Part shown: one piece after another, positions 1 through 39,236 of the stretch | How the letters are laid out: each line of letters opens with the position of its first letter | Numbering within the stretch: the first letter of the stretch is position 1 | Virus record (IMG/VR): IMGVR_UViG_2718218135_000005 | Reading direction: 5' to 3' (one strand) | Length of the DNA: 39,236 nucleotides | From: a virus | Taxonomy: Duplodnaviria; Heunggongvirae; Uroviricota; Caudoviricetes | Translations under genes and position numbers: made by a program | The notes under the pieces: generated by a model | What the model saw: only the letters and a program-made list of their open reading frames with translations | Told to the model about the DNA's origin: nothing | The model's database searches: none

Positions 1-603
1 TTAGACTTCAATCGATTCAGAGATCTCTAACGCATCATCGACTTCAATGCCCAGATAACGTACTGTGCTTTCCAGTTTCTTATGGCCTAACAGAAGTTGG
101 ATCACCCTGAGATTCTTAGTTTTCTTGTAAATCAGGTAAGGTTTTGTTCTTCTCAAGGAATGTGTACTGTAAAGCGAATCTTCGAGACCAAGTTTTGCTA
201 CCCACCTATGAAAAATTCGGTTGTATTGCCGGGTTGATATGTGTTGGTTAGTACCGACCCGAGATCGGAACAAATAGTCTTTACTGCGTAAATTGCCAAG
301 CTTTATCAATGCAGAAACAGCTTCTCTTGTCCCTTTGGTTATCTCAAATTGGACAGGGCTGCCGGTTTTCTGTTGTAGAACCGTAGCTCTGCTTGAAACA
401 GAGCTACCATATGCAACATCAGATACTTTGAGTTTGACTAGATCACAGCCTCGAAGCTTACTGTCCAAGGCCATGTTGAACAGAGCTAAATCGCGCGTTT
501 TACCTTCCAGTTCAAGTCGGATTCGGATACCCCAGATATGAGATATCTGAAGTGGTCTTTTTTGGCCTATGATACGGTCTTTGTTCCACGGTGACGTGTT
601 CAT
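1..603 (-). CDS. short tyrosine-type site-specific recombinase (phage-integrase family, catalytic domain only)
   Basis: ORF-track 202-aa product (TTG at 609 or in-frame ATG at 603); C-terminal HSLRRT ... LLGHKKLESTVRY matches the H-x-x-R ... LGH ... Y pattern of tyrosine recombinases; stop codon at window positions 1-3. Confidence 0.7.
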   Translation of the reverse strand: MNTSPWNKDRIIGQKRPLQISHIWGIRIRLELEGKTRDLALFNMALDSKLRGCDLVKLKVSDVAYGSSVSSRATVLQQKTGSPVQFEITKGTREAVSALIKLGNLRSKDYLFRSRVGTNQHISTRQYNRIFHRWVAKLGLEDSLYSTHSLRRTKPYLIYKKTKNLRVIQLLLGHKKLESTVRYLGIEVDDALEISESIEV

Positions 604-639
604 ACTCAAATCTCCTGCAATGTGGGAGATTTGAGTATG
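601..639. repeat. perfect 15-bp inverted repeat with 9-nt spacer, spanning the recombinase start codon and SD
   Basis: catactcaaatctcc (601-615) and ggagatttgagtatg (625-639) are exact reverse complements. Confidence 0.6.
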
Positions 640-998
640 GTTGTCCTTATGAGCGAGGCGCGGAAGCTCACTTTAGGGTAATCTAATTCACATGTCAGAG
701 GATTTATAAAAAGAGAATAGTGCAGATTTTAGGGATACTTACACTTGCTATGGCATACTTTTTGGGACCCCATCAGTTTAGGGATCTGAATCGCCACAGC
801 TTTGGTAGGCACCTGCTTTATGGTCACGTGCACCCGAAAATCCTGCGGGTACACATGGGTCACGAAAAGTACGAGTCTACAGAAGTTAATTTACGGTTTT
901 TTGCGCTCGATGTGGCTGCCAGCTACCAAGTCCAGTTTACACTGGATACAACTAACGCGCTGTAGCAACTGCGTGGTGGAAGCTGATTAAAGGAGATA

Positions 999-2102
999 AT
1001 GATGTTCGATGTTGACGATACTGCACCCGATACTCCCGACCCCCGTGAACTCAGTCAGGATGTGCAGGCGCTGATCAACAATGGTCTGGATTTTCTGGAT
1101 AAAGCCCGTGAAGAGTTGGAGGCCTCGAAGCCGAAGTTCTCCGTCGTCAGTTTCTGGACTGCGGTCGAGATTTTACTGAAAGTTCCGCTGGCGCACGAAC
1201 ACTGGTCGTTGGTCTGCAGCCCGAAAAAGCCAATAAAAAAGCAGGCTTACCTAGCCGGTGATTTTCAGTCGGTGACCTACGAAGAAACCCGTGAAAGGCT
1301 TAAGGACGTACTTGAAAGCCCCCTAGACAGAGAAACGGACAGTGCTTTTGATAAGGTCAGAAAGCACCGCAACCGCGTAGTTCATTTCTACCACCCCACT
1401 TTCACCGAGGCTGAACAACGTCAAATACTCAAAGAACAAGCTGACGCCTGGTTTGCCCTGAACCGGTTATTAAGGGATGAATGGAAAGTTATCTTCGGTG
1501 TCAAACATAATTGGAAGCTGGCTTTCGGTGAAACTCGTCTGATTAGGGGAAACAAATTTTATGCCGAGGTGCGGTTTAAACAGGTTAAGCCTGAACTCGA
1601 GCAGCTCTCTGAAAAGAATATTCAAATCGGTAACTGCAATGAGTGCCATCAGCATGCGACGGTAACAGGGACTGAAACGACCGGTAATGAAAACCGTAAG
1701 CTTGAAGTTACGCGGTGTAAGGTTTGCACCAGTGCTGTAAGGCAAATTACCCTAGTTTGTCCAGACTGCGAAATACCTCAATTGCTACCTGAGGGAGATA
1801 GTGATTTTGAATGCGAACACTGCGACTACACTTCGGATAGGTATAAACTGCTGGATGAGGAGTTGTTCCACAGTGTGGATGAACAGCTACTCTCCGTATT
1901 TCCTGCTGGATGTACCAATTGCATGACTCCTGAAAGCGTATGTAAATTTGGAGACGGCTATCTTTGCACTCAGTGTTTCATCTATTACACCGAGCTTCAT
2001 GTATGTGGTTGTTGCGGTCACCTGAGCGATAGCGTTCCTGAACTGAGCCATATCCGAGGATGTGAATTTTGTGATGGTGACCAACGTTATTTTGATGACT
2101 GA
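999..2102 (+). CDS. hypothetical Cys-rich protein: helical N-terminal domain with R-x4-H motif, C-terminal array of eight CxxC pairs (predicted zinc ribbons)
   Basis: 367-aa ORF with SD aggag at 991-995; RNRVVH motif in KVRKHRNRVVHFYHP; CNEC, CKVC, CPDC, CEHC, CTNC, CTQC, CGCC, CEFC in the C-terminal half. Function not recognised. Confidence 0.65.
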   Translation: MMFDVDDTAPDTPDPRELSQDVQALINNGLDFLDKAREELEASKPKFSVVSFWTAVEILLKVPLAHEHWSLVCSPKKPIKKQAYLAGDFQSVTYEETRERLKDVLESPLDRETDSAFDKVRKHRNRVVHFYHPTFTEAEQRQILKEQADAWFALNRLLRDEWKVIFGVKHNWKLAFGETRLIRGNKFYAEVRFKQVKPELEQLSEKNIQIGNCNECHQHATVTGTETTGNENRKLEVTRCKVCTSAVRQITLVCPDCEIPQLLPEGDSDFECEHCDYTSDRYKLLDEELFHSVDEQLLSVFPAGCTNCMTPESVCKFGDGYLCTQCFIYYTELHVCGCCGHLSDSVPELSHIRGCEFCDGDQRYFDD

Positions 2103-2484
2103 ATTACCATACATAATCTAGGCTCTTCAGGGATGGGTTGGACAGTCCGCTCCTGGCACATAGCAGTCCTAGAGACACTGGCGTAAAGCCATGGAGGATC
2201 GGTGGGAGGAGGTAAAAATCCTCTCATGCAAAAAATACGCAAAATCGATAACAGTTGGAAATCATTCAATACTCGCACTATCGGAAGTTCACCAGCCAGT
2301 CGTAGCACGTTCTTGCATACGACGTGGCTACGGTCTCAACTCCGTCCCCCACCAATCATGATTGGGCAGTACCAGTACAGCACTAGTAAAAACTGGAAAT
2401 AAGCAGTCTCAGCAAAATACCGGCCAGACGGTGAGAAGACAAAAAAGATACGCAAAGTAACCGCGGCCCTTAGTGACATGAAAT

Positions 2485-2504
2485 CCCGCTATACGGGCTT
2501 TTTT
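2485..2504 (+). terminator. weak terminator-like hairpin plus T6 run
   Basis: cccg-ctata-cggg followed by cttttttgt; only a 4-bp GC stem. Confidence 0.3.
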
Positions 2505-2579
2505 GTATCTGCACACGATTGATTATTAGGTCCGTATAGCTAATAGTGGTCTTAACCTACATATAGAATCAGAGACTTT

Positions 2580-3275
2580 ATGAAAAAGGAAATACTCAAG
2601 GCTCTTTGCCCTACATGCGGTGGGTTACGTAACTGCACTGTGCATGGGAAGCTAACCACTAGCTGGGAGGATTCCCAATATCCAGTTTATGGGTACCATT
2701 ACCATCACCTACTCCAATGCAATGGCTGTGATACTGTCTTCTATCACCACAACGAACACTTCAGTGAGCATACTACCCACGAATATCGTGATGGTGAATT
2801 TGTAGAAACGCCTATAGATATGATCACTACCTATCCTGCCGCTGAAACATTTCAAGCTCCGATATGGTTATCCAAGCTTGAATCAGTTGATCGTCAGCTC
2901 TTTCAAATATTTAATGAAATGTATTCTTCATATACTTCTGACCATTTCATTCTTTCGTCCATCGGTTTACGGACGATTTTTGATCGAACTGCTGAACTGT
3001 TACAAATTCACCCCGGTTTGCCGCTTGGTGAAAAAGTTGAAAAATTAAAACAAGATGGAGTCATAGGCGACACTGAGGCATGCGTTATATCTTCAGTAAT
3101 TGATGCAGGAAACGCCGCCGCACATCGCAGTTGGAGCCCGAATAAAAGTGAGTTCGAACAAATGCTAGAAGCTATAGAAAGTTTTGTCCAAAGAACTATC
3201 TTGGGCAAAAAATCACTTGAACATATAACCAAACAACTCCCACCTCGGGTTACAAGACCTAAAAATAGTGCATAA
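2580..3275 (+). CDS. hypothetical protein: N-terminal CxxC...CxxC zinc ribbon plus helical C-terminal domain (possibly DUF4145/HEPN-like, from memory)
   Basis: 231-aa ORF; CPTCGG...CNGCD near N-terminus, His-rich stretch YHYHH, C-terminal VIDAGNAAAHRSW motif; AT-rich by eye. Confidence 0.65.
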   Translation: MKKEILKALCPTCGGLRNCTVHGKLTTSWEDSQYPVYGYHYHHLLQCNGCDTVFYHHNEHFSEHTTHEYRDGEFVETPIDMITTYPAAETFQAPIWLSKLESVDRQLFQIFNEMYSSYTSDHFILSSIGLRTIFDRTAELLQIHPGLPLGEKVEKLKQDGVIGDTEACVISSVIDAGNAAAHRSWSPNKSEFEQMLEAIESFVQRTILGKKSLEHITKQLPPRVTRPKNSA

Positions 3276-3301
3276 TCCGCGATCATCAATGTGGCGTAAG
3301 G

Positions 3302-3858
3302 CTATGGTTTACTTGCTACAGGGAATTTTTTATACACCGTTGAAATACCCAGATCATAAATCAGTGCGACTTGCTGCTGATATATTCCCGATTCAATCAA
3401 CCTGCCAGCCTGCCCCCATTGTTCTACTGTCAGCTTTGGCTTTCGCCCACCGTTCCTCCCTTCTTGTCGTGCTGCGGCAAAGCCGCCCTAGTACGTTCGA
3501 CAATAAACTCTCGCTCCATTTCAGCCAGGGCACCCATCACATGAAAGAAAAAACGCCCTATCGGCGTGCTGGTATCAATAGCATCCGTCAGGCTGCGAAA
3601 ATTAACGCCACGTTCGCGCAACTCCTCAACCAGAATGACCAGATGCCGCATACTACCCCCCAGCCGATCCAGCTTCCAGACAACCAGAGTGTCACCTGCC
3701 GATAATGTCCTGAGCAGTTTTTTCAGTCCCGGCCTTTCGGACTTTGTACCGCTTATCTTGTCTTCAAAAATCAGCTCGCATCCTGCACAGTTCAGCGCAT
3801 TACGTTGTAGATCTGTGTTCTGGTCATTTGTTGATACGCGTACATAGCCAATAAGCAT
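3302..3858 (-). pseudogene. Pin/Gin/Hin-family serine DNA invertase, interrupted by a single-base frameshift
   Basis: N-terminal MLIGYVRVSTNDQNTDLQRNAL...VVWKLDRLG...GRFFFHVMGALAEMERE is a serine-recombinase catalytic domain and stops at 3430; the HTH tail (GGRKPKLTVEQWGQAGRLIESGIYQQQVALIYDLGISTVYKKFPVAS) reads in another frame over 3302-3457. Confidence 0.7.
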
Positions 3859-3884
3859 GGTAGATCCCTCTGACAAAAGCAGGA

Positions 3885-4436
3885 ATGATGCCATCTGCTC
3901 GTTATTTCTGCATTTTCATAAACGTTGGTTTGGGAGAAGGTTCGGCATTACCCGTTGGCGTGCCTGTTCCGTGGCCTTCCACCACTCCGCCAACAGGCTG
4001 GCTGAAATGCAACGGTGCGGCTTTTTCTGCTGAAGCATACCCGGAACTGGCAAAGGCTTATCCGACAAATAAATTGCCTGATTTACGTGGTGAGTTTATT
4101 CGTGGCTGGGATGACGGGCGTGGAGTGGATAGCGGTCGTACTTTATTAACGAATCAAGAGCATGCAGTAATTTCTCATAATCATGGAATACCTACAAAAG
4201 TGGGGTCAGTTACTAATATCCCGTATGGAATAGAACAGGTTCTATCTGATGAAACCATTTTTTCATCAGCAAAAACAGTTGGTGTGGATTACTGGTCTAA
4301 CAGTGAAAGAGTTTTTACTTATACCACTGGTGGAAGAAATGGTGCTGAATCAGTGAGTTCACCTGATGCCTCCTCTTTAATTAAAGAAACCAGACCACGG
4401 AACCTGGCATTTGCGTATATCGTGAGGGCTGCATAA
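3885..4436 (+). CDS. alternative tail-fibre C-terminal (variable) domain, unfused and promoterless in this orientation
   Basis: ORF runs through the left crossover site; product has GWLKCNGAAFSAEAYPELAKAYP, a tail-collar-type fibre tip motif; the annotated ATG is probably not a true start. Confidence 0.6.
   Translation: MMPSARYFCIFINVGLGEGSALPVGVPVPWPSTTPPTGWLKCNGAAFSAEAYPELAKAYPTNKLPDLRGEFIRGWDDGRGVDSGRTLLTNQEHAVISHNHGIPTKVGSVTNIPYGIEQVLSDETIFSSAKTVGVDYWSNSERVFTYTTGGRNGAESVSSPDASSLIKETRPRNLAFAYIVRAA
3913..3938. repeat. invertase crossover site (gix/pix/hix-like), left end of invertible segment
   Basis: TTTTCATAAACGTTGGTTTGGGAGAA fits the 26-bp TTxTCxxAAACC-NN-GGTTTxxGAxAA pattern of Gin/Hin/Pin sites. 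Confidence 0.55.
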
Positions 4437-5044
4437 TGGATTACGCCGTATTAAATAACGAATTTATCGCCACCCAGGCAGGAAATATTACTGTTTATAA
4501 CTATGATGGTGAAACGCGTGAATATATTTCTACATCAACTGAATATCTCGCTGTCGGCGTCGGTATTCCGGCATGTTCTTGTTTGGATGCACCAGGTACA
4601 CATAAAGCTGGTTATGCAATCTGTCGCTCTGTAGATTTAAATTCATGGGAATATGTGCCAGATCATCGCGGTGAAATCGTCTATAGCACCGAAACAGGAG
4701 AATCGAAAGAAATCACAGCTCCGGGTGATTATCCTGAAAATACAACCACTATCGCCCCGTTAACGCCATACGATGAATGGAATGGTGAGAAATGGGTGAC
4801 AGATACCGAGGCACAGCACGGCGCAGCAGTAGATGCAGCAGAAGCACAGCGCCAGTCGCTGATTGATACTGCAATGTCCTCCATCAGTCTGATTCAACTG
4901 AAATTACAGGCCGGACGGAAGCTGACGCAGGCAGAAACAACCCGCCTTAACGCTGTGCTGGATTACATTGACGCGGTGACGGCAACAGATACCAGCACCG
5001 CGCCGGATGTTATCTGGCCTGAACTGCCGGAGACTGCACAATAA
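4436..5044 (+). CDS. tail fibre assembly protein (Tfa) for the alternative fibre tip
   Basis: 202-aa product ending ...DTSTAPDVIWPELPETAQ, the conserved Tfa C-terminus; start overlaps the upstream stop (taATGg). Confidence 0.8.
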   Translation: MDYAVLNNEFIATQAGNITVYNYDGETREYISTSTEYLAVGVGIPACSCLDAPGTHKAGYAICRSVDLNSWEYVPDHRGEIVYSTETGESKEITAPGDYPENTTTIAPLTPYDEWNGEKWVTDTEAQHGAAVDAAEAQRQSLIDTAMSSISLIQLKLQAGRKLTQAETTRLNAVLDYIDAVTATDTSTAPDVIWPELPETAQ

Positions 5045-5187
5045 ACTCACCATCAATATATAAATCCCCCTGCTGTGTGTCAGCAGGGCATTCTTTCCAT
5101 ATTAATGATGGATGGAATCTTCCTTCAGGATTAATTTCCGTTATCTCTTCTACTTTATTTTCTTCAATTCTTGCCCACATATGAACC

Positions 5188-6111
5188 TCACCAGTAAATA
5201 TAAACTGCGCCATCTGCTCCGGCACCCGACTGACCCGTTGATGAATTAGGACATAATCCAGCACCGCCACCTCCAGGCCCAACTGCTGATACCGCTTTTC
5301 CGTTAGCTGTATCTCTGAATGAACCTGCTCCTCCGGGGCCACCACCAGAACCACCATTACCAGCTCCCGATGCGGCAGAAGCAATGGAACCTGGAGAACC
5401 AGGCCCAAGCGATGTATTAATTGTTCCCCCGACACCAACTGCGCCTAACCCTCCGGAAGGCTGGCCTCCGCTATAGCCTCCGGAAGCTGACATGTAAGTC
5501 CCGAAACTGCTCGAGCCACCATTTTTACCGTTTACAGAAATACCAGACACAGGCGCACCACCGGCACCAACCGTAATCGAAACACTGTTTATACCAGTTA
5601 AATCTACCAGCCCCTCAGCAACTCCGCCCCCACCACCTCCTCCGCCACATGTAACGGCTGAAGCGGTTGTTGAACCTATCCCTCCTGACGCACCGCCACC
5701 AATAACTTTGACGTAACATTTTCTTCCTTTGCGCAACTCTTCAGGAACAGTCCAGTTTGTTACTCCAGCCGTTGTGAAGGCAACCAGATTTCTGAACCCA
5801 AATGAACCTTCTCCCAAACCAAGGTTTTCGAGAGCTGTTTTCACCGTGCCATCCGATTTGATATCGCCAAACGGATTCTTGCGGCTTAACAGCAGCGCAC
5901 GAAGCGCGGTAAGCAACTGGTCGTGCCGCGCCTTCTCCAGGCTGGCACCGGATGCCTCCACCACGCTGCAGAGTTCTTCCTGCAACATATCAAAGTAGTC
6001 ATCATCCAGATCGGTGGCAGGTGTGCCGGTCTGGGGGTTACCACGAGTAAAACCGTTCTTACCCGCGCCGAACTTATCCTTCTGCGCGGTTTTAGTGTCT
6101 ATGCGATGCAT
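5188..6111 (-). CDS. tail fibre protein (constant N-terminus plus currently expressed variable tip)
   Basis: 307-aa Gly-rich product; reading frame crosses the right crossover site at 5809-5834; follows the baseplate genes. Confidence 0.8.
5809..5834. repeat. invertase crossover site, right end of invertible segment (inside tail-fibre gene)
   Basis: TTCTCCCAAACCAAGGTTTTCGAGAG; its reverse complement shares TTGGTTTGGGAGAA with the 3913-3938 site. Confidence 0.55.
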
Positions 6112-6114
6112 GGA

Positions 6115-6699
6115 TTACTCCGGATATTTAAAAATTACGTAGGTATGCGACGGGCAGAGTTTGTTAAGCACACACTCGACAACGGTGTCGCCCCATATAC
6201 GCAGCGCGGAATCACAGGGATCGCCACATGTCATCCAGGTGGTGTTGGTGGCGGCTGGCATGTTGATCTGCCAGTAATACCGCCATTCCGGCGCATTCAC
6301 CGCGTCAGTACAGGCCGATGAGCAGGTGAAGGTGCTTTTGTCGTATCGCGTGATGGTGGCATCTGGCCTGCCCAGGGCAGCAAGCTGTGCAAGATAAAAA
6401 TCCTCGTTGATGCCGCCCGCCAGGTTAACCTTCGCATCCAGCCGTTGCTGACGCTGGCGAAGGGTCTGCGTTCCCGCCGGAATACATTCATCCGGCAGAC
6501 CGCACAGACGCTCCCAGCGGTTTATCAGTTCAGTGGTGGTGCGCGGATCCAGCTCCCGCATCAGGGCATCCGCACGCTGATGAACGCGGGTTAATGACGG
6601 TGCCGCACCGGCAATCGCCGGATCTCTGGCTGACCACGCCGGACCGGGTGGCAACAGTGCCGACAACAGACGGATGTAATCATCGTTTGTCACGTCCAT
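6115..6699 (-). CDS. tail/baseplate protein, e14 YmfQ-like (DUF2313, Mu gp48 position)
   Basis: 194-aa product; position between baseplate J-like gene and tail fibre; resemblance recalled from memory. Confidence 0.6.
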
Positions 6700-7748
6700 G
6701 AAATCGTCCCCAGAACCGCCAGTTCATTTTTCGCAATGGAGATATTGTCTGCCGGTGCAAGCAACTGATGGCTATATTCCCCGTTCGCACCGGAAATCGC
6801 CTCACTGATACGCGATACCTTCAGTTCTCCCTGCGGATAACCATCACGCAGAAGAAACGAACGCAACTCCGCGGTGATGGCGGCTCGTATTTCTGGTGTG
6901 TCCGGCGTCACGCGGATATGAAAATCCACCGTATGTGCCACCGGCCTGAATACATACAAATCAGAGCCTGCCACCGGGGCCAGTGGCACGATATGTTGTC
7001 TTGCTGCCGTTTCCGTTGATTCTTCCGGAATGGGATTAATCAGGTCACTGCTGGCAATCATCACACCGACAGTTCCCGTTCCCATCCAGTGACGGTATGT
7101 CCATGCGCGGGTAATGCCGGGCACTTCTTTAGCCCAGACGACATAGTCCCCGTCAGCCCCGCCCTGAGGCGTCCAGTAATACCGCTCAATGACGCGGGCG
7201 CGCCACGTTTCCAGCTCTTCAGTATCAAATCCGCCTGTAAGGGTGTCAGCCACACCGGAAGACGGCAGACCATTCACCGGCGTGACCAGGATTAATGCCG
7301 TACCGTCGTCAGCGTTACCGACCGCACCTGCACTTGAGCAGGCGATCGGCACGCGCAGGACACCACCGGAGCTGATTGCATCGTCAGTTGTCGTGTACTG
7401 CACCAGGTCATCGCGCTGAATAACACTCCCGGCAGTCACCTTCAGGCCATCGCTGACACCTTCCCAGCGCATATACCCGCTGGCAACCGTGGCCCCCTTG
7501 CGCGGACACCGTTTCATCGCAGCATGTCGCGCCAGCCAGGACTCATCGCACAGGTCAGGCAGCATATTCATTGCCAGATAATCGATGTAACCGTAGACCG
7601 TATGCAGCGCCGCCGCATACACCTTTGCCCGCACGTCTTCATCCATGCGCCGGAGCGTGTCGCTGACGTCCAGCCTGGCGAATAAATCGTTACGGAGCAT
7701 ACTGATATTTTCTGCCAGCGTCGGGCGCTGAAATTCACTGTCCGCCAT
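6690..7748 (-). CDS. baseplate J-like protein (Mu gp47 position)
   Basis: 352-aa product; synteny in a Mu-like tail module. Confidence 0.65.
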
Positions 7749-8163
7749 GCGTTATCGCACTCCACAGATCATCAAAAGAAATCATTACTGGTCCATCACG
7801 ACGCCAGAGGGTGATACTGTTACCCAGCTCATTAATCCCGGTGCGGCGGATATCCAGATCAATACGGGACACCACGCCGTCATCAGTCATCCATTGCAGG
7901 CATTCGCGGATATACCCCCTTACCGTCTGCACCAGCTGATTGGTCAGTTTGCTGCGCTGAAGCAACCACAGTCGGGAGCCGTAACGGTCATTCTGTACCG
8001 CAGGCCAGGTATCCCCCCACCATCCCATCGGGACGTCGGCATTGTCATCAGGCTCCGCCCGCCGCCAGGTGAACAGGGAAATCACCACGGCGCGGGTCAG
8101 CGGATCCAGCGGTGCGCTGGCGCAGGTGCGTTTACCGTTCACCGTCAGCCACAGTTCCATCAT
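7735..8163 (-). CDS. baseplate protein (Mu gp46-like)
   Basis: 142-aa product; synteny. Confidence 0.55.
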   Translation of the reverse strand: MMELWLTVNGKRTCASAPLDPLTRAVVISLFTWRRAEPDDNADVPMGWWGDTWPAVQNDRYGSRLWLLQRSKLTNQLVQTVRGYIRECLQWMTDDGVVSRIDLDIRRTGINELGNSITLWRRDGPVMISFDDLWSAITHGGQ

Positions 8164-8708
8164 GCCTCCATCGCTTTATCAGGTTTGTCGGTGTTACTGC
8201 CCTGACCGTTCTCTCTGTGACGATGCCCGTTATAGGCAAGCCGCATCGCTGACATGGTGGTGCCGCCGGAGTCGCACAGGTCTTTCACCTGTCCGGTCAC
8301 TTCCAGATCCATTTCAAAACGTGCTTCAGGTGCATTGCGAAACGTGATCGTTTTCCCTGCACCGTCCACCACGATCCCCTCCCGGGTCAGCGTCACAGAC
8401 TGCCCCTGATCGTCATAGACAGCCACCTCACCCGTTTGCAGCCCTTTCAGGCGGTAGCGCCGGTCCGACACCGTAACAACCACCGCATGAGAACGGTCGC
8501 CATCCGGAAACAACACCACCGCTTCCGCACCGCTGTTTGCCCTTGCGGTAAAACCGTAGGGTTCAAGATGTTCAACCCCGGCTTTGGGTTCACCGGCAAT
8601 CAGGGACACATCCACGGTCTGACATTTCGTGGCGGCACTGATGCTTTTCACCACTGCCCGCCCAATCAGGCCGAGAAGTTGTCGCTGCATGGCTTCAATC
8701 GTCCTCAT
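8160..8708 (-). CDS. baseplate assembly/spike protein (gpV / Mu gp45-like)
   Basis: 182-aa product; synteny. Confidence 0.6.
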   Translation of the reverse strand: MRTIEAMQRQLLGLIGRAVVKSISAATKCQTVDVSLIAGEPKAGVEHLEPYGFTARANSGAEAVVLFPDGDRSHAVVVTVSDRRYRLKGLQTGEVAVYDDQGQSVTLTREGIVVDGAGKTITFRNAPEARFEMDLEVTGQVKDLCDSGGTTMSAMRLAYNGHRHRENGQGSNTDKPDKAMEA

Positions 8709-9787
8709 CAGAACGGGTCCTCCTGTACTCTGGCTTTTTTCTTTTTCCGCGCGCCGGGGGCTTCGGGTTCAGGCAGATAAGCATCAGGCGGGCCGACACG
8801 GATTTCCGTCAGGGTGCCGTTCTGGTCCTGAGTAAACGTGACTTCCGAGACAAGCAGTTCGGTATTGTCGAAACCACAGACCGGATCGAAGACAATCACC
8901 CGCTGGTTGGGCTGCCACAGCGTACCGTTACCCTGTCGCCAGCCCTGCACCACATAGGTGGTTTCATCCGTCCGCGCCGCCCGTTTTCGGGCTTCAAAGT
9001 CAGCACGCGCAATACAGCCAGCCCCCGTGGCCTGCCCTGTCTGCCTGATATACATCGGACGGTAACGGGCAATAAATGCGTCCTCTGTGCGGGCCCGCAG
9101 CGCGGTGGTGGTGGCCTCACCGAAATCATCGTCGTTTCCGGCACGCTGCCCCGCCACCTGGTAAACAGAAAACCGCTCCCGGATACTCTTCTCCGTATCA
9201 CAGGAAAGGATGTTTTCCCCAAGTACCAGCGCGGTATGTGCCCGCGTTGAGCCAATACCGCCAATCACCAGCCTGCCGTGCGGGTCGTCATAAGCCAGCG
9301 CCTGCTGCTGACCGAGTATTTTGTTAATCACCTCGATCACCGTTTCACCGTGATCAGGCTGGACATCAGGAATAACACCCGACGGCGCACCGCTGTTCAC
9401 CACCTCAATGCCGAAGGGCGCAGCAAGCGCCTGCGCAATCTGTACCAGTGATCGTCCGTTAAACTGTGTCGGTTCAGCTACACAATCAATCAGGTCAGCG
9501 GTCAGACTGCGTCCGGCAATACCGGTGCTGACCGAACGGGCATCGTAACGAACGGGCGTCGCCTCCACCCAGCCGGTGATCACCAGCTCATCACCAATCA
9601 GCACCTCCACTTTTGAACCGTTTTTAATGCGCGGCTGAAGCGTGGTGATACCCTCATCACCCGGCCACTGGCGGGTGATCTCCACACTGAAATCCCGCGC
9701 CAGTCGTTCAACACCGGCACCGATGCGCACCGATGTCCAGCCATTCCACTCCCGGCCATTTACCCGTAGCGTGACATTGTCGTTCAT
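8708..9787 (-). CDS. tail protein (Mu P / late control D-like baseplate hub)
   Basis: 359-aa product; synteny between DNA-circulation and baseplate genes. Confidence 0.6.
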   Translation of the reverse strand: MNDNVTLRVNGREWNGWTSVRIGAGVERLARDFSVEITRQWPGDEGITTLQPRIKNGSKVEVLIGDELVITGWVEATPVRYDARSVSTGIAGRSLTADLIDCVAEPTQFNGRSLVQIAQALAAPFGIEVVNSGAPSGVIPDVQPDHGETVIEVINKILGQQQALAYDDPHGRLVIGGIGSTRAHTALVLGENILSCDTEKSIRERFSVYQVAGQRAGNDDDFGEATTTALRARTEDAFIARYRPMYIRQTGQATGAGCIARADFEARKRAARTDETTYVVQGWRQGNGTLWQPNQRVIVFDPVCGFDNTELLVSEVTFTQDQNGTLTEIRVGPPDAYLPEPEAPGARKKKKARVQEDPF

Positions 9788-11154
9788 TGCACTGGCACCT
9801 TCAGAGGGATCACCGGCACAAAGCCGGGATGCGTAATGGCATTACGCCGGATAATGTCCGCGTCACGCGCCGCGTTATCAAACCAGGTCGCCGCCAGCAC
9901 CAGCGCGGGTAAAACCTCATCCGGCGTGCGCTGAATGATCCGTGCAGACTGTTCAAGGCGCGTGTTGATATCCGCATTCAGATCTGCTTTCACCCGGCGC
10001 AGCGCCAGAAACAGCGCATCACTGGTTGTACGGGACAACTCCTTATCAATTGCCGTATTCAGTGTGTCGCGAATGTCGGTCAGTTCTTCCCACGTTGGCA
10101 GGTCAACCGTGTTTTTCACCGCCGGTGCATTGTTCAGTGCCGGATGCGTGACAGAAGGCCAGCCGGTGCTCTGCGCGGGTGTTGTTGACTGCCCTACTGT
10201 GGCATTCTGCATCACCGCGGAAGTTGTGGGCGCAGGCAATCGTGTGACGGCATACGCCGCTTCGCTGATTGCGGTCGTACGAAGGGTGCTGGCAACCACG
10301 TTACGCTGCTGCGTCGCCGTGGCGGTAGTTTTACTGTCCGTTTTCCAGACGCCGCGCGGTTGCAGATCGCTGCCGAGGCTGACACCGGAAAGCGTTTTGA
10401 TCATGGTGACCAGGTCGCTGTCGTTACCATAAAGGCGTTTCCCGGTACGCCACATTTTCTGCACCTGCTCAACGAAATTTTTGCCTGACGATGGTGGCGG
10501 CAGAAGTACCGAGATATCCCCCTGCAACAGCCTGGCGGCATCCGATACGGCAGAATCCACCACTTTCATCGCATCAGAAACATACCCAAGCATTGTGCTG
10601 GCATTACCGACGACGTCGTTCTGCACAAAATCTGCCACGCCATCGATACTGAAACCACTGAAGCTGTCACTGATGCAGTCATCCAGTGCAGAACAGGATG
10701 ACATCAGCGTCTGCGCCGTCGCCGCACCTGAAGTGGGGTAAGAGAGTTCTCCCGCTTCGACAAACTTCAGGTCAAAGCGGACAATACGCCCTTCACTCTT
10801 CGATGTGCTGACCCGAACTTCCCCGTCAACACAGACTTTCAGCTCACCGTAAGTCGGATGGACAAGCGTGCCGGGACCGGGTTTATTCAGCGCGTCAATC
10901 AGGCGATCGCGCTGGTCAAAGCAGTCATCTCCCACCACATAAGCTGTGATGGACGGGCGGAAAGTGATTTTCCCCAGGTCTTCGGTATAGGGTTTGTCGC
11001 GGTTCGGGTATTCGTGCGTTTCCACACGACGACCGGTTCCCGCACTTTCTTCTTCAACCTTAAACGGCACACCGCGAAATGACGCGTCCTGAAGTCTGTC
11101 TTTCCACGTCATATAAACTCCGTACATAAAAAATCCCACCGGAGTGGGACTCAT
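9784..11154 (-). CDS. DNA circulation protein (Mu N-like)
   Basis: 456-aa product; position directly after tape measure. Confidence 0.6.
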   Translation of the reverse strand: MSPTPVGFFMYGVYMTWKDRLQDASFRGVPFKVEEESAGTGRRVETHEYPNRDKPYTEDLGKITFRPSITAYVVGDDCFDQRDRLIDALNKPGPGTLVHPTYGELKVCVDGEVRVSTSKSEGRIVRFDLKFVEAGELSYPTSGAATAQTLMSSCSALDDCISDSFSGFSIDGVADFVQNDVVGNASTMLGYVSDAMKVVDSAVSDAARLLQGDISVLLPPPSSGKNFVEQVQKMWRTGKRLYGNDSDLVTMIKTLSGVSLGSDLQPRGVWKTDSKTTATATQQRNVVASTLRTTAISEAAYAVTRLPAPTTSAVMQNATVGQSTTPAQSTGWPSVTHPALNNAPAVKNTVDLPTWEELTDIRDTLNTAIDKELSRTTSDALFLALRRVKADLNADINTRLEQSARIIQRTPDEVLPALVLAATWFDNAARDADIIRRNAITHPGFVPVIPLKVPVQ

Positions 11155-11172
11155 TAACAGATTAATTTTTCA

Positions 11173-13008
11173 TTACCTGCCAAAGCGCGTATAGCCAACA
11201 TCATGGCTGACATCAAAACCGCCGGATCGCGTTTCCATAACCCGCATACCCGGAGGCGAATTCACAAAAGAGACCTTGATCTCACCATCAACTTTTGGCG
11301 CAGAAGCTTTGTTAATCATGAAGGGATTCGGGCCTGTGGCACCGGAGGCGTTGTTTGACTGAGCCGGATCTACCGCCTGATAAGGTGTGTATCCCCGTGC
11401 CGGTATTCCCGTCCCATAAGCATCATAAGCACCCGCGCCCCACTGCGCAGAGTTAATGGCATCGACCGTGTCACCGGAACTGTCGGTAAACCACTCAATA
11501 ATTGGCTTCAGTTTGTCCCACATATCCTGAAACCACTTAACAACCGGTCCCCAGTTATTGATTACCATCCCCAGCGGCGACCAGGCAAAAACCTTCTTCA
11601 GAAGTTCCCAGCCAGCCTCAAAATAAGGACCAATGGTTTCCCAGAGCTTCTTGAAATAAGGTCCGACAACATCCCAGTTAGTGATAATTAATCCCGCAGC
11701 CAGGGCTATCGCCGTCGCAATCATTCCAATCGGCGTCATCGACATGATCCTGCTGACAATACTGATGGCACCGCCAACGCCCATCAATCCCAGTTTCAGA
11801 ATCGCAAGACCGGCAGCAAGCCCGACGACGCCGCGAATAACCCGGGGATTTTCATCCGCAAACTTCGTGAATTTTTCCCCTAACTCCCCCAGCCATTGCG
11901 TGATATTTTTGGCGTCACCAGAAAATGCGCCGCCAATAGCCGCAAGGCCGTTAGTTGCGGTCCCCGTCATTGCCTCCCACAGGTTGGACAGCGTACCAAG
12001 CTGGGCCTGAACACGTTTATTCAGGCTGGCCTGTTTATTCATCTTCTGCTGGATCTGATCGTAGCCATCCTTTCCTTTATCGATTAGTGCATTGACCACC
12101 TGAAGGGTTTCGGCATCATCACCAAATATTGCCTTAAGTACACCTGTTCGCTTAACGTCGGTCAGTTTTCGCAGCTTTGCCAGTTGCCTGAACATGTTAT
12201 CAAGACCGCCAAAACTTCCTTTGCCGTCAGTAAAATCGAGCTGTACCCCGAGTTTCTGGCGGGCCATGATTTTATTGACGTCCCTGATTTTCTTAACGCT
12301 TAATCCGGACTGAATAACTTTTCGCAGGGCGTTACCTGCCGACTCCCCGTTCATCCCCATCTGATCCATCATGACGCTGATGGGGGCAAGGCTCTGTGCA
12401 GCCTGAAGACCGTCCTTGTTCACCATCTTCAGAACAGAGCTGGTTTTAGTGAAGAAGGACAACATGTTGGTATCGTCAACACCCAGATAAAACGCCTTCT
12501 GGATAGTGTCGAACAGCCCCATCATGTCTTCTGACGCCGTTCCGGTAGCATCCTGCATCTTTGCAGCAAACTCAGCAGCCGCTTCCGGTGTTTTTTTCAG
12601 TTGTACCGCAAGATAAGCTGTCGCTTTACCCACACCGCCAAGAATGTTTTCTGCCGGGATCCCCTGACGCACCAGCATCTGCATCATGTTCTGGAAATCA
12701 GCCGTTGTACCGGGTAGCTGGTTACCCAGGCCAATAGCCAGTTTATTGATGTCCTGAAAGCTCTTTCCAACCTCGCCGTTCGCATCCATCATGGCGACTT
12801 TCAGCCCGGTGGCGGCGTTTTCCTGATCGGCATAAGATTTCAGGGAAAGCGTCAGACCCGCTGCCAGTCCGCCACCAAGCGCCAGCCCACCCTGTGACGC
12901 TTCTTCCGCCTGGCGTTTAAATCCCCGGATTTTCTTTTGCATTTTCGACAGCGCGGGAGAAAGCCTGTCGACACCGGTGATCAACGCCTTAAGCTCAAAT
13001 TCCGCCAT
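11173..13008 (-). CDS. tail tape measure protein
   Basis: 611-aa product rich in Ala/Gly/Met with hydrophobic C-terminal segments; sits after tube and chaperone genes. Confidence 0.8.
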   Translation of the reverse strand: MAEFELKALITGVDRLSPALSKMQKKIRGFKRQAEEASQGGLALGGGLAAGLTLSLKSYADQENAATGLKVAMMDANGEVGKSFQDINKLAIGLGNQLPGTTADFQNMMQMLVRQGIPAENILGGVGKATAYLAVQLKKTPEAAAEFAAKMQDATGTASEDMMGLFDTIQKAFYLGVDDTNMLSFFTKTSSVLKMVNKDGLQAAQSLAPISVMMDQMGMNGESAGNALRKVIQSGLSVKKIRDVNKIMARQKLGVQLDFTDGKGSFGGLDNMFRQLAKLRKLTDVKRTGVLKAIFGDDAETLQVVNALIDKGKDGYDQIQQKMNKQASLNKRVQAQLGTLSNLWEAMTGTATNGLAAIGGAFSGDAKNITQWLGELGEKFTKFADENPRVIRGVVGLAAGLAILKLGLMGVGGAISIVSRIMSMTPIGMIATAIALAAGLIITNWDVVGPYFKKLWETIGPYFEAGWELLKKVFAWSPLGMVINNWGPVVKWFQDMWDKLKPIIEWFTDSSGDTVDAINSAQWGAGAYDAYGTGIPARGYTPYQAVDPAQSNNASGATGPNPFMINKASAPKVDGEIKVSFVNSPPGMRVMETRSGGFDVSHDVGYTRFGR

Positions 13009-13149
13009 GTGTGCGTTTCTCCTGCTCTATCCTGTTTGCCTGACTGACCAGCAAGGGAATTTCACTGATCGGCATATTCAGCAATTCGAAAGGATTAATG
13101 CGCCAGTAGCTGGCGCAGTCAAAGAAGCGATCAGTGAGGTATTCAGCCG

Positions 13150-13419
13150 TCAGGCCTGGAGGAAAAAACCGGCCACAAGCCACGCCGCTGCATTCAGGTC
13201 TGCCGGAGACATCTGGTCGACAGAGCTTTGCGGCACTTTCGCCAGCCGCACAATGTATTTCGACACCACATGCGCCAGAAGTCTGACTGACTCATCCTGA
13301 TTCATCTGGTAGGGATACCCCAGCTCGCGGACATCCTTCCCGGTGGGTTCATCAAACTCCAGTACGGAGAGTGTCTCGCCATGAGCAGTAATCGGTTTCT
13401 TTAACTCAAGCTCTTTCAT
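13150..13419 (-). CDS. tail assembly chaperone
   Basis: 89-aa ORF between tube and tape measure; the overlapping 12995-13183 ORF may be a frameshift extension. Confidence 0.45.
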   Translation of the reverse strand: MKELELKKPITAHGETLSVLEFDEPTGKDVRELGYPYQMNQDESVRLLAHVVSKYIVRLAKVPQSSVDQMSPADLNAAAWLVAGFFLQA

Positions 13420-13775
13420 TACTGGTAATCCCCTTCTTCACCGTGGAACTCAAGATCAACCGTGCCTTCTTCGGCATTATGGTTCGCTTCGCCGTGCAGC
13501 CAGGCAGACGACAGTACATAGACCTGACCGTTCGCCAGCTCGGCAGTGATGGTCATCTCATCAGACGAGGTGATTTTGCTTACCGGAAAATTCTTCGGCA
13601 CCTTGAAGGTCCCTTTGACATAAGGCGCACGGTGAGTTTCCTTGCGGTCCACTGAACCGTCCAGGCCGATGATGTCATCGTTAACCGTTTTGTTCATGGG
13701 CACCTCAATGCCGCCGGTCAGCGATAGCTGCTGACCGTCAATTTTGAAATAACAGGTTCCCCCGATACGGGCCAT
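13419..13775 (-). CDS. tail tube protein
   Basis: 118-aa product immediately after sheath gene. Confidence 0.7.
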   Translation of the reverse strand: MARIGGTCYFKIDGQQLSLTGGIEVPMNKTVNDDIIGLDGSVDRKETHRAPYVKGTFKVPKNFPVSKITSSDEMTITAELANGQVYVLSSAWLHGEANHNAEEGTVDLEFHGEEGDYQ

Positions 13776-15271
13776 TATGCAGACTCCTCTGAATACTGAA
13801 GACGGAACTGATTAACCACGGCAAAGACACGCAGCTGGTTAACATAGTCAGGCGGGAACAGCGTGTTCAGGCGGTTCGGATCGCTGGCATCACGCTCCAC
13901 AACCAGGTACTGCTTAAACAGTTCGTAGTTTTCCACAATCCCCGCACGCTCAAGCTGACGGTAGGTTGCCAGCAGTTCCCCTTTGATCACCGCCGGGGTG
14001 ACAATCGCCTGACCGGGACCAAAGCGGGTACCGTCACTGGCAAGCTTGTGACGCCCGTACTTACTGGTAATGACGGATTTCAGTTTGCGCAGTACATACG
14101 CGCTGGTATGCAGCGTCTCACTGTCGAGGTAACTGTTATCCGCAACCCCGTAAGCGTTTTTCCTGTACGTGGTGACATCACGCTGAATGCGTAGTACCCC
14201 GCTTTCGACATACGCCGTTGCCACGCCATGAGACAGCAGGGTCTGTTGTTCGGTCATCGTGAACCGTTTCCCCTTCGGCGCAGGCAGCATACCCACCAGC
14301 TCACCGGTCTGCGTGGGACGTGCCGGATCGTTGCGGATAAACACCGCTGCGCGGGCGGTACGGCTTGCCGCCAGCTCGTCGGCAGGCGTCTGGGTCTCTT
14401 TTTCGTATCCCGCCAGGGTAATGTGCTGCTGGTTAAACTGGTCACCTGCGGTCACCAGTTCTGACAGCGTGCCGATCTTTGCCGTATACACATGACCATA
14501 CAGCTGACGCGCATAGCTCCAGCGACCGCTGGTATCGTTCATCTCGGTCACCAGCGTGTTAACGGAGGCCGTGTCGTTGAACGGCAGGCCGATATAATCA
14601 AACGGCTCATCCGCCATTGCAGCCACCGCGCCGGTGAGAACAGGAGCGCCCGTTCCGGCGGTACCCGTCGCCACGGCAATCTGTACGCCCGCTGGCAGCA
14701 CTTCGCCCCCACCAAAGCCGTAGTAATTGAGGCTGACAGGAATTTCATTCCCGCAAAGCCCCTTATGACGCGCGGTCAGTGTGACCACGCCTGCCGAAGA
14801 TGAGGCAGTAAACGGCAGGGTCGGAACGGCATTGATGGCATCCTGGATACTGCTGGCAATCGTCGCAACGTTATCGCCGTTGGTCACCGGTGCCTGCACG
14901 CGGGTACGTCCCACATAAACATTCACCGTGCCGGTTTCGGTTGCCGCGCCGGTCACCGTCAGCGTAACCGTTGCCGCCGCGCCCGTGGATTCAGGAACGG
15001 CAATCACATACAGCTCGCCAAACGGGTCGGTCTGGCGATAAGCCTCAACCATACGCGCCAGCTGACTTCCCGCACCACAAATCTGGCGTGCATAGTCTGC
15101 CGACGGCATCAGTACCAGACTGTTGGCAACAATCTCTGCACCGTTATTGGCATGACCAATCAGCAGCGATGCTCCGCTGTCCTGTGCAGTATTCGCCGCC
15201 TGATTATCCATTTCCGCATAAAACAGCGGAACCAGCGTATTCGACGGAATGGTGTTAAAGCTTATCGTCAT
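13775..15271 (-). CDS. contractile tail sheath protein
   Basis: 498-aa product; size and position typical of a sheath protein. Confidence 0.8.
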   Translation of the reverse strand: MTISFNTIPSNTLVPLFYAEMDNQAANTAQDSGASLLIGHANNGAEIVANSLVLMPSADYARQICGAGSQLARMVEAYRQTDPFGELYVIAVPESTGAAATVTLTVTGAATETGTVNVYVGRTRVQAPVTNGDNVATIASSIQDAINAVPTLPFTASSSAGVVTLTARHKGLCGNEIPVSLNYYGFGGGEVLPAGVQIAVATGTAGTGAPVLTGAVAAMADEPFDYIGLPFNDTASVNTLVTEMNDTSGRWSYARQLYGHVYTAKIGTLSELVTAGDQFNQQHITLAGYEKETQTPADELAASRTARAAVFIRNDPARPTQTGELVGMLPAPKGKRFTMTEQQTLLSHGVATAYVESGVLRIQRDVTTYRKNAYGVADNSYLDSETLHTSAYVLRKLKSVITSKYGRHKLASDGTRFGPGQAIVTPAVIKGELLATYRQLERAGIVENYELFKQYLVVERDASDPNRLNTLFPPDYVNQLRVFAVVNQFRLQYSEESA

Positions 15272-15433
15272 CGGTGTTCACCTTTTTATTCACGCGCCGG
15301 ATATCACCCGCTACTTCACGGCGCAGCCAGTAGTTGTTCTCGTCAACATTTCGCCCTTCGGCGGGCAAAAGGTCGCCGCGGGCAGGGTCAGGAACTGACC
15401 GCCCTTTAACAGGTTTGACAAACATGAGGATCC

Positions 15434-15994
15434 TCAGGAAGGAAGGGTTATTTCGGTGTGATGTTCGATATCGCCGTCAGGCCCGTTACCGGGCTCGAGA
15501 TAATCAACATCAATCGCCAGCGTTTGCAGTTCATCCAGACTGTTCAGATCATCCTGCTGGCGGGTATCGTCTTCAGTCAGCTCGCTGATGACCGAAAAAT
15601 CGAACTGATAAATCAGCTCATGACGATTCAGATCCAGCAGCGTGCCGCCGTCATAGGTAATCGGGTTACCGCACGCTTCCGGGTTCCAGCCCAGCAGGGC
15701 CTTAAAGAGCATCTGCCGGACATCGTCCACCACATCATACGAGGCAAACTGACCGCGCTCATCACGCCCGTTACTTAGTATGACAACCACGGAGAAGCCC
15801 TCTTTCAGCTCCTGCCAGTAGTCGGTCTGGCTTTTGTTTTCTCCCGGAGAGTCATCACCCGGTACCACATACGCCGCCGGGAGTCTCAGCTTTCCGACCT
15901 CCGGCAGATTTTTGAACTGTGCCGCGCCTGCCACCCGGTTTTCAAAATACGGGCAGCGGGCACGCAGCGCAGCAATAACAGGCGTCAGTTTCAT
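15434..15994 (-). CDS. virion morphogenesis / tail completion protein (hypothetical)
   Basis: 186-aa acidic product between head-tail joining genes and sheath. Confidence 0.4.
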   Translation of the reverse strand: MKLTPVIAALRARCPYFENRVAGAAQFKNLPEVGKLRLPAAYVVPGDDSPGENKSQTDYWQELKEGFSVVVILSNGRDERGQFASYDVVDDVRQMLFKALLGWNPEACGNPITYDGGTLLDLNRHELIYQFDFSVISELTEDDTRQQDDLNSLDELQTLAIDVDYLEPGNGPDGDIEHHTEITLPS

Positions 15995-16497
15995 CTGTGT
16001 CGTCGCTCCGGCTTCAGTGATTTACGCAATTCCCGCGCCAGAAAATAGCGTGTCCAGCTGCGGTTCTTTTCAAGCGTTTCCACCATGAAGTTATTACGTG
16101 GAGCCAGTCGCCAGCCGCTGCCACCGGATGCACCACGATGATGGCTGCGACGACGCTTTGCCCCTCGCCTCACGCCATAGAACAAAAAAGCCGGATAAAA
16201 ATCACCGGTGATACGGCGGTTTCCCTCTCCATTACGCTGGTTAGGAGCTATACGTGCCATAAAACCAGGGCGATATTTACTGGCTCTGGGTACCATGTAA
16301 CCAATTGAACGAGCCAGGCGTCCGGTCTGATAACCGGGGTTTTCACCCGGTGCCGACCGCGCACGGCGCATCACCAGCCGACGGGCATCACGCATATGAC
16401 GCTGACCAATCGTGACAAACGCCCGCCGGACACGGGCGCGGTTAAAGCGCATCTCCGCGGGCTGCTGAAAATCAACGTGCAAAAAGGAAGTCGTCAT
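15991..16497 (-). CDS. HK97 gp10-like tail component (Arg-rich)
   Basis: 168-aa strongly basic product; synteny. Confidence 0.45.
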   Translation of the reverse strand: MTTSFLHVDFQQPAEMRFNRARVRRAFVTIGQRHMRDARRLVMRRARSAPGENPGYQTGRLARSIGYMVPRASKYRPGFMARIAPNQRNGEGNRRITGDFYPAFLFYGVRRGAKRRRSHHRGASGGSGWRLAPRNNFMVETLEKNRSWTRYFLARELRKSLKPERRHR

Positions 16498-16882
16498 TGT
16501 TGCCTCCGTGACTCTGCCTACATTCGCCCAGCTCCGTACACTCCAGCAGCAGAAAGCGCCGCGCCCCGTTCAGATCGCGCTGACGTTTCACCCGGTACAC
16601 ACTGTCACCGCAGACCACCTCATAATCAGCGGTGATCCCCCGGCGGTAACGAATGGTGATGTAATGGGTGATGGCGTCCCCGGTCTGCGCGGTTTCCTGC
16701 CAGGTGGTGGCACTGGTCTGGATAACCTTCGCCCATGTCCGGAACGTAACCGGGTATTGAGGCTCCACGCCAAAGTTATCCGCGGGCATATCTACCCGCT
16801 GGCGGATCAGGACGCGTTTATTCAGTTCACCGGGGTCCGGCAGAATGTAGGTTGCGCTGGTCTGCGCCTGACGAATTTTCAT
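16472..16882 (-). CDS. head-tail adaptor / head closure protein
   Basis: 136-aa product; synteny. Confidence 0.55.
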   Translation of the reverse strand: MKIRQAQTSATYILPDPGELNKRVLIRQRVDMPADNFGVEPQYPVTFRTWAKVIQTSATTWQETAQTGDAITHYITIRYRRGITADYEVVCGDSVYRVKRQRDLNGARRFLLLECTELGECRQSHGGNNDDFLFAR

Positions 16883-17202
16883 TGCGGAAAGTACCTGTAC
16901 GGGCCGACAAGCCAGCCAAAACTCTGCGGCATGTCGAGTTTCTCCACTTCCGTAACCGAAGAGCGGTTTTCGTAAAAATGGCTGATAAGCATCAGCATCC
17001 CCAGACGAATATCATCCGACAGGTGCAGCCCGTCCGGATCGCTGTCCGGAATGGTTTCATCCGGTGCATAGAGCTTCCGGTTCAGATACGTTTCCGTCCG
17101 CTTTTGTGCCGCACAGGCCAGCAGTTGCAGATGGCGGTCATCAGCATCGTAATCCTCATCCAGCCGGAGTTGGGCTTTAATCTCTTCCATTGTCAGAAGC
17201 AT
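16879..17202 (-). CDS. head-tail connector (gp6-like)
   Basis: 107-aa product downstream of major capsid gene. Confidence 0.55.
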   Translation of the reverse strand: MLLTMEEIKAQLRLDEDYDADDRHLQLLACAAQKRTETYLNRKLYAPDETIPDSDPDGLHLSDDIRLGMLMLISHFYENRSSVTEVEKLDMPQSFGWLVGPYRYFPQ

Positions 17203-17204
17203 AC

Positions 17205-17405
17205 TCAGCCCTCTTTACTGGTCGTGGCTTTTTTCTCTTTTGCCGCTTTACTGCTTTTTGCACTGATTCCGCGCTCTGCTAACCCGGCCTGAAGTGCAAT
17301 CTCCTGCACCCGGGCAGGAAGCGCCCCGTCGTCATACTCACCGGCCCGAATGACCTCAACACGCATACCGTCCGGTGACCATTTCAGATCTTGTTTCAGG
17401 ATCAT
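17205..17405 (-). CDS. small hypothetical protein
   Basis: 66-aa ORF between capsid and connector genes. Confidence 0.35.
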   Translation of the reverse strand: MILKQDLKWSPDGMRVEVIRAGEYDDGALPARVQEIALQAGLAERGISAKSSKAAKEKKATTSKEG

Positions 17406-17454
17406 GATTCTTCACCCGTCAGAACAGGGGGCGCGGTTCCGCGCCCCTGAGTGA

Positions 17455-18660
17455 TTACGCCGCTGCAATCTTCAGCAGTTTGATGGCCTGCGAATCGACC
17501 AGCATCCCGCCGGTGCGCTTGGTGGTATAAAAACCGACAAACGGTTTATTGGTGTACGGATCACGCAGAATGCGGGTGCCGATACGGTCAACGATGGTGT
17601 AACCCCGTTTGAAGTTACCAAATGCAATGGCTTTCGCATCAGCGGCGATATCCGGCATCTGTTCGTTTTCAGCGATACCGTAACCCGCCAGAGAGGACGG
17701 CTGCCCCAGTTCCAGCCCCGGACGCCACAGATAGTTACCCTCGATGTCTTTAAGCAGACGGATGGCAAACAGGCTGTTGTTGTTCATCATGAACTTCGCG
17801 CCAGTGCGGTGTGCCTTACGCAGCGTGTAAATCAGTTTGATAATGGCGTCTGCGGTCACCGCAGTCGCGTCGCCGGATACAATATGCTGAAGTTTGCCGA
17901 ACGCCCGGACCTTATCGGTTTCATCCGTGGATTCATACGCCAGGAACCCTTTCGGCTTCTTGGTACCATCGCCGGTGGTAAAGGCAATTTCTTCCTGTTC
18001 GGCAAATTCGGTTGCCAGCTCGCTGTTGATCCATGCTTCCACGTTGAAAAAGGCATCATCCAGCATTTTCTGGGTGGCCTGCGGGTTACCGTAGATTTCC
18101 CCCATGAAAGGTTCAATCAGGCCCAGTTTTGAGGTGGCAGTCTGGGAGCGCGCGTCAGTCTCGCCAACCCATCCAGAAGCCGTGCCGCCCAGATTCACCA
18201 GTTTTTTGTAGTCGGAACCACCAATGGTGATCACCGTGGCTTCCTGGCGCATCACCACTTCATCTTTCAGCAGGGTGAGAATGTTGCGATCCAGTGCTTC
18301 CGGCACGGCATAGCCGCCGTCTTCATCGGTGCCCACCTGCAATGCCTTGCGCTCCAGATCGCGCAGACCATCTTCACGGCCTTTACGCAGGAAGCCCACA
18401 AACGCTTCTTTATGCTCAGTGGCCAGTTTATTTTGCGCACCACCTGCCGGGCGTTTCAGCTCAAGCAGCTCTTTTTCAAGATCGCTTTTGAGGTTTTCCA
18501 GCTCGCTGAGTTTCCCGTTCAGGGTTTCCACCTGCCCGGCAAGTTTGCCTTTTTCCTGCTCAATCGCATCCACGCGCTTGTCGTTCTTTGCCTTGAAGTC
18601 GTCAAACTTCTGCTGCAGCTCCTGCGCGACCTGTTCCACATCTTTAATATCAACCGCCAT
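17455..18660 (-). CDS. major capsid protein (HK97 family) with N-terminal coiled-coil delta domain
   Basis: 401-aa product; N-terminal ~100 residues are heptad-rich (KLAGQVETLNGKLSELENLKSDLEKELLELK); follows protease gene. Confidence 0.85.
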   Translation of the reverse strand: MAVDIKDVEQVAQELQQKFDDFKAKNDKRVDAIEQEKGKLAGQVETLNGKLSELENLKSDLEKELLELKRPAGGAQNKLATEHKEAFVGFLRKGREDGLRDLERKALQVGTDEDGGYAVPEALDRNILTLLKDEVVMRQEATVITIGGSDYKKLVNLGGTASGWVGETDARSQTATSKLGLIEPFMGEIYGNPQATQKMLDDAFFNVEAWINSELATEFAEQEEIAFTTGDGTKKPKGFLAYESTDETDKVRAFGKLQHIVSGDATAVTADAIIKLIYTLRKAHRTGAKFMMNNNSLFAIRLLKDIEGNYLWRPGLELGQPSSLAGYGIAENEQMPDIAADAKAIAFGNFKRGYTIVDRIGTRILRDPYTNKPFVGFYTTKRTGGMLVDSQAIKLLKIAAA

Positions 18661-18674
18661 CGTATTTCTCCTGA

Positions 18675-19361
18675 TTAGAAGTTCAGATTTTTCAGTGCAT
18701 TCAGTGCAGAGCCCACATCCTCAGCGTCGCGCAGGGACAGTGCGCCATAGCCCCCGGCCATGAATGCTTTGGCCTGGGTACGGGAGAGTCCGACATCACG
18801 CAGGACTCTTTCGATTTTTTTCTGTTCGGGGATTTCCCCGCGGGCCAGTGCGTTCTTGACGTCGCTGATCCGCGCCTCGTCGTTAGACGGGAACGTCACC
18901 AGGCTGACTTCCCAGAGGTCGATTTCTTTCAGCAGAAAGGCTTCTTTGCTCCGGTCGTATTCCCAGTCTTTCAGGACGTACCCAATAGAAAGGCCGGTTA
19001 ACGAACCGGCCTTCATGTGTGCATGTGCGCGTTTTGCGAGGGGATCATCATCAATAAGCAACCGTCCCCTGACGTAAAGTCCGACATCGTCTTCCTTCAT
19101 TTCAGTGTAAACACCGATGGGTTCATCCATGCGGTGCTGCCAGAGCAGCGCAGGTAACGCTTTTCTGTCACTCCACGCCCGCAGGGAAGCAGCAAATGCC
19201 CCGGACATCACCACATCATCGTGGCTGTCCTTTACACCAAAGACGGAGCCATACCCTTCAAACTCACCGGAGTCACTGACAGATTTCAGACTCAGCGGTA
19301 CATCAAGACGTTGTTTCGTCTGCATTGGCGTTATCCTTCTGCTTACCGGCTTTACTGCCAT
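18675..19361 (-). CDS. prohead maturation protease (HK97 family)
   Basis: 228-aa product between portal and capsid genes. Confidence 0.8.
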   Translation of the reverse strand: MAVKPVSRRITPMQTKQRLDVPLSLKSVSDSGEFEGYGSVFGVKDSHDDVVMSGAFAASLRAWSDRKALPALLWQHRMDEPIGVYTEMKEDDVGLYVRGRLLIDDDPLAKRAHAHMKAGSLTGLSIGYVLKDWEYDRSKEAFLLKEIDLWEVSLVTFPSNDEARISDVKNALARGEIPEQKKIERVLRDVGLSRTQAKAFMAGGYGALSLRDAEDVGSALNALKNLNF

Positions 19362-20544
19362 CGGAGGGTTTCGTGGTCATGTTCATCGGTGTGAGATAGA
19401 CATCCCCACCGGGACGCGGATTCATATCTTCCAGGTCGCGGCAGTCATTGGGAGAGTAAATTCCCCAGTTAATCCCGGTGGCGTAGGCTTCAAAACGGGA
19501 CTTCATATCCCCGCGCAGTAACGCCCCGGCGTTAAATTTGGCGTAATAAACGCCCTGCTTACTTTTTCGTACCAGTCCGGTGTTGATCCGCTGCTCAATG
19601 CGGGTCAGATACGGCACCAGTGAATAGTTGATAAATCCCAGCCCCAGTTCTTCGATATTGTTGAAGGTGGCACGATCGGTGTTCTGCACCATGTGCAATG
19701 GCACACGGAACAGACGACAGATTTCTTCAAGCTGAAACTTGCGGGTTTCCAGGAACTGGCTGTCCTCGGCGTTCAGCGCCATCGACTTCCAGTCCAGCCC
19801 CATCTCAAGGATCATCGGGCGGTGAGCATTGCCAAGCCCGGTGTGACGCTCCTCAAAATCTTTCTTCAGGCGCTCGTAAGCCTGATCTGACAGCGTCTGC
19901 TCTGTACGCAACACACCCGACGTCACCGCACCATTGCTGAACAGTCTGGCCCCGTGCTCTTCGGTCGCTGCCGCCAGCGATATTGCCTCGCGGGCATAGG
20001 CGATGGGATTCAGCCCCACCAGTCCGTCCAGCGTCAGCGTACGCACATGCCAGATATCCTCCTGGCTCAGTACATCCGTGGAGCCATCCGGAAATGTGAC
20101 CTGATAGACCGGTTCCCAGCGACTGTTAAGCTTCGGTACCACACAGCCGGGATCGACGGGCAGCAGTTCAGCCACTTCGCCAAATGCTTTCACTTTGTAG
20201 GCGTAAAAGTTTCCCCTCAGGCACAGACAGGTGACCACCAGCTCCCAGAACTCCTGCGGCGTCATATAGCCATTGGGATGCGTGGAGATCAGCTTATGCA
20301 GACGTTCGCCGGTGGCTCTCTGTTTAAGGCTGCCGTTCAGGTGATACAGATTGCAGGGCAACATCCCGACCGACTCTGCCAGCACTCTGACGCAGGAAAA
20401 AACCGCCGTCAGTCGCATGGCCCGCTGACTGCTGATCTGCTTTCCGGTATAGGTGTCGTAGGACAACCCGATAGCATCCGCCAGCTCTGCGGGCGTGGTC
20501 ACCGGTGCGTCACTTTTTCGTTGAAATAATCCCGAAAAGAACAC
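19303..20544 (-). CDS. portal protein (HK97 family)
   Basis: 413-aa product after terminase large subunit; true start may be internal. Confidence 0.8.
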   Translation of the reverse strand: MFFSGLFQRKSDAPVTTPAELADAIGLSYDTYTGKQISSQRAMRLTAVFSCVRVLAESVGMLPCNLYHLNGSLKQRATGERLHKLISTHPNGYMTPQEFWELVVTCLCLRGNFYAYKVKAFGEVAELLPVDPGCVVPKLNSRWEPVYQVTFPDGSTDVLSQEDIWHVRTLTLDGLVGLNPIAYAREAISLAAATEEHGARLFSNGAVTSGVLRTEQTLSDQAYERLKKDFEERHTGLGNAHRPMILEMGLDWKSMALNAEDSQFLETRKFQLEEICRLFRVPLHMVQNTDRATFNNIEELGLGFINYSLVPYLTRIEQRINTGLVRKSKQGVYYAKFNAGALLRGDMKSRFEAYATGINWGIYSPNDCRDLEDMNPRPGGDVYLTPMNMTTKPSDGSKAGKQKDNANADETTS

Positions 20545-20726
20545 TATTTACCTCCGCCGACAGACTGCTGTGTACGGTCGAGATATCGCGCCACCAGCCA
20601 CGACCAGAACAGGCACAACACCCCGGCAACAACAAAACCCACCGGGGGATAAATCAGCCAGGCACCATACGCCAGCAAAAGCGCCCCCAGCACACCTACC
20701 AGAGGCGCGAGAATCAGCATGATCAT
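20544..20726 (-). CDS. small hydrophobic membrane protein
   Basis: 60-aa ORF, two predicted hydrophobic helices ([46 protein letters not shown]). Confidence 0.4.
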
Positions 20727-20737
20727 AATTACCTCAG

Positions 20738-22471
20738 TTAAAGCGAGCGGATCCCGTAGGACTCAATGTGGTCAGACAGCGTGTCTTCTTTCTCGTACAG
20801 CATGGCTCTGCCAACCGCCATAATCAGCGCAACTGCACCATCGATTTTGTTTTCTGCCTGCTCTTTGACGGGTTTCACCACATCATCGTTACCCGGAATG
20901 GTTTTTCCGACCACGTTGCCGATACACCAGGTCATGATGGGATTGCCATCATGATGAAAGCGCCCCGATTCAATTGCCGCTTCCAGCTCTTTCATCGGGT
21001 CGGACATGTTGGTGTAGTTCTGAATGATGGTGACGGGGTTCAGGTCTTCATCAGCAAGGTCATGTGACAACCCGGTCGCCCCGAAGGGGTCGATGGGTGA
21101 CTCGCTGACCGGGCTGATTTTGTTCGCCGCTTTGGCCTCTTCGAGGATGTAGCGATAATCCACCTCTGCACCATCGGTAACGGTCAGGACGCCCATTTCC
21201 ACCCATTTCTGAAAGCGTTCGGCTGTCCGGCGATCTTCATTTTTCTCGACGCTATACACCGTGTCATACGGTACCCAGAAACGCGGGGCCACACTGTAGT
21301 AATGCGTTTTACCGTCAATCTCGCGGGTATAAAGTCGCGCCATGCTGTTCATATCCAGCTTACGCGCCAGGTCAAAGGCCAGAATGCACGGCTGCCCCTC
21401 GAACTGCTCAAGAGTCAGTGATTTATCCTCGCAGCTCTGCCAGCTCACCAGGTTGAAATACGCCGAACGCGCCGACACCCAGATATTGAGGTGTTTTGTT
21501 TTAAAGACGTTTGCCAGACGGGCATTATTTTTCGCACGCTGCTGCTGACTTAACAAAAATTCGCGATAAACCGACACGCCAATATTTGGATTGGCTTTTT
21601 CCAGCACCTGCGGGTCGGTCCAGTCGTCACCTTCATCAACGGTATAGATGATCCCGAACAGTTCATCGTTGGGAACCGAGCCATTGAGCATCTCGATAAC
21701 TTCCCGCCGCTTGTCGTAGCACGGCCCCTCAATGTTGTACCCGGCGGTGGTGATAGCCCACATCAGTGGCTGGCGTCGCGCCCCCATCCCGGTAAGCATT
21801 GTGGTGTAAAGCGCATCTGTGGCGTGCTCGTGATATTCATCCACCACGGCACAGTGGGGTGATGAACCATCACCGGGGTTACCGATCAGCGGTTCAAACC
21901 GCGCACCATCCTCCGGACGGTTCATGTTTGAGGCGTTAACCTCAATCCCGAACGCTTCCGTCAGCATGGGTGTGCGTTTACACATCAGTCGTGCCGGACG
22001 AAAGACTTCCCATGCCTGTTTCTCCGTCGTGGCACCGGAATACACTTCCGCGCCGAACTCGTTATCACAGGCAAAACAATACAGGGCGACACCGGCAGAG
22101 ATTGCCGATTTGCCGTTCTTACGGGGAATTTCGGTATACACCTCCCGGAAGCGGCGCAACCGGGTGCCTTTATTGACCCAGCCAAACGCACAGCAGATCA
22201 CAAATAGCTGCCACGGCTCCAGCGTGATGGGCATCCGTTTAAATGCCCACTCACCCTTGGTGTGCGGCAACAGCTGAATAAATTTGGCGGCCCGTTCAGC
22301 CAGGTCCTTGTCGAAGCGGTAACGAAACGACTTACTTTTTTCCGCCATCAGGTCATCAAGATGGCGCTGGCAGGCCTGAATCACAAACTGGCAGGCAACA
22401 ATCTTTCCGCGCACGACATCCCGGGCATACTGATTTGCAGCATTTACGTTGGGGTAAGATTTCCGGCTCAT
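20738..22471 (-). CDS. terminase large subunit
   Basis: 577-aa product in the packaging position. Confidence 0.85.
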
Positions 22472-22971
22472 GATTCGATAATTTTCAGAAACGGGTTAGT
22501 GGCTTTCTTCTTCCCCGCCAGGCCAATCAGACGCTGGCGGCTGCTGGGGTCGAGTCCGAGCATTGCCCCCGTACTGCTCATCTCGGACTCCTGTTCTTTT
22601 TTGGCGGTCAGCTCCGGATTTTTGACCATACCGCCCATTGCACCGGTGATGGTGTTGCCCTGTCTGGCAATATTTTTCACGGCACGTCGCCAGAACTCGT
22701 AGGCCACGCACCACCGCTCAAGCACCGCGAGGTCAGTCACGCACAGCAGGCCCTGACCGCAGAGTTCTTTGGTTGTCAGTTGCCACATGATCGTGGCGAG
22801 AGGGAGATCTTCTTCAGCGAACCACTCCGGTGGCTCAACACCTTTGATGGGCGTAAAAACAGGTTCATCTTTATTCAGGGCTCGCTTGCCGGGGTTTCCG
22901 GCCAGCGCCTTGCGCGCCGTTGGCTTGGGGCGACGCCCGGAACGCCCCGCCGTTCCAGCCATATGCGGCAC
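22468..22971 (-). CDS. terminase small subunit
   Basis: 167-aa product; start overlaps terL. Confidence 0.7.
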
Positions 22972-23087
22972 TCCTGGTTAAATTTCATTTTTCGCGGGTA
23001 TAAAAAAACGATGGGGCGGGCAGTCCGGAAGACGTCAGGCCGCAGGGATTTGACCCGCCCCTCCCCTCAGGCAGTTGAGAATCATTA

Positions 23088-23501
23088 TCACTTCAACCGT
23101 TCACGGGCCGTCTTCGCCTTATGACACGGCCAGCACAGACTCTGCAGATTACAGTCGGCATCAGTGCCGCCATGCGCTTTAGGGATGATGTGGTCAACAG
23201 TTTTCGCCTCACGCACCACACCAGCACGCAGACATAACTGACACAGGCCTTTGTCACGCTTCAGGACACGCGCGCGGATACAGTCCCACTTCGAACCGTA
23301 GCCGCGCTGATGACGGGACTGGCCTGGCTTGTATTGCTTCCAGCCTTCGCTTTTGTGGCTTTCGCAATAGCCTGACGAGTCAGTGGTGGTATGGGGGCAG
23401 CCGCGAACGCGGCAGGCTTTTGGGGTTCGTGGTGGCATTGCATAATCCTCTTGGATGGTTCGCGTGCGATACGTGGCATCCTTCTCAGAATCGAATCGCA
23501 C
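23088..23501 (-). CDS. HNH endonuclease (packaging-associated)
   Basis: 137-aa product with CQLCLRAG...VDHIIPKAHGGTDADCNLQSLCWPCH, a canonical HNH/zinc motif; sits upstream of terS as in HK97-like phages. Confidence 0.8.
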   Translation of the reverse strand: MRFDSEKDATYRTRTIQEDYAMPPRTPKACRVRGCPHTTTDSSGYCESHKSEGWKQYKPGQSRHQRGYGSKWDCIRARVLKRDKGLCQLCLRAGVVREAKTVDHIIPKAHGGTDADCNLQSLCWPCHKAKTARERLK

Positions 23502-23588
23502 TCCACTCCGGTTTTGCCATAAACGATCTTTTATGCTTCGCTGGATGTAGTTGATAGTTGTTGAAACTCAATGAACAGGAGTTCACAA

Positions 23589-23924
23589 ATGAATAGTTAT
23601 GAATGGGAATGGCTTTTAAACAAAGATGACACCCTATGCTTTTTCCCCGTAGGCCATTCTGTAGAAGGTAATTACAAAATTCACTTTGAGTTGAGCGGTA
23701 GTTGTAACCTTAGAGTCTCAGATGCTGAATGGCATGGTAAACCTGTACTGCTGTTCGAATACTTCGATGAAGATGATGACCGCCCTGCAATAATCGAAAT
23801 ATTAGAAACAACCACTACAACTGTGGAGGCGATGATCGCACATCTGAATAGTATCGATAGTATTTACCATGAACCGATTTACAAAGCGGTTTACGAGTGG
23901 GCCGTAAAGTTTTTCTATCGATGA
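23589..23924 (+). CDS. hypothetical small acidic protein (moron gene 1)
   Basis: ATG at 23589 preceded by caggag; AT-rich by eye; antisense to the late operon. Confidence 0.5.
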   Translation: MNSYEWEWLLNKDDTLCFFPVGHSVEGNYKIHFELSGSCNLRVSDAEWHGKPVLLFEYFDEDDDRPAIIEILETTTTTVEAMIAHLNSIDSIYHEPIYKAVYEWAVKFFYR

Positions 23925-24024
23925 TACTTCGTTATCTTGCTGGCATTCACAATACCTTTACATATTAATGACATGCCAGCACAATACTGTCACTTACAAC
24001 CGTTCGGATTACCTAGAGAAAAGT

Positions 24025-24594
24025 ATGATTCAGGATTTACTGATCGAAGCAATTAGTCACGATAGGATGCATAAAAAGTTAAATGAACTGAATTGCTACT
24101 TCTACAATCGCAAACATGAAACTCAAATACGTGATGAGTTAGTTGTTATTCTCAATCAAATCAGCACACTAACTGCTTTAAGTGAGCATCCAAAACTCGG
24201 TATCGGCGCTGTTGACATATCACTTTATAACCAGTCGATATTAACGTCTGAACATAATGGCAATGTTGCAACCATCGAGATCAAACACCATTACCCAAAG
24301 GATTTACTTTATCGGCAAGTTCAAGAAGACATCATTTCCGATATTTCAAGAGTAATAGTTTCACCAACTACACATTTTATCCATATAATCCAGCAAAGAA
24401 CTAGGATTAATACTCCTTCTTTTGGCCAAGTGAAATTCCTTGAACGTGATGCAAGTGATATCAGCACTTATGTGCAATGCCTTGAAGAGCTAAGTTCCTT
24501 CCCCAGTATCTTTCATAAAAAAAGTATATGTATTGAGGTACTTGGTGAAATTATGTCGACATATACCTTTAACGTATATTCATTTGACAACTGA
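24025..24594 (+). CDS. hypothetical protein with PD-(D/E)xK-like nuclease signature (moron gene 2)
   Basis: ATG at 24025; product has GIGAVDISLY then ~20 residues later VATIEIKHH, a D ... E-x-K arrangement; AT-rich by eye. Confidence 0.5.
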   Translation: MIQDLLIEAISHDRMHKKLNELNCYFYNRKHETQIRDELVVILNQISTLTALSEHPKLGIGAVDISLYNQSILTSEHNGNVATIEIKHHYPKDLLYRQVQEDIISDISRVIVSPTTHFIHIIQQRTRINTPSFGQVKFLERDASDISTYVQCLEELSSFPSIFHKKSICIEVLGEIMSTYTFNVYSFDN

Positions 24595-24615
24595 TTAATT
24601 TGACAATTTTATTGC

Positions 24616-24873
24616 TTAATGGTTAGTTCTCTCTGCATCTATTTTACGAATATCAGCTTTATCCCGATTGCAGTTAGCCAGTGCAGACAACAGACTCACA
24701 TTCAGCTCCAGGCTGGCACCATAAGTCAGAGGATTTGGTATGAACGGTACAGGTGTTTCAGAAGTCAGACTAGTCGGTAATGTTGTAGCCGGAGTGCTCA
24801 CGTAAACTGTCCGCGTACTTCCGCAACCGCTCAGCAGCGGCAGCAGGCACAAGGCGTGCAGCACAACCATCAT
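24616..24873 (-). CDS. o-spanin (Rz1-like lipoprotein), overlapping the Rz gene out of frame
   Basis: MMVVLHALCLLPLLSGC lipobox and signal peptide, Pro/Thr-rich mature part. Confidence 0.5.
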   Translation of the reverse strand: MMVVLHALCLLPLLSGCGSTRTVYVSTPATTLPTSLTSETPVPFIPNPLTYGASLELNVSLLSALANCNRDKADIRKIDAERTNH

Positions 24874-25150
24874 CCGCAACAGCCACTTTGATATCTTTCT
24901 GGGTTCTCTGTGACTCCAGTGCGATCTGCTGTTTTGCATGCTGGTTAACCTCTATAACTGTATTGACGATTTGCAGTAATTGCAGGACGTTACGGGTAAT
25001 GGCTGTTGCAGATTCAGCATTTTGTACAGCCTCATCAGCACGTTTCTTTTCGTGCTGATATTTGCTGTAGTAGTGGTTGGCAGACCAGATGAAAGAACCG
25101 ATGACAGTAAAGAAGAATGCAGCGATAACCAGCTTATAGCTCAACTTCAT
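24770..25150 (-). CDS. i-spanin (Rz-like)
   Basis: 126-aa product with N-terminal TM helix and coiled-coil periplasmic part; directly after endolysin. Confidence 0.6.
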   Translation of the reverse strand: MKLSYKLVIAAFFFTVIGSFIWSANHYYSKYQHEKKRADEAVQNAESATAITRNVLQLLQIVNTVIEVNQHAKQQIALESQRTQKDIKVAVADDGCAARLVPAAAAERLRKYADSLREHSGYNITD

Positions 25151-25610
25151 TTACCACCCCACCAGCCTCTTTAAATCGGGCAATCAGGTCACCGATTTTA
25201 TGTTCATACTGACCGTAACCTGCACCAGGTAACGACGCCCAGATATTGCTGCAACGGTCGATTGCCTGACGAATATTGCCGCGGTCAATCATCGGTAAAG
25301 CGCCACGCTCTTTAATCTGCTGCAGAGCTACAGCGTCCTGGCTTTCTGGAGAAAAATCTTTCAGGCCAAGCTGTTTACGGTAAGCATCCCACCAGCGTGA
25401 AAGAAGCTGGTAACGTCCGGCGGCTGTTGATTTGAGTTTGGGGTTTAGCGTGACAAGTTTGCGAGGGTGATCGGAGTAATCAGTGAACAGTTCACCACCA
25501 ACAATAACATCATAACCGTGGTTACGTGTCGGTTGTCGCCCGTTATCCGTTCCTTCTGACCAGGCCACCATATCAAGGAAAGCTTTACGCTGAGGATTTA
25601 GTTCCTGCAT
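25134..25610 (-). CDS. endolysin, lambda R-like lytic transglycosylase
   Basis: Near-identity over long stretches to lambda R as recalled (NQRKAFLDMLAWSEGTDNGRQ...TRNHGYDVIVGGELFTDYSDHPRKLVTLNPKLKST). Confidence 0.9.
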   Translation of the reverse strand: MQELNPQRKAFLDMVAWSEGTDNGRQPTRNHGYDVIVGGELFTDYSDHPRKLVTLNPKLKSTAAGRYQLLSRWWDAYRKQLGLKDFSPESQDAVALQQIKERGALPMIDRGNIRQAIDRCSNIWASLPGAGYGQYEHKIGDLIARFKEAGGVVNEVEL

Positions 25611-25613
25611 AAA

Positions 25614-25940
25614 TTACTCCTTCGAGCTACCAAACTTGTTACCGATTACTCTCATTGCCGCACCACGAATAGCATCGACCCCGATCAGCCCCACCCCACC
25701 ACCAATAGCAACAGAAAGTGATTTAGGCCATCCGACATACTCAAGCGCGGATGCAAAGGTCAGTGTCAGAGCGCCACAGAGCAAAATCTCGAGCGTTTTT
25801 CGCTTCCAGCCGCCACCGCCACCAAAATAGGCAATACGTAAACCAGCCATAACGATCGACATAATTACTGCGCCCAGCGGTGTATCTCCACGCCACCAGC
25901 TCTGGACCAACTCCAGCCATGTATTTGGGTTATGAGGCAT
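25614..25940 (-). CDS. putative holin
   Basis: 108-aa product with hydrophobic helices and charged C-terminus, immediately upstream of endolysin. Confidence 0.55.
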   Translation of the reverse strand: MPHNPNTWLELVQSWWRGDTPLGAVIMSIVMAGLRIAYFGGGGGWKRKTLEILLCGALTLTFASALEYVGWPKSLSVAIGGGVGLIGVDAIRGAAMRVIGNKFGSSKE

Positions 25941-26092
25941 TTGTAGTTATCTCTCACCTCGCTGATACAGCAGGTGCAAATTGAGGAAACATCATGTACC
26001 GCAAATCAGAAGCGGAAACGTCAAAGAAGCCGAACCAATGGATAACTGCGGAATAGGCAAGGACCAACGAATCCCCAGCCCCAGAAACGACA

Positions 26093-26114
26093 AAACCCGC
26101 TCGACGGCGGGTTT
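26093..26114 (-). terminator. terminator-like hairpin (candidate tR' of the late operon)
   Basis: aaacccgc-tcgacg-gcgggttt, an 8-bp stem; on the minus strand it is followed by ttttgtcgttt. Confidence 0.35.
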
Positions 26115-26206
26115 AAGCTGTGTGGCGAAGTAACCACTCTTAACACATTACATGATAAAATGCGGACCGCGTTAGTAATATTTTTCTCATATATTGGGTT
26201 CACTAC

Positions 26207-26953
26207 ATGCGACATAATTTTTCTAAAGACACTATAAAAAAATTAGCAGAGCGGGCAGCATTCATTTGTTCAAACCCTTCATGCCCTAGATTGACCATTG
26301 GCCCATCAATTGATGGCAATAAATCAATCAAGACAGGAGTTGCTGCTCACATATGTGCAGCATCTCCTGATGGCCCACGCTATGACATGTCACAATCAGA
26401 AACAGAAAGGAAGTCAATTAACAATGGCATATGGCTGTGTGCTACTTGTTCTGTATTAATAGATAAGAATCAGGGGCTAGACTATCCGGCACCTGTATTA
26501 AGAAAATGGAAAAAAGATCATGAAAGCCTTATAAGCTCCTGTCTTGAAGGTTCGATTAATATTACCTTCGATGCTTTGAAATATATTCAACAGCATGATG
26601 AAAGAAATCTGGCAAAAAAGATTATAAATGAATTGGATGATAAAGGGGCTTTGTTCGTAGAATATCATCTTGAAAACCCCTGTTTTGTTGCCGAATCACT
26701 CAAAGAGTTAAGAACATGTTTGACCTCTTTGCTTTCTCAAATCCCAGATGAATCACCTCTATTTATCGTTTGCAAGTCAATTCGAGAAGCATGCCGTTAT
26801 TATATGAACAACACTTCTAAAGACGCAGGGATTAAAGAGTTAGAATTTTCGTTGGGAGCTGTCAGAAAAATCGTAGGTATCAACGTTAAAAGAATATCAG
26901 AAACCTACGGGGTTAAACCTAGCCCACAATTATCTACCATAATGCCAGATTAA
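26207..26953 (+). CDS. hypothetical HNH-like zinc-finger protein with uncharacterised C-terminal domain
   Basis: CSNPSCPRL ... AAHICAASPDGPRY ... NNGIWLCATCSVLIDKN resembles an HNH motif; AT-rich by eye; antisense between Q and holin. Confidence 0.5.
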   Translation: MRHNFSKDTIKKLAERAAFICSNPSCPRLTIGPSIDGNKSIKTGVAAHICAASPDGPRYDMSQSETERKSINNGIWLCATCSVLIDKNQGLDYPAPVLRKWKKDHESLISSCLEGSINITFDALKYIQQHDERNLAKKIINELDDKGALFVEYHLENPCFVAESLKELRTCLTSLLSQIPDESPLFIVCKSIREACRYYMNNTSKDAGIKELEFSLGAVRKIVGINVKRISETYGVKPSPQLSTIMPD

Positions 26954-27003
26954 ATCTGTTACGCAGCAACAAAGTTAAACTCTATGTTGCTGCCTTAATT
27001 TTA

Positions 27004-27381
27004 TTACTCCATTTCTAAACGAATATCCAGCATCGAGAGACAACCATCTATAAACCCTTCAGCCAACTGTATCTCTATACGTATCAATTTCTCATCTTTT
27101 TTGTATGCTTTTGCTATCTTCCTTTTCGAGATGCCATACAGGTAATGAGCCACAATCAGAGAGTGCTCATACGGTTTTCTCTTCTTAAGAAGAGCAAGAC
27201 AACCTTCAATAATTAATGCATCACTATCTGAACAAGCCTGACGTGTTTTGCTTGTATAGGGAAGAAGCCCTTTAAACCCAGCAGCTATAGGAGAATAGTC
27301 TACTCCAGAACTATCACTCGCCGCCCATGCTCCCCAACGATCCAGAACCATCTGAATATCACGCATCAACTTTCTCCACAA
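27004..27381 (-). CDS. late-gene antiterminator Q-like protein
   Basis: 125-aa product directly upstream of the lysis cassette; family resemblance from memory. Confidence 0.6.
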   Translation of the reverse strand: MWRKLMRDIQMVLDRWGAWAASDSSGVDYSPIAAGFKGLLPYTSKTRQACSDSDALIIEGCLALLKKRKPYEHSLIVAHYLYGISKRKIAKAYKKDEKLIRIEIQLAEGFIDGCLSMLDIRLEME

Positions 27382-27383
27382 AA

Positions 27384-28379
27384 TCAGGCCAGCACGCCAG
27401 TTGCCAGCGCACGATCGATAAAACGAAATATCAGCTCCAGTTGGGAGCCATACTTCTCTTCAAATGCCACGGTATCTGCATGCAGCTCGTCGTGATGCTT
27501 TCTGCACAAAGGCAACACAAAGAGGTCATGCGTTTTTGTCCCCATTCCGCCCTGACCGTGACCTATCAGGTGGTGAGGATCATCAGCAGACTTTCCACAA
27601 CATGCGCACGGCTGCGTCTTAACCCAGCGCGTGTACTTTTCGTTAACCCAGCGGCGACGTTTGGGGCGTAACATAAAAGACTCCGGCGACTCCGGATCCA
27701 CTTTCAGCGCCAGCACCTTTTTCGCTTTATCCTGGATGATGCTGGTGGCAGGAACCGAAGGAACAAGGTCACTTTCCCGGGTGACAGACGGCACAACAGG
27801 CTTCGGTAATCTCAGTGCCTTACGGGCTGCACTTTCCGGTAAGGCATCCGCCAGGTCATTACGAACCAGCCACCAGCATAGTTCCGGCATTGTCACAACG
27901 TGACTATCATCAAAACCGAGATCCCGACGCACAACAGACAACATCCAGCGGGCACAGTTATCCGTTGCCATTGATTCCAGCCGTTCCGTGAACTGATCGC
28001 GCAGCTGGTTATCGCAGTGCCAGCACAGACGGATTGCGCCCGGCGCGTGTCGCATTGTGGTCATATTCTCGCTGTGCCAGTCGGAATGAGGCCACTGGCA
28101 GCCTTTTTCACGAAGTAACCAGCTTTCAAGACATTCCACTCCACCAGCACGACGGATCACTGCCTCATTGCGGAACACGGCCCGAACGGCAGGATCATCC
28201 GCCAGCGGTTGTGATGCTGCCGGAACGGCACCACTGGCGAAAGATGAATAACGTTCCGGCTCAGGCTCCAGCAGGACACGCCCCTGCATAAACAAGGGCA
28301 TCAGCTCTGAACCTGGCCTGAACAATACGATCCCCATACGCGGGGCAATTTCAGGGGTCAGTAGTGCTCTCACGGTCAC
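27384..28379 (-). CDS. DUF968-family protein with C-terminal HNH-like motif (YdfU-like)
   Basis: C-terminal CACCGKSADDPHHLIGHGQGG...LPLCRKHHDELH. Confidence 0.6.
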   Translation of the reverse strand: MTVRALLTPEIAPRMGIVLFRPGSELMPLFMQGRVLLEPEPERYSSFASGAVPAASQPLADDPAVRAVFRNEAVIRRAGGVECLESWLLREKGCQWPHSDWHSENMTTMRHAPGAIRLCWHCDNQLRDQFTERLESMATDNCARWMLSVVRRDLGFDDSHVVTMPELCWWLVRNDLADALPESAARKALRLPKPVVPSVTRESDLVPSVPATSIIQDKAKKVLALKVDPESPESFMLRPKRRRWVNEKYTRWVKTQPCACCGKSADDPHHLIGHGQGGMGTKTHDLFVLPLCRKHHDELHADTVAFEEKYGSQLELIFRFIDRALATGVLA

Positions 28380-28380
28380 C

Positions 28381-29190
28381 TCAATGAACGGTATCGAGCA
28401 GCTTTAACAGCTCAGGGAATCGGGATTCGAAGAAATGCGGCTGCGTCTCGCGCGGATTTGCGGGACTGGTGATGTTCTTGCCGAACATGCAGCCTTTCGC
28501 TGTCAGCGACCAGAATTTTTTGATGTTGTTAATCGCGGTACGGCTGTATCGTTCGCGCTGCTCGACGATCCCCAGCTTCACCATCTGGTGATATGCCTGA
28601 TTAGCCGTCAGGCAGATACCATACTGTTTCAGCAGTGCACTCAGTGACAGTGTCGGGCGACTTGAGCCATCGTGTGCATCAGCAGGAGCATCAATGGCAT
28701 AGCGCGGTGCCAGATTCGGTAAGCCAACAGCCTCCTGGAGTTTCTGACAGGCACCAAGCACAGATGAGTTAGACAGGTTTAACTCCCGACGCATAAAGTC
28801 CAGCAGAATCACACCAGCCTGCATCTTGTCAGCAGCCTGTCCGGATAATTTTTCCGGTGCGCTGGTTACCATGTCGAAAGTACGGATCACCTTCAGATGG
28901 AATGACGGGCTGATCCACATTGCATAGGCATACACCAGTTCCTTGCAGACATAAGTTCCCCGTTCATTTCCCCCATGAATCACACTCACCGGGTCAACAC
29001 CCAAATTCTGGGTGTTGGTCAATTCATGAACAAGTTCAACAGTTTGTTGGCTGGAAAGAAACTTTCCTGGCTCCTTGGTTCTGGCATTTGCACCAGATGC
29101 TACTGCTGCGCGATGCAGATCGTTCAGGCTGTAACGCCCATAAGCATCACGACGAACTTCAATACCATCAATGACCATCAGATTATTCAT
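28381..29190 (-). CDS. KilA-N domain protein (antirepressor-like)
   Basis: N-terminal MNNLMVIDGIEVRRDAYGRYSLNDLHRAA; ORF track offers an upstream start at 29223. Confidence 0.55.
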   Translation of the reverse strand: MNNLMVIDGIEVRRDAYGRYSLNDLHRAAVASGANARTKEPGKFLSSQQTVELVHELTNTQNLGVDPVSVIHGGNERGTYVCKELVYAYAMWISPSFHLKVIRTFDMVTSAPEKLSGQAADKMQAGVILLDFMRRELNLSNSSVLGACQKLQEAVGLPNLAPRYAIDAPADAHDGSSRPTLSLSALLKQYGICLTANQAYHQMVKLGIVEQRERYSRTAINNIKKFWSLTAKGCMFGKNITSPANPRETQPHFFESRFPELLKLLDTVH

Positions 29191-29209
29191 ACTTCGTTTC
29201 TCCTCTTGC

Positions 29210-29599
29210 TCAGGCGGCTGCACCCGCCGTTTTCTCGTACTTACTGATAGTGATCTCGACCTTCCCTTCCGGGATAACCGGTCCCCACTCCACCAGCATT
29301 CTTTTCACCTGGCTGTCGTCTTCCCACACACCCACGTGGGTCAGAACGTCAAACAGCGCCTTGTTATAGTTGTCCAGATCGCGGATCCGGTTATCCGGAG
29401 GAAACAACACGATCTCCACTGAAGCAGGTGCCGACGTTGGTTTTGGCAGACGACGTAACTGCTCAACTATTGCTGCACACGCCGCGCTCTGGAATTTTCG
29501 CCCCGCCGCGCTTATCAGGCTCTTACCTGCAAGCGCCCCTTTATTGGGGTGTCGCCAGTACGTGTTCACGCTGGGCGGAAAAGGCAGAATCAGCTTCAT
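29210..29599 (-). CDS. rusA: Holliday junction resolvase RusA
   Basis: 129-aa product with LPFPPSVNTYWR and DLDNYNKALFD motifs typical of RusA. Confidence 0.75.
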   Translation of the reverse strand: MKLILPFPPSVNTYWRHPNKGALAGKSLISAAGRKFQSAACAAIVEQLRRLPKPTSAPASVEIVLFPPDNRIRDLDNYNKALFDVLTHVGVWEDDSQVKRMLVEWGPVIPEGKVEITISKYEKTAGAAA

Positions 29600-29922
29600 A
29601 CTTTCAGGCCCCTCTCATGTAACCAGTGGGCTGCACGCAGCCTGGCGTTTTCCTCACCGGCAAGCAGTGAGCGGATAATCCCGACCGCCTCGCTGTCGTC
29701 GTCCTTCACCGCGGTATGAAGCGTTATCCCCCGGGCCACGCCACGCTTTATCGTGATGACGCCTTTTTTCTCCAGCGCACGAAGATGCTCCACCGCTGCA
29801 TTCACCGAACGGTATCCCAGCATGGTTGCCACCTCCTGATTGGTTGGCGGGAAACCACGTTCTTTCTGATAAGAAATCAGCATATCCAGCACCTGCTGCT
29901 GGCATTGAGTTAACGTCGTCAT
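29596..29922 (-). CDS. LexA-type winged-helix DNA-binding protein
   Basis: QQQVLDMLISYQKERGFPPTNQEVATMLGYRSVNAAVEHLRALEKKGVI resembles the LexA N-terminal DNA-binding domain. Confidence 0.5.
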   Translation of the reverse strand: MTTLTQCQQQVLDMLISYQKERGFPPTNQEVATMLGYRSVNAAVEHLRALEKKGVITIKRGVARGITLHTAVKDDDSEAVGIIRSLLAGEENARLRAAHWLHERGLKV

Positions 29923-30572
29923 GCCGCCATCTCCCTGACCAGTTTTTCCGCCTGCTGACGAACCTGCTCCAGAAACGCCTCACCACATGCCTCAAGTTCA
30001 TCGCGCCCGATGTAGCTGATTGCCGGTCCATTCCAGGTCTTATCGAAAACAGCAATAGCACCAGCGAAGAAAGCGCCTGTCGGCACCTGCTTCTCATCCT
30101 TCGGGATAAACCAGGCAGGCAGTTCAAAACCAATACGCCCGCGAATAAAAGCAATATGATCTGCATCTTCCGGCCACCACACTTCGCTGGTGGCAGCTTT
30201 GATCAGGAAAACATAGCGCCCGCCCTTATCACGCATGGCACTGGCATGCTTCATGATGTAACGCATGCCGGTGATGTATTGCCCCTCATGCTGACTGGCG
30301 CGGCTGTATGGGGGATTACCAAAGGCAGCACCTTTTAGCTCCGCAAGACGTTCTGACCAGTCATGCGCCAGCGCGTTGTCTTCCGCCGTGTAATACGCAG
30401 CACATTTGGCGTTATCACCGTCAGTGAACAGATCCAGAACAAACGGGCCAAACAGGGTGTTAATTCCCCAGAAAATGTTATCCGGCGTGCGCCACTGATC
30501 GCCCACTTCCTTCAGTTCATGGGCTGGTTTGTTCCGCAGTTCGACCAGCGCCTGGCAATATTTATTACTCAT
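29919..30572 (-). CDS. phage N6-adenine DNA methyltransferase (orphan, Dam-like)
   Basis: FGNPPYSRA catalytic motif; start taken at MSNKYCQ (ORF track extends to 30605). Confidence 0.7.
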   Translation of the reverse strand: MSNKYCQALVELRNKPAHELKEVGDQWRTPDNIFWGINTLFGPFVLDLFTDGDNAKCAAYYTAEDNALAHDWSERLAELKGAAFGNPPYSRASQHEGQYITGMRYIMKHASAMRDKGGRYVFLIKAATSEVWWPEDADHIAFIRGRIGFELPAWFIPKDEKQVPTGAFFAGAIAVFDKTWNGPAISYIGRDELEACGEAFLEQVRQQAEKLVREMAA

Positions 30573-31066
30573 TAAGCCCCCACGTAATTCCCTGACAGAT
30601 ACCACTCATCACCCGATGCAGCGCGCTTGCTGCTTTTCCGTAAGCACCGCTCACGACGCGCCAGAAAATTGTTTCGTTCTGGCTGGGAGTGGCTTTCACG
30701 GAATGCCGCCATCCACACCGTTGCAGCACGACGGTATAAGCCCCTGGACTCCAGTTCTTCAGCCTGGCGGGTCAGGCACAAAATCTCCCGCGGGTCGTTA
30801 GTGCCGACATAGAAATTGCGCACAGGTCTGGTTTCACGAACTGGTTGTGGTTCCGGATCCTGCGCTCTCTCAGTCAGGCGCGGGAAATGTCTGTGTGTAT
30901 CTCCTTCACAACGGTGAGCCACACGCCCACTCTGACGTAACTTGCTTGCTGACTGCAGAACGCGCTGCCGTGAGTAACCTGCAAAAGCATCCGCAATGTC
31001 TCCGGAAGTACAGCCCGGATGGGCTTCAATGAATTTCTGAACGTCATTCAAAAGACTCATGCTCAC
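30572..31066 (-). CDS. hypothetical regulator (PerC/ANR-like?)
   Basis: 164-aa product with RRAATVWMAAFRES helix; weak family guess. Confidence 0.35.
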   Translation of the reverse strand: MSMSLLNDVQKFIEAHPGCTSGDIADAFAGYSRQRVLQSASKLRQSGRVAHRCEGDTHRHFPRLTERAQDPEPQPVRETRPVRNFYVGTNDPREILCLTRQAEELESRGLYRRAATVWMAAFRESHSQPERNNFLARRERCLRKSSKRAASGDEWYLSGNYVGA

Positions 31067-32004
31067 CCCCTGAATCCTGCCGGGATCTGGCTGTAGTCCA
31101 CATTGTCATAACTGGCTTTGAAGTACGGGTCTTCGCGTTTTTCTGTGTACGTGCTGACGGACGGCGATAAGCGCAGGGAAAGCTCATCCCATTTTTCCCG
31201 CAGCTTCGACGGGCTGAGCACGTTACGGCACCAGAACGGATCGCGGCTGACGCGGCTGTACATCTCGCAGATTTGTTTGTGAGTACGACCATCCTGCACA
31301 CACATCAGGCGAATTTCGTTTGCCCAGGCTGTCCAGTTCGGTTCTTTGGGACGAACCACCTCGCCGTCACATTCGGCGGCCTGCTCGTACAGGGCAATGA
31401 TTTTTTTCCAGAGCCACTGTGCGCAGGTCAAATCATCCTGCGTCCCCCACTGGCGTTTTTTAGGGCTGAATACAACCGCATCAGGATGGCGAGTTAAAAA
31501 ATCCTGTTCAGCCGTCTGCGTGTCCGGTTGCGAAGCGTCCGGACGAGAAGGTTTTTTATCTGACGGATCATGTTTTGATTTTACTGACGGATCCCCGCCA
31601 GATTCTGACGGGTGAAAACCCGCTTTTTTGCCAGATTTCGACGCATCAAATTTTGACGGGTCAGATTTTGATGCGTCAGATTTTGACGGGTCAGAATCTG
31701 ACTGTTGAGAAAATGCCGCTGCCTGAAGCTTCGCAACGTTAAGCTGATAAACATTCGACGCATTGCGGTTACCCTGGCGACGCGCCTTACGCGTTAACCA
31801 GCCTTCTGCTTCCAGCCGTGCGATAGCCGTTCTGACGGTACTCATCCCCGCGCCAATCTGGCGGGCAATGGTTTCAATTGATGGCCAGCACACACCTTCG
31901 TCATTACTGAAATCAGCCAGGCGGGCCATAATTGCCACGCTGGATAATTTCATGCCTGACGCTGCGCAACCATCCCATACATAGCCGGTTAATTTAGTGC
32001 TCAT
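31063..32004 (-). CDS. replication initiation protein (O-like, iteron-binding)
   Basis: 313-aa product with N-terminal winged-helix-like region and central pentapeptide repeats DPSKSDASKSDPSKFDASKS encoded by tandem DNA repeats. Confidence 0.6.
   Translation of the reverse strand: MSTKLTGYVWDGCAASGMKLSSVAIMARLADFSNDEGVCWPSIETIARQIGAGMSTVRTAIARLEAEGWLTRKARRQGNRNASNVYQLNVAKLQAAAFSQQSDSDPSKSDASKSDPSKFDASKSGKKAGFHPSESGGDPSVKSKHDPSDKKPSRPDASQPDTQTAEQDFLTRHPDAVVFSPKKRQWGTQDDLTCAQWLWKKIIALYEQAAECDGEVVRPKEPNWTAWANEIRLMCVQDGRTHKQICEMYSRVSRDPFWCRNVLSPSKLREKWDELSLRLSPSVSTYTEKREDPYFKASYDNVDYSQIPAGFRG
31575..31695. repeat. iteron-like tandem repeats (candidate replication origin) inside the replication gene
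   Basis: Three consecutive 15-bp units ATTTTGA(C/T)G(G/C)GTCAG at 31651-31695, plus degenerate copies upstream. Confidence 0.5.
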
Positions 32005-32013
32005 AACCGACCT

Positions 32014-32352
32014 CTATTTCCCTGAATTTACGACGAAACTGTTCGAGCGGACTGAAGCATTCATGCTCATAGCCTTCGCGGAGGTAGATAACCCGTTGTG
32101 TTTCCGGCTCCCAACGAATGACTCTGACGGGTACTCCGTAGTGATCTTTGAACCAGCGGTTAACTTGTCGCAAAGGACTGTCTCCTTTTGCCGGTTAAAA
32201 TCACCCACAGCCCACTCTGCAAAGCTGTGGGTTACAATTACCCTGCCACCTGGTACATTTACTGCATAGCAATACTCCACCTTCGCTTTTCCACCCGGTA
32301 CAGGAAGCGCAATCAGTTGCGAGCGACGGTAGTGTGTTGTTAAACTGTTCAT
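32014..32352 (-). CDS. hypothetical protein (uncertain)
   Basis: 112-aa ORF between cII-like and replication genes; contains an 8-bp stem hairpin (cccacagc...gctgtggg), so part may be non-coding. Confidence 0.25.
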
Positions 32353-32900
32353 GCGTTAGTTTCTCCACAGTCACGACACGCCACGGCGCCCGGAGCTGCA
32401 CACTCGCGGGCGTCATTACTTTCTGAAATGCAAAAAATTTTGTAGACCAGTGCTGCATGCTCCTGCAGCTTCGAAATTGAGAGGTACAGCTCGTCGTTAA
32501 TTGCTGTCTTCTCATGCGGTTCCACTACACCGTCTTCAATTGCTGAACGAATCTGTTTTGAATAACTGCCGATCTGTTCAATGACCTCCAGCAGGCGTTG
32601 GTTGATATCGGCGTTGTCCACATCCTCGACATCAGGAAGAGACACAAAGACGCCATTTGCAGACTGCGCCACAGCATCAGCAATGAAGTGAGTTCCACCA
32701 GCACGTTGCAAAATCATTGCCCATCCCAGCGGGAAAATCTGATCGCCATCGGCACGAAGGCGGTTAAATAATGCGTTCTCTGTTACATCCAGCCAGTCAG
32801 CAGCTTCAGCGTACCCCCCAGGCAACGCTGCGATAGTTTTTCTGACAGCTTTCACGTACCACTCAGGCTGTTTTTCTACTTTCCAGTGATGCTTACCCAC
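32349..32900 (-). CDS. cII-like / YdaT-family early regulator
   Basis: 183-aa product directly downstream of cro; family resemblance from memory. Confidence 0.45.
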
Positions 32901-33153
32901 GGTTCACCTCCTGTTCCTGTGGTTTAAACCCATTCTGGTTTTGGCTAGATTGAAAACGTGCCGGATAAAGAATCTGCATTTCGCTGACTTCACCCTTAAA
33001 AAAATTGGCTAAACGTTCTGCAAGCTCGATAGATGGAATCTGCTCCAGCCTCTCAATACGACTCAACGTCGCTGGATTGACTTGAACACCCGCAGCAACA
33101 TGCTGCAAAGTGAAACCATGCGCCTTACGCACATTTCGTAATGGTGATTGCAT
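32893..33153 (-). CDS. cro: Cro-like HTH repressor
   Basis: 86-aa product with HTH (FTLQHVAAGVQVNPATLSRIER); divergent from cI. Confidence 0.65.
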   Translation of the reverse strand: MQSPLRNVRKAHGFTLQHVAAGVQVNPATLSRIERLEQIPSIELAERLANFFKGEVSEMQILYPARFQSSQNQNGFKPQEQEVNRG

Positions 33154-33250
33154 ACGCCCTCCAAATATTGCGCGTTATGCATGTTATTTCACGCAATTAT
33201 TTTGCGCAAGTTGATTTGCTTATCACGCAATAAAGAAATGTAATAAACGC
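33154..33250. promoter_or_regulatory. cI-cro divergent promoter/operator region (OR-like)
   Basis: 97-bp gap between divergent cro and cI with repeated half-sites TTGCGCG, CACGCAA, TTGCGCAA, CACGCAA. Confidence 0.5.
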
Positions 33251-33943
33251 ATGAACATAGGAAACCGAGTCAGACAACTTCGCCAAGCGAAGAACATGAA
33301 AATCGCCGATCTCGCTGAAGCGATAGGAGTAGATGCGGCGAACATCTCGCGCTTAGAAACGGGTAAGCAAAAACAATTTACCGAACAAACACTGAGTAAT
33401 ATTGCCAAGAGCTTAGGTGTTGATATTGCTGATCTCTTTACCTCTGCCCACAAAAGTAATACTGTATATAAAAACAGTAATAATGAGGATGTTGCGCAGG
33501 TGAAGGATGTGTTCCGTATTGAAATGCTGGATATCAGTGCCAGTGCGGGAAATGGCCTTATCCAGGGCGGTGATGTCATTGATGTGATTCATGCCATCGA
33601 ATACAGAACTGATAATGCTGTATCAATGTTCGGCGGACGACCAGCCAATCACATCAAAGTTATCAACGTTCGTGGGGACAGTATGTGTCCAACCATTGAG
33701 CCAGGAGATCTCATCTTCGTTGATGTCAGCATCAATCAGTTTGATGGTGATGGTATATATGTCTTTGGTTTTGATGACAAAATATACGTTAAAAGACTTC
33801 AAATGATTCCTGACAAACTGCTGGTGATTTCTGATAACCAGATTTACCGTGAATGGGGAATTACTAGCGAAAACGAACACCGATTCATGGTCTTTGGAAA
33901 GGTCTTAATCAGTCAGTCGCAAACCCTTAAGAGACATAATTAA
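33251..33943 (+). CDS. cI: CI-type repressor (HTH plus S24 LexA-like autopeptidase)
   Basis: N-terminal HTH (VRQLRQAKNMKIADLAEAIGVDAANISRLETGK), C-terminal GDSMCPTIEPGDLIFVD ... VKRL with the Ser/Lys dyad. Confidence 0.85.
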   Translation: MNIGNRVRQLRQAKNMKIADLAEAIGVDAANISRLETGKQKQFTEQTLSNIAKSLGVDIADLFTSAHKSNTVYKNSNNEDVAQVKDVFRIEMLDISASAGNGLIQGGDVIDVIHAIEYRTDNAVSMFGGRPANHIKVINVRGDSMCPTIEPGDLIFVDVSINQFDGDGIYVFGFDDKIYVKRLQMIPDKLLVISDNQIYREWGITSENEHRFMVFGKVLISQSQTLKRHN

Positions 33944-33963
33944 CCTCAATATCCCATCCATCG

Positions 33964-33985
33964 GCCACCGAAAGGTGGCTTTTTA
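33964..33985 (+). terminator. rho-independent terminator after cI
   Basis: gccacc-gaaa-ggtggc followed by ttttta, 21 nt after the cI stop. Confidence 0.5.
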
Positions 33986-33997
33986 TTACCTATAAAT

Positions 33998-34034
33998 TTG
34001 CATATCTCGCAAATATCACTTGCATATCTCGCAA
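33998..34034. promoter_or_regulatory. direct repeat of a 15-bp operator-like site (candidate OL)
   Basis: TTGCATATCTCGCAA at 33998-34012 and 34020-34034, 22 bp apart; ends resemble the OR half-sites. Confidence 0.4.
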
Positions 34035-34220
34035 TTTAATTTTATCTTTTGTTCCAGACCAACTACAGGATTACAACAAAATCTGGTTGCAACACGGTGC
34101 ATGTGTCGTAAGCAGTCAGTAAATGTCAAAAACGAACAGGCAGGACGCCCACGAAGTAGCCGCCTGGGGCATATGAAGTCCAGGATGATTCGTTGAGTCA
34201 TGTTGTGCCACTAGGCACTC

Positions 34221-34517
34221 ATGTTAAAGCAGGTGTATGAAATGAAAGTCCAGATTTTAAACAATAACTGTGAAGTCGTTTGGTCATACGACATAGCCGC
34301 CCCTGTAGATCAGAGCGGCGATAGCTGGACCAATGGGAAACATCAGATTATGGCTGGAGTTGTGTTCTCTTTACGCCGTGCTTTGGAACAGGCTGAAGTA
34401 TTTCCATCAGACCCTGAATGGAAATGGCCTTTTTCTATTTGTCCAAATTCGGAGAGCACATTTCAGAAAATTGGTCAGAAAGTCGCACTCGAAGAGCATC
34501 AGCCAACTGTTTCCTGA
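34221..34517 (+). CDS. hypothetical protein (first pL-side ORF)
   Basis: 98-aa ORF; no Arg-rich N-like motif. Confidence 0.35.
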   Translation: MLKQVYEMKVQILNNNCEVVWSYDIAAPVDQSGDSWTNGKHQIMAGVVFSLRRALEQAEVFPSDPEWKWPFSICPNSESTFQKIGQKVALEEHQPTVS

Positions 34518-34680
34518 TTTTTTCAGGTAACTCGTCGGCATCGCAGAAACAACAACGCTCGATCATGTTGAAAGCCGATTCGTAGAACTGTTTCTGCTGA
34601 GTGTCGCTGAGACAGGAAAAGAGCGACGTTACGATGATTTTATTAATTGCATTATCAAGTTCTTTTTCATCAAAAGTCAT
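34435..34680 (-). CDS. hypothetical protein (antisense in early region)
   Basis: 81-aa ORF convergent with, and overlapping, the 34221-34517 ORF. Confidence 0.35.
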   Translation of the reverse strand: MTFDEKELDNAINKIIVTSLFSCLSDTQQKQFYESAFNMIERCCFCDADELPEKIRKQLADALRVRLSDQFSEMCSPNLDK

Positions 34681-35193
34681 TTGATTTTCCTTTTATGTAT
34701 ACGGGCTTAAAAGGATACCACCGAGCCTGAAGTGGTGAAAAGACAGGCACATAACAGCTAAGTATTTTCAACCAGAGAGAATCCTTAGCGTTGTGGTGAA
34801 TGCGGCTCAGCGCACGCGGGTTAAGGTTGAGGCTGACAGTCGACCTTCTGTGGATACCCACCCGTCTGGTGTGCAACCTTCGCCAGGCACCGGGAGGCAC
34901 CCGGCACCACAACTTTATGCTGTGTGTAGTCCCGGCGGTACCAGTTTGTACCCTTGCTTCCGGCTGGTACCGTCCTTTTTACAAAACAGAGAAGAGCATC
35001 ACCGGACGACGGGCTCATAACCCAATCCATCCGGGCGGCAGTCACCGCAGGTGTTCTTCTCTGTTTTGTGGAGAAACTAACCGCCCCTGCGGGGGCATCT
35101 ATTGAAACGTAATTGCTTAATAATCGCCGGATGGCGAGGGCTTCCTTTTCCCAAAATTCAGCGCAGTGCAGCGCATATAAAGTGGAGAACGAA

Positions 35194-35730
35194 ATGTCAT
35201 TTATTAAAACTTTTTCCGGGAAGCATTTTTATTATGACAAGATAAATAAAGACGACATCGATATTAACGATATCGCGGTTTCCCTTTCAAATATCTGTCG
35301 CTTTGCCGGTCATCTTTCGCACTTCTACAGCGTCGCCCAACATGCGGTTCTTTGCAGCCAGCTGGTGCCGCAGGAATTTGCTTTTGAAGCGTTAATGCAT
35401 GATGCAACAGAAGCGTATTGCCAGGACATTCCCGCACCACTGAAACGCCTTCTTCCTGACTATAAACAAATGGAAGAAAAAATAGACGCCGTAATCCGTG
35501 AGAAATACGGGTTACCCCCAGTTATGAGTACGCCCGTGAAATATGCCGATCTCATCATGCTGGCAACCGAACGCCGCGATCTCGGGCTTGATGATGGCTC
35601 TTTCTGGCCTGTACTGGAAGGTATCCCGGCAACAGAGATGTTCAACGTGATTCCACTGGCACCGGGCCATGCCTACGGGATGTTTATGGAACGCTTTAAC
35701 GAGTTATCGGAGTTACGCAAATGCGCATGA
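35194..35730 (+). CDS. HD-domain phosphohydrolase (YfdR-like)
   Basis: ATG at 35194 (MSFIKTF...); H...HD-type motif in AQHAVLCSQ...LMHDATEAY. Confidence 0.6.
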   Translation: MSFIKTFSGKHFYYDKINKDDIDINDIAVSLSNICRFAGHLSHFYSVAQHAVLCSQLVPQEFAFEALMHDATEAYCQDIPAPLKRLLPDYKQMEEKIDAVIREKYGLPPVMSTPVKYADLIMLATERRDLGLDDGSFWPVLEGIPATEMFNVIPLAPGHAYGMFMERFNELSELRKCA

Positions 35731-36083
35731 ATGTTTTCGAAATGGAAGGGTTTCTTCGTGGGAGATGTGTACCGCGAGATCTGAAAGTAAATGAAACAGA
35801 TGCTGAATACCTGGTGCGTAAATTCGATGCGCTTGAAGCTAAATGTGCAGCACAGGAAAACAAAGTAATACCAGTGTCAACTGAACTGCCACCAGCAAAT
35901 GAAAGTGTTTTGTTATTCGATGCTAACGGAGAAGGCTGGCTAATTGGCTGGCGTTCTCTCTGGTACACCTGGGGACAAAAAGAAACCGGAGAATGGCAGT
36001 GGACATTTCAGGTCGGGGACCTTGAAAACGTCAATATCACTCACTGGGCAGTAATGCCAAAAGCACCGGAGGCTGGAGCATAA
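35721..36083 (+). CDS. DUF551-like prophage protein
   Basis: C-terminal GWLIGW ... ITHWAVMPKAPE resembles the DUF551 signature (from memory). Confidence 0.5.
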   Translation: MRMNVFEMEGFLRGRCVPRDLKVNETDAEYLVRKFDALEAKCAAQENKVIPVSTELPPANESVLLFDANGEGWLIGWRSLWYTWGQKETGEWQWTFQVGDLENVNITHWAVMPKAPEAGA

Positions 36084-36388
36084 TGACCACTTTTACCGAC
36101 AAAGAACTGATTAAAGAAATTAAAGAGCGTATCAGCAGCCTTGACGTGCGAGACGATATTGAGCGCCGTGCTTATGAAATCGCACTCCTATCTCTGGAAG
36201 TAGAACCAGATGAACGCGAAGCTTATGAATTATTCATGGAAAAGCGTTTCGGTGACTTAGTAGATCGTCGGAGAGCAAAAAACGGCGATAACGAATACAT
36301 GGCATGGGATATGACTCTCGGTTGGATCGTCTGGCAGCAACGAGCTGGTATCCATTTTTCAACAATGTCACAGCAAGAGGTGAAATAA
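36083..36388 (+). CDS. hypothetical protein
   Basis: 101-aa ORF between DUF551 gene and xis. Confidence 0.4.
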   Translation: MTTFTDKELIKEIKERISSLDVRDDIERRAYEIALLSLEVEPDEREAYELFMEKRFGDLVDRRRAKNGDNEYMAWDMTLGWIVWQQRAGIHFSTMSQQEVK

Positions 36389-36738
36389 TGGAGCCATACA
36401 GCCTCACACTCGATGAGGCCTGTCATTTTCTCAAGATATCCAGACCGACTGCCATTAACTGGATACGCACAGGGCGTCTTCAGGCAACACGCAAAGATCC
36501 CACTAAGAATAAATCTCCTTACCTCACAACACGACAAGCCTGCATTGCGGCTCTTCAGTCTCCGCTGCATACTGTCCAGGTGAGCGCGGGTGATGGCATA
36601 ACAGAGGAAAGAAAATGTCACTCTTCCGCAGAGGTGAAATATGGTACGCCAGTTTCACATTGCCGAACGGTAAAAGATTTAAACAGTCTCTTGGAACAAA
36701 GGACAAAAGGCAGGCGACAGAACTCCATGACAAGCTAA
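36388..36738 (+). CDS. xis: excisionase (HTH)
   Basis: ATG at 36388 after aagagg; [29 protein letters not shown] is an excisionase-type HTH; 3' end overlaps int, true stop uncertain. Confidence 0.55.
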
Positions 36739-37778
36739 AGGCTGAAGCATGGCGGGTCAGCAAACTTGGTGAAATACCTGATATAACGTTCGAGGAAGCG
36801 TGTGTCAGGTGGCTTGAAGAGAAAGCACATAAAAAATCACTGGACGATGACAAAAGCCGGATCGGATTCTGGCTTCAACATTTCGCAGGAATGCAACTAA
36901 GAGACATTACTGAATCAAAAATTTATTCAGCAATGCAGAAAATGACGAACCGGCGTCATGAGGAAAACTGGAAACTCAGGGCAGAAGCATGCAGAAAAAA
37001 AGGGAAACCTGTTCCAGAATACACGCCAAAACCAGCGTCCGTTGCAACGAAGGCTACGCATCTTTCATTTATAAAGGCCCTACTAAGAGCCGCAGAGCGT
37101 GAATGGAAAATGCTGGATAAGGCACCAATTATTAAAGTGCCCCAACCAAAGAATAAACGGATCCGCTGGCTGGAGCCCCATGAAGCACAAAGGCTGATTG
37201 ATGAATGTCCGGAGCCATTAAAGTCTGTTGTTGAATTTGCACTGGCAACAGGCCTAAGACGCTCGAACATCATCAACCTTGAATGGCAACAAATAGATAT
37301 GCAGCGCCGGGTGGCATGGATAAACCCGGAAGAGAGTAAATCAAACCGCGCAATTGGCGTTGCGCTGAATGATACTGCATGTCGCGTATTGAAAAAACAA
37401 ATCGGGAATCATCACCGTTGGGTATTTGTGTACAAGGAAAGCTGTACCAAACCAGACGGAACGAAAGCGCCAACAGTCAGAAAGATGCGGTATGACGCAA
37501 ACACAGCCTGGAAAGCGGCGCTGAGACGGGCTGGTATTGATGATTTCAGATTTCACGACTTGAGACACACATGGGCAAGTTGGCTGGTTCAAGCCGGAGT
37601 CCCGTTGTCAGTGTTACAGGAAATGGGAGGCTGGGAGTCTATCGAAATGGTTCGTCGATATGCTCACCTTGCACCTAATCACCTTACCGAACATGCACGG
37701 CAAATAGACTCGATCCTAAACCCATCGGTCCCAAATTTGTCCCAGTCAAAAAATAAGGAAGGTACTAATGATGTGTAA
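36615..37778 (+). CDS. int: tyrosine integrase (lambda-family)
   Basis: 387-aa product with C-terminal catalytic motifs ([16 protein letters not shown] ... VRRYAHL); ends 14 bp from the 3' end of tRNA-Thr. Confidence 0.9.
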
Positions 37779-37792
37779 CTTATTGATTTAAA

Positions 37793-37868
37793 TGGTGCCG
37801 ATAATAGGAGTCGAACCTACGACCTTCGCATTACGAATGCGCTGCTCTACCAACTGAGCTATATCGGC
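37793..37868 (-). tRNA. thrW: tRNA-Thr (anticodon CGU)
   Basis: Reverse complement reads GCCGATATAGCTCAGTTGGTAGAGCAGCGCATTCGTAATGCGAAGGTCGTAGGTTCGACTCCTATTATCGGCACCA, with cloverleaf, anticodon CGT and CCA end. Confidence 0.9.
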
Positions 37869-37982
37869 CCTGAAAGGACATGTTCACGAACGTGAATCAC
37901 GGTGGACAAGGTTAAAACTAACCGGGCGATGCGTCAATGGCCTTGTGAATCAAATGGCTACTTTTGCATCACCCGGTTTTAT

Positions 37983-39236
37983 TTACGCACGAATGGTGTA
38001 ATCACCAATGCCGATCCACTTGTAAGTGGTCAGTGCTTCCAGCCCCATTGGGCCACGCGCGTGGAGTTTTTGTGTGCTTACCGCCACTTCCGCACCCAGA
38101 CCAAACTGGCCGCCGTCGGTAAAACGCGTAGAGGCGTTAACGTAAACAGCGGACGAATCCACTTCGTTAACAAAACGCTGGGCGTTGCGCATATCGCGGG
38201 TCAGGATCGCATCGGAGTGTTGTGTGCCGTGTTCACGAATATGGGCGATGGCATCGTCAAGATCGCTGACGATTTTGACGTTCAAATCTAATGACAGAAA
38301 CTCATCGTCATACTCTTCGGCTTTAACAGCAACCACCTTCGCAGGGCCTGCCTGCAACTGCGCCAGTGCAGCTGCATCTGCGTGTAATGTCACGCCGCTT
38401 TCCGCCATTTGTTTGCTTAATGCGGGCAGGAAGCTATCGGCGATGTTTTTATTCACCAGCAACGTTTCAACCGTATTACATGTGCTCGGACGCTGAGTTT
38501 TCGCGTTGACGATCACTTTTAATGCTTCAGCGATCTCTACACTTTCATCAACGTAAATATGGCATACGCCTATACCACCTGTGATCACCGGGATTGTCGA
38601 CTGTTCACGGCACAGTTTATGCAAACCAGCGCCACCACGCGGGATCAGCATGTCGATGTATTTATCCATACGCAGCATTTCACTGACCAGCGCACGGTCA
38701 GGATTATCAATCGCCTGCACGGCACCCGCCGGTAAGCCGCAGGATTTCAGGGCGTCCTGAATCACCGCCACCGTTGCAGCGTTAGTGCGACACGTTTCTT
38801 TGCCACCGCGCAGGATCACCGCATTACCGGTTTTCAGGCACAGCGAAGCGACATCAACCGTCACGTTCGGGCGCGCTTCATAAATCACGCCAATAACCCC
38901 CAGCGGTACGCGACGACGCTCAAGACGCAGGCCGCTGTCCAGTACGCTGCCATCGATTACCTGCCCCACCGGATCGGCGAGGTTACACACCTGGCGCACA
39001 TCATCGGCAATGCCTTTCAGCCGTGCGGGCGTCAGTGCCAGACGGTCAAGCATCGCTTCGCCAAGGCCATTGGCACGCGCGTCAGCAACATCCTGGGCGT
39101 TAGCGTTGAGGATGATTTCGCTTTGTGCTTCCAGTTCATCGGCGATTTTTTCCAGCACGCGATTTTTTTCGCGGCTGGAGAGTTGCGCTAATTTATACGA
39201 GGCTTGCTTCGCGGCAATGCCCATTTGTTCCAGCAT
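37983..39236 (-). CDS. proA: gamma-glutamyl phosphate reductase
   Basis: 417-aa product starting [28 protein letters not shown] matches E. coli ProA as recalled; start codon at the last bases of the window. Confidence 0.95.

Follow-up and report, generated by a model that had tools for sequence, protein, structure and literature searches.

A small tyrosine recombinase, probably held back by a start-codon hairpin, as the likely enzyme of a two-site gene-cassette system

The natural systems closest to the one considered here are integrons and the dif modules of Acinetobacter. With integrons it shares a tyrosine recombinase that goes with arrays of short, diverse and individually mobile cassettes, many of them for phage defence, as well as junctions that are imperfect palindromes of 60-70 bp made of two inverted simple sites, and an excision that would give a circle of gene plus junction able to re-insert. 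The dif modules (pdif modules) have alternating inverted sites with dif-like XerC/XerD arms arranged 11-6-11 and no dedicated recombinase; the likeness lies in modules of one to a few genes, in sites of about 28 bp that are alternately inverted, in shuffling between replicons and in a mixture of cargo that includes resistance genes and toxin-antitoxin pairs. A further parallel is engineered recombinase-mediated cassette exchange, RMCE (Cre with loxP/lox2272, Flp with FRT/F3), in which shared arms and incompatible spacers likewise allow a clean swap without self-deletion. The invertases FimB and FimE have the size of the enzyme described below (200 aa) and, like it, no separate core-binding domain. 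Finally, the transposases of IS10 and IS50 illustrate how a fold-back hairpin keeps a mobility enzyme scarce and immune to read-through.

The stretch of DNA analysed here, 39,236 nucleotides long and referred to as the window, begins with a gene for such a small recombinase, int, which diverges from a cargo gene, HEC-08 (Table 1). We consider it likely that int encodes the site-specific recombinase of a gene-cassette system and that a hairpin restrains it.

Table 1. Positions of the features discussed, numbered from the first nucleotide of the window
Feature	Position	Strand	Remarks
int	1..603	-	ATG 601-603, TAA 1-3; 200-aa tyrosine recombinase
Perfect 15-bp inverted repeat, 9-nt loop	601..639	-	Arms 601-615 / 625-639
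B_int, class-B site	642..665	-	Centre 650-657; motif scan; 2 nt from palindrome
Sigma-70-like promoter match CTGACA-17-TAAAGT	670..698	-	Consensus match, no better than shuffle expectation
Tyrosine recombinase relic, C-terminal 57 residues	792..965	+	BLASTP
HEC-08 cargo gene	999..2102	+	N-terminal HEPN (DUF3644), C-terminal zinc-ribbon repeats
Class-A site	2145..2168	+	Centre 2153-2160; zero mismatches to core motif
Partner class-A site	-41..-18, left of window		L001 11959-11982

The int coding sequence is the same in the PGAP annotation and in the ORF call. Pfam PF00589 (Phage_integrase) matches residues 35-184 only (E 1.6e-19; 70.8 bits against a cut-off of 27.1 bits), and no separate core-binding or arm-binding domain was detected in the Pfam scan, which agrees with the sequence-only reading of int as a 200-aa recombinase with a catalytic domain alone. 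The residues R51, K79, H148, R151, H174 and Y183 align with the catalytic residues of XerD, and all six are invariant among 14 homologues; Int thus has the R-K-H-R-H/W-Y catalytic domain that defines the tyrosine recombinase superfamily, and int is not a pseudogene fragment of an integrase, the case that would have told against that reading. By sequence comparison, the Int family is large and highly conserved: close homologues of about 200 aa form more than 8000 clusters at 90% identity, and homologues at E<=1e-30 form 604 clusters at 50% identity. The gene occurs in 903 of 5426 complete E. coli genomes (17%), Nissle 1917 and ATCC 25922 among them, and on hundreds of Enterobacterales plasmids; 927 of its 969 places in E. 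coli are chromosomal. XerD was the sole match in a PDB sequence search (E about 1e-5), and an AlphaFold model built from the 14-sequence alignment (pLDDT 55) was too poor for a fold search.

None of the more specific recombinase groups compared here accommodates Int. The comparison with FimB/FimE-like and integron-type recombinases that had been suggested leaves it far under those family cut-offs: of the integron integrase models, TIGR02249 gives 18.6 bits (cut-off 265) and PRK15417 17.1 bits (cut-off 435), and at 200 aa, compared with about 320 aa for IntI, Int contains no IntI-specific extra domain or insertion. The XerC and XerD models give 51 and 33 bits, with cut-offs of about 330. Phage and ICE integrases are a poor match as well, as Int has no N-terminal domains, no tRNA lies nearby and the site-bounded unit is 2.2 kb with one cargo gene. 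Plasmid multimer resolution of the ResD/rfsF or Cre/loxP type involves a single cognate site beside the gene in a plasmid backbone, whereas int loci hold many sites that bound variable cargo, and the E. coli copies are predominantly chromosomal. We also rejected a RepFIB- or ResD-type plasmid resolvase, because the plasmid contexts of int are variable cargo and not replicon backbone; the 'xerC' beside mcr-10, which is a different, 331-aa recombinase (no A or B sites, as defined below, flank mcr-10); and the IntKX subgroup of a published recombinase classification, which consists of ICE integrases.

What accompanies int is a short site of about 30 bp, AAYGTCCGCTNY-6 bp-RNAGCGGACRTT, with the consensus GTCCGCT-N-Y-(TGGCAC/TCGCTC)-R-N-AGCGGAC. 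Site logos have a 12-6-12 dyad symmetry, in which 12-bp palindromic arms (core GTCCGCT / AGCGGAC) enclose an asymmetric 6-bp centre that is TGGCAC in class A and TCGCTC in class B; because the motif prescribed a central GC and, at two positions, S/W, there may be further site classes. With <=3 mismatches there are 314 sites in 1.58 Mb around int homologues, compared with 0 in shuffled sequence, and their centres are A in 146 cases, B in 160 and mixed in 8. About half of the sites are solo and the others paired, a cassette junction often being a B site followed, after a linker of 14-18 nt, by an inverted A site (36 B-to-A junctions, spaced 38-43 nt). Cargo cassettes have an A site at one end and a B site at the other, and int itself is found within a junction, always framed by specialised sites, B_int and A_int, with degenerate inner arms. 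In the window, B_int reads TTCCGCGC-CTCGCTCA-TAAGGACA on the minus strand and forms the boundary of the int module and the HEC-08 cassette, and the class-A site beyond HEC-08, GTCCGCTC-CTGGCACA-TAGCAGTC, is the right end of a 2,186-bp int-HEC-08 unit.

Such sites bound cassettes across about 80 species. The cassette ORFs around int homologues represent 203 distinct protein clusters among 241, with defence cargo (Tmn, Dsr1, Lamassu, SIR2-HerA, PARIS, Septu and GmrSD-type genes) as well as MFS, LysR, AraC and SDR genes, so that defence, transport and metabolism are all represented. The cassettes lie on both sides of int and their ORFs show no orientation bias (108+/95-), which makes a common Pc promoter unlikely. 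The sites, in contrast, have a polarity fixed relative to int: B+ 153 vs B- 5 and A- 136 vs A+ 6, that is 289 vs 11. Sites of the same class are direct repeats, and this orientation leads one to expect excision, integration and cassette exchange, not inversion.

The sequence-only reading had supposed two things of the enzyme, that it is no phage integrase, which stands, and that it probably acts on nearby inverted repeats in the manner of FimB/FimE, which does not. An invertase that turns HEC-08 on and off by reversing a promoter or segment would agree with a protein of about 200 aa that has no N-terminal DNA-binding domain and with the divergence of int from the cargo gene. We nevertheless find it scarcely credible, as the FimB/FimE-type NCBIfam models PRK09871 and PRK09870 give Int 25.7 and 18.6 bits where 222 and 221 are required, a similarity at superfamily level only, and HEC-08 is flanked by sites of different, non-mixing classes. 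Moreover, the HEC-08 cassette was not seen inverted between the same flanks at any locus, and the internal orientation of the int-HEC-08 unit is uniform in about 350 genomes.

Natural variation also indicates where recombination takes place. The 2,186-bp unit, which ATCC 25922 also carries, has copies in E. coli DETEC-P61, in an island of Nissle 1917 and in a Pantoea plasmid that share 99% identity, yet the flanks of these three are unrelated and the breaks fall at CTGGCACA; homology of the window with Nissle 1917 and the Pantoea plasmid stops right after the CTGGCACA of its right-hand A site. For the Nissle-type insertion, the computed empty site of 908 nt was recovered uninterrupted and 100.0% identical from 11 complete E. 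coli genomes, with a coverage of >=80% in 27; that of the window's own insertion was not found, as the neighbouring cassettes differ. ECZP248 carries B-978 bp-A at the chromosomal locus where DETEC-P61 has B-HNH-A-int-B-HEC-08-A, with breaks in the B and A centres, so that the A site at the right end of HEC-08 bounds a different cassette in ECZP248. A 2.4-kb cassette is 99% identical between Enterobacter and Ewingella, where homology stops exactly at both centres. One and the same cassette is joined to B_int in one locus (L045) and to a composite junction in another (L021), the break again lying exactly at the centre. In divergent int alleles (91-94% identity), and in plasmid copies as well, homology ceases at 654-664, the B_int centre. 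All mapped junctions are within A or B sites. This variation puts the crossovers inside the site centres and establishes int plus HEC-08 as a self-contained 2,186-bp unit inserted at an A site. The earlier suspicion that the cargo is a separate mobile unit was well placed: the HEC-08 cassette has its own B and A boundaries, and int and HEC-08 move together.

We infer that Int is the enzyme that catalyses these exchanges. It is improbable that int is a passenger and that a host enzyme, for example XerC/XerD as in the Acinetobacter dif modules, recombines the A and B sites. It is true that a plasmid lacking an int gene carries cassettes flanked by both kinds of site, and the dif modules show that alternating inverted sites can be served without a dedicated recombinase. 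However, these sites are quite unlike dif, cer and psi, their polarity is tied to int, the specialised B_int and A_int always frame the gene, and GCGGAC-type arms adjoin distant int homologues in beta- and alpha-proteobacteria too. The system also departs from pdif modules in that its modules are accompanied by a small recombinase of their own, the arms (GTCCGCT/AGCGGAC) are nearly symmetric and the centre sets both orientation and class; it is found on chromosomes as well as plasmids, in Enterobacterales and other Proteobacteria.

With Int as the presumed recombinase, direct repeats of one class would recombine (A x A or B x B) and release a circle of gene plus junction, for which every site of that class would be a possible point of re-insertion. 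Since each cassette lies between two incompatible sites, whole-cassette swaps would also be possible. The predicted junction of the 2,186-bp circle is GACAGTCCGCTC-CTGGCACA-GGACTGCTG, also given as GACAGTCCGCTC-CTGGCACA-GGACTGCTGTTG, and the predicted empty site is AACGTCCGCAT-CTGGCACA-GAGCGGACTGTC. The one-locus swap between ECZP248 and DETEC-P61 looks like RMCE, except that the exchange would here be a natural one, presumably by double crossover or by sequential integration and excision. The system differs from integrons as well. Apart from the small, catalytic-domain-only Int, the arms are GTCCGC and not GTTRRRY cores, there are two heterospecific centre classes, solo double-stranded simple sites are targets, and int lies inside the array, in a junction, and moves with a cassette; the cassettes on both sides of it have mixed orientation. 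Integrons are characterized by RYYYAAC/GTTRRRY attC cores and by promoterless cassettes that share one orientation behind attI and Pc, a description that the A/B system does not fit.

The inverted repeat over the start of int, CATACTCAAATCTCC and GGAGATTTGAGTATG around the 9-nt loop, was noticed beforehand as a perfect 15-bp palindrome covering the SD and start codon, and its coordinates bear this out. On the int-sense strand, the 3' arm is GGAG-ATTTGAGT-ATG, exactly SD, spacer and start codon (SD GGAG at + strand 612-615), and the 5' arm is the corresponding anti-SD and anti-AUG. By a hand estimate, 39236 x 21 x 4^-15, or roughly 8e-4, perfect 15-bp repeats with a spacer of <=20 nt are expected in 39 kb, so that chance does not explain it. 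As an RNA hairpin it has -22.5 kcal/mol, and its 141-nt context folds with z = -3.6 relative to shuffles. The palindrome is conserved at every int start (75 loci). Across 31 distinct sequences, 91% of its cells are paired (slid registers, 27-44%), 2 of the 15 pairs in the stem show compensatory changes, all variants fold (-6.5 to -26.8 kcal/mol), and the anti-AUG CAT and the anti-SD C opposite the second G of GGAG are invariant. Most of the sequences are close relatives, which makes the shuffle statistics (2-5 of 500) weak. No Rfam family matches at the hairpin. Distant int homologues from Paraburkholderia, Roseomonas, Sinorhizobium and Pseudosulfitobacter also have hairpins that pair the SD; the statistics are weak (z 0.2 to -3.8), and the observation is suggestive only.

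A translation-limiting hairpin over the SD and AUG is the most likely role of this element. The 47 nt from the B_int centre to the ATG contain no apparent conserved promoter, and int transcripts therefore probably begin in the upstream cassette. The sigma-70-like match lies in cassette DNA upstream of B_int and points to int; its transcript would include the entire hairpin. In transcripts entering from the upstream cassette, a stable hairpin would form, with the SD and AUG paired to the anti-SD and anti-AUG arm, which would keep recombinase translation low and insulate int from read-through. By analogy, in IS10/IS50 fold-back inhibition the hairpin arises only in transcripts that enter from outside and pairs the ribosome-binding site and start codon, although the gene protected here is a tyrosine recombinase in a cassette array. 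A perfect 15-bp stem might, however, block translation nearly completely, and how Int would then be made counts against the hairpin.

A role at the DNA level, as an operator (for a dimeric regulator or Int autoregulation) or as an accessory or cruciform element of B_int, is unlikely but has to be taken seriously. The dyad symmetry is perfect and ends 2 nt from the inner arm of B_int, and departures from pairing are G.U in 23 cells and A.C in 20, as equally frequent as a strandless constraint would make them, so that covariation cannot tell an int-strand RNA hairpin from a DNA-level dyad. In one locus (L073) the 9-nt loop is inverted, evidence of DNA-level events at the repeat. Yet an operator does not explain why the arms coincide exactly with the stretch from SD to AUG and its complement; the half-site drifts with compensatory changes while the SD/AUG pairing is kept, it is unlike the GTCCGC arms presumably bound by Int, and the 2.2-kb unit has no regulator gene. 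The same inverted loop, together with a 15-9-15 geometry loosely like that of loxP or FRT and a position next to the gene, as in rfsF/ResD or loxP/Cre, could be taken to mean that the palindrome is the core recombination site of Int, with which it would resolve plasmid multimers or invert DNA against a partner copy. This is very improbable, as the mapped junctions never fall in the palindrome and multimer resolution is irrelevant to the 927 chromosomal copies among 969. The search for a second copy or half-site that had been proposed gave none in the window and, in 1.83 Mb of related loci, found them only before other int copies. We infer that the palindrome belongs to the int module, has no partner and is not a crossover site. 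Of the roles offered for it at the outset, the hairpin therefore fits best, the operator keeps a place and the recombination site drops out.

Whether all this amounts to an undescribed, integron-parallel cassette-capture system that is widespread in Proteobacteria is an evenly balanced question. Such a system would combine a 200-aa recombinase without a core-binding domain, two heterospecific classes of double-stranded sites of about 30 bp and an int gene in a junction under a hairpin, and it would be a major route for defence genes (HEC-08, Lamassu, Dsr1, PARIS) on chromosomes, islands and plasmids of E. coli, Klebsiella and relatives. It is apparently undescribed: searches of the open-access full-text literature, which included the site sequences and protein accessions, found no description. 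If the proposal is true, integrons and dif modules would be joined by a third natural platform for gene cassettes, one that occurs in clinically central bacteria. It would also supply a concrete mechanism for single defence genes that hop between loci; for 'embedded' defence genes, the insertion mechanism was left open by their describers. The A and B sites would then be a sequence signature by which further accessory and defence cassettes could be recognized, the recombinase, very small and with two orthogonal site classes, might serve for cassette exchange, and the start-codon hairpin would be a compact way of silencing a mobility enzyme in an array prone to read-through.

The cargo gene of the window is assigned by homology as HEC-08, a single-gene anti-phage defence, with a match to PADLOC PDLC04162 over residues 12-366 (E 1e-173), a DUF3644 match (E 2e-71) and the Rx4-6H motif of the HEPN domain in the form RKHRNRVVH. 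HEC-08 is reported to defend against phage and to lose this activity when the HEPN-motif histidine (H128) is mutated (bioRxiv 10.1101/2024.01.29.577857). PGAP labels the gene 'hsdR', which is a mislabel. The approximately 390 bp before it had been described as having no convincing ORF, and indeed 640-998 holds no intact gene; the interval is not empty, however, as a recombination site, a promoter-like site and a recombinase relic lie inside. The relic, in the non-coding leader of the HEC-08 cassette, derives from a ResD/Xer-like tyrosine recombinase of 251 aa that is unrelated to Int, and it has Asn for the catalytic Tyr. On plasmid pKqs_SB610_5, the recombinase to which it is 82% identical (E 9e-31) immediately precedes a HEC-08 homologue.

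The int-HEC-08 unit sits in a small array between a paoD-LysR region and a prophage remnant, and outside the latter. Its assignment to the prophage was considered and rejected, as the homology of related prophages, which have their own integrase, starts at about window 2230; neither the prophage nor the DUF4145 gene downstream belongs to the element. The prophage ORF at 37983-39236, of 417 aa, is the presumed prophage integrase.

The window matches the chromosome of E. coli DETEC-P61 at 100%. Hundreds of E. coli genomes share its positions 1-2164 at 99.6% identity, as does a Pantoea plasmid at 99.2%, and the homology of Klebsiella and E. coli plasmids with the window is limited to 1-~660. The 1-2164 stretch holds int, the gene for the tyrosine recombinase Int, and the anti-phage gene HEC-08. 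Pairwise comparison of DETEC-P61, a genomic island of Nissle 1917 and pPANA10 revealed a 2.2-kb int-HEC-08 block with unrelated flanks and with GTCCGC-NN-CTGGCACA at both ends; the right end of the Nissle 1917 copy forms a perfect 12-8-12 palindrome, GACAGTCCGCTC-CTGGCACA-GAGCGGACTGTC. The predicted empty site, built from the left flank up to and including one CTGGCACA and the right flank, is found uninterrupted, as one match of 908 nt and 100.0% identity, in 11 complete E. coli genomes, and 27 genomes cover at least 80% of it. Judged from this identity, int and HEC-08 are a 2,186-bp unit, gained or lost by conservative crossover within CTGGCACA, and the suspicion in the sequence-only reading that the cargo might be separately mobile is thereby borne out.

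Coordinates of int, its recombination sites and associated features (window positions unless a locus is named; negative values lie left of the window)
Feature	Position	Strand	Remark
A_int, A site framing int	-41..-18		just beyond window edge
int, 200-aa tyrosine recombinase	1-603	-	ORF; stop codon at window start
Palindrome CATACTCAAATCTCC-N9-GGAGATTTGAGTATG	601-639		perfect inverted repeat
B_int, B site framing int	642-665, centre 650-657		2 nt from palindrome
Only promoter-like match found for int	698..670		in cassette DNA
Relic (last 57 residues) of unrelated ResD/Xer-like tyrosine recombinase	792-965	+	82% aa identity
HEC-08	999-2102; L001 (DETEC-P61 locus) 13002-14102	+	PADLOC E 1e-173
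A site closing HEC-08 cassette	2145-2168, centre 2153-2160		
Solitary peptidase cassette	L086 47282-48124		plasmid CP056561
Solitary GFA-family cassette	L088 14392-14984		plasmid CP056561

Scanning 86 loci around int homologues (80 from different species, 1.58 Mb) for GTCCGC-NN-YTSGCWCA-NN-GCGGAC with at most three mismatches yielded 314 sites, against 0 in shuffled sequence. Under a pattern that permitted all four combinations, the centres were TGGCAC (A, 146) or TCGCTC (B, 160), with only 8 mixed, and logos lengthened the sites to ~30 bp (AAYGTCCGCTNY, the 6-bp centre and RNAGCGGACRTT). With int set to plus, 153 of 158 B sites lie on the plus strand and 136 of 142 A sites on the minus strand. 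Cargo fills the intervals that run from an A site to the B site after it (127 intervals, 0.46-10.5 kb), and in composite junctions (n=36) an inverted A site comes 38-43 nt after a B site. B_int and A_int, which always frame int itself, are each degenerate in the arm nearer to int. The empty site and three further comparisons map the crossovers to the site centres. In divergent int alleles and in plasmid copies, homology to the window breaks off at 654-664. At one chromosomal locus, ECZP248 carries B, 978 bp and A where DETEC-P61 carries B, HNH, A, int, B, HEC-08 and A; outside this difference the flanks agree at 99% identity, and the breakpoints lie within the B and A centres. Finally, Enterobacter (L021) and Ewingella (L045) share a 2.4-kb cassette at 99% identity; it adjoins a composite junction in L021 and B_int with the palindrome directly in L045, and the identity stops with the final base of the centre. 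Natural variation thus shows sites of the tyrosine-recombinase core type, those of one class being direct repeats; occupied and empty states are precise, and a solo double-stranded A site can be a target.

In the proposed mechanism, Int would recombine A sites with A sites and B sites with B sites, by which one cassette with its junction would be excised as a circle and then re-inserted. Cassettes could be exchanged because A and B share their arms but not their centres, as in heterospecific-site cassette exchange. Int is taken as the enzyme because site polarity around int is fixed and the flanking sites are specialized, because int travels with a cassette as the minimal unit, and because GCGGAC-type arms adjoin distant homologues in Paraburkholderia and Roseomonas. 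Plasmid CP056561 (pRHBSTW-00399_2), which lacks int, carries solitary cassettes, each with one A and one B site, so that there Int would need to work in trans, or a host enzyme may act instead. The plasmid's mcr-10 gene lies beside a different, 331-residue recombinase and lacks A and B sites.

Int consists of a catalytic domain only, as had been read from the sequence: Pfam recognizes nothing but Phage_integrase, at residues 35-184. R51, K79, H148, R151, H174 and Y183 align to the XerD catalytic residues and are invariant across homologues, and Int is neither a fragment nor a pseudogene. Close homologues of ~200 residues (>8000 90%-identity clusters, identity 76-96%) occur in Enterobacterales, Proteus, Providencia, Idiomarina and Pseudoalteromonas, and wider relatives add a further 604 50%-identity clusters at E<=1e-30. 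Among 5426 complete E. coli genomes 903 carry int, in 1-3 mostly chromosomal copies. In DETEC-P61 it is neighboured by an HNH endonuclease gene on one side and, on the other, a gene named 'hsdR' by PGAP and then a Mu/e14-like prophage remnant. Two copies within a few kb, each with its own palindrome, were seen in L012, L028, L035 (just 790 bp apart), L056, L071 and L074, so arrays can hold more than one recombinase module. More distant homologues, ~50-66% identical to a family member, come from alpha- and beta-proteobacteria: a Roseomonas mucosa plasmid (L093) has two copies (5496-6140 and 9971-10615), both with a RelE/ParE pair in front and with catB in the vicinity, and a Sinorhizobium copy (L095, 5989-6621) adjoins ubiquitin-like ThiF, multiubiquitin and DUF6527 defence-type genes. 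In both, GCGGAC-type arms lie directly past the int stop codons.

The perfect 15-bp inverted repeat described over the int SD and start codon is present, its int-strand 3' arm being exactly GGAG, eight nucleotides and ATG. Chance would give such a repeat in 39 kb at ~1e-3 (hand estimate), and the observation, including the 200-residue gene, is thus confirmed. Its suggested role as a recombination site is very improbable, since in 1.83 Mb of related loci, where a second copy or half-site was sought, the half-site occurs only before int genes, and none of the mapped junctions falls in the palindrome. The repeat is kept at all int starts compared: among 31 distinct sequences, pairing holds in 91% of cells, versus 27-44% in slid registers, with compensatory changes at two pairs. 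The anti-AUG and the anti-SD C opposite the second G of the SD are invariant, and every variant folds (-6.5 to -26.8 kcal/mol). The conserved DNA before the int ATG is only 47 nt, nearly all palindrome and site arm, with no evident promoter, and everything beyond the B_int centre is cassette-specific; incoming transcripts from the upstream cassette would therefore carry the full hairpin, sequestering SD and AUG. Such a hairpin would block translation, keeping Int scarce and insulated from read-through, and we somewhat favour this translational occlusion as the most likely role. G.U and A.C departures from pairing are equally frequent (23 versus 20), which leaves room for an action at the DNA level, as operator or cruciform, although we think this unlikely. 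In a Leclercia sp. MAG (L073, ~9962-10003) the 9-nt loop is inverted (TGCAATGTG for CACATTGCA) between unaltered arms, a minor inversion spanning the perfect repeat and possibly due to template switching. This locus also has an array with opposite polarity 4-6 kb downstream.

The cassette ORFs are extremely diverse (203 clusters among 241 ORFs), with no orientation bias. Their many defence proteins include Tmn, Dsr1, LmuA/B, SIR2-HerA, AriA, PtuA, GmrSD, NsnA and HEC-02/05/06, beside transporters, regulators and oxidoreductases. HEC-08 is a HEPN and zinc-ribbon protein whose anti-phage activity, requiring the HEPN motif histidine, has been shown by experiment (bioRxiv 10.1101/2024.01.29.577857). 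How embedded defence genes insert was left open in the paper on them. The name 'hsdR' in several RefSeq/PGAP records (WP_074014622.1 and plasmid homologues) looks like a propagated misannotation. The ~390 bp before HEC-08, read as free of convincing ORFs, indeed contain no intact gene, but they hold B_int, the promoter-like site and the recombinase relic, whose catalytic Tyr is replaced by Asn. The intact form (251 residues) is encoded directly upstream of HEC-08 homologues on several Enterobacterales plasmids, which suggests this arrangement as the origin of the captured cassette.

Functionally the int system would resemble integrons and dif-module arrays, but on membership tests it belongs to neither, nor does it fall among the FimB/E-type invertases, the integrases of phages or the resolvases of plasmids; the FimB/FimE-like action read from the sequence did not hold. 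The open-access full-text literature, searched also with site sequences and protein accessions, contained no description of this cassette system, and we put the chance that it is both real and undescribed at about even. The sequence-only reading thus stands in part, for the mobile cargo and not for the palindrome as crossover site: the cassette-exchange system is well supported and apparently new, and the palindrome is most likely a translational brake on its recombinase.

On the prophage side, 2161-2338 comprises ~70 bp of unassigned DNA past the A site and then a ~100-bp fragment, annotated as a partial 'capsid protein', that is 89-91% identical to HK97/HK106 and Stx-phage DNA; homology of related prophages at dusA starts only at ~2230. 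A DUF4145 protein with a CxxC-rich N-terminal region (2580-3275), whose gene adjoins a DinI-like gene and a phage integrase in related prophages, is outside the cassette element and possibly has an accessory or defence role in the prophage. Inverted repeats of 24 nt (96% complementary, 3920-3943 and 5804-5827) surround a 1.86-kb segment of opposed tail-fibre and tail-fibre-assembly genes, which looks like an invertible host-range switch of the Mu G / P1 C / e14 P type; it is probably locked, because the invertase beside it, a serine 'recombinase family protein' (3302-3858), is a frameshifted pseudogene. Five head-to-tail 15-nt units (CAGATTTTGACGGGT-like) at 31632-31706, within the minus-strand prophage ORF 31063-32004, resemble replication-origin iterons inside a replication gene.

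Follow-up and report, generated by a model that had tools for sequence, protein, structure and literature searches.

Two genes on the forward strand, at 999-2102 (gene 1) and 2580-3275 (gene 2), lie near the start of the window, by which we mean the whole 39,236-nt stretch of DNA analysed here. An earlier note made from the letters alone had placed them there between two recombinase genes, and this arrangement is confirmed. On the left, a short tyrosine recombinase of 200-202 residues that travels with gene 1 is encoded on the reverse strand at 1-603/609 (Pfam Phage_integrase, 1.6e-19), and a forward-strand remnant of a tyrosine recombinase C-terminus sits directly upstream of gene 1 at 720-965, with weak Phage_integrase/XerD-type matches over residues 25-55. 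On the right, a resolvase-family tail-fibre invertase follows gene 2 on the reverse strand at 3302-3858 (Resolvase, 1.1e-46 for the open reading frame at 3430-3894); it is frameshifted, and RefSeq lists it as 'recombinase family protein, frameshifted'. The 477-bp gap between the two genes includes foreign phage-derived DNA. Within it, alignments on either side define a junction of two unrelated homology blocks at 2165-2229, followed on the forward strand by the native upstream region of gene 2 (2230-2579), carried along from the prophage, which includes about 100 bp common to lambdoid phages as well as, at about 2485-2505, a weak hairpin with a T-run behind it. Some 1.95 kb to the left of where the window starts there is a tRNA-Thr repeat, and the reading of the locus as accessory cargo, placed where an integrated element ends, is supported. 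An HNH_2 protein is encoded just outside the window.

The non-coding parts of the locus yielded little. A search of the intergenic regions against Rfam returned no family at threshold (the best match, CssrB-like, scored 22.5 bits where the gathering score is 76, with an E value of 0.15), a scan for promoters and terminators gave nothing exceeding shuffled expectation, and no att site was found at the 2165-2229 junction. An invertible promoter switch operated by the short recombinase was considered and rejected, as no inverted repeats flank the 610-998 interval, a palindrome where the recombinase begins being the sole finding.

Gene 1 encodes 367 residues from the ATG at 999, or 366 from the second ATG at 1002, which is the RefSeq start. 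Its N-terminal HEPN domain, of the DUF3644 type, spans residues ~17-166 (1047-1496) and contains the Rx4H motif RNRVVH at residues 124-129 (nt 1368-1385), and its C-terminal part (1635-2072) holds exactly eight CxxC pairs, at residues 213, 240, 254, 272, 305, 323, 336 and 355, enough for about four Cys4 zinc ribbons. All 16 of these cysteines, together with R124, N125 and H129, are unchanged in 39/39 homologues, down to 45% identity; the motif and the cysteine pairs, both of which the earlier note had singled out, are therefore not a product of chance. The HEPN fold is borne out by the AF2 model and by comparison with solved structures, and the region of the CxxC array is beta-rich in the same model.

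Gene 1 proved to have been characterized already. The PADLOC HEC-08 model (PDLC04162) matches it with an E value of 1e-173 and 575.5 bits, from residue 12 to residue 366 and over profile positions 6-357 of 358, and the protein is identical at 364/366 residues (99.5%) to E. coli WP_001313577.1, from which it differs by two substitutions, D13A and S106R. WP_001313577.1, from ECOR52, is the construct tested as HEC-08, for which anti-phage defence was reported, with mutation of H128 abolishing it (Payne et al. 2024, bioRxiv 10.1101/2024.01.29.577857); it is also DS-38/HEP2, among the validated DefensePredictor systems (DeWeirdt et al., Science 2026, PMC13092281), and HEC-08/DS-38 was cloned as a single gene (bioRxiv 10.1101/2024.01.29.577857; PMC13092281). 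One of these two papers is a preprint. Judged by its sequence, gene 1 is the already described single-gene anti-phage protein HEC-08, also called DS-38, and the allele in the window would be expected to protect against phage as the tested protein does. Many members of this family carry the name 'hsdR' at NCBI, which is a mislabel. The view that the locus was undescribed thus fails for gene 1. DS-38 was also considered as an identity for gene 2 and is ruled out, since WP_001313577.1 corresponds to gene 1. Nothing meaningful in NCBIfam matched either gene.

Gene 2 (231 residues, WP_001514810.1) encodes a stand-alone protein in which an N-terminal beta-rich Cys4 zinc-ribbon domain (residues 1-85, 2580-2834; C10, C13, C47 and C50, in the motifs CPTC at 10 and CNGC at 47) precedes a C-terminal HEPN domain (residues 97-219, 2868-3236) with GNAAAH at residues 177-182 (nt 3108-3125). 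The AF2 model has a pLDDT of 95.5 and places the beta domain at residues 1-85. The ribbon and the GNAAAH motif had been recognized beforehand, as had a likeness to DUF4145, which is correct (Pfam, 8.8e-10 and 39 bits, above the curated cut-off of 23.1); the presence of HEPN domains in both proteins is supported. Among 90 diverse relatives C10, C47, R131, H182 and W185 are invariant, C13 and C50 are kept in 89, and R183, directly after the histidine, is kept in 86, spanning ~30% identity. Eight residues before the histidine stands T, V, I, A or L in all 90, never arginine.

The family to which gene 2 belongs is very large and has no PADLOC v2 entry. It comprises 2,696 cluster representatives at E<=1e-3, and the gene 2 clade alone amounts to 1,393 50%-identity clusters at E<=1e-10. 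In PHROGs the protein matches phrog_1305 (5.3e-43), a family labelled 'DNA binding protein', yet tblastn against 50,697 phage records gave no match; the family appears to have its home in prophages and plasmids rather than among the sequenced phages recorded in that collection. A literature search for the accession found no mention of it in any paper.

In its domain plan gene 2 recalls RAZR, or PD-T7-4 (RRL46918.1), whose open reading frame spans 661 nt, ~219 aa (Vassallo 2022). RAZR joins a zinc-finger domain, which its authors single out as varying most within the family, to a DUF4145 divergent HEPN domain in a single protein; R146 and H154 are essential, R146A abolishing defence, and the protein reportedly has no toxic effect when overproduced (Zhang et al., Nature 2026, PMC13017515). 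Activation comes about by assembly on phage proteins that form rings (portal, Erf-like recombinase) and leads to non-specific ssRNA cleavage (PMC13017515). How close is gene 2 to this protein? The PADLOC PD-T7-4 model (PDLC04109, 211 positions) did not match gene 2 even at E<=1 and matched 0/90 of its relatives at E<=0.01, and this model was present and responsive, with distant ZnR-DUF4145 proteins giving weak matches. Likewise, no PDB sequence search, whether with gene 2 alone or with profiles A1, A2, A3 and A5, retrieved the RAZR chain, and a search with the L007 protein gave zero matches, in a PDB copy that a Gp77 query showed to contain the RAZR entries 9Y6U and 9Y9C. A link does exist at one remove: the gene 2 family and a second ZnR-DUF4145 family are homologous over both domains in profile-profile comparison (probability 99.8%, E 1.9e-28), and 16/36 members of that second family weakly match the PD-T7-4 model, the best at 1.9e-4.

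The catalytic residues bring out the distance. RAZR has R146, whereas the gene 2 clade has T, V, I, A or L at the corresponding H-8 position and a conserved arginine after the histidine instead, the correspondence to R146 being drawn from the R-x7-H spacing only; in A3, a related but distant family, the same alignment column holds an invariant arginine (R178...H186). Since the arginine at the position equivalent by spacing to R146 is absent from the gene 2 clade, catalysis may differ from that of RAZR or be absent. These comparisons suggest that gene 2 is a divergent relative of RAZR, with the same domain plan and a distant sequence, and that its clade is distinct, standing outside the RAZR family proper, and probably relies on another set of catalytic residues (H182 with R183 and/or R131).

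Several readings of gene 2 can be built on this. The most far-reaching, which we rate as less likely than not, is that it represents a large, uncatalogued, prophage-borne ZnR-HEPN immunity clade that has lost the canonical arginine and uses another catalytic arrangement, of H182 with R183 and/or R131, and whose enlarged beta-rich zinc domain may sense phage triggers other than the rings to which RAZR responds. That gene 2 is instead a true RAZR/PD-T7-4 member, activated likewise by polymerizing around portal or Erf-like recombinase rings, seems to us unlikely; this reading would account for the shared domain order and similar size (231 versus ~219 aa), for the Cys4 ribbon, DUF4145 HEPN and conserved histidine, and for the transitive profile link, and a divergent zinc domain would be in keeping with the reported variability of that domain (PMC13017515). 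Less probable still is a gene 2 that is no immune RNase at all and serves the prophage as a nucleic-acid-binding or regulatory accessory protein with a catalytically dead HEPN domain. The absence of the canonical HEPN arginine throughout the clade and the PHROGs label would suit such a protein, as would the existence of DUF4145-like families with the histidine but not the arginine and of non-catalytic HEPN relatives such as MtlR (Anantharaman et al.), but the invariance of H182, R131 and W185 and the retention of R183 in most relatives indicate a maintained site, the label is putative, and the gene is found in cargo slots beside Abi, restriction-modification and toxin-antitoxin genes, not in regulatory modules.

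The two genes had been proposed to work together as a single module for defence or abortive infection, and their arrangement invites the idea: they are adjacent on the same strand within a single att-bounded element, both combine HEPN with zinc ribbons, and clustering is known among defence genes. Their distribution, however, largely refutes it. Of 5,426 E. coli genomes, 343 have gene 1 and 34 have gene 2, but the two are adjacent in only 2, and one genome carries both with 621 kb between them. The alignments divide into two blocks that meet between the genes, window positions 1-2164 aligning to an island of Nissle 1917 at 99.6% and positions 2230-3938 to dusA-integrated prophages at 96-98%. 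In Nissle 1917 the same conserved 2.16-kb block, with gene 1 and the short recombinase, lies in a genomic island that lacks gene 2, and the other listed E. coli matches of this block start at window position 600, and the annotation of the matched stretch shows a site-specific integrase. Conversely, three other E. coli records that we inspected carry gene 2 at dusA in the order int, DinI, gene 2, invertase, tail fibres, without gene 1. Homologues of gene 2 change neighbours from one locus to the next: viewed qualitatively, they sit at prophage ends and beside AbiTii, Mrr, Gabija-like and RelE/ParE genes with no constant partner, a HEC-08-like gene occurs in none of the neighbourhoods inspected, and one member of the A3 family lies beside a Lit gene. 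Because they are rarely adjacent and lie on different homology blocks, genes 1 and 2 are not one module, and their adjacency is an accident of recombination. With a near-identical copy of gene 1 defending alone, we give the joint module very little credence.

We therefore favour a different account, to which we assign a probability of about three in four: two independent single-gene anti-phage systems, both based on HEPN RNases, happen to be neighbours at the cargo-bearing end of a tRNA-Thr-integrated composite element. The proposed defence role derives from experiment on the 99.5%-identical protein in the case of gene 1 and from the analogy with RAZR in the case of gene 2. Gene 1 would act through its DUF3644-type HEPN domain, in which defence depends on the histidine of the Rx4H motif, and the four Cys4 zinc ribbons that follow would presumably be its sensing or regulatory part. 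Gene 2 would be the native cargo gene of the prophage. By analogy with RAZR/PD-T7-4, its product would be harmless while the cell is uninfected; upon infection, the zinc-ribbon domain would recognize a phage protein, HEPN dimers or oligomers would be reorganized into an active RNase, and this RNase would cut RNA, stop translation and abort the infection. The suggestion of a HEPN-type toxin-antitoxin system, whether made up of both genes or of one of them alone, is scarcely credible, even though the closest solved folds are HepT/MntA-type HEPN toxins: the open reading frames and domains in 1-3900 include no MNT nucleotidyltransferase or small antitoxin partner, RAZR is reportedly harmless when overproduced, and the published relatives of both genes act as single genes.

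What does the locus add? Gene 1 contributes only another location of a validated system, along with a family misnamed at NCBI. Gene 2 offers a convenient candidate: it is a single gene of 0.7 kb, it comes with its own upstream DNA, and its structure is modelled with confidence. If it is active, the principle of RAZR, a zinc-finger sensor joined to a latent HEPN RNase, would extend to an arginine-less clade, and its trigger would show what that clade senses. The pair also carries a caution: when two look-alike defence genes adjoin in the cargo slot of a prophage, recent recombination may have brought them together by chance, without their forming a system.

Comparison with known systems places each gene separately. 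HEC-08/DS-38 shares with gene 1 the N-terminal DUF3644/HEPN domain with its Rx4H motif, which fits the Rx4-6H pattern expected of HEC-08, the C-terminal zinc ribbons and the single-gene format; here, however, the gene stands beside a short recombinase in a tRNA-Thr-integrated composite element, not inside an Hma system. RAZR/PD-T7-4 and gene 2 are both ~220-230 aa long, and in both a linker joins an N-terminal Cys4 ribbon to a C-terminal DUF4145 HEPN domain that keeps its conserved histidine; they likely share the logic of an RNase that a phage protein switches on to abort the infection, whereas the N-terminal domain of gene 2 is larger, at 85 aa, with long beta-hairpins. HepT/MntA-type HEPN toxins (Shewanella SO_3166, PDB 5YEP) and the minimal HEPN protein 2HSB show only ~10-14% sequence identity, and HepT has an MNT antitoxin partner, whereas both genes here lack one and are fused to zinc ribbons. 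Ishtar proteins are anti-plasmid proteins with activity against RP4 conjugation (bioRxiv 10.64898/2026.07.06.735840). They too are single proteins in mobile elements, near defence genes, with a DUF3644 or DUF4145 HEPN fused to a second domain, but their HEPN is N-terminal, the C-terminal domain is beta/alpha and Cys4 ribbons are lacking, a separation made by description and not by sequence. As for the locus itself, e14 carries mcrA as cargo next to pin, and the slot is of the same kind, with accessory immunity genes lying between the tail-fibre invertase and the end of the element, though here it is occupied by different genes.

The two same-strand genes at window 999-2102 (gene 1, +) and 2580-3275 (gene 2, +) are not the two-gene defence module that the earlier note had proposed. 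Of 5,426 complete E. coli genomes, 343 have gene 1 and 34 have gene 2, but only two (strains S56 and DETEC-P61) carry both in the 2.8-kb arrangement, and one more carries both 621 kb apart. The genes, 477 bp apart in the window, also belong to separate homology blocks that meet at 2165-2229. A conserved 2.16-kb block (window 1-2164), made up of a short tyrosine recombinase, an integrase C-terminal remnant (720-965) and gene 1, is found whole at 99.6% identity in a genomic island of Nissle 1917, where unrelated genes come after gene 1. Prophages at dusA match window 2230-3938 at 96-98% identity, and there gene 2, with an identical protein (WP_001514810.1), is placed between int/DinI and the invertase, without gene 1. 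The gene 2 homologues whose neighbourhoods we examined (~45-70% identity in Enterobacter, Citrobacter, Atlantibacter, Rahnella and a metagenome; 40% in Burkholderia) lie at the ends of prophages or in defence-like surroundings, beside partners that vary by case (integrase, UmuDC, DinI, gtr genes, AbiTii, Mrr, a Gabija-like pair), and a HEC-08-like gene is absent from all of these neighbourhoods. The adjacency of the two genes is a recent recombination product.

As a name for the place, 'cargo slot' is fair. Because the 3' part of tRNA-Thr is repeated (56 bp; 9396-9451 of L001, a longer record of the same strain) ~1.95 kb to the left of where the window starts, one att-bounded composite element takes in an HNH_2 protein, the short recombinase, both genes and the prophage. 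The flanks are those originally described, with the short tyrosine recombinase (1-603/609, -; 200-202 aa, FimB/XerC-like) on one side and a resolvase-type tail-fibre invertase (3302-3858, -) on the other; the E. coli matches listed from window 600 onward have an annotated site-specific integrase. The HNH_2-domain protein (454 aa; L001 9826-11193, -, ~0.2-1.6 kb left of the window start; Pfam 9e-09) is encoded between the left tRNA-Thr att repeat and the short recombinase, and gives weak PADLOC matches to type II HNH restriction enzymes. Its likeness to e14 McrA is one of position. A perfect 15-nt inverted repeat at 601-639 (CATACTCAAATCTCC / GGAGATTTGAGTATG; 19 pairs in a hairpin scan) overlaps the start codon and ribosome-binding site of the short recombinase, and may serve as an operator, as a translational hairpin or as a recombination site. 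At 2230-2338, ~100 bp share 89-91% identity with unannotated stretches that lie near the att side or ends of HK97, HK106 and many Stx phages; RefSeq places a 'capsid protein' pseudogene fragment at 2234-2314 (-), and a sub-threshold CssrB sRNA-like match spans 2301-2424 (-).

Nor is gene 1 undescribed: it is HEC-08, also named DS-38. The PADLOC HEC-08 model covers its protein end to end (E 1e-173), and the N-terminus matches the PADLOC DUF3644 model (2e-71). HEC-08 consists of one protein, in which an N-terminal DUF3644/HEPN domain is followed by zinc-ribbon-like domains at the C-terminus (Payne et al., bioRxiv 10.1101/2024.01.29.577857). Of the nine candidates in the preprint, seven lowered plaquing of BASEL and classic coliphages, HEC-01 and HEC-09 being the sole non-protecting ones. 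The HEC-08 construct tested there, WP_001313577.1 from E. coli ECOR52 (supplementary table), is also clone HEP2, the validated DefensePredictor system DS-38 (Science 2026, PMC13092281), and is identical to the window's protein at 364 of 366 residues (substitutions D13A and S106R). The ORF (367 aa; 366 aa from the RefSeq start, the second ATG at 1002), the RNRVVH motif (residues 124-129 in 367-aa numbering) and the eight CxxC pairs (within residues 213-358) were all recovered by an ORF and motif check. None of R124, N125, H129 or the sixteen cysteines varies among 39 homologues aligned down to 45% identity, so these features are selected and do not reflect chance. Most likely, gene 1 would act as a latent HEPN RNase in which the zinc-ribbon array has a sensing or regulatory role. 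Of this mechanism, the dependence on the histidine has been demonstrated: mutating the Rx4-6H histidine, H128, abolished HEC-08 defence (bioRxiv 10.1101/2024.01.29.577857). Counted from the RefSeq start, the motif histidine of gene 1 is likewise H128. Many NCBI entries of the family are named 'hsdR' though they lack type I restriction subunit domains, a propagated misannotation.

Elsewhere in the prophage, RefSeq marks the invertase as frameshifted; of three dusA copies inspected, two are annotated as frameshifted and the third is intact. Tail-fibre switching is probably frozen in the window's prophage. A 248-aa ORF (26207-26950, +), on the strand opposite to its neighbours in the late-regulation/lysis region, is possibly another cargo or defence gene: its first 130 residues match the PADLOC candidate PDC-M68A (7.5e-27) and CBASS-type endonuclease effector/SAVED_HNH models (~1e-19 to 1e-21). 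An orphan type II DNA methyltransferase in the early region (29919-30602, -; PADLOC MTase_II 2.8e-157) is probably an anti-restriction methylase.

The 231-aa product of gene 2 has the motifs first read in it (CPTC at residue 10, CNGC at residue 47, GNAAAH at residues 177-182), and the suspected DUF4145 resemblance is borne out by a Pfam match exceeding the curated threshold (8.8e-10). In a very confident AF2 model (pLDDT 95.5), the four cysteines sit in a beta-rich domain (residues 1-85), followed by a linker and a helical domain (97-219). Three residues, R131, H182 and W185, never vary across 90 diverse relatives, and R183 is kept in 86 of them. The large family numbers 2,696 clusters at 50% identity for E<=1e-3 and 1,393 for E<=1e-10, and it extends to plasmids, including those of Yersinia pestis; on Y. 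pestis plasmids of ~100-140 kb (matches H126-H149) the 41%-identical homologue is labelled merely a DUF4145 protein. Fusions of a zinc ribbon to DUF4145 were already known from Anantharaman et al., who also list a DUF3644-overlapping family with such fusions; a literature search found no experimental work on the gene 2 family.

What does gene 2 do? The HEPN and defence reading of the locus is supported, and from fold, conservation and context we put the probability that gene 2 is a defence RNase at about 0.6. RAZR (PD-T7-4), described as 'Zn finger-HEPN', is an abortive-infection RNase, non-toxic by itself, which becomes active once its zinc-finger domain binds ring-forming phage proteins (portal or the Erf-like Gp77) and the ring is surrounded by 24 copies; in its DUF4145 domain, R146 and H154 are essential (Zhang et al., Nature 2026). 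By analogy, the zinc-ribbon domain of gene 2 would sense a phage protein, and the HEPN RNase coupled to it would then stop translation. That it does so by RAZR's ring assembly specifically is unlikely. By sequence, gene 2 falls outside the RAZR family as currently modelled: the PADLOC PD-T7-4 model matches none of 90 diverse relatives and not gene 2 itself, and sequence profiles never reached the RAZR chain in a PDB search, though 9Y6U and 9Y9C are present there. A non-catalytic gene 2 is slightly less likely still; as a defence RNase, gene 2 would work through a non-canonical active site.

The link to PD-T7-4 is transitive only, via a second ZnR-DUF4145 family of distant relatives. This family aligns with that of gene 2 across both domains (hhalign 99.8%, E 1.9e-28), 16 of its 36 members match PD-T7-4 weakly (best 1.9e-4), and it has an invariant R-x7-H with the spacing of RAZR R146/H154. 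Gene 2 shares RAZR's domain architecture of zinc domain, linker and C-terminal helical domain. At the position corresponding to the arginine of that R-x7-H, the gene 2 family has T, V, I, A or L in 90 of 90 sequences. Gene 2 thus adds a new, divergent protein to the known zinc-finger-HEPN kind.

Follow-up and report, generated by a model that had tools for sequence, protein, structure and literature searches.

A probable e14-type tail-fibre inversion switch beside a decayed pin gene in a contractile-tailed prophage

In the 39,236-nt stretch of DNA analyzed here (the window), the region around the tail-fibre gene is very probably an allele of the e14 P segment, that is, a site-specific inversion switch of the Pin/Gin family (Din) that serves the prophage tail fibre. 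The e14-type tail-fibre switch is itself a known system of the classical Pin/Gin type. In the mechanism we propose, the 1.9-kb segment between two 26-bp crossover sites holds two back-to-back cassettes, one composed of a glycine-rich tip and a 56-aa ORF and the other of a Collar tip and a Tfa gene. Once bound at both sites, and presumably assisted by Fis at an enhancer within the 5' end of pin, a Pin-type serine invertase would cleave the DNA at the central TT and exchange the strands, so that the segment flips and the other tip becomes fused in frame; virions would thus carry one of two receptor-binding tips according to orientation. In its present state the switch has the glycine-rich tip on, with sites and presumed enhancer region intact and the resident pin gene dead, and flipping now requires a Pin paralogue encoded at another place in the host genome, in the absence of which the switch is locked.

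The left crossover site (3913-3938, no strand assigned, TTTTCATAAACG-TT-GGTTTGGGAGAA) adjoins pin and has its central TT at 3925-3926. The right site (5809-5834, TTCTCCCAAACC-AA-GGTTTTCGAGAG) lies within the tail-fibre gene with its central AA at 5821-5822 (TT on the minus strand) and reads CTCTCGAAAACC-TT-GGTTTGGGAGAA as its reverse complement. Both 26-bp sites have a 12-2-12 layout, form imperfect dyads and share the same asymmetric central dinucleotide (TT/AA), while lying in inverted orientation to each other. The left site and the reverse complement of the right site match at 21 of 26 positions, and over the inner half-site plus central TT (14 nt) there is no difference between them; the mutual inversion of the two sites and their common 14-bp half-site, both claimed in a preliminary description of this DNA, hold in coordinates and in alignment. 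An exact 19-nt core (3925-3943, the reverse complement of 5804-5822) sits within inverted-repeat arms of 24 nt (3920-3943 and 5804-5827, 96% complementary), and with up to 2 mismatches allowed this 19-mer is found exactly twice in the window, with 0 occurrences over 100 dinucleotide-preserving shuffles.

Alignment to known Gin/Pin sites, the check proposed in the preliminary description, gave identity at 26/26 positions with both P-segment sites of E. coli K-12 e14 (left site with L002 6606-6631, right site with L002 4779-4804). The published e14 crossover core TTGGTTTGGGAGAAGG (PMC12529663) is present at the left and right sites, the right site holding CCTTCTCCCAAACCAA, and experiments have demonstrated that PinE, PinQ and PinR invert the e14 segment at this core (PMC12529663). 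A search for a third crossover site, as in Min-type systems or shufflons, found no further AAACCNNGGTTT-type site near the segment. A shufflon-like or Min-type (p15B) multi-site cluster was rejected, since it requires more than two sites and only two of Din type occur in or near the segment.

We also considered that the inverted repeat might be a by-product of a common peptide motif (NLGLGEGS) encoded on opposite strands, in which case it would serve as a joint for homologous recombination and be no recombinase site. The 19 identical nt do indeed read LGLGEGS in each of the two genes, and domain junctions throughout the Gly_rich_2 family show this motif again. However, the left outer half-site lies upstream of all fibre coding sequence, yet it has the Din half-site pattern and is the same as in e14; in addition both sites keep the 12-2-12 arrangement with its asymmetric central TT, pin lies ~55 bp from the left site, and it is at exactly this core that inversion was demonstrated in e14. 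An origin of the repeat in the peptide motif is thus extremely improbable.

Returning to the inversion switch, the right site lies, as previously described, within the tail-fibre ORF (5188-6111, minus strand, 307 aa), where the central TT forms nt 2-3 of codon Leu97. Its constant 5' part (5821-6111, minus strand, aa 1-97) lies beyond the invertible segment and carries the start codon and a StfP-type N-terminus with a predicted baseplate-attachment domain. This part shows 97% DNA identity to K-12 stfP/ymfQ and matches PHROG tail-fibre N-terminal families with E down to 1e-53, while the predicted model of the fibre N-terminus matches chain 9ki1_j of the phage Mu baseplate structure (probability 1.0, 89 columns). 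Now fused to the constant part is tip A, the glycine-rich C-terminal domain (5188-5820, minus strand, aa 98-307), which by virtue of this fusion is the expressed tip in the present orientation, whereas the Collar tip is silent. The alternative tip, tip B (3927-4436, plus strand), is a Collar-domain fibre C-terminus that starts at the left site and is followed by its own Tfa, or tail-fibre assembly, gene (4436-5044, plus strand; tfaE in the annotation of relatives), again in agreement with the preliminary description. That inversion would fuse the constant N-terminus to this tip in frame had been calculated by hand; inverting 3927-5820 in silico yields an uninterrupted, in-frame ORF of 266 aa with 0 stops, in which the constant part runs into the Collar-domain tip and is followed by Tfa. 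The 266-aa fusion is identical at 264/267 positions to WP_106479300.1, an annotated tail-fibre protein of E. coli 2017.03.02CC. The two tests by which the preliminary description could have been refuted, the frame of the fusion and the alignment of the sites, both support it.

The two tips belong to different domain families. Tip A matches Pfam PF21722 (Gly_rich_2, E 7e-10, residues 113-307), and in the predicted model this domain has a pLDDT of 93-98 and matches the cyanophage Pam3 fibre, Bxb1 tail-tip proteins and 245 viral proteins; homologues of tip A are positioned immediately after gp47/gp48-like baseplate genes. The human ALK/LTK glycine-rich domain resembles tip A only weakly (E 6e-3 to 0.1), and this likeness was given no weight. 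Tip B matches Pfam PF07484 (Collar, E 2e-15) and the PHROG tail collar fibre family (E 2e-68), and its Tfa matches Pfam PF02413 (Caudo_TAP, E 6e-32) and PHROG 105 (E 2.5e-98). An NCBIfam search of tip A, tip B, Tfa and YmfQ returned no match. Homology and position suggest a receptor-binding role for both tips, and by analogy with related systems each tip may have its own receptor specificity and the switch an effect on host range.

The accessory genes also differ between the cassettes. While the Collar tip is accompanied by a Caudo_TAP Tfa, the glycine-rich tip has only a conserved small ORF of 56 aa (5010-5180, minus strand) directly downstream, for which PGAP gives a version of 67 aa starting at 5213. 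Searches of Pfam, NCBIfam, PHROGs and PADLOC gave no match to this ORF. It is conserved behind a Gly_rich_2 fibre gene both in a Citrobacter prophage and in a related contig, with the motif INPEGRFHPSL. By its position it is a candidate accessory protein or chaperone of the glycine-rich tip, and the two together may constitute an undescribed tip/chaperone pair. Between the two convergent cassettes, and overlapping the 3' part of the small ORF, lies a GC-rich hairpin (5068-5088, CCCTGCTGTGTGTCAGCAGGG) that is terminator-like on both strands and may act as a transcription terminator.

Both orientations occur naturally among strains, a comparative counterpart of the split reads proposed in the preliminary description. 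Of 5426 complete E. coli genomes, 24 have the constant part running directly into the glycine-rich tip and 12 have it running directly into the Collar tip. In strain 90-9281 the segment 3920-5827 is flipped relative to both flanks, which this strain has in common with the window. Strain DETEC-P61 is 100% identical up to 3941, at the left site, and homology resumes from 5816, with other cassettes in between. As a rule, PGAP annotation in RefSeq breaks the StfP::glycine-rich fibre up into two entries, 'partial stfP' and 'glycine-rich domain-containing protein', so that both the intact gene and the invertible architecture are hidden in public annotation.

The pin gene itself (3302-3858, minus strand) is a pseudogene of a Pin-type serine DNA invertase (Pfam Resolvase, PF00239, E 8e-47), a status overlooked in the preliminary description. 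It shows 90% identity to K-12 PinE over the catalytic domain (tblastn) and has a mosaic 3' half relative to K-12 e14 pin. Two lesions were read from alignments to K-12 PinE, Gin and the intact allele WP_114747531. Firstly, one G is missing at gene nt 375, shifting the frame after about codon 125 and detaching the C-terminal helix-turn-helix (HTH) DNA-binding domain. Secondly, C202G changes Arg68 to Gly in the DRLGR motif. In the alignment G68 occupies the position of Gin R68 and of gamma-delta resolvase R71, and Tn3 R71 mutants lose recombination (PMC2794168); pin R68 is equivalent to Tn3 R71, an essential catalytic arginine. A sequencing error as the source of the frameshift was ruled out by the same deletion in several independent complete genomes and by PGAP, which flags the identical pin gene of DETEC-P61 as frameshifted. 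We had also entertained an ancient origin of the frameshifted allele from the ~4% divergence between copies; this was discarded since the differences are confined to nt 21-306, the frameshifted copies representing a mosaic allele whose deletion-bearing 3' halves are identical.

With its own pin dead through frameshift and Arg68Gly, the prophage is unable to flip the segment by itself. A further serine recombinase able to act in cis was sought in the window and none was found, the broken pin being the only one. The 202-aa tyrosine recombinase (1-609) was rejected as the flipping enzyme, since its family is not the one that acts on 12-2-12 Din sites, it is 3.3 kb distant and its scores fall well short of the cut-offs for tyrosine-type invertases. 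The description of the segment as invertible is therefore right for the DNA substrate, in which sites and frames are intact, and wrong for autonomous flipping; the intact adjacent serine invertase of an autonomous Din system is missing, and the status of the segment as a substrate of the family is unaffected. Flipping thus needs a Pin-type invertase in trans, failing which the segment is locked on the glycine-rich tip. Trans-complementation by a Pin paralogue in the present host is plausible: PinQ and PinR flip the e14 segment in trans (PMC12529663), and Din-family enzymes can substitute for one another (discussion of PMC12529663; PMC3798978). The cis-acting enhancer may likewise be preserved. 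In the Gin and Hin systems the enhancer is a portion of the invertase gene itself, situated in its 5' part at a distance of ~100 bp from the closest site (Kahmann 1985; Johnson & Simon 1985; both via PMC3798978). The corresponding first 200 nt of pin (3659-3858, minus strand), where a Fis-dependent enhancer would be expected, match K-12 pinE at 199/200 positions.

It is quite possible, if somewhat short of probable, that the locus is by now a fully frozen relic, a segment that once flipped and that nothing inverts in the present host, which would then make the glycine-rich fibre only. This amounts to taking the locked branch of our explanation as the actual current state. The two independent disabling lesions in pin point in this direction, as do the presence of the frameshifted allele in many strains and the decay seen in related elements (pin is truncated in that of JNEC-KY177, and one crossover site of 90-9281 has suffered a 1-nt deletion). 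Moreover, a K-12 pinE deletion left the P segment locked despite the presence of PinQ and PinR, although the presumed enhancer was also deleted (PMC12529663), so that trans-flipping at native expression levels may be weak. Against complete freezing stand the perfect agreement of both sites with functional e14 sites, the near-identity of the pin 5' region to K-12 and the trans activity of PinQ and PinR, together with the abundance of possible helpers: pin-like DNA occurs in about half of complete E. coli genomes, and DETEC-P61, the closest relative with the same dead pin allele, has a second pin-like locus.

The element as a whole seems to be a complete prophage with a contractile tail and baseplate genes like those of Mu, and it adjoins a tRNA-Thr gene (thrW). 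Long ORFs for integrase, repressor, terminase, portal, capsid, sheath and tape measure are intact, a Mu Gp48 domain was matched (Pfam) and homologues of gp44-48 lie upstream. The gene order runs ymfQ, stf constant part, tip A and accessory gene, then tfa and tip B on the opposite strand, then pin. A second attachment repeat, sought in 1-3400 as a copy of the int/tRNA-Thr/proA end (36401-39236), gave no match, and the left prophage boundary is accordingly not located.

This gene content bears on the role of the silent tip. A short leader ORF that opens with an ATG at 3885 (beginning MMPSARYFCIFINVGLGEGS) continues in frame across the left site into tip B, and K-12 has it conserved as well. The pin-proximal tip could be translated from this leader into a free protein that keeps other phages from adsorbing, and host defence would then be the main role of the locus. 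There is precedent in K-12 e14 StfE2 (PMC12529663), and defence-type cargo (HEC-08) lies next to pin. Yet the full virion gene set, unlike the e14 remnant of K-12, makes a structural fibre role the simple reading; no promoter-like site was detected by a scan of the plus strand ahead of 3885, and overlap of the leader with the pin promoter region would account for the conservation of the leader. We regard a primarily defensive role as unlikely. It is similarly unlikely that an induced Pin paralogue of another prophage or of the host controls flipping (as PinQ can act on e14) while the product of the 3885 leader serves as a free receptor blocker; if true, the locus would double as a recombinase-triggered superinfection-exclusion device.

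Since the switch is of the classical Pin/Gin type, with sites identical to those of e14, its recognition matters little beyond correct annotation. It does illustrate clearly how the DNA substrate of a switch can stay conserved when its recombinase has decayed, a point of relevance to the recent proposal of invertase action across prophages, and it adds Gly_rich_2 to the exchangeable, presumably receptor-binding tips of enterobacterial myovirus prophages.

Among known systems the nearest is the e14 P segment of E. coli K-12 (ymfQ-stfP-tfaP-tfaE-stfE-pinE), a comparison proposed at the outset. In addition to the identity of each crossover site, the two share the same gene order, 97% DNA identity over the stf constant part and ymfQ, the nearly invariant first 200 nt of pin, and a variable cargo gene after pin (mcrA in K-12). 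They differ in the expressed cassette (Gly_rich_2 tip and 56-aa ORF here versus StfP-C and TfaP in K-12), in segment length (1898 bp versus 1797 bp), in the element that carries them (a full-length prophage at thrW versus a remnant at icd) and in pin, which here, unlike in K-12, is a pseudogene with a mosaic 3' half. In K-12 cultures both P-segment orientations coexist (PMC4272514).

The phage Mu G segment (Gin; S/U versus S'/U') shares the overall logic, with the constant 5' part of the fibre gene outside the segment, two cassettes inside it (each a tip with an assembly gene in Mu; here a Collar tip with Tfa and a glycine-rich tip with a candidate accessory ORF), 26-bp sites of 12-2-12 design, a directly adjoining invertase gene and Mu-type baseplate genes upstream. 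However, the sites match Mu gix at only 17-18 of 26 positions and have a central TT in place of TC, the constant part is ~97 aa as compared with ~170 aa in Mu S, and the tips, of Gly_rich_2 and Collar/HK97 type, are unrelated to S and S'. An assignment to the Mu G segment proper, as a gix/Gin orthologue, was therefore rejected. Hin/hix of Salmonella flagellar phase variation and Cin/cix of phage P1 belong to the same recombinase family and have the same 26-bp site design, and their dependence on Fis and an enhancer is presumably shared, but Hin flips a promoter and not, as in the tail-fibre segment, a coding 3' end. Finally, the same cassette pair is found at 96% identity in P2-like E. coli prophages (e.g. 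of strains 2452 and 2196) and in phage pro483, where the cassettes are bounded at the same crossover sites and adjoin a Pin-family invertase; these elements differ in having a long P2 gpH-type N-terminus, a P2-type baseplate and an intact invertase.

The segment is bounded by two inverted 26-bp crossover sites with a common half-site, as the preliminary description had it, one at 3913-3938 (TTTTCATAAACG-TT-GGTTTGGGAGAA) and the other at 5809-5834 (read as the reverse complement, CTCTCGAAAACC-TT-GGTTTGGGAGAA). While 21 of 26 positions match overall, the inner half-site and the central TT are identical in both sites, and the exact identity is 19 nt long. With up to 2 mismatches this 19-mer occurs twice in the window, once per strand, and 0 times in 100 shuffles; a repeat finder returned a single long inverted pair in 3200-6300 (arms 3920-3943 and 5804-5827, 24 nt, 96% complementary). 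A search near the segment found no further AAACCNNGGTTT-type site, and there is therefore one invertible segment only, of 1898 bp (3925-5822).

The proposed gene arrangement, a tail-fibre gene crossing the right site and an alternative tip leading from the left site into its own Tfa gene, is confirmed, as is the in-frame fusion predicted on inversion. The tail-fibre ORF (6111-5188, minus strand, 307 aa), adjacent to a Mu gp48/YmfQ-like baseplate gene (6115-6699, minus), spans the right site, with the central TT as nucleotides 2-3 of codon Leu97. Residues 1-97 form the constant part and residues 98-307 a glycine-rich domain (PF21722, Gly_rich_2); a 56-aa ORF (5180-5010, minus) comes after it. 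Leading away from the left site on the plus strand are a Collar-domain C-terminus (PF07484, 3927-4436) and a Caudo_TAP assembly gene (4436-5044), while the pin-type serine recombinase gene (3858-3302, minus) lies just beyond. Inversion of 3927-5820 in silico yields an open frame of 266 aa with no stop (junction ...|ALPVGVPVPW...). Between the two convergent cassettes, at their junction, is a GC-rich hairpin (5068-5088, CCCTGCTG-TGTGT-CAGCAGGG) with a perfect 8-bp stem, terminator-like on both strands yet contained in the 3' end of that 56-aa ORF.

The predicted inversion product, with the constant part contiguous with the Collar tip, is found in 12 of 5426 complete E. coli genomes, and contiguity with the glycine-rich tip in 24. 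The in-silico fusion is identical at 264 of 267 positions to the annotated tail-fibre protein WP_106479300.1 (strain 2017.03.02CC). In E. coli O128:H27 90-9281 the counterpart of window 3920-5827 (96% identity) is oriented opposite to both flanks (pin and stf-constant/ymfQ), which makes it a clean natural inversion. Window 1-3941 is 100% identical in DETEC-P61, which then carries different cassettes until homology resumes from 5816, so that its break points relative to the window are the two crossover sites. The same cassette pair is present in two P2-like prophages, with its limits at the same crossover sites. These comparisons are evidence that the segment is a real unit of inversion and exchange. 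In 90-9281 the crossover site within the fibre gene (locus L005, 2994-3019) is one G short (GG instead of GGG), and therefore the fusion frame is shifted and the site altered. The switch in this strain is disabled at the site with pinE intact, whereas the window presents the reverse, intact sites and a broken pin.

The window pin was compared with K-12 PinE, Mu Gin and other alleles. One G is missing at gene nucleotide 375, shifting the frame after about codon 125 and cutting off the helix-turn-helix (HTH) DNA-binding domain, which is still open in the other frame. This deletion is common to several complete genomes, flagged 'frameshifted' by PGAP; an intact copy of the allele is WP_114747531 (185 aa, strain QA-1986 630). 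A second lesion, C202G, converts DRLGR to DRLGG (Arg68Gly) and among the alleles compared occurs in the window and DETEC-P61 only. In alignment, the counterparts of residue 68 are R68 in Gin and R71 in gamma-delta resolvase, and R71 mutants of Tn3 resolvase lose recombination, with the cleavage rate reduced roughly 1000-fold (PMC2794168). The pseudogene (3302-3858, minus) is a mosaic, its first 200 nt being essentially K-12 pinE (1 mismatch) and its 3' half coming from a different allele (in the HTH part, 60% of the amino acids are identical to PinE); where other strains carry the frameshifted allele, all differences from the window fall within nt 21-306. Gin/Hin-type enhancers are located in the region equivalent to pin nt 1-200, which is identical to K-12 pinE at 199/200 positions, and both crossover sites are intact; the cis elements of the switch thus appear conserved. 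A search of the window found no other encoded serine recombinase. Complementation of the broken pin in trans is plausible; a second pin-like locus is present in DETEC-P61, and 2683 of 5426 genomes carry pin-like DNA. As an added result, the switch cannot drive itself here: unless it is flipped in trans, the segment stays locked on the glycine-rich tip.

A high-confidence structural model of the glycine-rich domain (pLDDT 93-98) matches the cyanophage Pam3 fibre (E 2e-8), Bxb1 tail-tip proteins and, weakly, the ALK/LTK glycine-rich domain, along with 245 viral proteins annotated as glycine-rich domain, tail fibre or minor tail proteins. Homologues of the domain, encoded directly 3' of gp47/gp48-type baseplate genes, have variable N-termini, several joined at the site-encoded NLGLG motif. 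The constant part would fit a docking domain, since the N-terminus of the model finds a match among the chains of the Mu baseplate structure. The 56-aa ORF (5010-5180, minus) is conserved: a Citrobacter prophage and a related contig likewise have it downstream of their Gly_rich_2 gene (L012 5961-6119; L011 5955-6119), the E. coli and Citrobacter versions having the motif INPEGRFHPSL...DGEF in common. Searches of Pfam, NCBIfam, PHROGs and PADLOC gave no match to it, and it is absent downstream of the distant metagenomic homologue L014. The ORF may encode a chaperone dedicated to the glycine-rich tip. In DNA, the Collar tip and Tfa module shares about 92-93% identity with HK97 and HK106 stf/tfa, and it is present in P2-like phages too. 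In RefSeq, PGAP labels the intact StfP::glycine-rich fibre an 'incomplete stfP pseudogene' at three counterparts of window 5188-6111 (L001 5718-6616, L003 5998-6896, L009 3501-4424), and either omits the glycine-rich part or calls it as an additional CDS that overlaps in that very frame. When translated, all three genomes show one uninterrupted 307-aa ORF.

The window is E. coli DNA, and its prophage is apparently complete (integrase, CI-like repressor, terminase, portal, capsid, sheath, tape measure, Mu-type baseplate). It adjoins tRNA-Thr(CGU) (thrW locus, 37793-37868, minus) and proA (37983-39236, minus); the tRNA lies between proA and the phage integrase gene (36615-37778, plus), which places the prophage at thrW. 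A search of window 1-3400 gave no second att repeat, and the left boundary is therefore outside or unrecognised. The slot beyond pin holds cargo, here a 367-aa Cys-rich protein (999-2102, plus; PADLOC candidate defence family HEC-08, E 1e-173; labelled 'hsdR' by PGAP) followed by a DUF4145 protein (2580-3275, plus); a small tyrosine recombinase is encoded at 1-609 (minus). K-12 has mcrA in this slot, UTAK-5 a HipA-kinase and DUF3037, 90-9281 and 2017.03.02CC a LEM-3-like GIY-YIG protein, and JNEC-KY177 DUF262. Because relatives carry other genes there, the slot looks like a variable defence hotspot. An 81-bp internal capsid-gene fragment (2234-2314), marked by PGAP in the identical DETEC-P61 sequence, is a scar left in the cargo region by an earlier phage.

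Finally, assignment to the e14 P-segment type is upheld. Kirigo et al. (NAR 2025, PMC12529663) demonstrated inversion of the K-12 segment at TTGGTTTGGGAGAAGG / CCTTCTCCCAAACCAA, a core also present in the window; PinE, PinQ and PinR can each invert it, and deletion of pinE locks it (PMC12529663). Both orientations occur side by side in K-12 cultures (Goldberg et al., PMC4272514). The cassette pair itself is not described in the literature found, though it is carried by dozens of sequenced genomes. Judging by this switch family, inversion would have host-range consequences. The region belongs to a known system, the e14-type P segment: K-12 e14, which sits at icd whereas the window prophage is at thrW, has the same layout (ymfQ-stfP-tfaP-tfaE-stfE-pinE), and alignment to known Pin/Gin sites gives 26/26 identity of its two sites to both window sites and 17-18/26 for Mu gix.

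Follow-up and report, generated by a model that had tools for sequence, protein, structure and literature searches.

Lysogens of phage lambda express bor, a gene directly downstream of Rz whose transcription runs against the late operon. The locus analyzed here, part of an SfV-like E. coli prophage, shares with bor and other lambdoid morons the slot after Rz/Rz1 and before the packaging genes, the orientation antisense to the late transcript, the deviant base composition and the presence/absence polymorphism. In contrast to bor, which codes for an outer-membrane lipoprotein, it encodes a predicted cytoplasmic nuclease-like protein together with an acidic protein, and a search for the promoter and terminator that a classic moron should have gave no convincing candidates. 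Prophage and satellite positions with anti-phage systems have been described as the hotspots of P2 and P4 (Rousset et al., 2022; PMC9122126), and the Tha/Ith case of S. aureus phages illustrates how antisense placement switches off a prophage defense gene on induction (PMC11087260). Our locus resembles the former as a fixed temperate-phage position that exchanges diverse cargo and the latter as a gene lying antisense inside a lytic transcription unit, but unlike in both of these systems no cargo of the present slot matches a known defense model.

With regard to the protein itself, the nearest structural neighbors of the predicted model are EcoRV/SwaI-like type II restriction endonucleases (5tgq R.SwaI, 1dmu BglI, 1eo3 EcoRV). 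However, identity is only 12–15%, there is no significant sequence or Foldseek match, and the gene is a lone prophage gene without an adjacent methyltransferase in any of the loci sampled. Restriction endonuclease genes separated from their methyltransferase have been documented before, in 57 of 272 solitary genes (Ershova et al., 2012; PMC3488263), and the same candidate explanations apply to the REase-like gene without linked methyltransferase found here: its cognate methyltransferase may be encoded far away, its activity may be methyl-directed, or it may have a different function or be decaying. However, the genes of that survey are REBASE-annotated homologues of known enzymes, many of them fragments, whereas the present gene is full-length, under purifying selection and a member of an unannotated family.

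The window, i.e., the whole stretch of 39,236 nucleotides that was analyzed, carries both open reading frames on the plus strand as called in the first-pass annotation, and they coincide with two RefSeq coding sequences of a 100% identical prophage in E. coli S56. All flanking genes are on the minus strand, the pair being bordered by terL, terS and HNH at one end and by Rz1, Rz, lysozyme and holin at the other, which agrees with the antisense orientation first described. The start of the HNH gene, annotated with 116 aa, is at 23438 and not at 23501, and an alignment of six SfV-like prophages revealed that prophage homology breaks exactly at this start codon. Therefore, the imported cassette extends from about 23439 to 24615 (1.18 kb) and comprises the following features:

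23439–23588, plus strand: left edge of the cassette and 5' region of the small gene; homology with prophages carrying other cargo or none ends at 23438
23589–23924, plus strand: gene of the small acidic protein, 111 aa (phrog_14397; WP_001089762.1)
23925–24024, plus strand: intergenic spacer, without homology to the single-gene versions and with a weak promoter-like site
24025–24594, plus strand: nuclease-like gene, 189 aa, with a predicted PD-(D/E)xK fold (phrog_12494; WP_000613841.1)
24118–24120, plus strand: codon of E32 in the first core helix, a putative acidic metal-site residue, invariant in 32 of 32 relatives
24214–24216, plus strand: codon of D64 at the start of beta-2, predicted catalytic, invariant in 32 of 32 relatives, aligned with EcoRV D74 by hhalign
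24277–24285, plus strand: codons of E85-I-K87 in beta-3, predicted (D/E)xK motif, with E85 and K87 invariant in 32 of 32 relatives, aligned with EcoRV D90-I-K92

The larger gene could also be read from the ATG at 23968, giving a 208-aa version, but every homologue begins at the ATG at 24025 (MIQ...), and the alternative start was therefore rejected.

The view of the insert as an AT-rich import between packaging and lysis genes held up in the composition analysis. The GC content is 0.402 for the small gene and 0.356 for the nuclease gene (GC3 0.39 and 0.33, respectively) versus 0.54–0.59 for terL, terS and HNH (GC3 0.60–0.66); the value is 0.512 for the whole window and 0.40 for positions 23502–23588. 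Homologues from every host sampled are also low in GC (0.32–0.40). Furthermore, the two genes have separate module boundaries in blastn comparisons. Homology of the small-gene module, which is about 67% identical to three other loci (L009, L011 and L013), starts at window position 23497/23503 and ends at 23922, and homology of the nuclease module begins at 24019. The module takes in about 85–90 bp 5' of the small-gene ATG, and in these three loci it adjoins unrelated terS genes. The promoter scan yielded one promoter-like site in the spacer (TTTACA-N17-CACAAT, 23957–23985), which is weak with 9 of 12 positions, and no sigma-70 consensus in 23439–23588; the terminator scan yielded one weak hairpin within the small gene. 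Such sites are not in excess over shuffled sequence in the region, the upstream regions are not conserved between loci, and the scans gave neither a convincing sigma-70 promoter nor a convincing terminator for the two genes. Expression in the lysogen is therefore an assumption.

The junction that harbors the cassette is polymorphic in E. coli. The cassette is present in 75–80 of 5426 complete genomes (about 1.4%), and in related E. coli prophages the gap between HNH and Rz1 ranges from an empty version of 26 bp to at least six other cargos, among them a 197-aa ORF, a 113-aa ORF, a pair of 74- and 50-aa ORFs, a DUF6236 protein, a GrlR-like protein and, next to the nuclease, a 151-aa ORF. Each gene of the cassette is also found in unrelated prophages, again antisense and again at the junction of lysis and terminase genes. 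Presence and absence between homologous prophages, sharp boundaries and deviant composition are all seen here, and the best reading of the insert is that of two independent morons stacked in one slot that is the positional equivalent of the lambda bor slot. PADLOC-DB 2.0 defense HMMs retrieved zero families for either protein at E values up to 1, and PADLOC models did not match the alternative slot cargos, so that the slot is not demonstrably a defense hotspot. A neighboring moron of the same prophage (26207–26953, 248 aa) matches the PADLOC model PDC-M68A (7.5e-27).

The first-pass annotation had assigned the larger protein to the PD-(D/E)xK nucleases on the basis of GIGAVDISLY and VATIEIKHH about 20 residues apart. 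Both motifs are present, with D64 and E85 separated by 21 residues. As a loose pattern, D-x(10-30)-[DE]-x-K is uninformative alone; among the window's ORFs of 100 aa or more, 29 of 71 have it, and so do 1006 of 2000 shuffled versions of the 189-aa protein. The motif carries weight because it is invariant across the family and lies on the right strands of the model: K30, E32, D64, E85 and K87 are the only invariant columns among 32 relatives, down to about 20% identity, and the confident AF2 model (pLDDT 84) has the core order alpha-beta-beta-beta-alpha-beta, with E32 in helix 29–46, D64 directly before strand 65–68 and E85 and K87 within strand 80–89. The register is the same in an hhalign comparison of the family profile with EcoRV (sequence verified as 1eo3_A), which places D64 on D74 and E85-x-K87 on D90-x-K92, in a match that is itself weak (pairwise E 0.011, probability 3.8%). 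By its helix position E32 is possibly equivalent to EcoRV E45, which lies outside the reach of this alignment.

Profile and structure searches had been proposed as a check. The core fold is there in the AF2 model; a significant match is missing: Pfam, NCBIfam and PADLOC models did not match the 189-aa protein, the family profile did not match any PDB sequence, and Foldseek of the model against PDB and BFVD returned nothing at E ≤0.001. Sub-threshold matches to Pfam families of the PD-(D/E)xK clan (HSDR_N in two members with a best value of 1.4e-4, PDDEXK_9, DUF234, DpnII-MboI and Tox-REase-7) occur among the 32 relatives and belong to distant family members, not to the window protein. The gene is under purifying selection (dN/dS 0.12–0.15), and as the metal and catalytic set of E32, D64 and E85-x-K87 is intact as well, the most likely activity predicted is Mg2+-dependent DNA cutting. 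Judging from the model and the conserved residues, it is very probable that the larger protein acts as a PD-(D/E)xK nuclease.

The protein founds a small, unannotated family in the PD-(D/E)xK superfamily. With 42 members among 1.84 billion representatives the family is tiny; a profile search with the alignment of the close subfamily detected it in four species genomes, and the identified hosts of this subfamily are Enterobacterales only. In Enterobacter, Yersinia, Citrobacter and Proteus the gene lies antisense between Rz and terS of prophages with unrelated terminases, and distant relatives are found in non-phage chromosomal contexts. Megablast and tblastn searches of 50,697 phage records did not detect a homologue of either gene of the cassette, PHROGs contains only families of unknown function built from the same proteins, and a literature search with both accessions and PHROG identifiers found no paper. 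In one metagenomic relative (L008) a neighboring ORF was considered as a tandem paralogue and turned out to be unrelated.

The small protein has a pI of 4.56 (20 D+E versus 8 K+R) and a conserved DEDDD loop. It matches phrog_14397 over its full length (5.6e-79) and has relatives in Enterobacterales only; searches against Pfam, NCBIfam and PADLOC gave nothing above noise. With a pLDDT of 56, its AF2 model does not have the quality that a fold search requires, and the family profile produced chance-level matches only against PDB sequences. Compared with four single-gene loci (L009, L013, L021 and L022) dN is 0.19–0.42, and the synonymous sites are saturated. As a lead only, 5 of 22 relatives have P22_AR_C matches in their C-terminal helices, which stay below threshold (14–17 bits; cut-off 22.4). 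Apparent fusions, in the form of 189-aa entries in the small-protein cluster, are nuclease variants and a listing artefact.

The small protein had also been proposed as a partner or immunity factor of the nuclease, and a toxic nuclease with an acidic protein that counteracts it, as antitoxin, immunity factor or inhibitor and possibly by mimicking DNA, would make the two genes one module. They are neighbors in the same orientation with 100 bp between them, the 75–80 E. coli genomes have them together, and the acidic character with the DEDDD loop would suit such a role. Furthermore, IS3 elements in complete E. coli genomes sometimes disrupt the nuclease gene with the small gene intact and never the reverse, and upstream of the nuclease in some other loci there is a small ORF of another kind, e.g., one of 77 aa in Enterobacter. 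The distribution of both genes contradicts the proposal, however. Of the divergent nuclease loci, 37 have sufficient sequence upstream, and all 37 lack the small gene; conversely, the nuclease is absent from 18 of 18 divergent small-gene loci; the small gene occupies the same slot alone in L009–L015, L021–L023 and L115–L124, and a single E. coli cassette lineage, of near-identical copies, is the only one in which the two are joined. The distance between terS and the nuclease start is 41 bp in Citrobacter (L029) and 37 bp in L064, which leaves no room for an upstream gene, and Yersinia does not have one either. An E. coli variant of the slot retains a 96% identical nuclease, but where the small gene would be it has another ORF, on the minus strand. 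The upstream ORF of Enterobacter shows no relationship to the small protein, and the spacer between the two genes is not shared with the single-gene versions. The partner proposal is therefore not supported, and a toxin-immunity module is distinctly unlikely. As judged from these sequence comparisons, the 111-aa protein is a separate, independently mobile moron and not the cognate partner of the nuclease.

If the nuclease is a sequence-specific type II-like enzyme, protection of its sites could come from a remote methyltransferase, either the PF05869 Dam-family enzyme encoded in the same prophage (29919–30572, 2.6e-45) or host Dam/Dcm, in a split restriction-modification system. Enterobacterales are Dam-positive, and the identified hosts of the close subfamily all belong to this order; the orthodox type II enzymes among the best structural neighbors and the known precedents of separated genes also fit. 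On the other hand, the Dam gene is part of the prophage backbone, in its early region, homologues of it or of the D12 methyltransferase of Yersinia are absent within about 5–6 kb of any other nuclease locus, and the single DpnII-MboI match in Pfam (E 0.046, 1 of 32 members) is within noise. There is no methyltransferase among the genes called beside the nuclease in the window, Enterobacter, Citrobacter, Proteus, L007, L008 and L024, and the sole linked one among the nuclease loci is the Yersinia D12 enzyme, 3.3 kb off and across the lysis cassette; a regex scan for methyltransferase motifs was discarded as insensitive, as it missed this known enzyme. Hence, as far as these loci go, the nuclease is solitary and has no methyltransferase linked to it, and a split system is unlikely. 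PD-(D/E)xK homing endonucleases exist, and a free-standing selfish enzyme that cuts the empty lysis/terminase junction and is copied in by repair, without benefit to the host, would explain the AT-richness, the patchy distribution, the polymorphism among related prophages and the clean insertion at the same junction of conserved genes, with precise boundaries at the neighboring gene ends. But the flanks of the carriers are wholly different (a P27-type terS with HNH, two Terminase_2 types, an Sf6-type terS, and different Rz and lysozyme families) and argue against a common target sequence, and distant relatives reside outside of phages. The slot also takes many unrelated cargos that are not nucleases, which indicates a general recombination and cargo site, and homing is very unlikely. 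A phage enzyme of the lytic cycle for host DNA degradation, recombination or junction resolution, not expressed as an accessory gene of the lysogen, is highly improbable: the gene is antisense to the late operon and far from the early operons, it lacks a tblastn homologue in the sequenced phage records, and the prophage already encodes RusA. Moreover, most otherwise near-identical prophages lack it, including those with empty-slot alleles, so that it is dispensable.

We therefore return to two separate, horizontally acquired single-gene morons stacked at the lysis/packaging junction. On balance we favor, as somewhat probable, that the larger one is a solitary EcoRV/SwaI-like nuclease which is expressed in the lysogen and attacks incoming foreign DNA; the lack of both a linked methyltransferase and a conserved partner argues for action as a solitary enzyme. 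Both genes point against the Q-dependent late transcript, the nuclease would attack the DNA of superinfecting phages or plasmids, and the antisense late transcript may damp the nuclease when the prophage goes lytic. It is a reasonable candidate for a prophage defense gene; nuclease activity, expression from the prophage, a defense role and sparing of the host genome are what we infer from the features of the locus. A more far-reaching version, which we regard as improbable, would see a new class of single-gene, methylase-free restriction morons, EcoRV/SwaI-like endonucleases carried by temperate phages of Dam-positive Enterobacterales, that are modification-dependent or protected by Dam/Dcm or the prophage Dam enzyme and are silenced by antisense transcription, with the junction as a self-regulating defense slot.

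If the protein is inactive or irrelevant to phage resistance, the cassette is just another uncharacterized moron pair. If it is an active solitary endonuclease, it would be a compact candidate for prophage-encoded immunity in a single gene of 189 aa, from a family that is unnamed in Pfam, NCBIfam, PHROGs and PADLOC and hypothetical in every source, and the question would be how a restriction-like enzyme without a methylase spares its host. Should the new class be real, the junction would be a general defense slot of lambdoid and SfV-like prophages. In any case, the lysis/packaging junction is an antisense cargo slot common to several unrelated types of Enterobacterales prophages and a place to mine for accessory and defense genes.

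The window corresponds to an SfV/e14-like E. coli prophage adjoining tRNA-Thr and proA and shares 100% identity with E. coli S56 (NZ_CP010242) throughout the region. All late genes (Q, holin, lysozyme, Rz/Rz1, then HNH, the P27-family terS, terL, portal onward) are encoded on the minus strand, and two plus-strand genes are located between HNH and Rz1, in line with the first-pass annotation, which had described an antisense, AT-rich moron between packaging and lysis genes. The genes considered here are:

23088-23438, minus strand, HNH gene, annotated as 116 aa; listed from a GTG at 23501 as a 137-aa ORF (23088-23501)
23589-23924, plus strand, small gene, 111 aa, identical to RefSeq CDS WP_001089762.1 ("hypothetical protein"), between HNH and Rz1
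24025-24594, plus strand, nuclease gene, 189 aa, identical to RefSeq CDS WP_000613841.1 ("hypothetical protein"), between HNH and Rz1
26207-26953, plus strand, second antisense AT-rich moron, 248 aa, GC 0.376, between the Q antiterminator and holin
29919-30572, minus strand, prophage Dam-family N6-adenine methyltransferase (PF05869, 2.6e-45), early/nin region, 5.3 kb from the nuclease gene

All other sources likewise give "hypothetical protein" for the small and the nuclease gene product. The GC content is 0.402 for the small gene and 0.356 for the nuclease gene in comparison to 0.54-0.59 for the packaging genes, and GC3 is lowered in the same way (0.39 and 0.33 versus 0.60-0.66). The HNH gene begins at the annotated ATG at 23438 and not at the GTG at 23501, and homology to sister prophages ends precisely at this ATG. 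Due to this sharp break the insert covers about 23439-24615, so that the left edge of 23502 proposed by the first-pass annotation falls within imported DNA. Both ORF positions agree exactly with the RefSeq CDSs. The insert is imported, antisense and consists of two modules, which are homologous at the DNA level over 23497-23922 (small gene) and 24019-24590 (nuclease gene) with an unshared spacer in between.

Judged from its predicted fold and catalytic motif, the 189-aa protein very probably belongs to the PD-(D/E)xK superfamily of nucleases. D64 and E85-I-K87, the motifs behind the original assignment, are present; by itself, a loose D...(D/E)xK pattern, which occurs in 41% of the long ORFs of the window and in 50% of shuffled versions of this protein, is uninformative. 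Conservation is a stronger argument than the fold: K30, E32, D64, E85 and K87 are the only invariant columns in an alignment of 32 relatives down to about 20% identity, and in the AF2 model they occupy the expected catalytic positions: the first helix carries E32, D64 lies where beta-2 begins, and beta-3 carries E85-x-K87. The catalytic residues of EcoRV are D74 and D90-x-K92, and a profile comparison with this enzyme (sequence identical to 1eo3_A) pairs D64 with D74 and E85-x-K87 with D90-x-K92, with weak statistics (pairwise E 0.011). The AF2 model draws on 16 homologues and has high confidence (pLDDT 83.9, pTM 0.84), and its order of elements (helix 29-46, strands 50-53, 65-68 and 80-89, helix 97-108, strand 117-127) is that of the canonical restriction-endonuclease core. 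A Foldseek search of the model against PDB and BFVD gave no significant match and therefore the fold evidence alone is moderate. The protein likewise has no match among Pfam, NCBIfam or PADLOC models, and its PHROGs match is a family of unknown function made from that same protein. Distant members repeatedly gave sub-threshold Pfam matches to families of the PD-(D/E)xK clan, namely HSDR_N (1.4e-4), PDDEXK_9, DUF234, DpnII-MboI and Tox-REase-7. The family is very small: an exhaustive profile search with a cut-off of E <=1e-3 recovered 42 representatives out of 1.84 billion, and among 5.8 billion sequences there are 26 clusters at the 90% identity level. Purifying selection acts on the gene, as dN/dS is 0.12-0.15 wherever dS can be measured; in the other comparisons dS is saturated and dN is 0.2-0.5. 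The protein is probably a real, Mg2+-dependent DNA endonuclease, predicted to be active and nearest to the EcoRV/SwaI branch. On a metagenomic contig (L026), a PDDEXK_4 family protein (795-1487, plus strand, 7e-23) directly follows the distant relative P0052, which places two different PD-(D/E)xK genes in tandem.

It had also been suggested that the small protein, which is indeed acidic (pI 4.56), might be a partner or immunity factor of the nuclease. Both genes occur together in complete E. coli genomes (nuclease gene in 80, intact in 75; small gene in 79), but among the fetched loci they never occur together outside this near-identical cassette. Using tblastn with both proteins on 125 loci (assemblies, species genomes and IMG/VR) and defining divergent as <90% identity, the small gene was absent from 37/37 divergent nuclease loci with enough upstream DNA, and the nuclease from 18 divergent small-gene loci; a nineteenth, also without nuclease, was left out as its sequence ends too close downstream. 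The neighbors of the nuclease vary: an unrelated 77-aa ORF lies upstream in Enterobacter hormaechei and no gene in Yersinia, the distance from the nuclease start to the terS start codon is only 41 bp in Citrobacter (L029) and 37 bp in an IMG/VR locus (L064), and an IMG/VR E. coli SfV-like prophage (L055) keeps the nuclease at 96% identity with a 151-aa ORF (4369-4824, minus strand) in place of the small gene. The product of this ORF has a hydrophobic segment that probably spans the membrane. Conversely, the small gene is found by itself, at a distance of about 70 bp from where the packaging module begins, in Escherichia sp. ESNIH1, several metagenome and IMG/VR prophage contigs and a Serratia-type contig. 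A Pantoea prophage remnant has the small gene at its edge. As the loci separate, the neighbors vary and the spacer is unshared, an obligate antitoxin, immunity or partner relation is not supported, and the pair differs from toxin-immunity systems in its co-occurrence. In E. coli 24AR0142 (L032, 2501-4059) and CD45 (L033, 2501-3842), the nuclease gene is interrupted or truncated by independent insertions of IS3-family elements next to an intact small gene; such insertions in a few genomes would fit a nuclease that is mildly costly, although this is anecdotal. The carrier prophage of CD45 adjoins icd, not tRNA-Thr/proA.

For the small protein the AF2 model is poor. The sole pointer to its function, and a lead only, is a possible similarity to P22_AR_C (P22 antirepressor C-terminal domain), with sub-threshold Pfam matches (13-17 bits, cut-off 22.4) in 5/22 relatives scanned (P0079, P0081, P0086 and P0088 among them) that cover two C-terminal helices (residues about 70-116).

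The HNH-Rz1 gap is polymorphic among related E. coli SfV-like prophages (L016-L020, L055 and the search hits H44/H45), with the following contents:

strain 4114 (L018): empty, 26 bp
related E. coli prophage: 197-aa ORF
related E. coli prophage: 113-aa ORF
related E. coli prophage: 74-aa and 50-aa ORFs
related E. coli prophage: DUF6236 protein
related E. coli prophage: GrlR-like (GrlR-family) protein
L055: 151-aa minus-strand ORF, beside the nuclease

A PADLOC scan of four of these cargos (197 aa, 113 aa, 74 aa, DUF6236), the Enterobacter 77-aa ORF and a 154-aa ORF beside the small gene in locus L011 gave no match. Nuclease homologues with 50-72% identity are located between Rz and the small terminase, opposed to both, in Enterobacter, Yersinia, Citrobacter and Proteus prophages, whose terminases belong to the unrelated families Terminase_2 (two lengths) and Terminase_4. 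One metagenomic relative adjoins a Sf6-type terS on the same strand and more distant relatives are lone chromosomal genes. Neither gene was found by tblastn in 50,697 sequenced phage records or mentioned in the searchable literature. The position of the cassette matches that of lambda bor, which follows Rz antisense to the late operon and is expressed in the lysogen. The 248-aa moron, located across the lysis cassette, has an HNH-like N-terminal part and matches PDC-M68A, a candidate defence protein of PADLOC, at 7.5e-27 and models of CBASS SAVED-HNH effectors at 4e-19, so that two backward nuclease-like genes flank this cassette.

No methyltransferase adjoins the nuclease gene in the window or in the Enterobacter, Yersinia, Citrobacter, Proteus, metagenomic or distant chromosomal loci, which separates it from type II R-M systems. 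The nuclease, with an intact, conserved predicted catalytic set, is solitary, having neither a linked methyltransferase nor a conserved partner. In the Yersinia enterocolitica prophage (L006), an island between holin and the Q antiterminator (8281-10816, plus strand), beyond the lysis cassette from the nuclease, encodes a 501-aa protein that matches nothing in Pfam and, directly after it in the island, a D12-class N6-adenine methyltransferase. These two may form a defence or R-M-like pair; Mom and ParB-like genes adjoin terS in this prophage.

We propose that the repressed prophage would make the nuclease, which may cleave incoming DNA and restrict superinfecting phages or plasmids. A promoter and terminator scan of the cassette revealed nothing convincing for either gene, and therefore expression from the prophage is only presumed. 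During the prophage's own replication, Q-dependent late transcription, which crosses the cassette in antisense, might lower nuclease expression, by analogy to Tha/Ith in S. aureus prophages, an antisense unit whose expression is lowered in this way (Rostøl et al., PMC11087260). The chromosome could be spared by a distant or housekeeping methyltransferase, by modification-dependent cleavage or by a non-restriction function, the options described for solitary REases (Ershova et al., PMC3488263).

Nothing in the evidence is categorically new. The 189-aa protein has no PADLOC HMM match to known defence systems, and the most suitable placement for it is a new, unannotated family inside a known superfamily, borne as a classic moron. 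As a candidate single-gene prophage nuclease it is clean and amenable to experiments, and the findings at the HNH-Rz1 junction point to a reusable cargo slot.

Follow-up and report, generated by a model that had tools for sequence, protein, structure and literature searches.

An antisense HNH-DUF6650 gene between Q and the lysis genes of a prophage: a candidate single-gene anti-phage nuclease

What is an AT-rich gene that runs against all of its neighbours doing between the antiterminator and the holin of a prophage? In Shiga-toxin phages, stx lies in the slot that separates Q from the lysis genes. In the window analysed here (the whole stretch of 39,236 nucleotides of Caudoviricetes DNA, IMG/VR record IMGVR_UViG_2718218135_000005), the same slot holds a gene for a 248-aa protein, which a sequence-only reading had picked out as a candidate single-gene defence nuclease. 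The analysis supports that candidacy; the defence role itself is what we infer, from the domains of the protein, from the company that these domains keep elsewhere and from the position of the gene.

The cargo gene and its slot

The features of the locus are as follows.

23088-23501: terminase-associated HNH gene of the same prophage
24770-25150, minus strand: Rz
25134-25610, minus strand: lysozyme
25614-25940, minus strand: lambda-family holin (PF05106, E 5.7e-25; Pfam and PHROG), the variable neighbour of the cargo gene
26092-26185, minus strand: conserved 95-bp element bordering the slot, with a minus-strand intrinsic terminator at 26114-26093 (terminator scan)
26186-26998, plus strand: cargo cassette of 813 bp (upstream region, coding sequence and hairpin)
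26207-26953, plus strand: coding sequence of the 248-aa HNH-DUF6650 protein, stop codon included
26963-26993, plus strand: stem-loop, the likely terminator of the cargo gene
27004-27381, minus strand: Q antiterminator (PF06530, E 6.6e-52), the constant neighbour of the cargo gene
27384-28379, minus strand: DUF968 protein

The span from 25941 to 27003 extends exactly from the start of the holin gene to the stop of Q. Coordinates, strand and base composition all agree with the earlier description of an antisense, AT-rich, plus-strand gene of 248 aa between a Q-like gene and the holin. All nearby phage genes lie on the minus strand, and the GC content of 0.36-0.39 across the open reading frame (about 0.37) compares with 0.48-0.58 in the flanks. 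The coding sequence is delimited by its ATG start, the list of open reading frames and the homologues. The protein has 335 homologues, with E values down to 1e-156, nearly all of which are full length at ~250 aa. The AF2 model is confident (pLDDT 88.9, pTM 0.86). Both domains of the protein are under purifying selection, with a dN/dS against an 83%-identical allele of 0.089 for the whole protein, 0.081 for residues 1-115 and 0.097 for residues 116-248. On the homologues, the dN/dS near 0.09 and the confident model, the frame is a real gene and no chance open reading frame. Copies of the gene carry the PGAP name 'DUF6650 family protein' in some records.

The bounds of the cassette are drawn from the points at which blastn homology to two related phages ends and restarts. 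Homology to phage SfIV stops at 26184; homology to phage cdtI spans 26092-26185 and restarts at 26999, with orf53/orf54 between the two blocks. In cdtI the slot is thus filled by antisense orf53/orf54, of which orf54 matches DUF6731, and in SfIV it is filled by antisense gp48/gp49, for which neither Pfam nor PADLOC gives a match. Judged by these alignments, the cassette is a discrete, mobile 813-bp unit that has been swapped precisely into a slot for antisense cargo. The stem-loop begins 10 nt past the stop codon and is followed by CUUAAUUUUA. Its predicted stability of -15.2 kcal/mol (z -4.06) was equalled in 0 of 200 shuffles in the RNA fold analysis. A consensus terminator scan did not call it, as its loop is too long; it is nevertheless the likely terminator of the cargo gene.

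The 95-bp element on the holin side is common to SfIV, cdtI and an EssD-type prophage (L174), and it is probably part of a Q-dependent late promoter/terminator module, in which case the late promoter would lie beyond the cargo as seen from Q, and the late transcript would not include the cargo. The promoter scan returned no consensus sigma-70 promoter in 25850-27100. Inspection by eye gives a TG-extended -10 candidate, TGATAAAAT (26153-26161, plus strand), and a TATCAT (about 26152-26157, minus strand), neither of which is relied on here.

A Cap5-type HNH domain joined to DUF6650

The protein divides into two parts.

26207-26551, plus strand: Cap5-type HNH endonuclease domain, residues 1-115, with predicted zinc ligands C21, C26, C78 and C81 and predicted catalytic residues H48, N73 and D86
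26552-26950, plus strand: DUF6650 (PF20355) domain, residues 116-248, an all-helical bundle in the AF2 model, assigned by profile search and hhalign

The HNH-like motif quoted in the sequence-only reading is present in the frame as C21-x4-C26, A-A-H48-I and N72-N73-G-I-W-L-C78-A-T-C81. C21, C26, C78, C81, H48, N73, D86 and N88 are invariant among 53 family members, and 50 other proteins, which share the HNH domain alone, keep the counterparts of the four Cys, H48, N73 and D86 with no or almost no variation. An HNH fold, without which the earlier reading could not stand, is present in the AF2 model, with a core of one strand at 44-48, a second at 74-78 and a helix at 79-87. The features that define the HNH superfamily are found on this core: a catalytic His, a structural Asn and a metal-binding residue are placed on the beta-beta-alpha element, and the two Cys pairs predict a structural zinc site. 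In the alignment with 7rwk, H48 falls on the His of AHI, a motif conserved in Cap5. The register of 8fm1 (PsCap5) puts H48 at His56, which is the proposed general base of that enzyme (PMC12141522).

Defence-specific profiles place the domain more closely. The best PADLOC matches are PDC-M68A (7.5e-27), the CBASS 'Effector endonuclease' (4.8e-21) and SAVED_HNH (4e-19), with Shedu SduA among the weaker ones, and every one of them covers residues 1 to about 115-130. The call of an HNH family over the N-terminal half is therefore unambiguous with these profiles, as the sequence-only reading had anticipated. Direct Pfam and NCBIfam scans of the window protein return HNH_2 at E 0.086 and, beyond that, noise. 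In BFVD, HNHs of the phage homing and packaging kinds match at E >0.3 only, and Cap5 matches strongly. The domain is of the Cap5 clade. The N-terminal half is thus predicted to be a Cap5-type HNH nuclease domain with its active-site residues intact.

This HNH module recurs, at ~50% identity, at the N-terminus of proteins of 220-1349 aa in other genomes. Its partners there include TPR repeats, NB-ARC/STAND NTPases, AAA_21 and regions resembling PDC-S50, AriA, Old and mad3. The module is also found in a 'putative lysogenic conversion protein' of the P2-type phage P2-EC46 and in a Yersinia phage. Such a pattern of fusions is that of an interchangeable immune effector module.

The C-terminal domain had been described as unrecognised. 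This holds for direct searching, in that hmmscan of the window protein against PF20355.3 gives no match; it does not hold for the family profile, which leads to Pfam DUF6650. Among the homologues, L037 matches PF20355 at 33.9 bits (cut-off 27) and five others match below threshold in a consistent register, and a precomputed PF20355.5 (DUF6650) match is attached to 120 of the 120 homologues listed. A profile built from the C-terminal domain alone was searched against 1.84 billion representatives and returned 1171 matches at E <=1e-3, of which 471 reach <=1e-10. Most of the best 146 matches (124) have no HNH domain, and these are mostly 140-180 aa in length. All 68 of the 'solo' relatives scanned match PF20355 (best E 1.1e-25), and hhalign of the 'solo' family against the C-terminal domain gives a probability of 100% and an E value of 1.3e-38 over 129 columns. 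On these two results the domain is assigned to DUF6650, as a predicted four-helix bundle; membership of PF20355 is reached through the family profile and not through direct hmmscan.

The canonical stand-alone DUF6650 proteins (about 150-175 aa) and the domain described here have several motifs in common, namely LEDkG/LEDRR, E..P..V..S..E(I/L)R..LT, ACR.(Y/F)(M/L)N and LG..RK. The solo proteins differ in lacking the HNH domain and in starting with a conserved GxSxPxFGxSW motif that is absent from the HNH fusion. Their genes usually lie downstream of a variable gene. In 13 canonical solo loci (10 distinct, too few to conclude from), the upstream genes are variable and no TIR gene is present.

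In the AF2 model the domain is helical over residues 121-243, with five helices between residues 121 and 234. The conserved residues of the domain are E156, R169, C196, R197, M200, N201, R220 and K221, and the basic residues R169, R220 and K221 are invariant in the 53 family members. Searches of PDB structures with the domain recover generic four-helix bundles only (designed proteins, cytochrome b562 and the CheA HPt domain), with no match to known DNA-reader domains, and the BFVD structure search with it finds nothing significant.

Distribution and relation to known systems

The gene is patchy and rare. Of 5426 complete E. coli genomes, 24 (0.4%) have a copy at 99.9-100% DNA identity. IMG/VR contains 17 full-length relatives, and the gene is absent from the isolated phages of INPHARED. 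In the inspected loci the same type of Q always adjoins it (L004-L007, L174, L185-L193), and the lysis cassettes differ, with lambda S in the window and EssD in L174. The 83% allele (L191), the 60% allele (P0007, L004-L007; with a Phage_holin_8 cassette) and the 56% allele of Buttiauxella (L193; with EssD) are all antisense and adjoin Q. The position next to Q proposed for this gene therefore recurs in related prophages for the 100, 83, 60 and 56% alleles; one further allele, at 35% identity, is found close to a lysozyme gene. An IS3 insertion interrupts one copy and a frameshift another (L192), so that the gene can be dispensed with and may carry a cost.

Full-length relatives are spread over Proteobacteria, Bacteroidota, Cyanobacteria, Firmicutes, Acidobacteriota and Planctomycetota. 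Those outside phages lie in unrelated chromosomal contexts with no flanks in common. In the five non-phage loci with Pfam-annotated neighbours, these neighbours are IS elements, HEPN/AbiV, AAA_21-RloB and metabolic genes, with no adjacent TIR; integrases are found elsewhere. BLAST clustering of the two nearest open reading frames on each side of 29 non-phage loci identified no shared neighbour family except one transposase pair. In the Pfam scan of the 103 neighbours from these 29 loci, only transposase/integrase, HEPN and AAA families recur, with 2-3 members each, and no TIR or CD-NTase family has at least two members. Two HMMs for the TIR of type VI ThsB have no match at E <=0.01 in about 110 HNH-carrying loci or in the whole 39-kb window. 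The gene is thus stand-alone, as the sequence-only reading had it, with no conserved partner in these loci.

Cap5, the SAVED-HNH effector of CBASS (PDB 7RWK, 7RWM, 8FMF, 9DIH), is the known protein closest in its nuclease half. Cap5 carries a SAVED domain where the protein described here has a helical C-terminus of ~130 aa, and all profile and structure matches end at about residue 115-130, so that a C-terminal SAVED domain is absent. Cap5 genes lie in CBASS operons with a CD-NTase, whereas this gene is prophage cargo with Q and the holin as neighbours and has neither a CD-NTase nor another partner. Identity as Cap5 was rejected for the missing SAVED domain and CD-NTase. The best PADLOC match, PDC-M68A (E 7.5e-27), is similar in length (a 253-position profile) and aligns over positions 1-130 of 253 only, which is the HNH half. 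PDC-M68 is a multi-gene candidate of which no mention was found in the literature searched, and the 29 loci hold no conserved neighbour.

The DUF6650 name also connects the protein with type VI Thoeris, which consists of a TIR protein and a DUF6650-annotated effector, ThsG, that responds specifically to 2'cADPR (2025 preprint). ThsG was modelled in the same work as a hexameric tube, with basic pockets in the hexamers. Both ThsG and the protein described here are small, helical, labelled DUF6650 and found in anti-phage contexts. In contrast, ThsG adjoins a TIR gene and has a TM helix or no extra domain, and the protein of the window has an HNH domain and no TIR. The tested ThsG proteins were recovered through the published TIR sequences (L095:3513-4157, TM type; L181:3598-4110, Bacillus type) and form one family (hhalign 99.95%). 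Against the C-terminal domain this family reaches an hhalign probability of 0.3-1.6% in local, global and low-mact modes and an hmmsearch E value of at least 0.028, the latter in a tiny database. ThsG and canonical DUF6650 have only a short N-terminal motif in common, which the HNH fusion does not carry. A role as a Thoeris component was rejected, given the absence of a TIR gene from the loci and the window scanned and of detectable ThsG homology. Because of the negative hhalign and hmmsearch comparisons with the tested ThsG, 2'cADPR sensing is not transferred to this protein.

A second tested protein of the same label is DS-27 'SMEK' (WP_087896215.1; PMC13092281), an experimentally validated single-gene E. 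coli defence system of DefensePredictor. It joins an N-terminal SMEK_N domain to a C-terminal region that HHpred places in DUF6650 and, like the protein described here, is encoded by a single gene. The two differ in their N-terminal domains and in that DS-27 was tested experimentally and the present protein is predicted only. Comparison of the two gives a best BLASTP E value of 4.8, an hhalign probability of 0.1% (profile against a single SMEK sequence) and an E value of 0.79 with the C-terminal HMM. Relatives from which to build a profile of the SMEK C-terminus were sought, and only 6 close ones were found. In hmmscan, PF20355.3 matches neither the SMEK protein nor ThsG. The DUF6650 label shared with ThsG and SMEK is thus a remote link at the level of HHpred.

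Proposed function and alternatives

The reading that we favour, at somewhat better than even confidence, is that of a prophage-borne single-gene anti-phage immune nuclease. The zinc-stabilised, Cap5-type HNH domain would be the DNase effector, and the DUF6650 four-helix bundle would serve in regulation, sensing or oligomerisation. In the lysogen, the gene would be expressed from its own AT-rich cassette, antisense to the late genes and ending at its own hairpin terminator. By analogy with Cap5 and with the STAND-type proteins in which this HNH module is found, the nuclease would be idle until infection by another phage provided a cue. The DUF6650 domain would sense this cue, probably through a change of oligomeric state, after which DNA cleavage by the HNH domain would halt the infection by abortive infection or exclusion. 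Expression in the lysogen, the trigger and the mechanism of activation are all steps that we infer.

An independent prediction bears on the same protein. WP_001406331.1 is the protein annotated on copies of the gene that are 99.9-100% identical in DNA, and the DefensePredictor supplement, in the part available, gives it the label 'Predicted novel defense gene' and a mean log-odds of 8.58. In the same entry, a type II REase HNH is noted as covering 35%. The available part of that source shows no sign of the protein among the tested systems. In the literature search, WP_001406331 appeared in no other paper and no experiment on the protein was found. The HNH-DUF6650 combination is undescribed in the literature searched, and its parts and logic are familiar.

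Prophage-encoded HNH enzymes of type IV exist, McrA of prophage e14 among them, and a type IV-like restriction nuclease is an alternative that we regard as unlikely. The helical C-terminal domain would recognise foreign DNA by some feature, e.g. a modified base or a structure, and the HNH domain would cut it, with no signalling and no suicide. A single gene with no methyltransferase partner fits such an enzyme, as do the conserved basic patch on the helical domain and the type II REase coverage in the accessible DefensePredictor table. The HNH domain, however, is nearest to ligand- or sensor-controlled Cap5 and to the STAND/TPR fusions, with ScoMcrA-type nucleases at a Foldseek E >1. The C-terminal fold is a generic bundle with no DNA-reader match, and a dedicated DNA reader ill fits canonical DUF6650, which is mostly a 150-175-aa protein without a nuclease. 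Less probable again, and in our view quite improbable, is a non-defence accessory gene that degrades host DNA or otherwise aids the lytic cycle, or a decaying passenger. The two disrupted copies and the lack of a clear promoter are in line with this, but both domains have a dN/dS of about 0.09 and the catalytic residues do not vary, which speaks for a function that is maintained. A core lytic role is disfavoured by the antisense orientation, the separate terminator and the rarity of the gene (0.4% of genomes), and the prophage already has a terminase-associated HNH.

That the gene could be an orphan effector, in which DUF6650 binds a messenger of the cADPR type (2'cADPR) made in trans by a TIR protein of the host and thereby switches on the HNH domain, is considered very unlikely. 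Such a role would accord with the specific answer of DUF6650-annotated effectors to 2'cADPR and the basic pockets of their hexamer models, and with the invariant R169, R220 and K221 in the C-terminal domain. TIR-DUF6650 systems of type VI Thoeris are present in E. coli S1 and ACN001, and an HNH effector joined to a ligand sensor parallels the layout of Cap5. Against it, the tested ThsG family has no detectable similarity to the C-terminal domain (probability <=1.6%), the short N-terminal motif that links ThsG to canonical DUF6650 is missing from the HNH fusion, and no TIR gene is found in about 110 HNH loci, in the 39-kb window or as a recurrent family in the 103 neighbours. Lowest of all in our estimate stands a free-standing homing endonuclease, which as a selfish element would insert copies of itself downstream of Q in related phages and bring the host no benefit. 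An HNH gene in an intergenic slot, present in some and absent from others of otherwise near-identical phages, is what homing would leave, and the four diverged alleles at the same Q-adjacent site agree with it. Yet full-length homologues occur in unrelated non-phage chromosomal contexts across six phyla with no common flanks, and the homing and packaging HNHs of BFVD match so poorly where Cap5 matches strongly. SfIV and cdtI, moreover, fill the same slot with unrelated non-nuclease cargo, and the gene is antisense with its own terminator.

For the family, the HNH-DUF6650 combination occurs in at least six phyla, and the DUF6650 domain is found in more than 1100 clusters at 50% identity. The tested type VI Thoeris effectors have no detectable relation to canonical PF20355, a discrepancy that leaves the name as no basis for transferring function. 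If the protein were an orphan receptor, armed with a nuclease, for an immune second messenger made by others (e.g. a cyclic ADP-ribose isomer), to which we give little credence, the prophage would eavesdrop on the TIR/NADase signals of its host or of rivals and kill the cell or the incoming DNA. DUF6650 would then be a widespread sensor mounted on swappable effectors (HNH, SMEK, TM helices or a separate upstream gene). For the locus, the slot next to Q also trades discrete antisense cassettes, one of which likely encodes an immune nuclease, and this helps to chart the defences borne by prophages. With its assayable HNH output, the protein could be a convenient handle on what DUF6650 senses.

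A cargo slot beside Q

In the window, SfIV and cdtI, a cargo slot lies directly downstream of a PF06530-type Q gene, and the cargo in all three is antisense relative to the late genes. The slot is bordered by the Q 3´ end and by a conserved 95-bp element, and an intrinsic terminator is located between the cargo and the holin.

Window 26092-26185: conserved 95-bp border element
Window 26114..26093, minus strand: intrinsic terminator, with a T-rich tail after AAACCCGCCGTCGAGCGGGTTT
Comparison locus L001, 2405-3827, antisense: SfIV cargo gp48/gp49
Comparison locus L175, 1095-2483, antisense: cdtI cargo orf53/orf54

The cdtI orf54 product matches DUF6731 (E 1.7e-10), and SfIV gp48/gp49 lack a family match. 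The terminator is common to prophages whose lysis cassettes differ, and it probably serves the late promoter module as a tR'-like terminator.

Further HNH-like and antisense genes of the prophage

Besides the HNH-DUF6650 gene, the prophage carries two more HNH-like genes, one adjoining the terminase genes and the other encoding a DUF968 protein, the C-terminus of which scores below threshold against HNHc_6 (E 1e-5, 25.7 bits; cut-off 26.6). A second antisense, AT-rich gene pair (GC about 0.36-0.40) is flanked by Rz/Rz1 and the terminase-associated HNH gene.

Window 23088-23501, minus strand: HNH gene, 137 aa
Window 23571-23924, plus strand: phrog_14397, 117 aa
Window 23968-24594, plus strand: phrog_12494, 208 aa
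Window 27384-28379, minus strand: DUF968 protein gene with HNH-like C-terminus

Searches of Pfam, NCBIfam and PADLOC with both proteins of this pair returned nothing significant. Of 5426 E. coli genomes, 72 carry the whole block, which may represent another uncharacterised moron or defence candidate.

The HNH module in other phages, and inactivated copies of the gene

The same Cap5-type HNH module is found in proteins of P2-type phages, with 50-52% identity over residues 2-109 (matches H65-H67), and these proteins are annotated as 'lysogenic conversion proteins'.

Yersinia phage vB_YenM_31.17: P2-type phage with the module
P2-EC46, AJ512680.1 2584-2913: P2-type phage with the module

Two copies of the HNH-DUF6650 gene are inactivated. 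An IS3-family element interrupts the copy in NZ_CP053787.1 (H14/H64), and the copy at L192 4001-4746 is broken by a frameshift into two ORFs, of 150 and 106 aa.

DUF6650 and its possible partners

The ThsG proteins, type VI Thoeris effectors that have been tested in experiments, are described as DUF6650 in a preprint.

L095:3513-4157, L181:3598-4110 and L184:3589-4062: tested ThsG

None of the three matched PF20355.3 by hmmscan, and hhalign detected no relatedness to canonical PF20355 proteins beyond a short N-terminal G-x-SW-x-P motif. On these sequence comparisons, any kinship between the two groups may be only very distant. No TIR gene was found near the stand-alone DUF6650 genes at loci L232, L233, L234, L240 and L176. 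Canonical DUF6650 genes (150-175 aa) are often located immediately 3´ of a co-oriented, variable gene, which encodes a multi-TM protein at L233 and L234. This arrangement suggests that the partner of DUF6650 is exchangeable, being joined to it in one protein in some cases and encoded by its own gene in others.

Follow-up and report, generated by a model that had tools for sequence, protein, structure and literature searches.

Does the short GC-rich block that lies early in the pL operon of SfV-like prophages, and that carries a protein annotation in E. coli K-12, encode a protein, or does it act as RNA? The block was analyzed in an SfV/SfII-like lambdoid prophage that adjoins tRNA-Thr(CGT); the whole stretch of DNA that was analyzed, 39,236 nucleotides in length, is referred to here as the window. 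The answer that emerges is that positions 34717–35097 on the plus strand are a non-coding RNA, a chain of conserved folded modules in the pL operon (Table 1). The initial annotation had described a GC-rich segment with overlapping open reading frames (ORFs) in four frames and no clean coding signal. The GC content is 0.54–0.575 over 34700–35099, compared with 0.385–0.39 in the flanks (about 0.39 on either side), and ORFs of at least 30 amino acids occur in five of the six frames; the lack of a coding signal was also borne out, as the comparison with relatives described below makes clear.

Genomic setting and the pL promoter

The block follows an immunity region in which the cro-like and cI-like genes are encoded on opposite strands. 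The earlier placement of the segment on the pL side of the early region agrees with the operators and promoter that were found upstream of it, and this promoter is assigned to pL because operator repeats are present; a further member of the same repeat family is located at 33216–33230 (TTGCTTATCACGCAA), in the cI/cro intergenic region. A promoter scan returned sites no more numerous than in shuffled sequences. The candidate pL would be the repressor-controlled leftward early promoter, firing rightward in the coordinates of the window, and its transcript would start at approximately 34055. The first ORF after pL does not appear arginine-rich by eye, and an N gene is unannotated in related phages.

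The 3′ neighbor of the block is the HD-domain gene that had been predicted there, as judged from its PHROG match (Table 1); against the Pfam YfbR-like model the same gene scores 25.2 bits, slightly below the cut-off of 25.9. The xis and int genes are located further downstream, beyond this phosphatase gene. SfV, SfII, SfIV, ST64B, mEp460, phiNP, Stx2c phages and the e14 element of K-12 all carry this block at the corresponding position, where it separates the immunity region from the first early-left gene, and the gene on its 3′ side differs among relatives, being orf32/yfdP, the HD gene or xisE. Comparison with related prophages, one of the checks that had been proposed, showed the structures to be kept at this position. 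The block is carried by 2785 of 5426 complete E. coli genomes, or approximately half.

Table 1. Features of the pL region of the window, in order of position.
Feature	Position	Strand	Description
cro-like gene	32893–33153	−	
cI-like gene	33251–33943	+	Has its own terminator
pL (putative)	33998–34048	+	Two identical operators TTGCATATCTCGCAA (33998–34012, 34020–34034)
pL hexamers (candidate)	34020–34025; 34043–34048	+	−35 TTGCAT; −10 TATCTT; picked by eye
pL leader element	34131–34197	+	AACGAACAGGCAGGACGCCCACGAAGUAGCCGCC, hairpin CCUGG-GGCAUAUGAAGU-CCAGG, then GAUGAUUCGUU; outside the structured region
orf33/ymfJ-like ORF	34221–34517	+	First after pL; PHROG 3195, function unknown
Convergent ORF, 81 aa	34680 down to 34435	−	PHROG 3311
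Hairpin block	34717–34751	+	ACCACCGAGCCUGAAGUGGU + GAAAAGACAGGCAC; RNA 3′ end marker
Domain 1	34790–34917	+	Multi-branched; 9-bp helix GUUGUGGUG 34790–34798 / CACCACAAC 34905–34913
T-arm-like hairpin	34891–34905	+	CCGGG-AGGCA-CCCGG, in domain 1
UUUA tail, 4 nt	3′ end of domain 1	+	
Spurious ORF, 101 aa	34800–35105	+	Counterpart of K-12 ‘ymfH’ and PGAP ‘hypothetical protein’
Linker	34918–34933	+	UGCUGUGUGUAGUCCC; single-stranded, seed-like, directly 5′ of the terminator hairpin
Intrinsic terminator	34934–34980	+	13-bp stem 34934–34946 / 34962–34974 (with G-U); U-run 34976–34980
Domain 2	34981–35069	+	Three-way-junction RNA; 20-bp outer stem 34981–35000 / 35050–35069
Hairpin A	35002–35034	+	Tip GGG-CUCAUAA-CCC, 35011–35023
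Hairpin B	35035–35048	+	Variable
GGAGAAAC	35070–35077	+	Near-invariant, 0–2 nt past the junction; Shine-Dalgarno-like, without a start codon behind it
Hairpin 3	35083–35096	+	GCCCC-UGCG-GGGGC; just 5′ of the ribosome-binding site of the first downstream gene
HD-family deoxyribonucleoside 5′-monophosphate phosphatase gene	35194–35730		PHROG 318, E = 1.8e-110

The folded modules and their RNA ends

Folding of both strands, proposed earlier as a check, revealed structure beyond chance that is stronger on the plus strand: the segment 34975–35100 folds at −63.2 kcal/mol with z = −7.0 on the plus strand, a value equaled by none of 200 shuffles, compared with z = −4.6 on the minus strand, and the segment 34760–34990 gives z = −2.9 on the plus and −1.3 on the minus strand. 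The ends of the RNAs made from this strand can be read from the K-12 e14 homologue of the block, rather than from the window prophage itself. For e14, published Term-seq tables give three dominant 3′ ends that belong to the ymfH strand (Adams et al., 2021; PMC7815308). When mapped via the e14 locus, the ends at K-12 positions 1201423, 1201257 and 1201195 correspond to window positions 34750, at the end of the hairpin block shared with lambda, 34917, 4 nt past the closing helix of domain 1, and 34980, the final U in the run of the terminator. The Rho scores of the first two ends are non-significant and their intrinsic-terminator scores are below 3, and these two are therefore probably processed ends. 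The e14 ends show transcription of this strand, a terminator that is functional in the cell and RNA ends at the borders of the modules.

The hairpin block at the 5′ border of the structured region is 94% identical to positions 34394–34428 of lambda and 29650–29684 of P22, and likewise to 434 and HK140, at the equivalent place in their pL operons. In lambda it is situated between sieB and ral, within the pL operon; this copy may be the classical tL1, given a 12S pL transcript of approximately 1.1–1.2 kb.

Domain 1 was recognized through Rfam. A search in gathering mode reported nothing, the gathering score of STnc100 (RF02076) being 47 bits, but positions 34760–34983 of the plus strand match this family at 41.6 bits (E = 2e-7), with all model positions from 1 to 206 aligned, so that the match takes in the closing helix (GGUGAAU ... 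CACCGGGAGGCACCCGGCACCA), the hairpins that it encloses and the terminator at the 3′ end; the element CACCGGGAGGCACCCGGCACCA, conserved in STnc100, is exact in the window. The Rfam search thus yielded a full-length match below threshold for domain 1 and none for the junction. The regulatory small RNA (sRNA) that had been offered as an option is accordingly plausible, given this match and the mapped RNA 3′ ends, although the score stays under the cut-off. Among relatives, the closing helix and its flanks are constant and the interior of the domain is exchanged wholesale. The T-arm-like hairpin covaries, with CCGGG/CCCGG replaced by GGUGG/CCACC in other subtypes (loop AGGCA); the RNAalifold alignment is one position off on the 3′ side of this hairpin, and the covariation was therefore taken by eye. 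Several modules that occupy the position of domain 1 in relatives resemble tRNA: under the Rfam tRNA model, those of loci L123 and L116 score 43.9 and 29.5 bits, respectively, and the upstream copy of locus L103 scores 40 bits, and the interiors of the L123 and L116 modules are called tRNA by ARAGORN when introns are allowed. Neither ARAGORN nor the Rfam tRNA model calls a tRNA in the modules of the window, and domain 1 is a single copy both there and in related loci. This tRNA-like, STnc100-type domain had been overlooked in the initial annotation, as had the ymfH protein annotation in K-12.

Domain 1 is joined to the terminator by a seed-like linker. Among 115 distinct relatives, 58 retain its GCUGUGUG / UGCUGUGUGUAGUC sequence, although domain 1 and the hairpin vary. 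The hairpin that had been described as terminator-like (cggtaccag 34936–34944 / ctggtaccg 34964–34972, with TTTTT at 34976–34980) is present as described, and its reading as a terminator is supported by the K-12 3′ end on the last U and by its retention, together with the T-run, in 113 of the 115 distinct relatives, in 62 different sequences and with the T-run always terminal. It is not listed by the terminator scan because its loop of 15–19 nt exceeds the limit of 8. A search of the window with the DicF model (RF00039; cut-off 48 bits) gave no match at E up to 10, and the terminator modules of relatives give weak DicF matches of 29–30 bits.

Immediately 3′ of the terminator, the 15-bp perfect inverted repeat that had been noticed (ACAAAACAGAGAAGA, 34981–34995, and TCTTCTCTGTTTTGT, 35055–35069, enclosing 59 nt) extends to 20 bp through two G-U pairs, which it can do on the plus strand only. 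Over 54 distinct sequences of the junction, 95.7% of cells pair, compared with 40–51% when the partners are slid, and ten pairs are changed on both sides (94 cells); the observed values are matched by no shuffle. A near-invariant U-G pair and many G-U pairs in the stem suit the plus strand only. Hairpin B varies in length from 14 to approximately 40 nt, with insertions and deletions that are not multiples of three. A search in which the loop of hairpin A was left free recovered CUCAU in 126 of 130 instances; a CUCAUUC loop, which violates the purine-37 rule, is present in 15 of the 130 relatives. Hairpin A has a tip (GGGCUCAUAACCC) identical to the anticodon stem-loop of the E. coli initiator tRNA. 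In relatives, the stem of hairpin 3 also covaries, and its loop remains UGCAG-like. That the inverted repeat forms the outer stem of a conserved three-way junction had been overlooked.

A covariance model, R1, built from early-left copies only, finds one junction in the window (101.5 bits on the plus and 40 bits on the minus strand), scores the e14 copy, in which several pairs are broken, at 69.6 bits, and scores most Klebsiella-type copies at 35–46 bits (E about 1e-8 to 1e-11). The latter, class-II junctions are located in the late region, directly after real tRNA genes, and consist of a short outer stem followed by RCCA; the early-left and late-region junctions are one family in two contexts. 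R1 detects no copy in lambda or in the HK022 immunity region, and the junction has no family in Rfam 15 and no description that could be found in the searchable literature. A contig scan with a pattern of 15 specified bases gave nearly all chance matches from unrelated phyla, and of its loci, L132–L251, all except L153, L245 and L249 were excluded. Three further ideas were rejected: a hammerhead, suggested by CUGAUGA in the Klebsiella-type copies, a sequence that simply makes up one side of a covarying stem and lacks conservation among class-I copies; identity of the junction with PasB, which belongs to a structural-gene operon; and two copies per phage in the manner of putL and putR, as the two apparent places per record in the BLAST output are the inverted repeat matching itself.

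The resemblance to tRNA raises the possibility that phage tRNA genes are decaying here and that the modules, as their remnants, have no present function. The sister modules that reach the Rfam tRNA cut-off or are called by ARAGORN, the CAU anticodon loop at the junction tip, the class-II junctions with RCCA ends behind real tRNA genes, and the broken pairs of the e14 copy would all fit such decay. It is nevertheless unlikely, as the modules are highly conserved in phages of E. coli, Salmonella, Citrobacter and Klebsiella with compensatory changes, and this conservation, the near-invariant apical loop and GGAGAAAC, and the fixed synteny point to selection acting on the RNAs, which could well function at present even if they originated as tRNA. 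The initiator-tRNA-like tip and the late-region relatives within tRNA arrays ending in RCCA are also the grounds for supposing that the junction mimics the arm of a CAU-anticodon tRNA and engages a tRNA-binding partner, so that the cassette would be a regulator or decoy rather than a passive leader. We consider this idea improbable, and hold the same view of the partners that it would involve: the 30S P site (in combination with the neighboring GGAG), one of the enzymes MetRS and TilS, or an anticodon nuclease from a defense or toxin system of the host.

Antitermination, DNA-level and protein readings

The initial annotation had placed the segment where lambdoid phages carry nut sites and tL terminators. 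The terminator half of this suggestion stood and the nut half did not: no YGCTCTTTAA-like match to the nut boxA (CGCUCUUA / UGCUCUUUAACAA) with at most one mismatch exists in 34000–35200. A broader form of the reading, in which the structures of a lambda-type nut/tL or HK022-type put region load an antitermination factor or act on RNA polymerase, is favored by the location within the pL operon, by the unannotated N gene of the phage group and by the need to pass the terminator in order to reach xis and int, as well as by a conserved, structured leader that follows pL (Table 1). Immediately past unrelated pL promoters, this leader element recurs in 69 of the 131 related loci and in 51 phage records, among them phages of Yersinia, Pantoea, Pectobacterium and Aeromonas, and its hairpin stem covaries (CCUGG/CCAGG, CCGGU/ACCGG, CCCCA/UGGGG, CCCGG/CCGGG). 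An exact rrn-type boxA, GCTCTTTAACAA, comes next after the element in 17 relatives, and the element is missing in approximately 40% of the relatives that have sufficient upstream sequence.

For the structured region itself, an antiterminating role is nonetheless decidedly unlikely. Neither boxA nor boxB is present inside it, its similarity to HK022 putL is nil beyond one 8-mer (blastn-short against the HK022 immunity region returned only words of 6–10 nt at chance level), the interior of domain 1 is not conserved, unlike put, and the junction lies 3′ of the terminator and therefore cannot control it. If an antiterminator RNA exists at this locus, it would therefore be the leader rather than the structured region. 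The leader is the best candidate for a read-through or antitermination element; as a regex scan detected no second copy in the window or related loci and no blast-level similarity to HK022 put was found, this label is only inferred. The leader corresponds to no Rfam family, and no description of it was found in the searchable literature.

The long, symmetrical arms of the inverted repeat could also be viewed as sites in DNA, i.e., a pair of protein-binding sites of the operator, recombination or integration-host-factor type, and the GTTGTGG...CCACAAC frame of domain 1 as a recombination boundary, as the interior is swapped between phages within a constant frame of 7–9 bp, in the way expected of a recombination joint. 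This is very unlikely to be the principal role of the region. The U-G and G-U pairs would be mismatches in a DNA symmetry and on the minus strand, the junction model is strand-specific, the internal hairpins covary and the RNA 3′ ends fall at the module borders. The frame of domain 1 may have an additional DNA-level role in mosaic exchange.

A small protein, the 101-aa ORF that corresponds to K-12 YmfH, is strongly disfavored and highly improbable: although the annotations of K-12 and of most of the 2785 E. coli carriers place an ORF of this size on the element, and overexpression of ymfH scored as a retron-toxin trigger in one screen (a result that an RNA could explain equally well), a frame is open from domain 1 to hairpin 3 in only 4 of the 115 distinct relatives, the maximum ORF length across the junction is anywhere between 0 and 140 aa, hairpin B has out-of-frame indels, no Pfam or PHROG family matches the ORF, in contrast to the neighboring small ORFs, substitutions track base-pairing and not codon position, and the ORF crosses a terminator that functions in vivo.

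Proposed working of the cassette and comparison with known systems

With the strand, the lack of coding, the conserved structures, the terminator and, for the K-12 homologue, the three in vivo 3′ ends established, the region is probably a non-coding attenuator and small-RNA cassette on the plus strand of the pL operon in an SfV/e14-type prophage without an annotated N. Transcripts would start at the repressor-controlled pL and cross the orf33-like gene, and would be cut or end at 34750, behind the lambda/P22-type hairpin. The RNA would then fold as the tRNA-like, STnc100-type domain, and most transcription would halt at the intrinsic terminator, resulting in low expression of the downstream early genes, from the HD phosphatase to xis and int. 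Stable small RNAs may be released in the process, namely the folded domain and a DicF-like RNA of 34918–34980 composed of a seed, the terminator hairpin and a U tail; these products would be regulatory sRNAs, and they may have separate promoters. In read-through mRNA, which the conserved pL leader may promote, the junction, GGAGAAAC and hairpin 3 would form the 5′ leader of the next gene, and, as the most economical guess, the junction would act on processing, stability or translation.

A cassette that is carried by about half of complete E. coli genomes and is labeled as a hypothetical protein is non-coding, and its re-annotation as RNA is therefore due. The region offers a model for how prophages of the SfV, e14, ST64B and Stx2c types may gate their excision and recombination genes, by means of a terminator flanked by conserved RNA structures, and the widespread pL leader element is a place to seek the missing antitermination mechanism. 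The poorly understood STnc100/PasD family of sRNAs becomes linked to tRNA-like modules, and a covarying three-way-junction RNA without a match in Rfam 15 is found in both early and late phage operons.

Several known systems share parts of this arrangement. STnc100 and its PasD relatives are Hfq-associated sRNAs (bioRxiv 10.64898/2026.05.13.724894). They are prophage-borne, as is domain 1, but their genes are located in the late region, 3′ of stx2 or in the interval from Q to the lysis genes, whereas the window copy belongs to the pL operon; their interior helices are also unlike those of the window, and the same frame in relatives holds unrelated or tRNA-like interiors. Domain 1 resembles a tRNA in its 9-bp acceptor-like helix, its T-arm-like hairpin and its 3′ end 4 nt past the helix, but the window copies lack the CCA end of tRNA, and domain 2 has no D arm. 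DicF, which is processed from the early-left-like dicB operon of prophage Qin and thus likewise derives from a long prophage operon transcript, has the same build, with a short single-stranded seed, a GGCGGUAyCAG... hairpin and then CCGCCCUUUUU, and differs in its seed from the linker of the window.

The tL terminators of lambda are likewise intrinsic terminators that the pL transcript meets before it reaches the recombination and excision genes, and the sieB–ral sequence of lambda shares the 35-nt hairpin block with the window; lambda has N and nut, whereas the boxA-like sequence and an annotated N are lacking here. HK022 is an N-less lambdoid phage with structured RNA in its pL transcript, and its putL is positioned right after pL, like the leader described above. 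HK022 put, however, exists in two copies (putL and putR), whereas domain 1, domain 2 and the leader are each single in the window and in related loci, and the structured elements of the window lie approximately 0.7–1 kb from pL, with one of them past the terminator. Formal membership is not reached for STnc100, on account of the score, or for DicF, tRNA, nut or put. By analogy with these systems, the region would combine a lambda tL-like terminator with an operon-embedded sRNA of the DicF/STnc100 kind, to which it adds one apparently uncatalogued RNA motif, the three-way junction.

Early control region and leader

Two identical operators overlapping a predicted promoter (see the table below) probably constitute OL/pL, and a site related to these operators was also identified at positions 33216–33230 of the window. 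The conserved structured leader that follows is a candidate antitermination element; in related phages, it begins a few nucleotides past many pL promoters that are unrelated to each other. An exact rrn-type boxA (GCTCTTTAACAA), with a small hairpin on its 5′ side, was found 3′ of the leader in 17 related loci, and the window lacks this boxA. The two small ORFs downstream are convergent, with an overlap of 83 bp; the ORF on the minus strand is preceded by a good ribosome-binding site (AAGGAAAA), and its positional counterpart is ymfI of the Escherichia coli K-12 prophage e14. The tandem repeats located outside this region are probably replication-origin iterons. Three related loci (L002, 322–510, minus strand; L003, 409–597, minus strand; L018, 5052–5240) encode RNAs of the C4 antisense and isrK families within their pR-side antirepressor region; no match to either family was obtained in the window at the gathering threshold.

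Features of the window and of related loci (L numbers)
Feature	Location	Strand	Remark
Tandem repeats, 4 × 15 nt	window 31632–31706		CAGATTTTGACGGGT-like
Identical operator pair, 15 bp each, with predicted promoter	window 33998–34048		overlaps −35/−10 pair; just past cI terminator
Conserved structured leader	window 34131–34197	+	~80 nt 3′ of predicted pL start
Small ORF	window 34221–34517	+	PHROG 3195
Small ORF	window 34435–34680	−	PHROG 3311
rrn-type boxA	L036 6435–6446		
rrn-type boxA	L043 1111–1122	−	
rrn-type boxA	L095 6426–6437		14 further loci
tRNA-like module	L123 1077–1203	−	Rfam tRNA threshold reached
tRNA-like module	L116 4364–4488	−	Rfam tRNA threshold reached
tRNA-like module	L103 1800–1925	+	Rfam tRNA threshold reached
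Late-region three-way junction	L009 1502–1581		
Late-region three-way junction	L017 3330–3409	−	also other Klebsiella-type loci

Boundaries of the cassette

The 35-nt hairpin block at 34717–34751 is near-identical in lambda (34394–34428; 1501–1535 in locus L006), P22, 434 and HK140, and lies approximately 50 nt from the start of sieB, which is on the opposite strand. Its last base is a strong RNA 3′ end in K-12 e14, and the block could represent either a processing site or the classical tL1 of lambda. At the other boundary (35098–35193), the orf32/yfdP-like and DUF2303/yfdQ-like genes of SfV, ST64B and mEp460 are absent; hence, the cassette directly adjoins the HD phosphatase gene. The same joint sequence recurs in loci L012 and L258, indicating a variant that is in circulation, not a deletion private to this prophage.

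tRNA-like elements in related loci

The three tRNA-like modules sit, like domain 1, in the GUUGUGG/CCACAAC frame, and have an acceptor-like helix of 9 bp and a conserved insertion of approximately 45 nt containing UAUCUCAUGCGG. In L004, L007, L015, L050 and L103, an extra module closed by GAGAGCAUUG/CAGUGCUCUC was observed upstream of domain 1, with two T-arm-like hairpins (CUGGUUCGAUUCCAG and GUCCGUUCGAUUCGGAC); this module is absent from the window. The late-region three-way junctions of the Klebsiella-type loci are located 6 nt 3′ of a real tRNA gene and possess a 6-bp outer stem followed by RCCA, thereby resembling a mini-tRNA that has a CAU anticodon but lacks the D arm.
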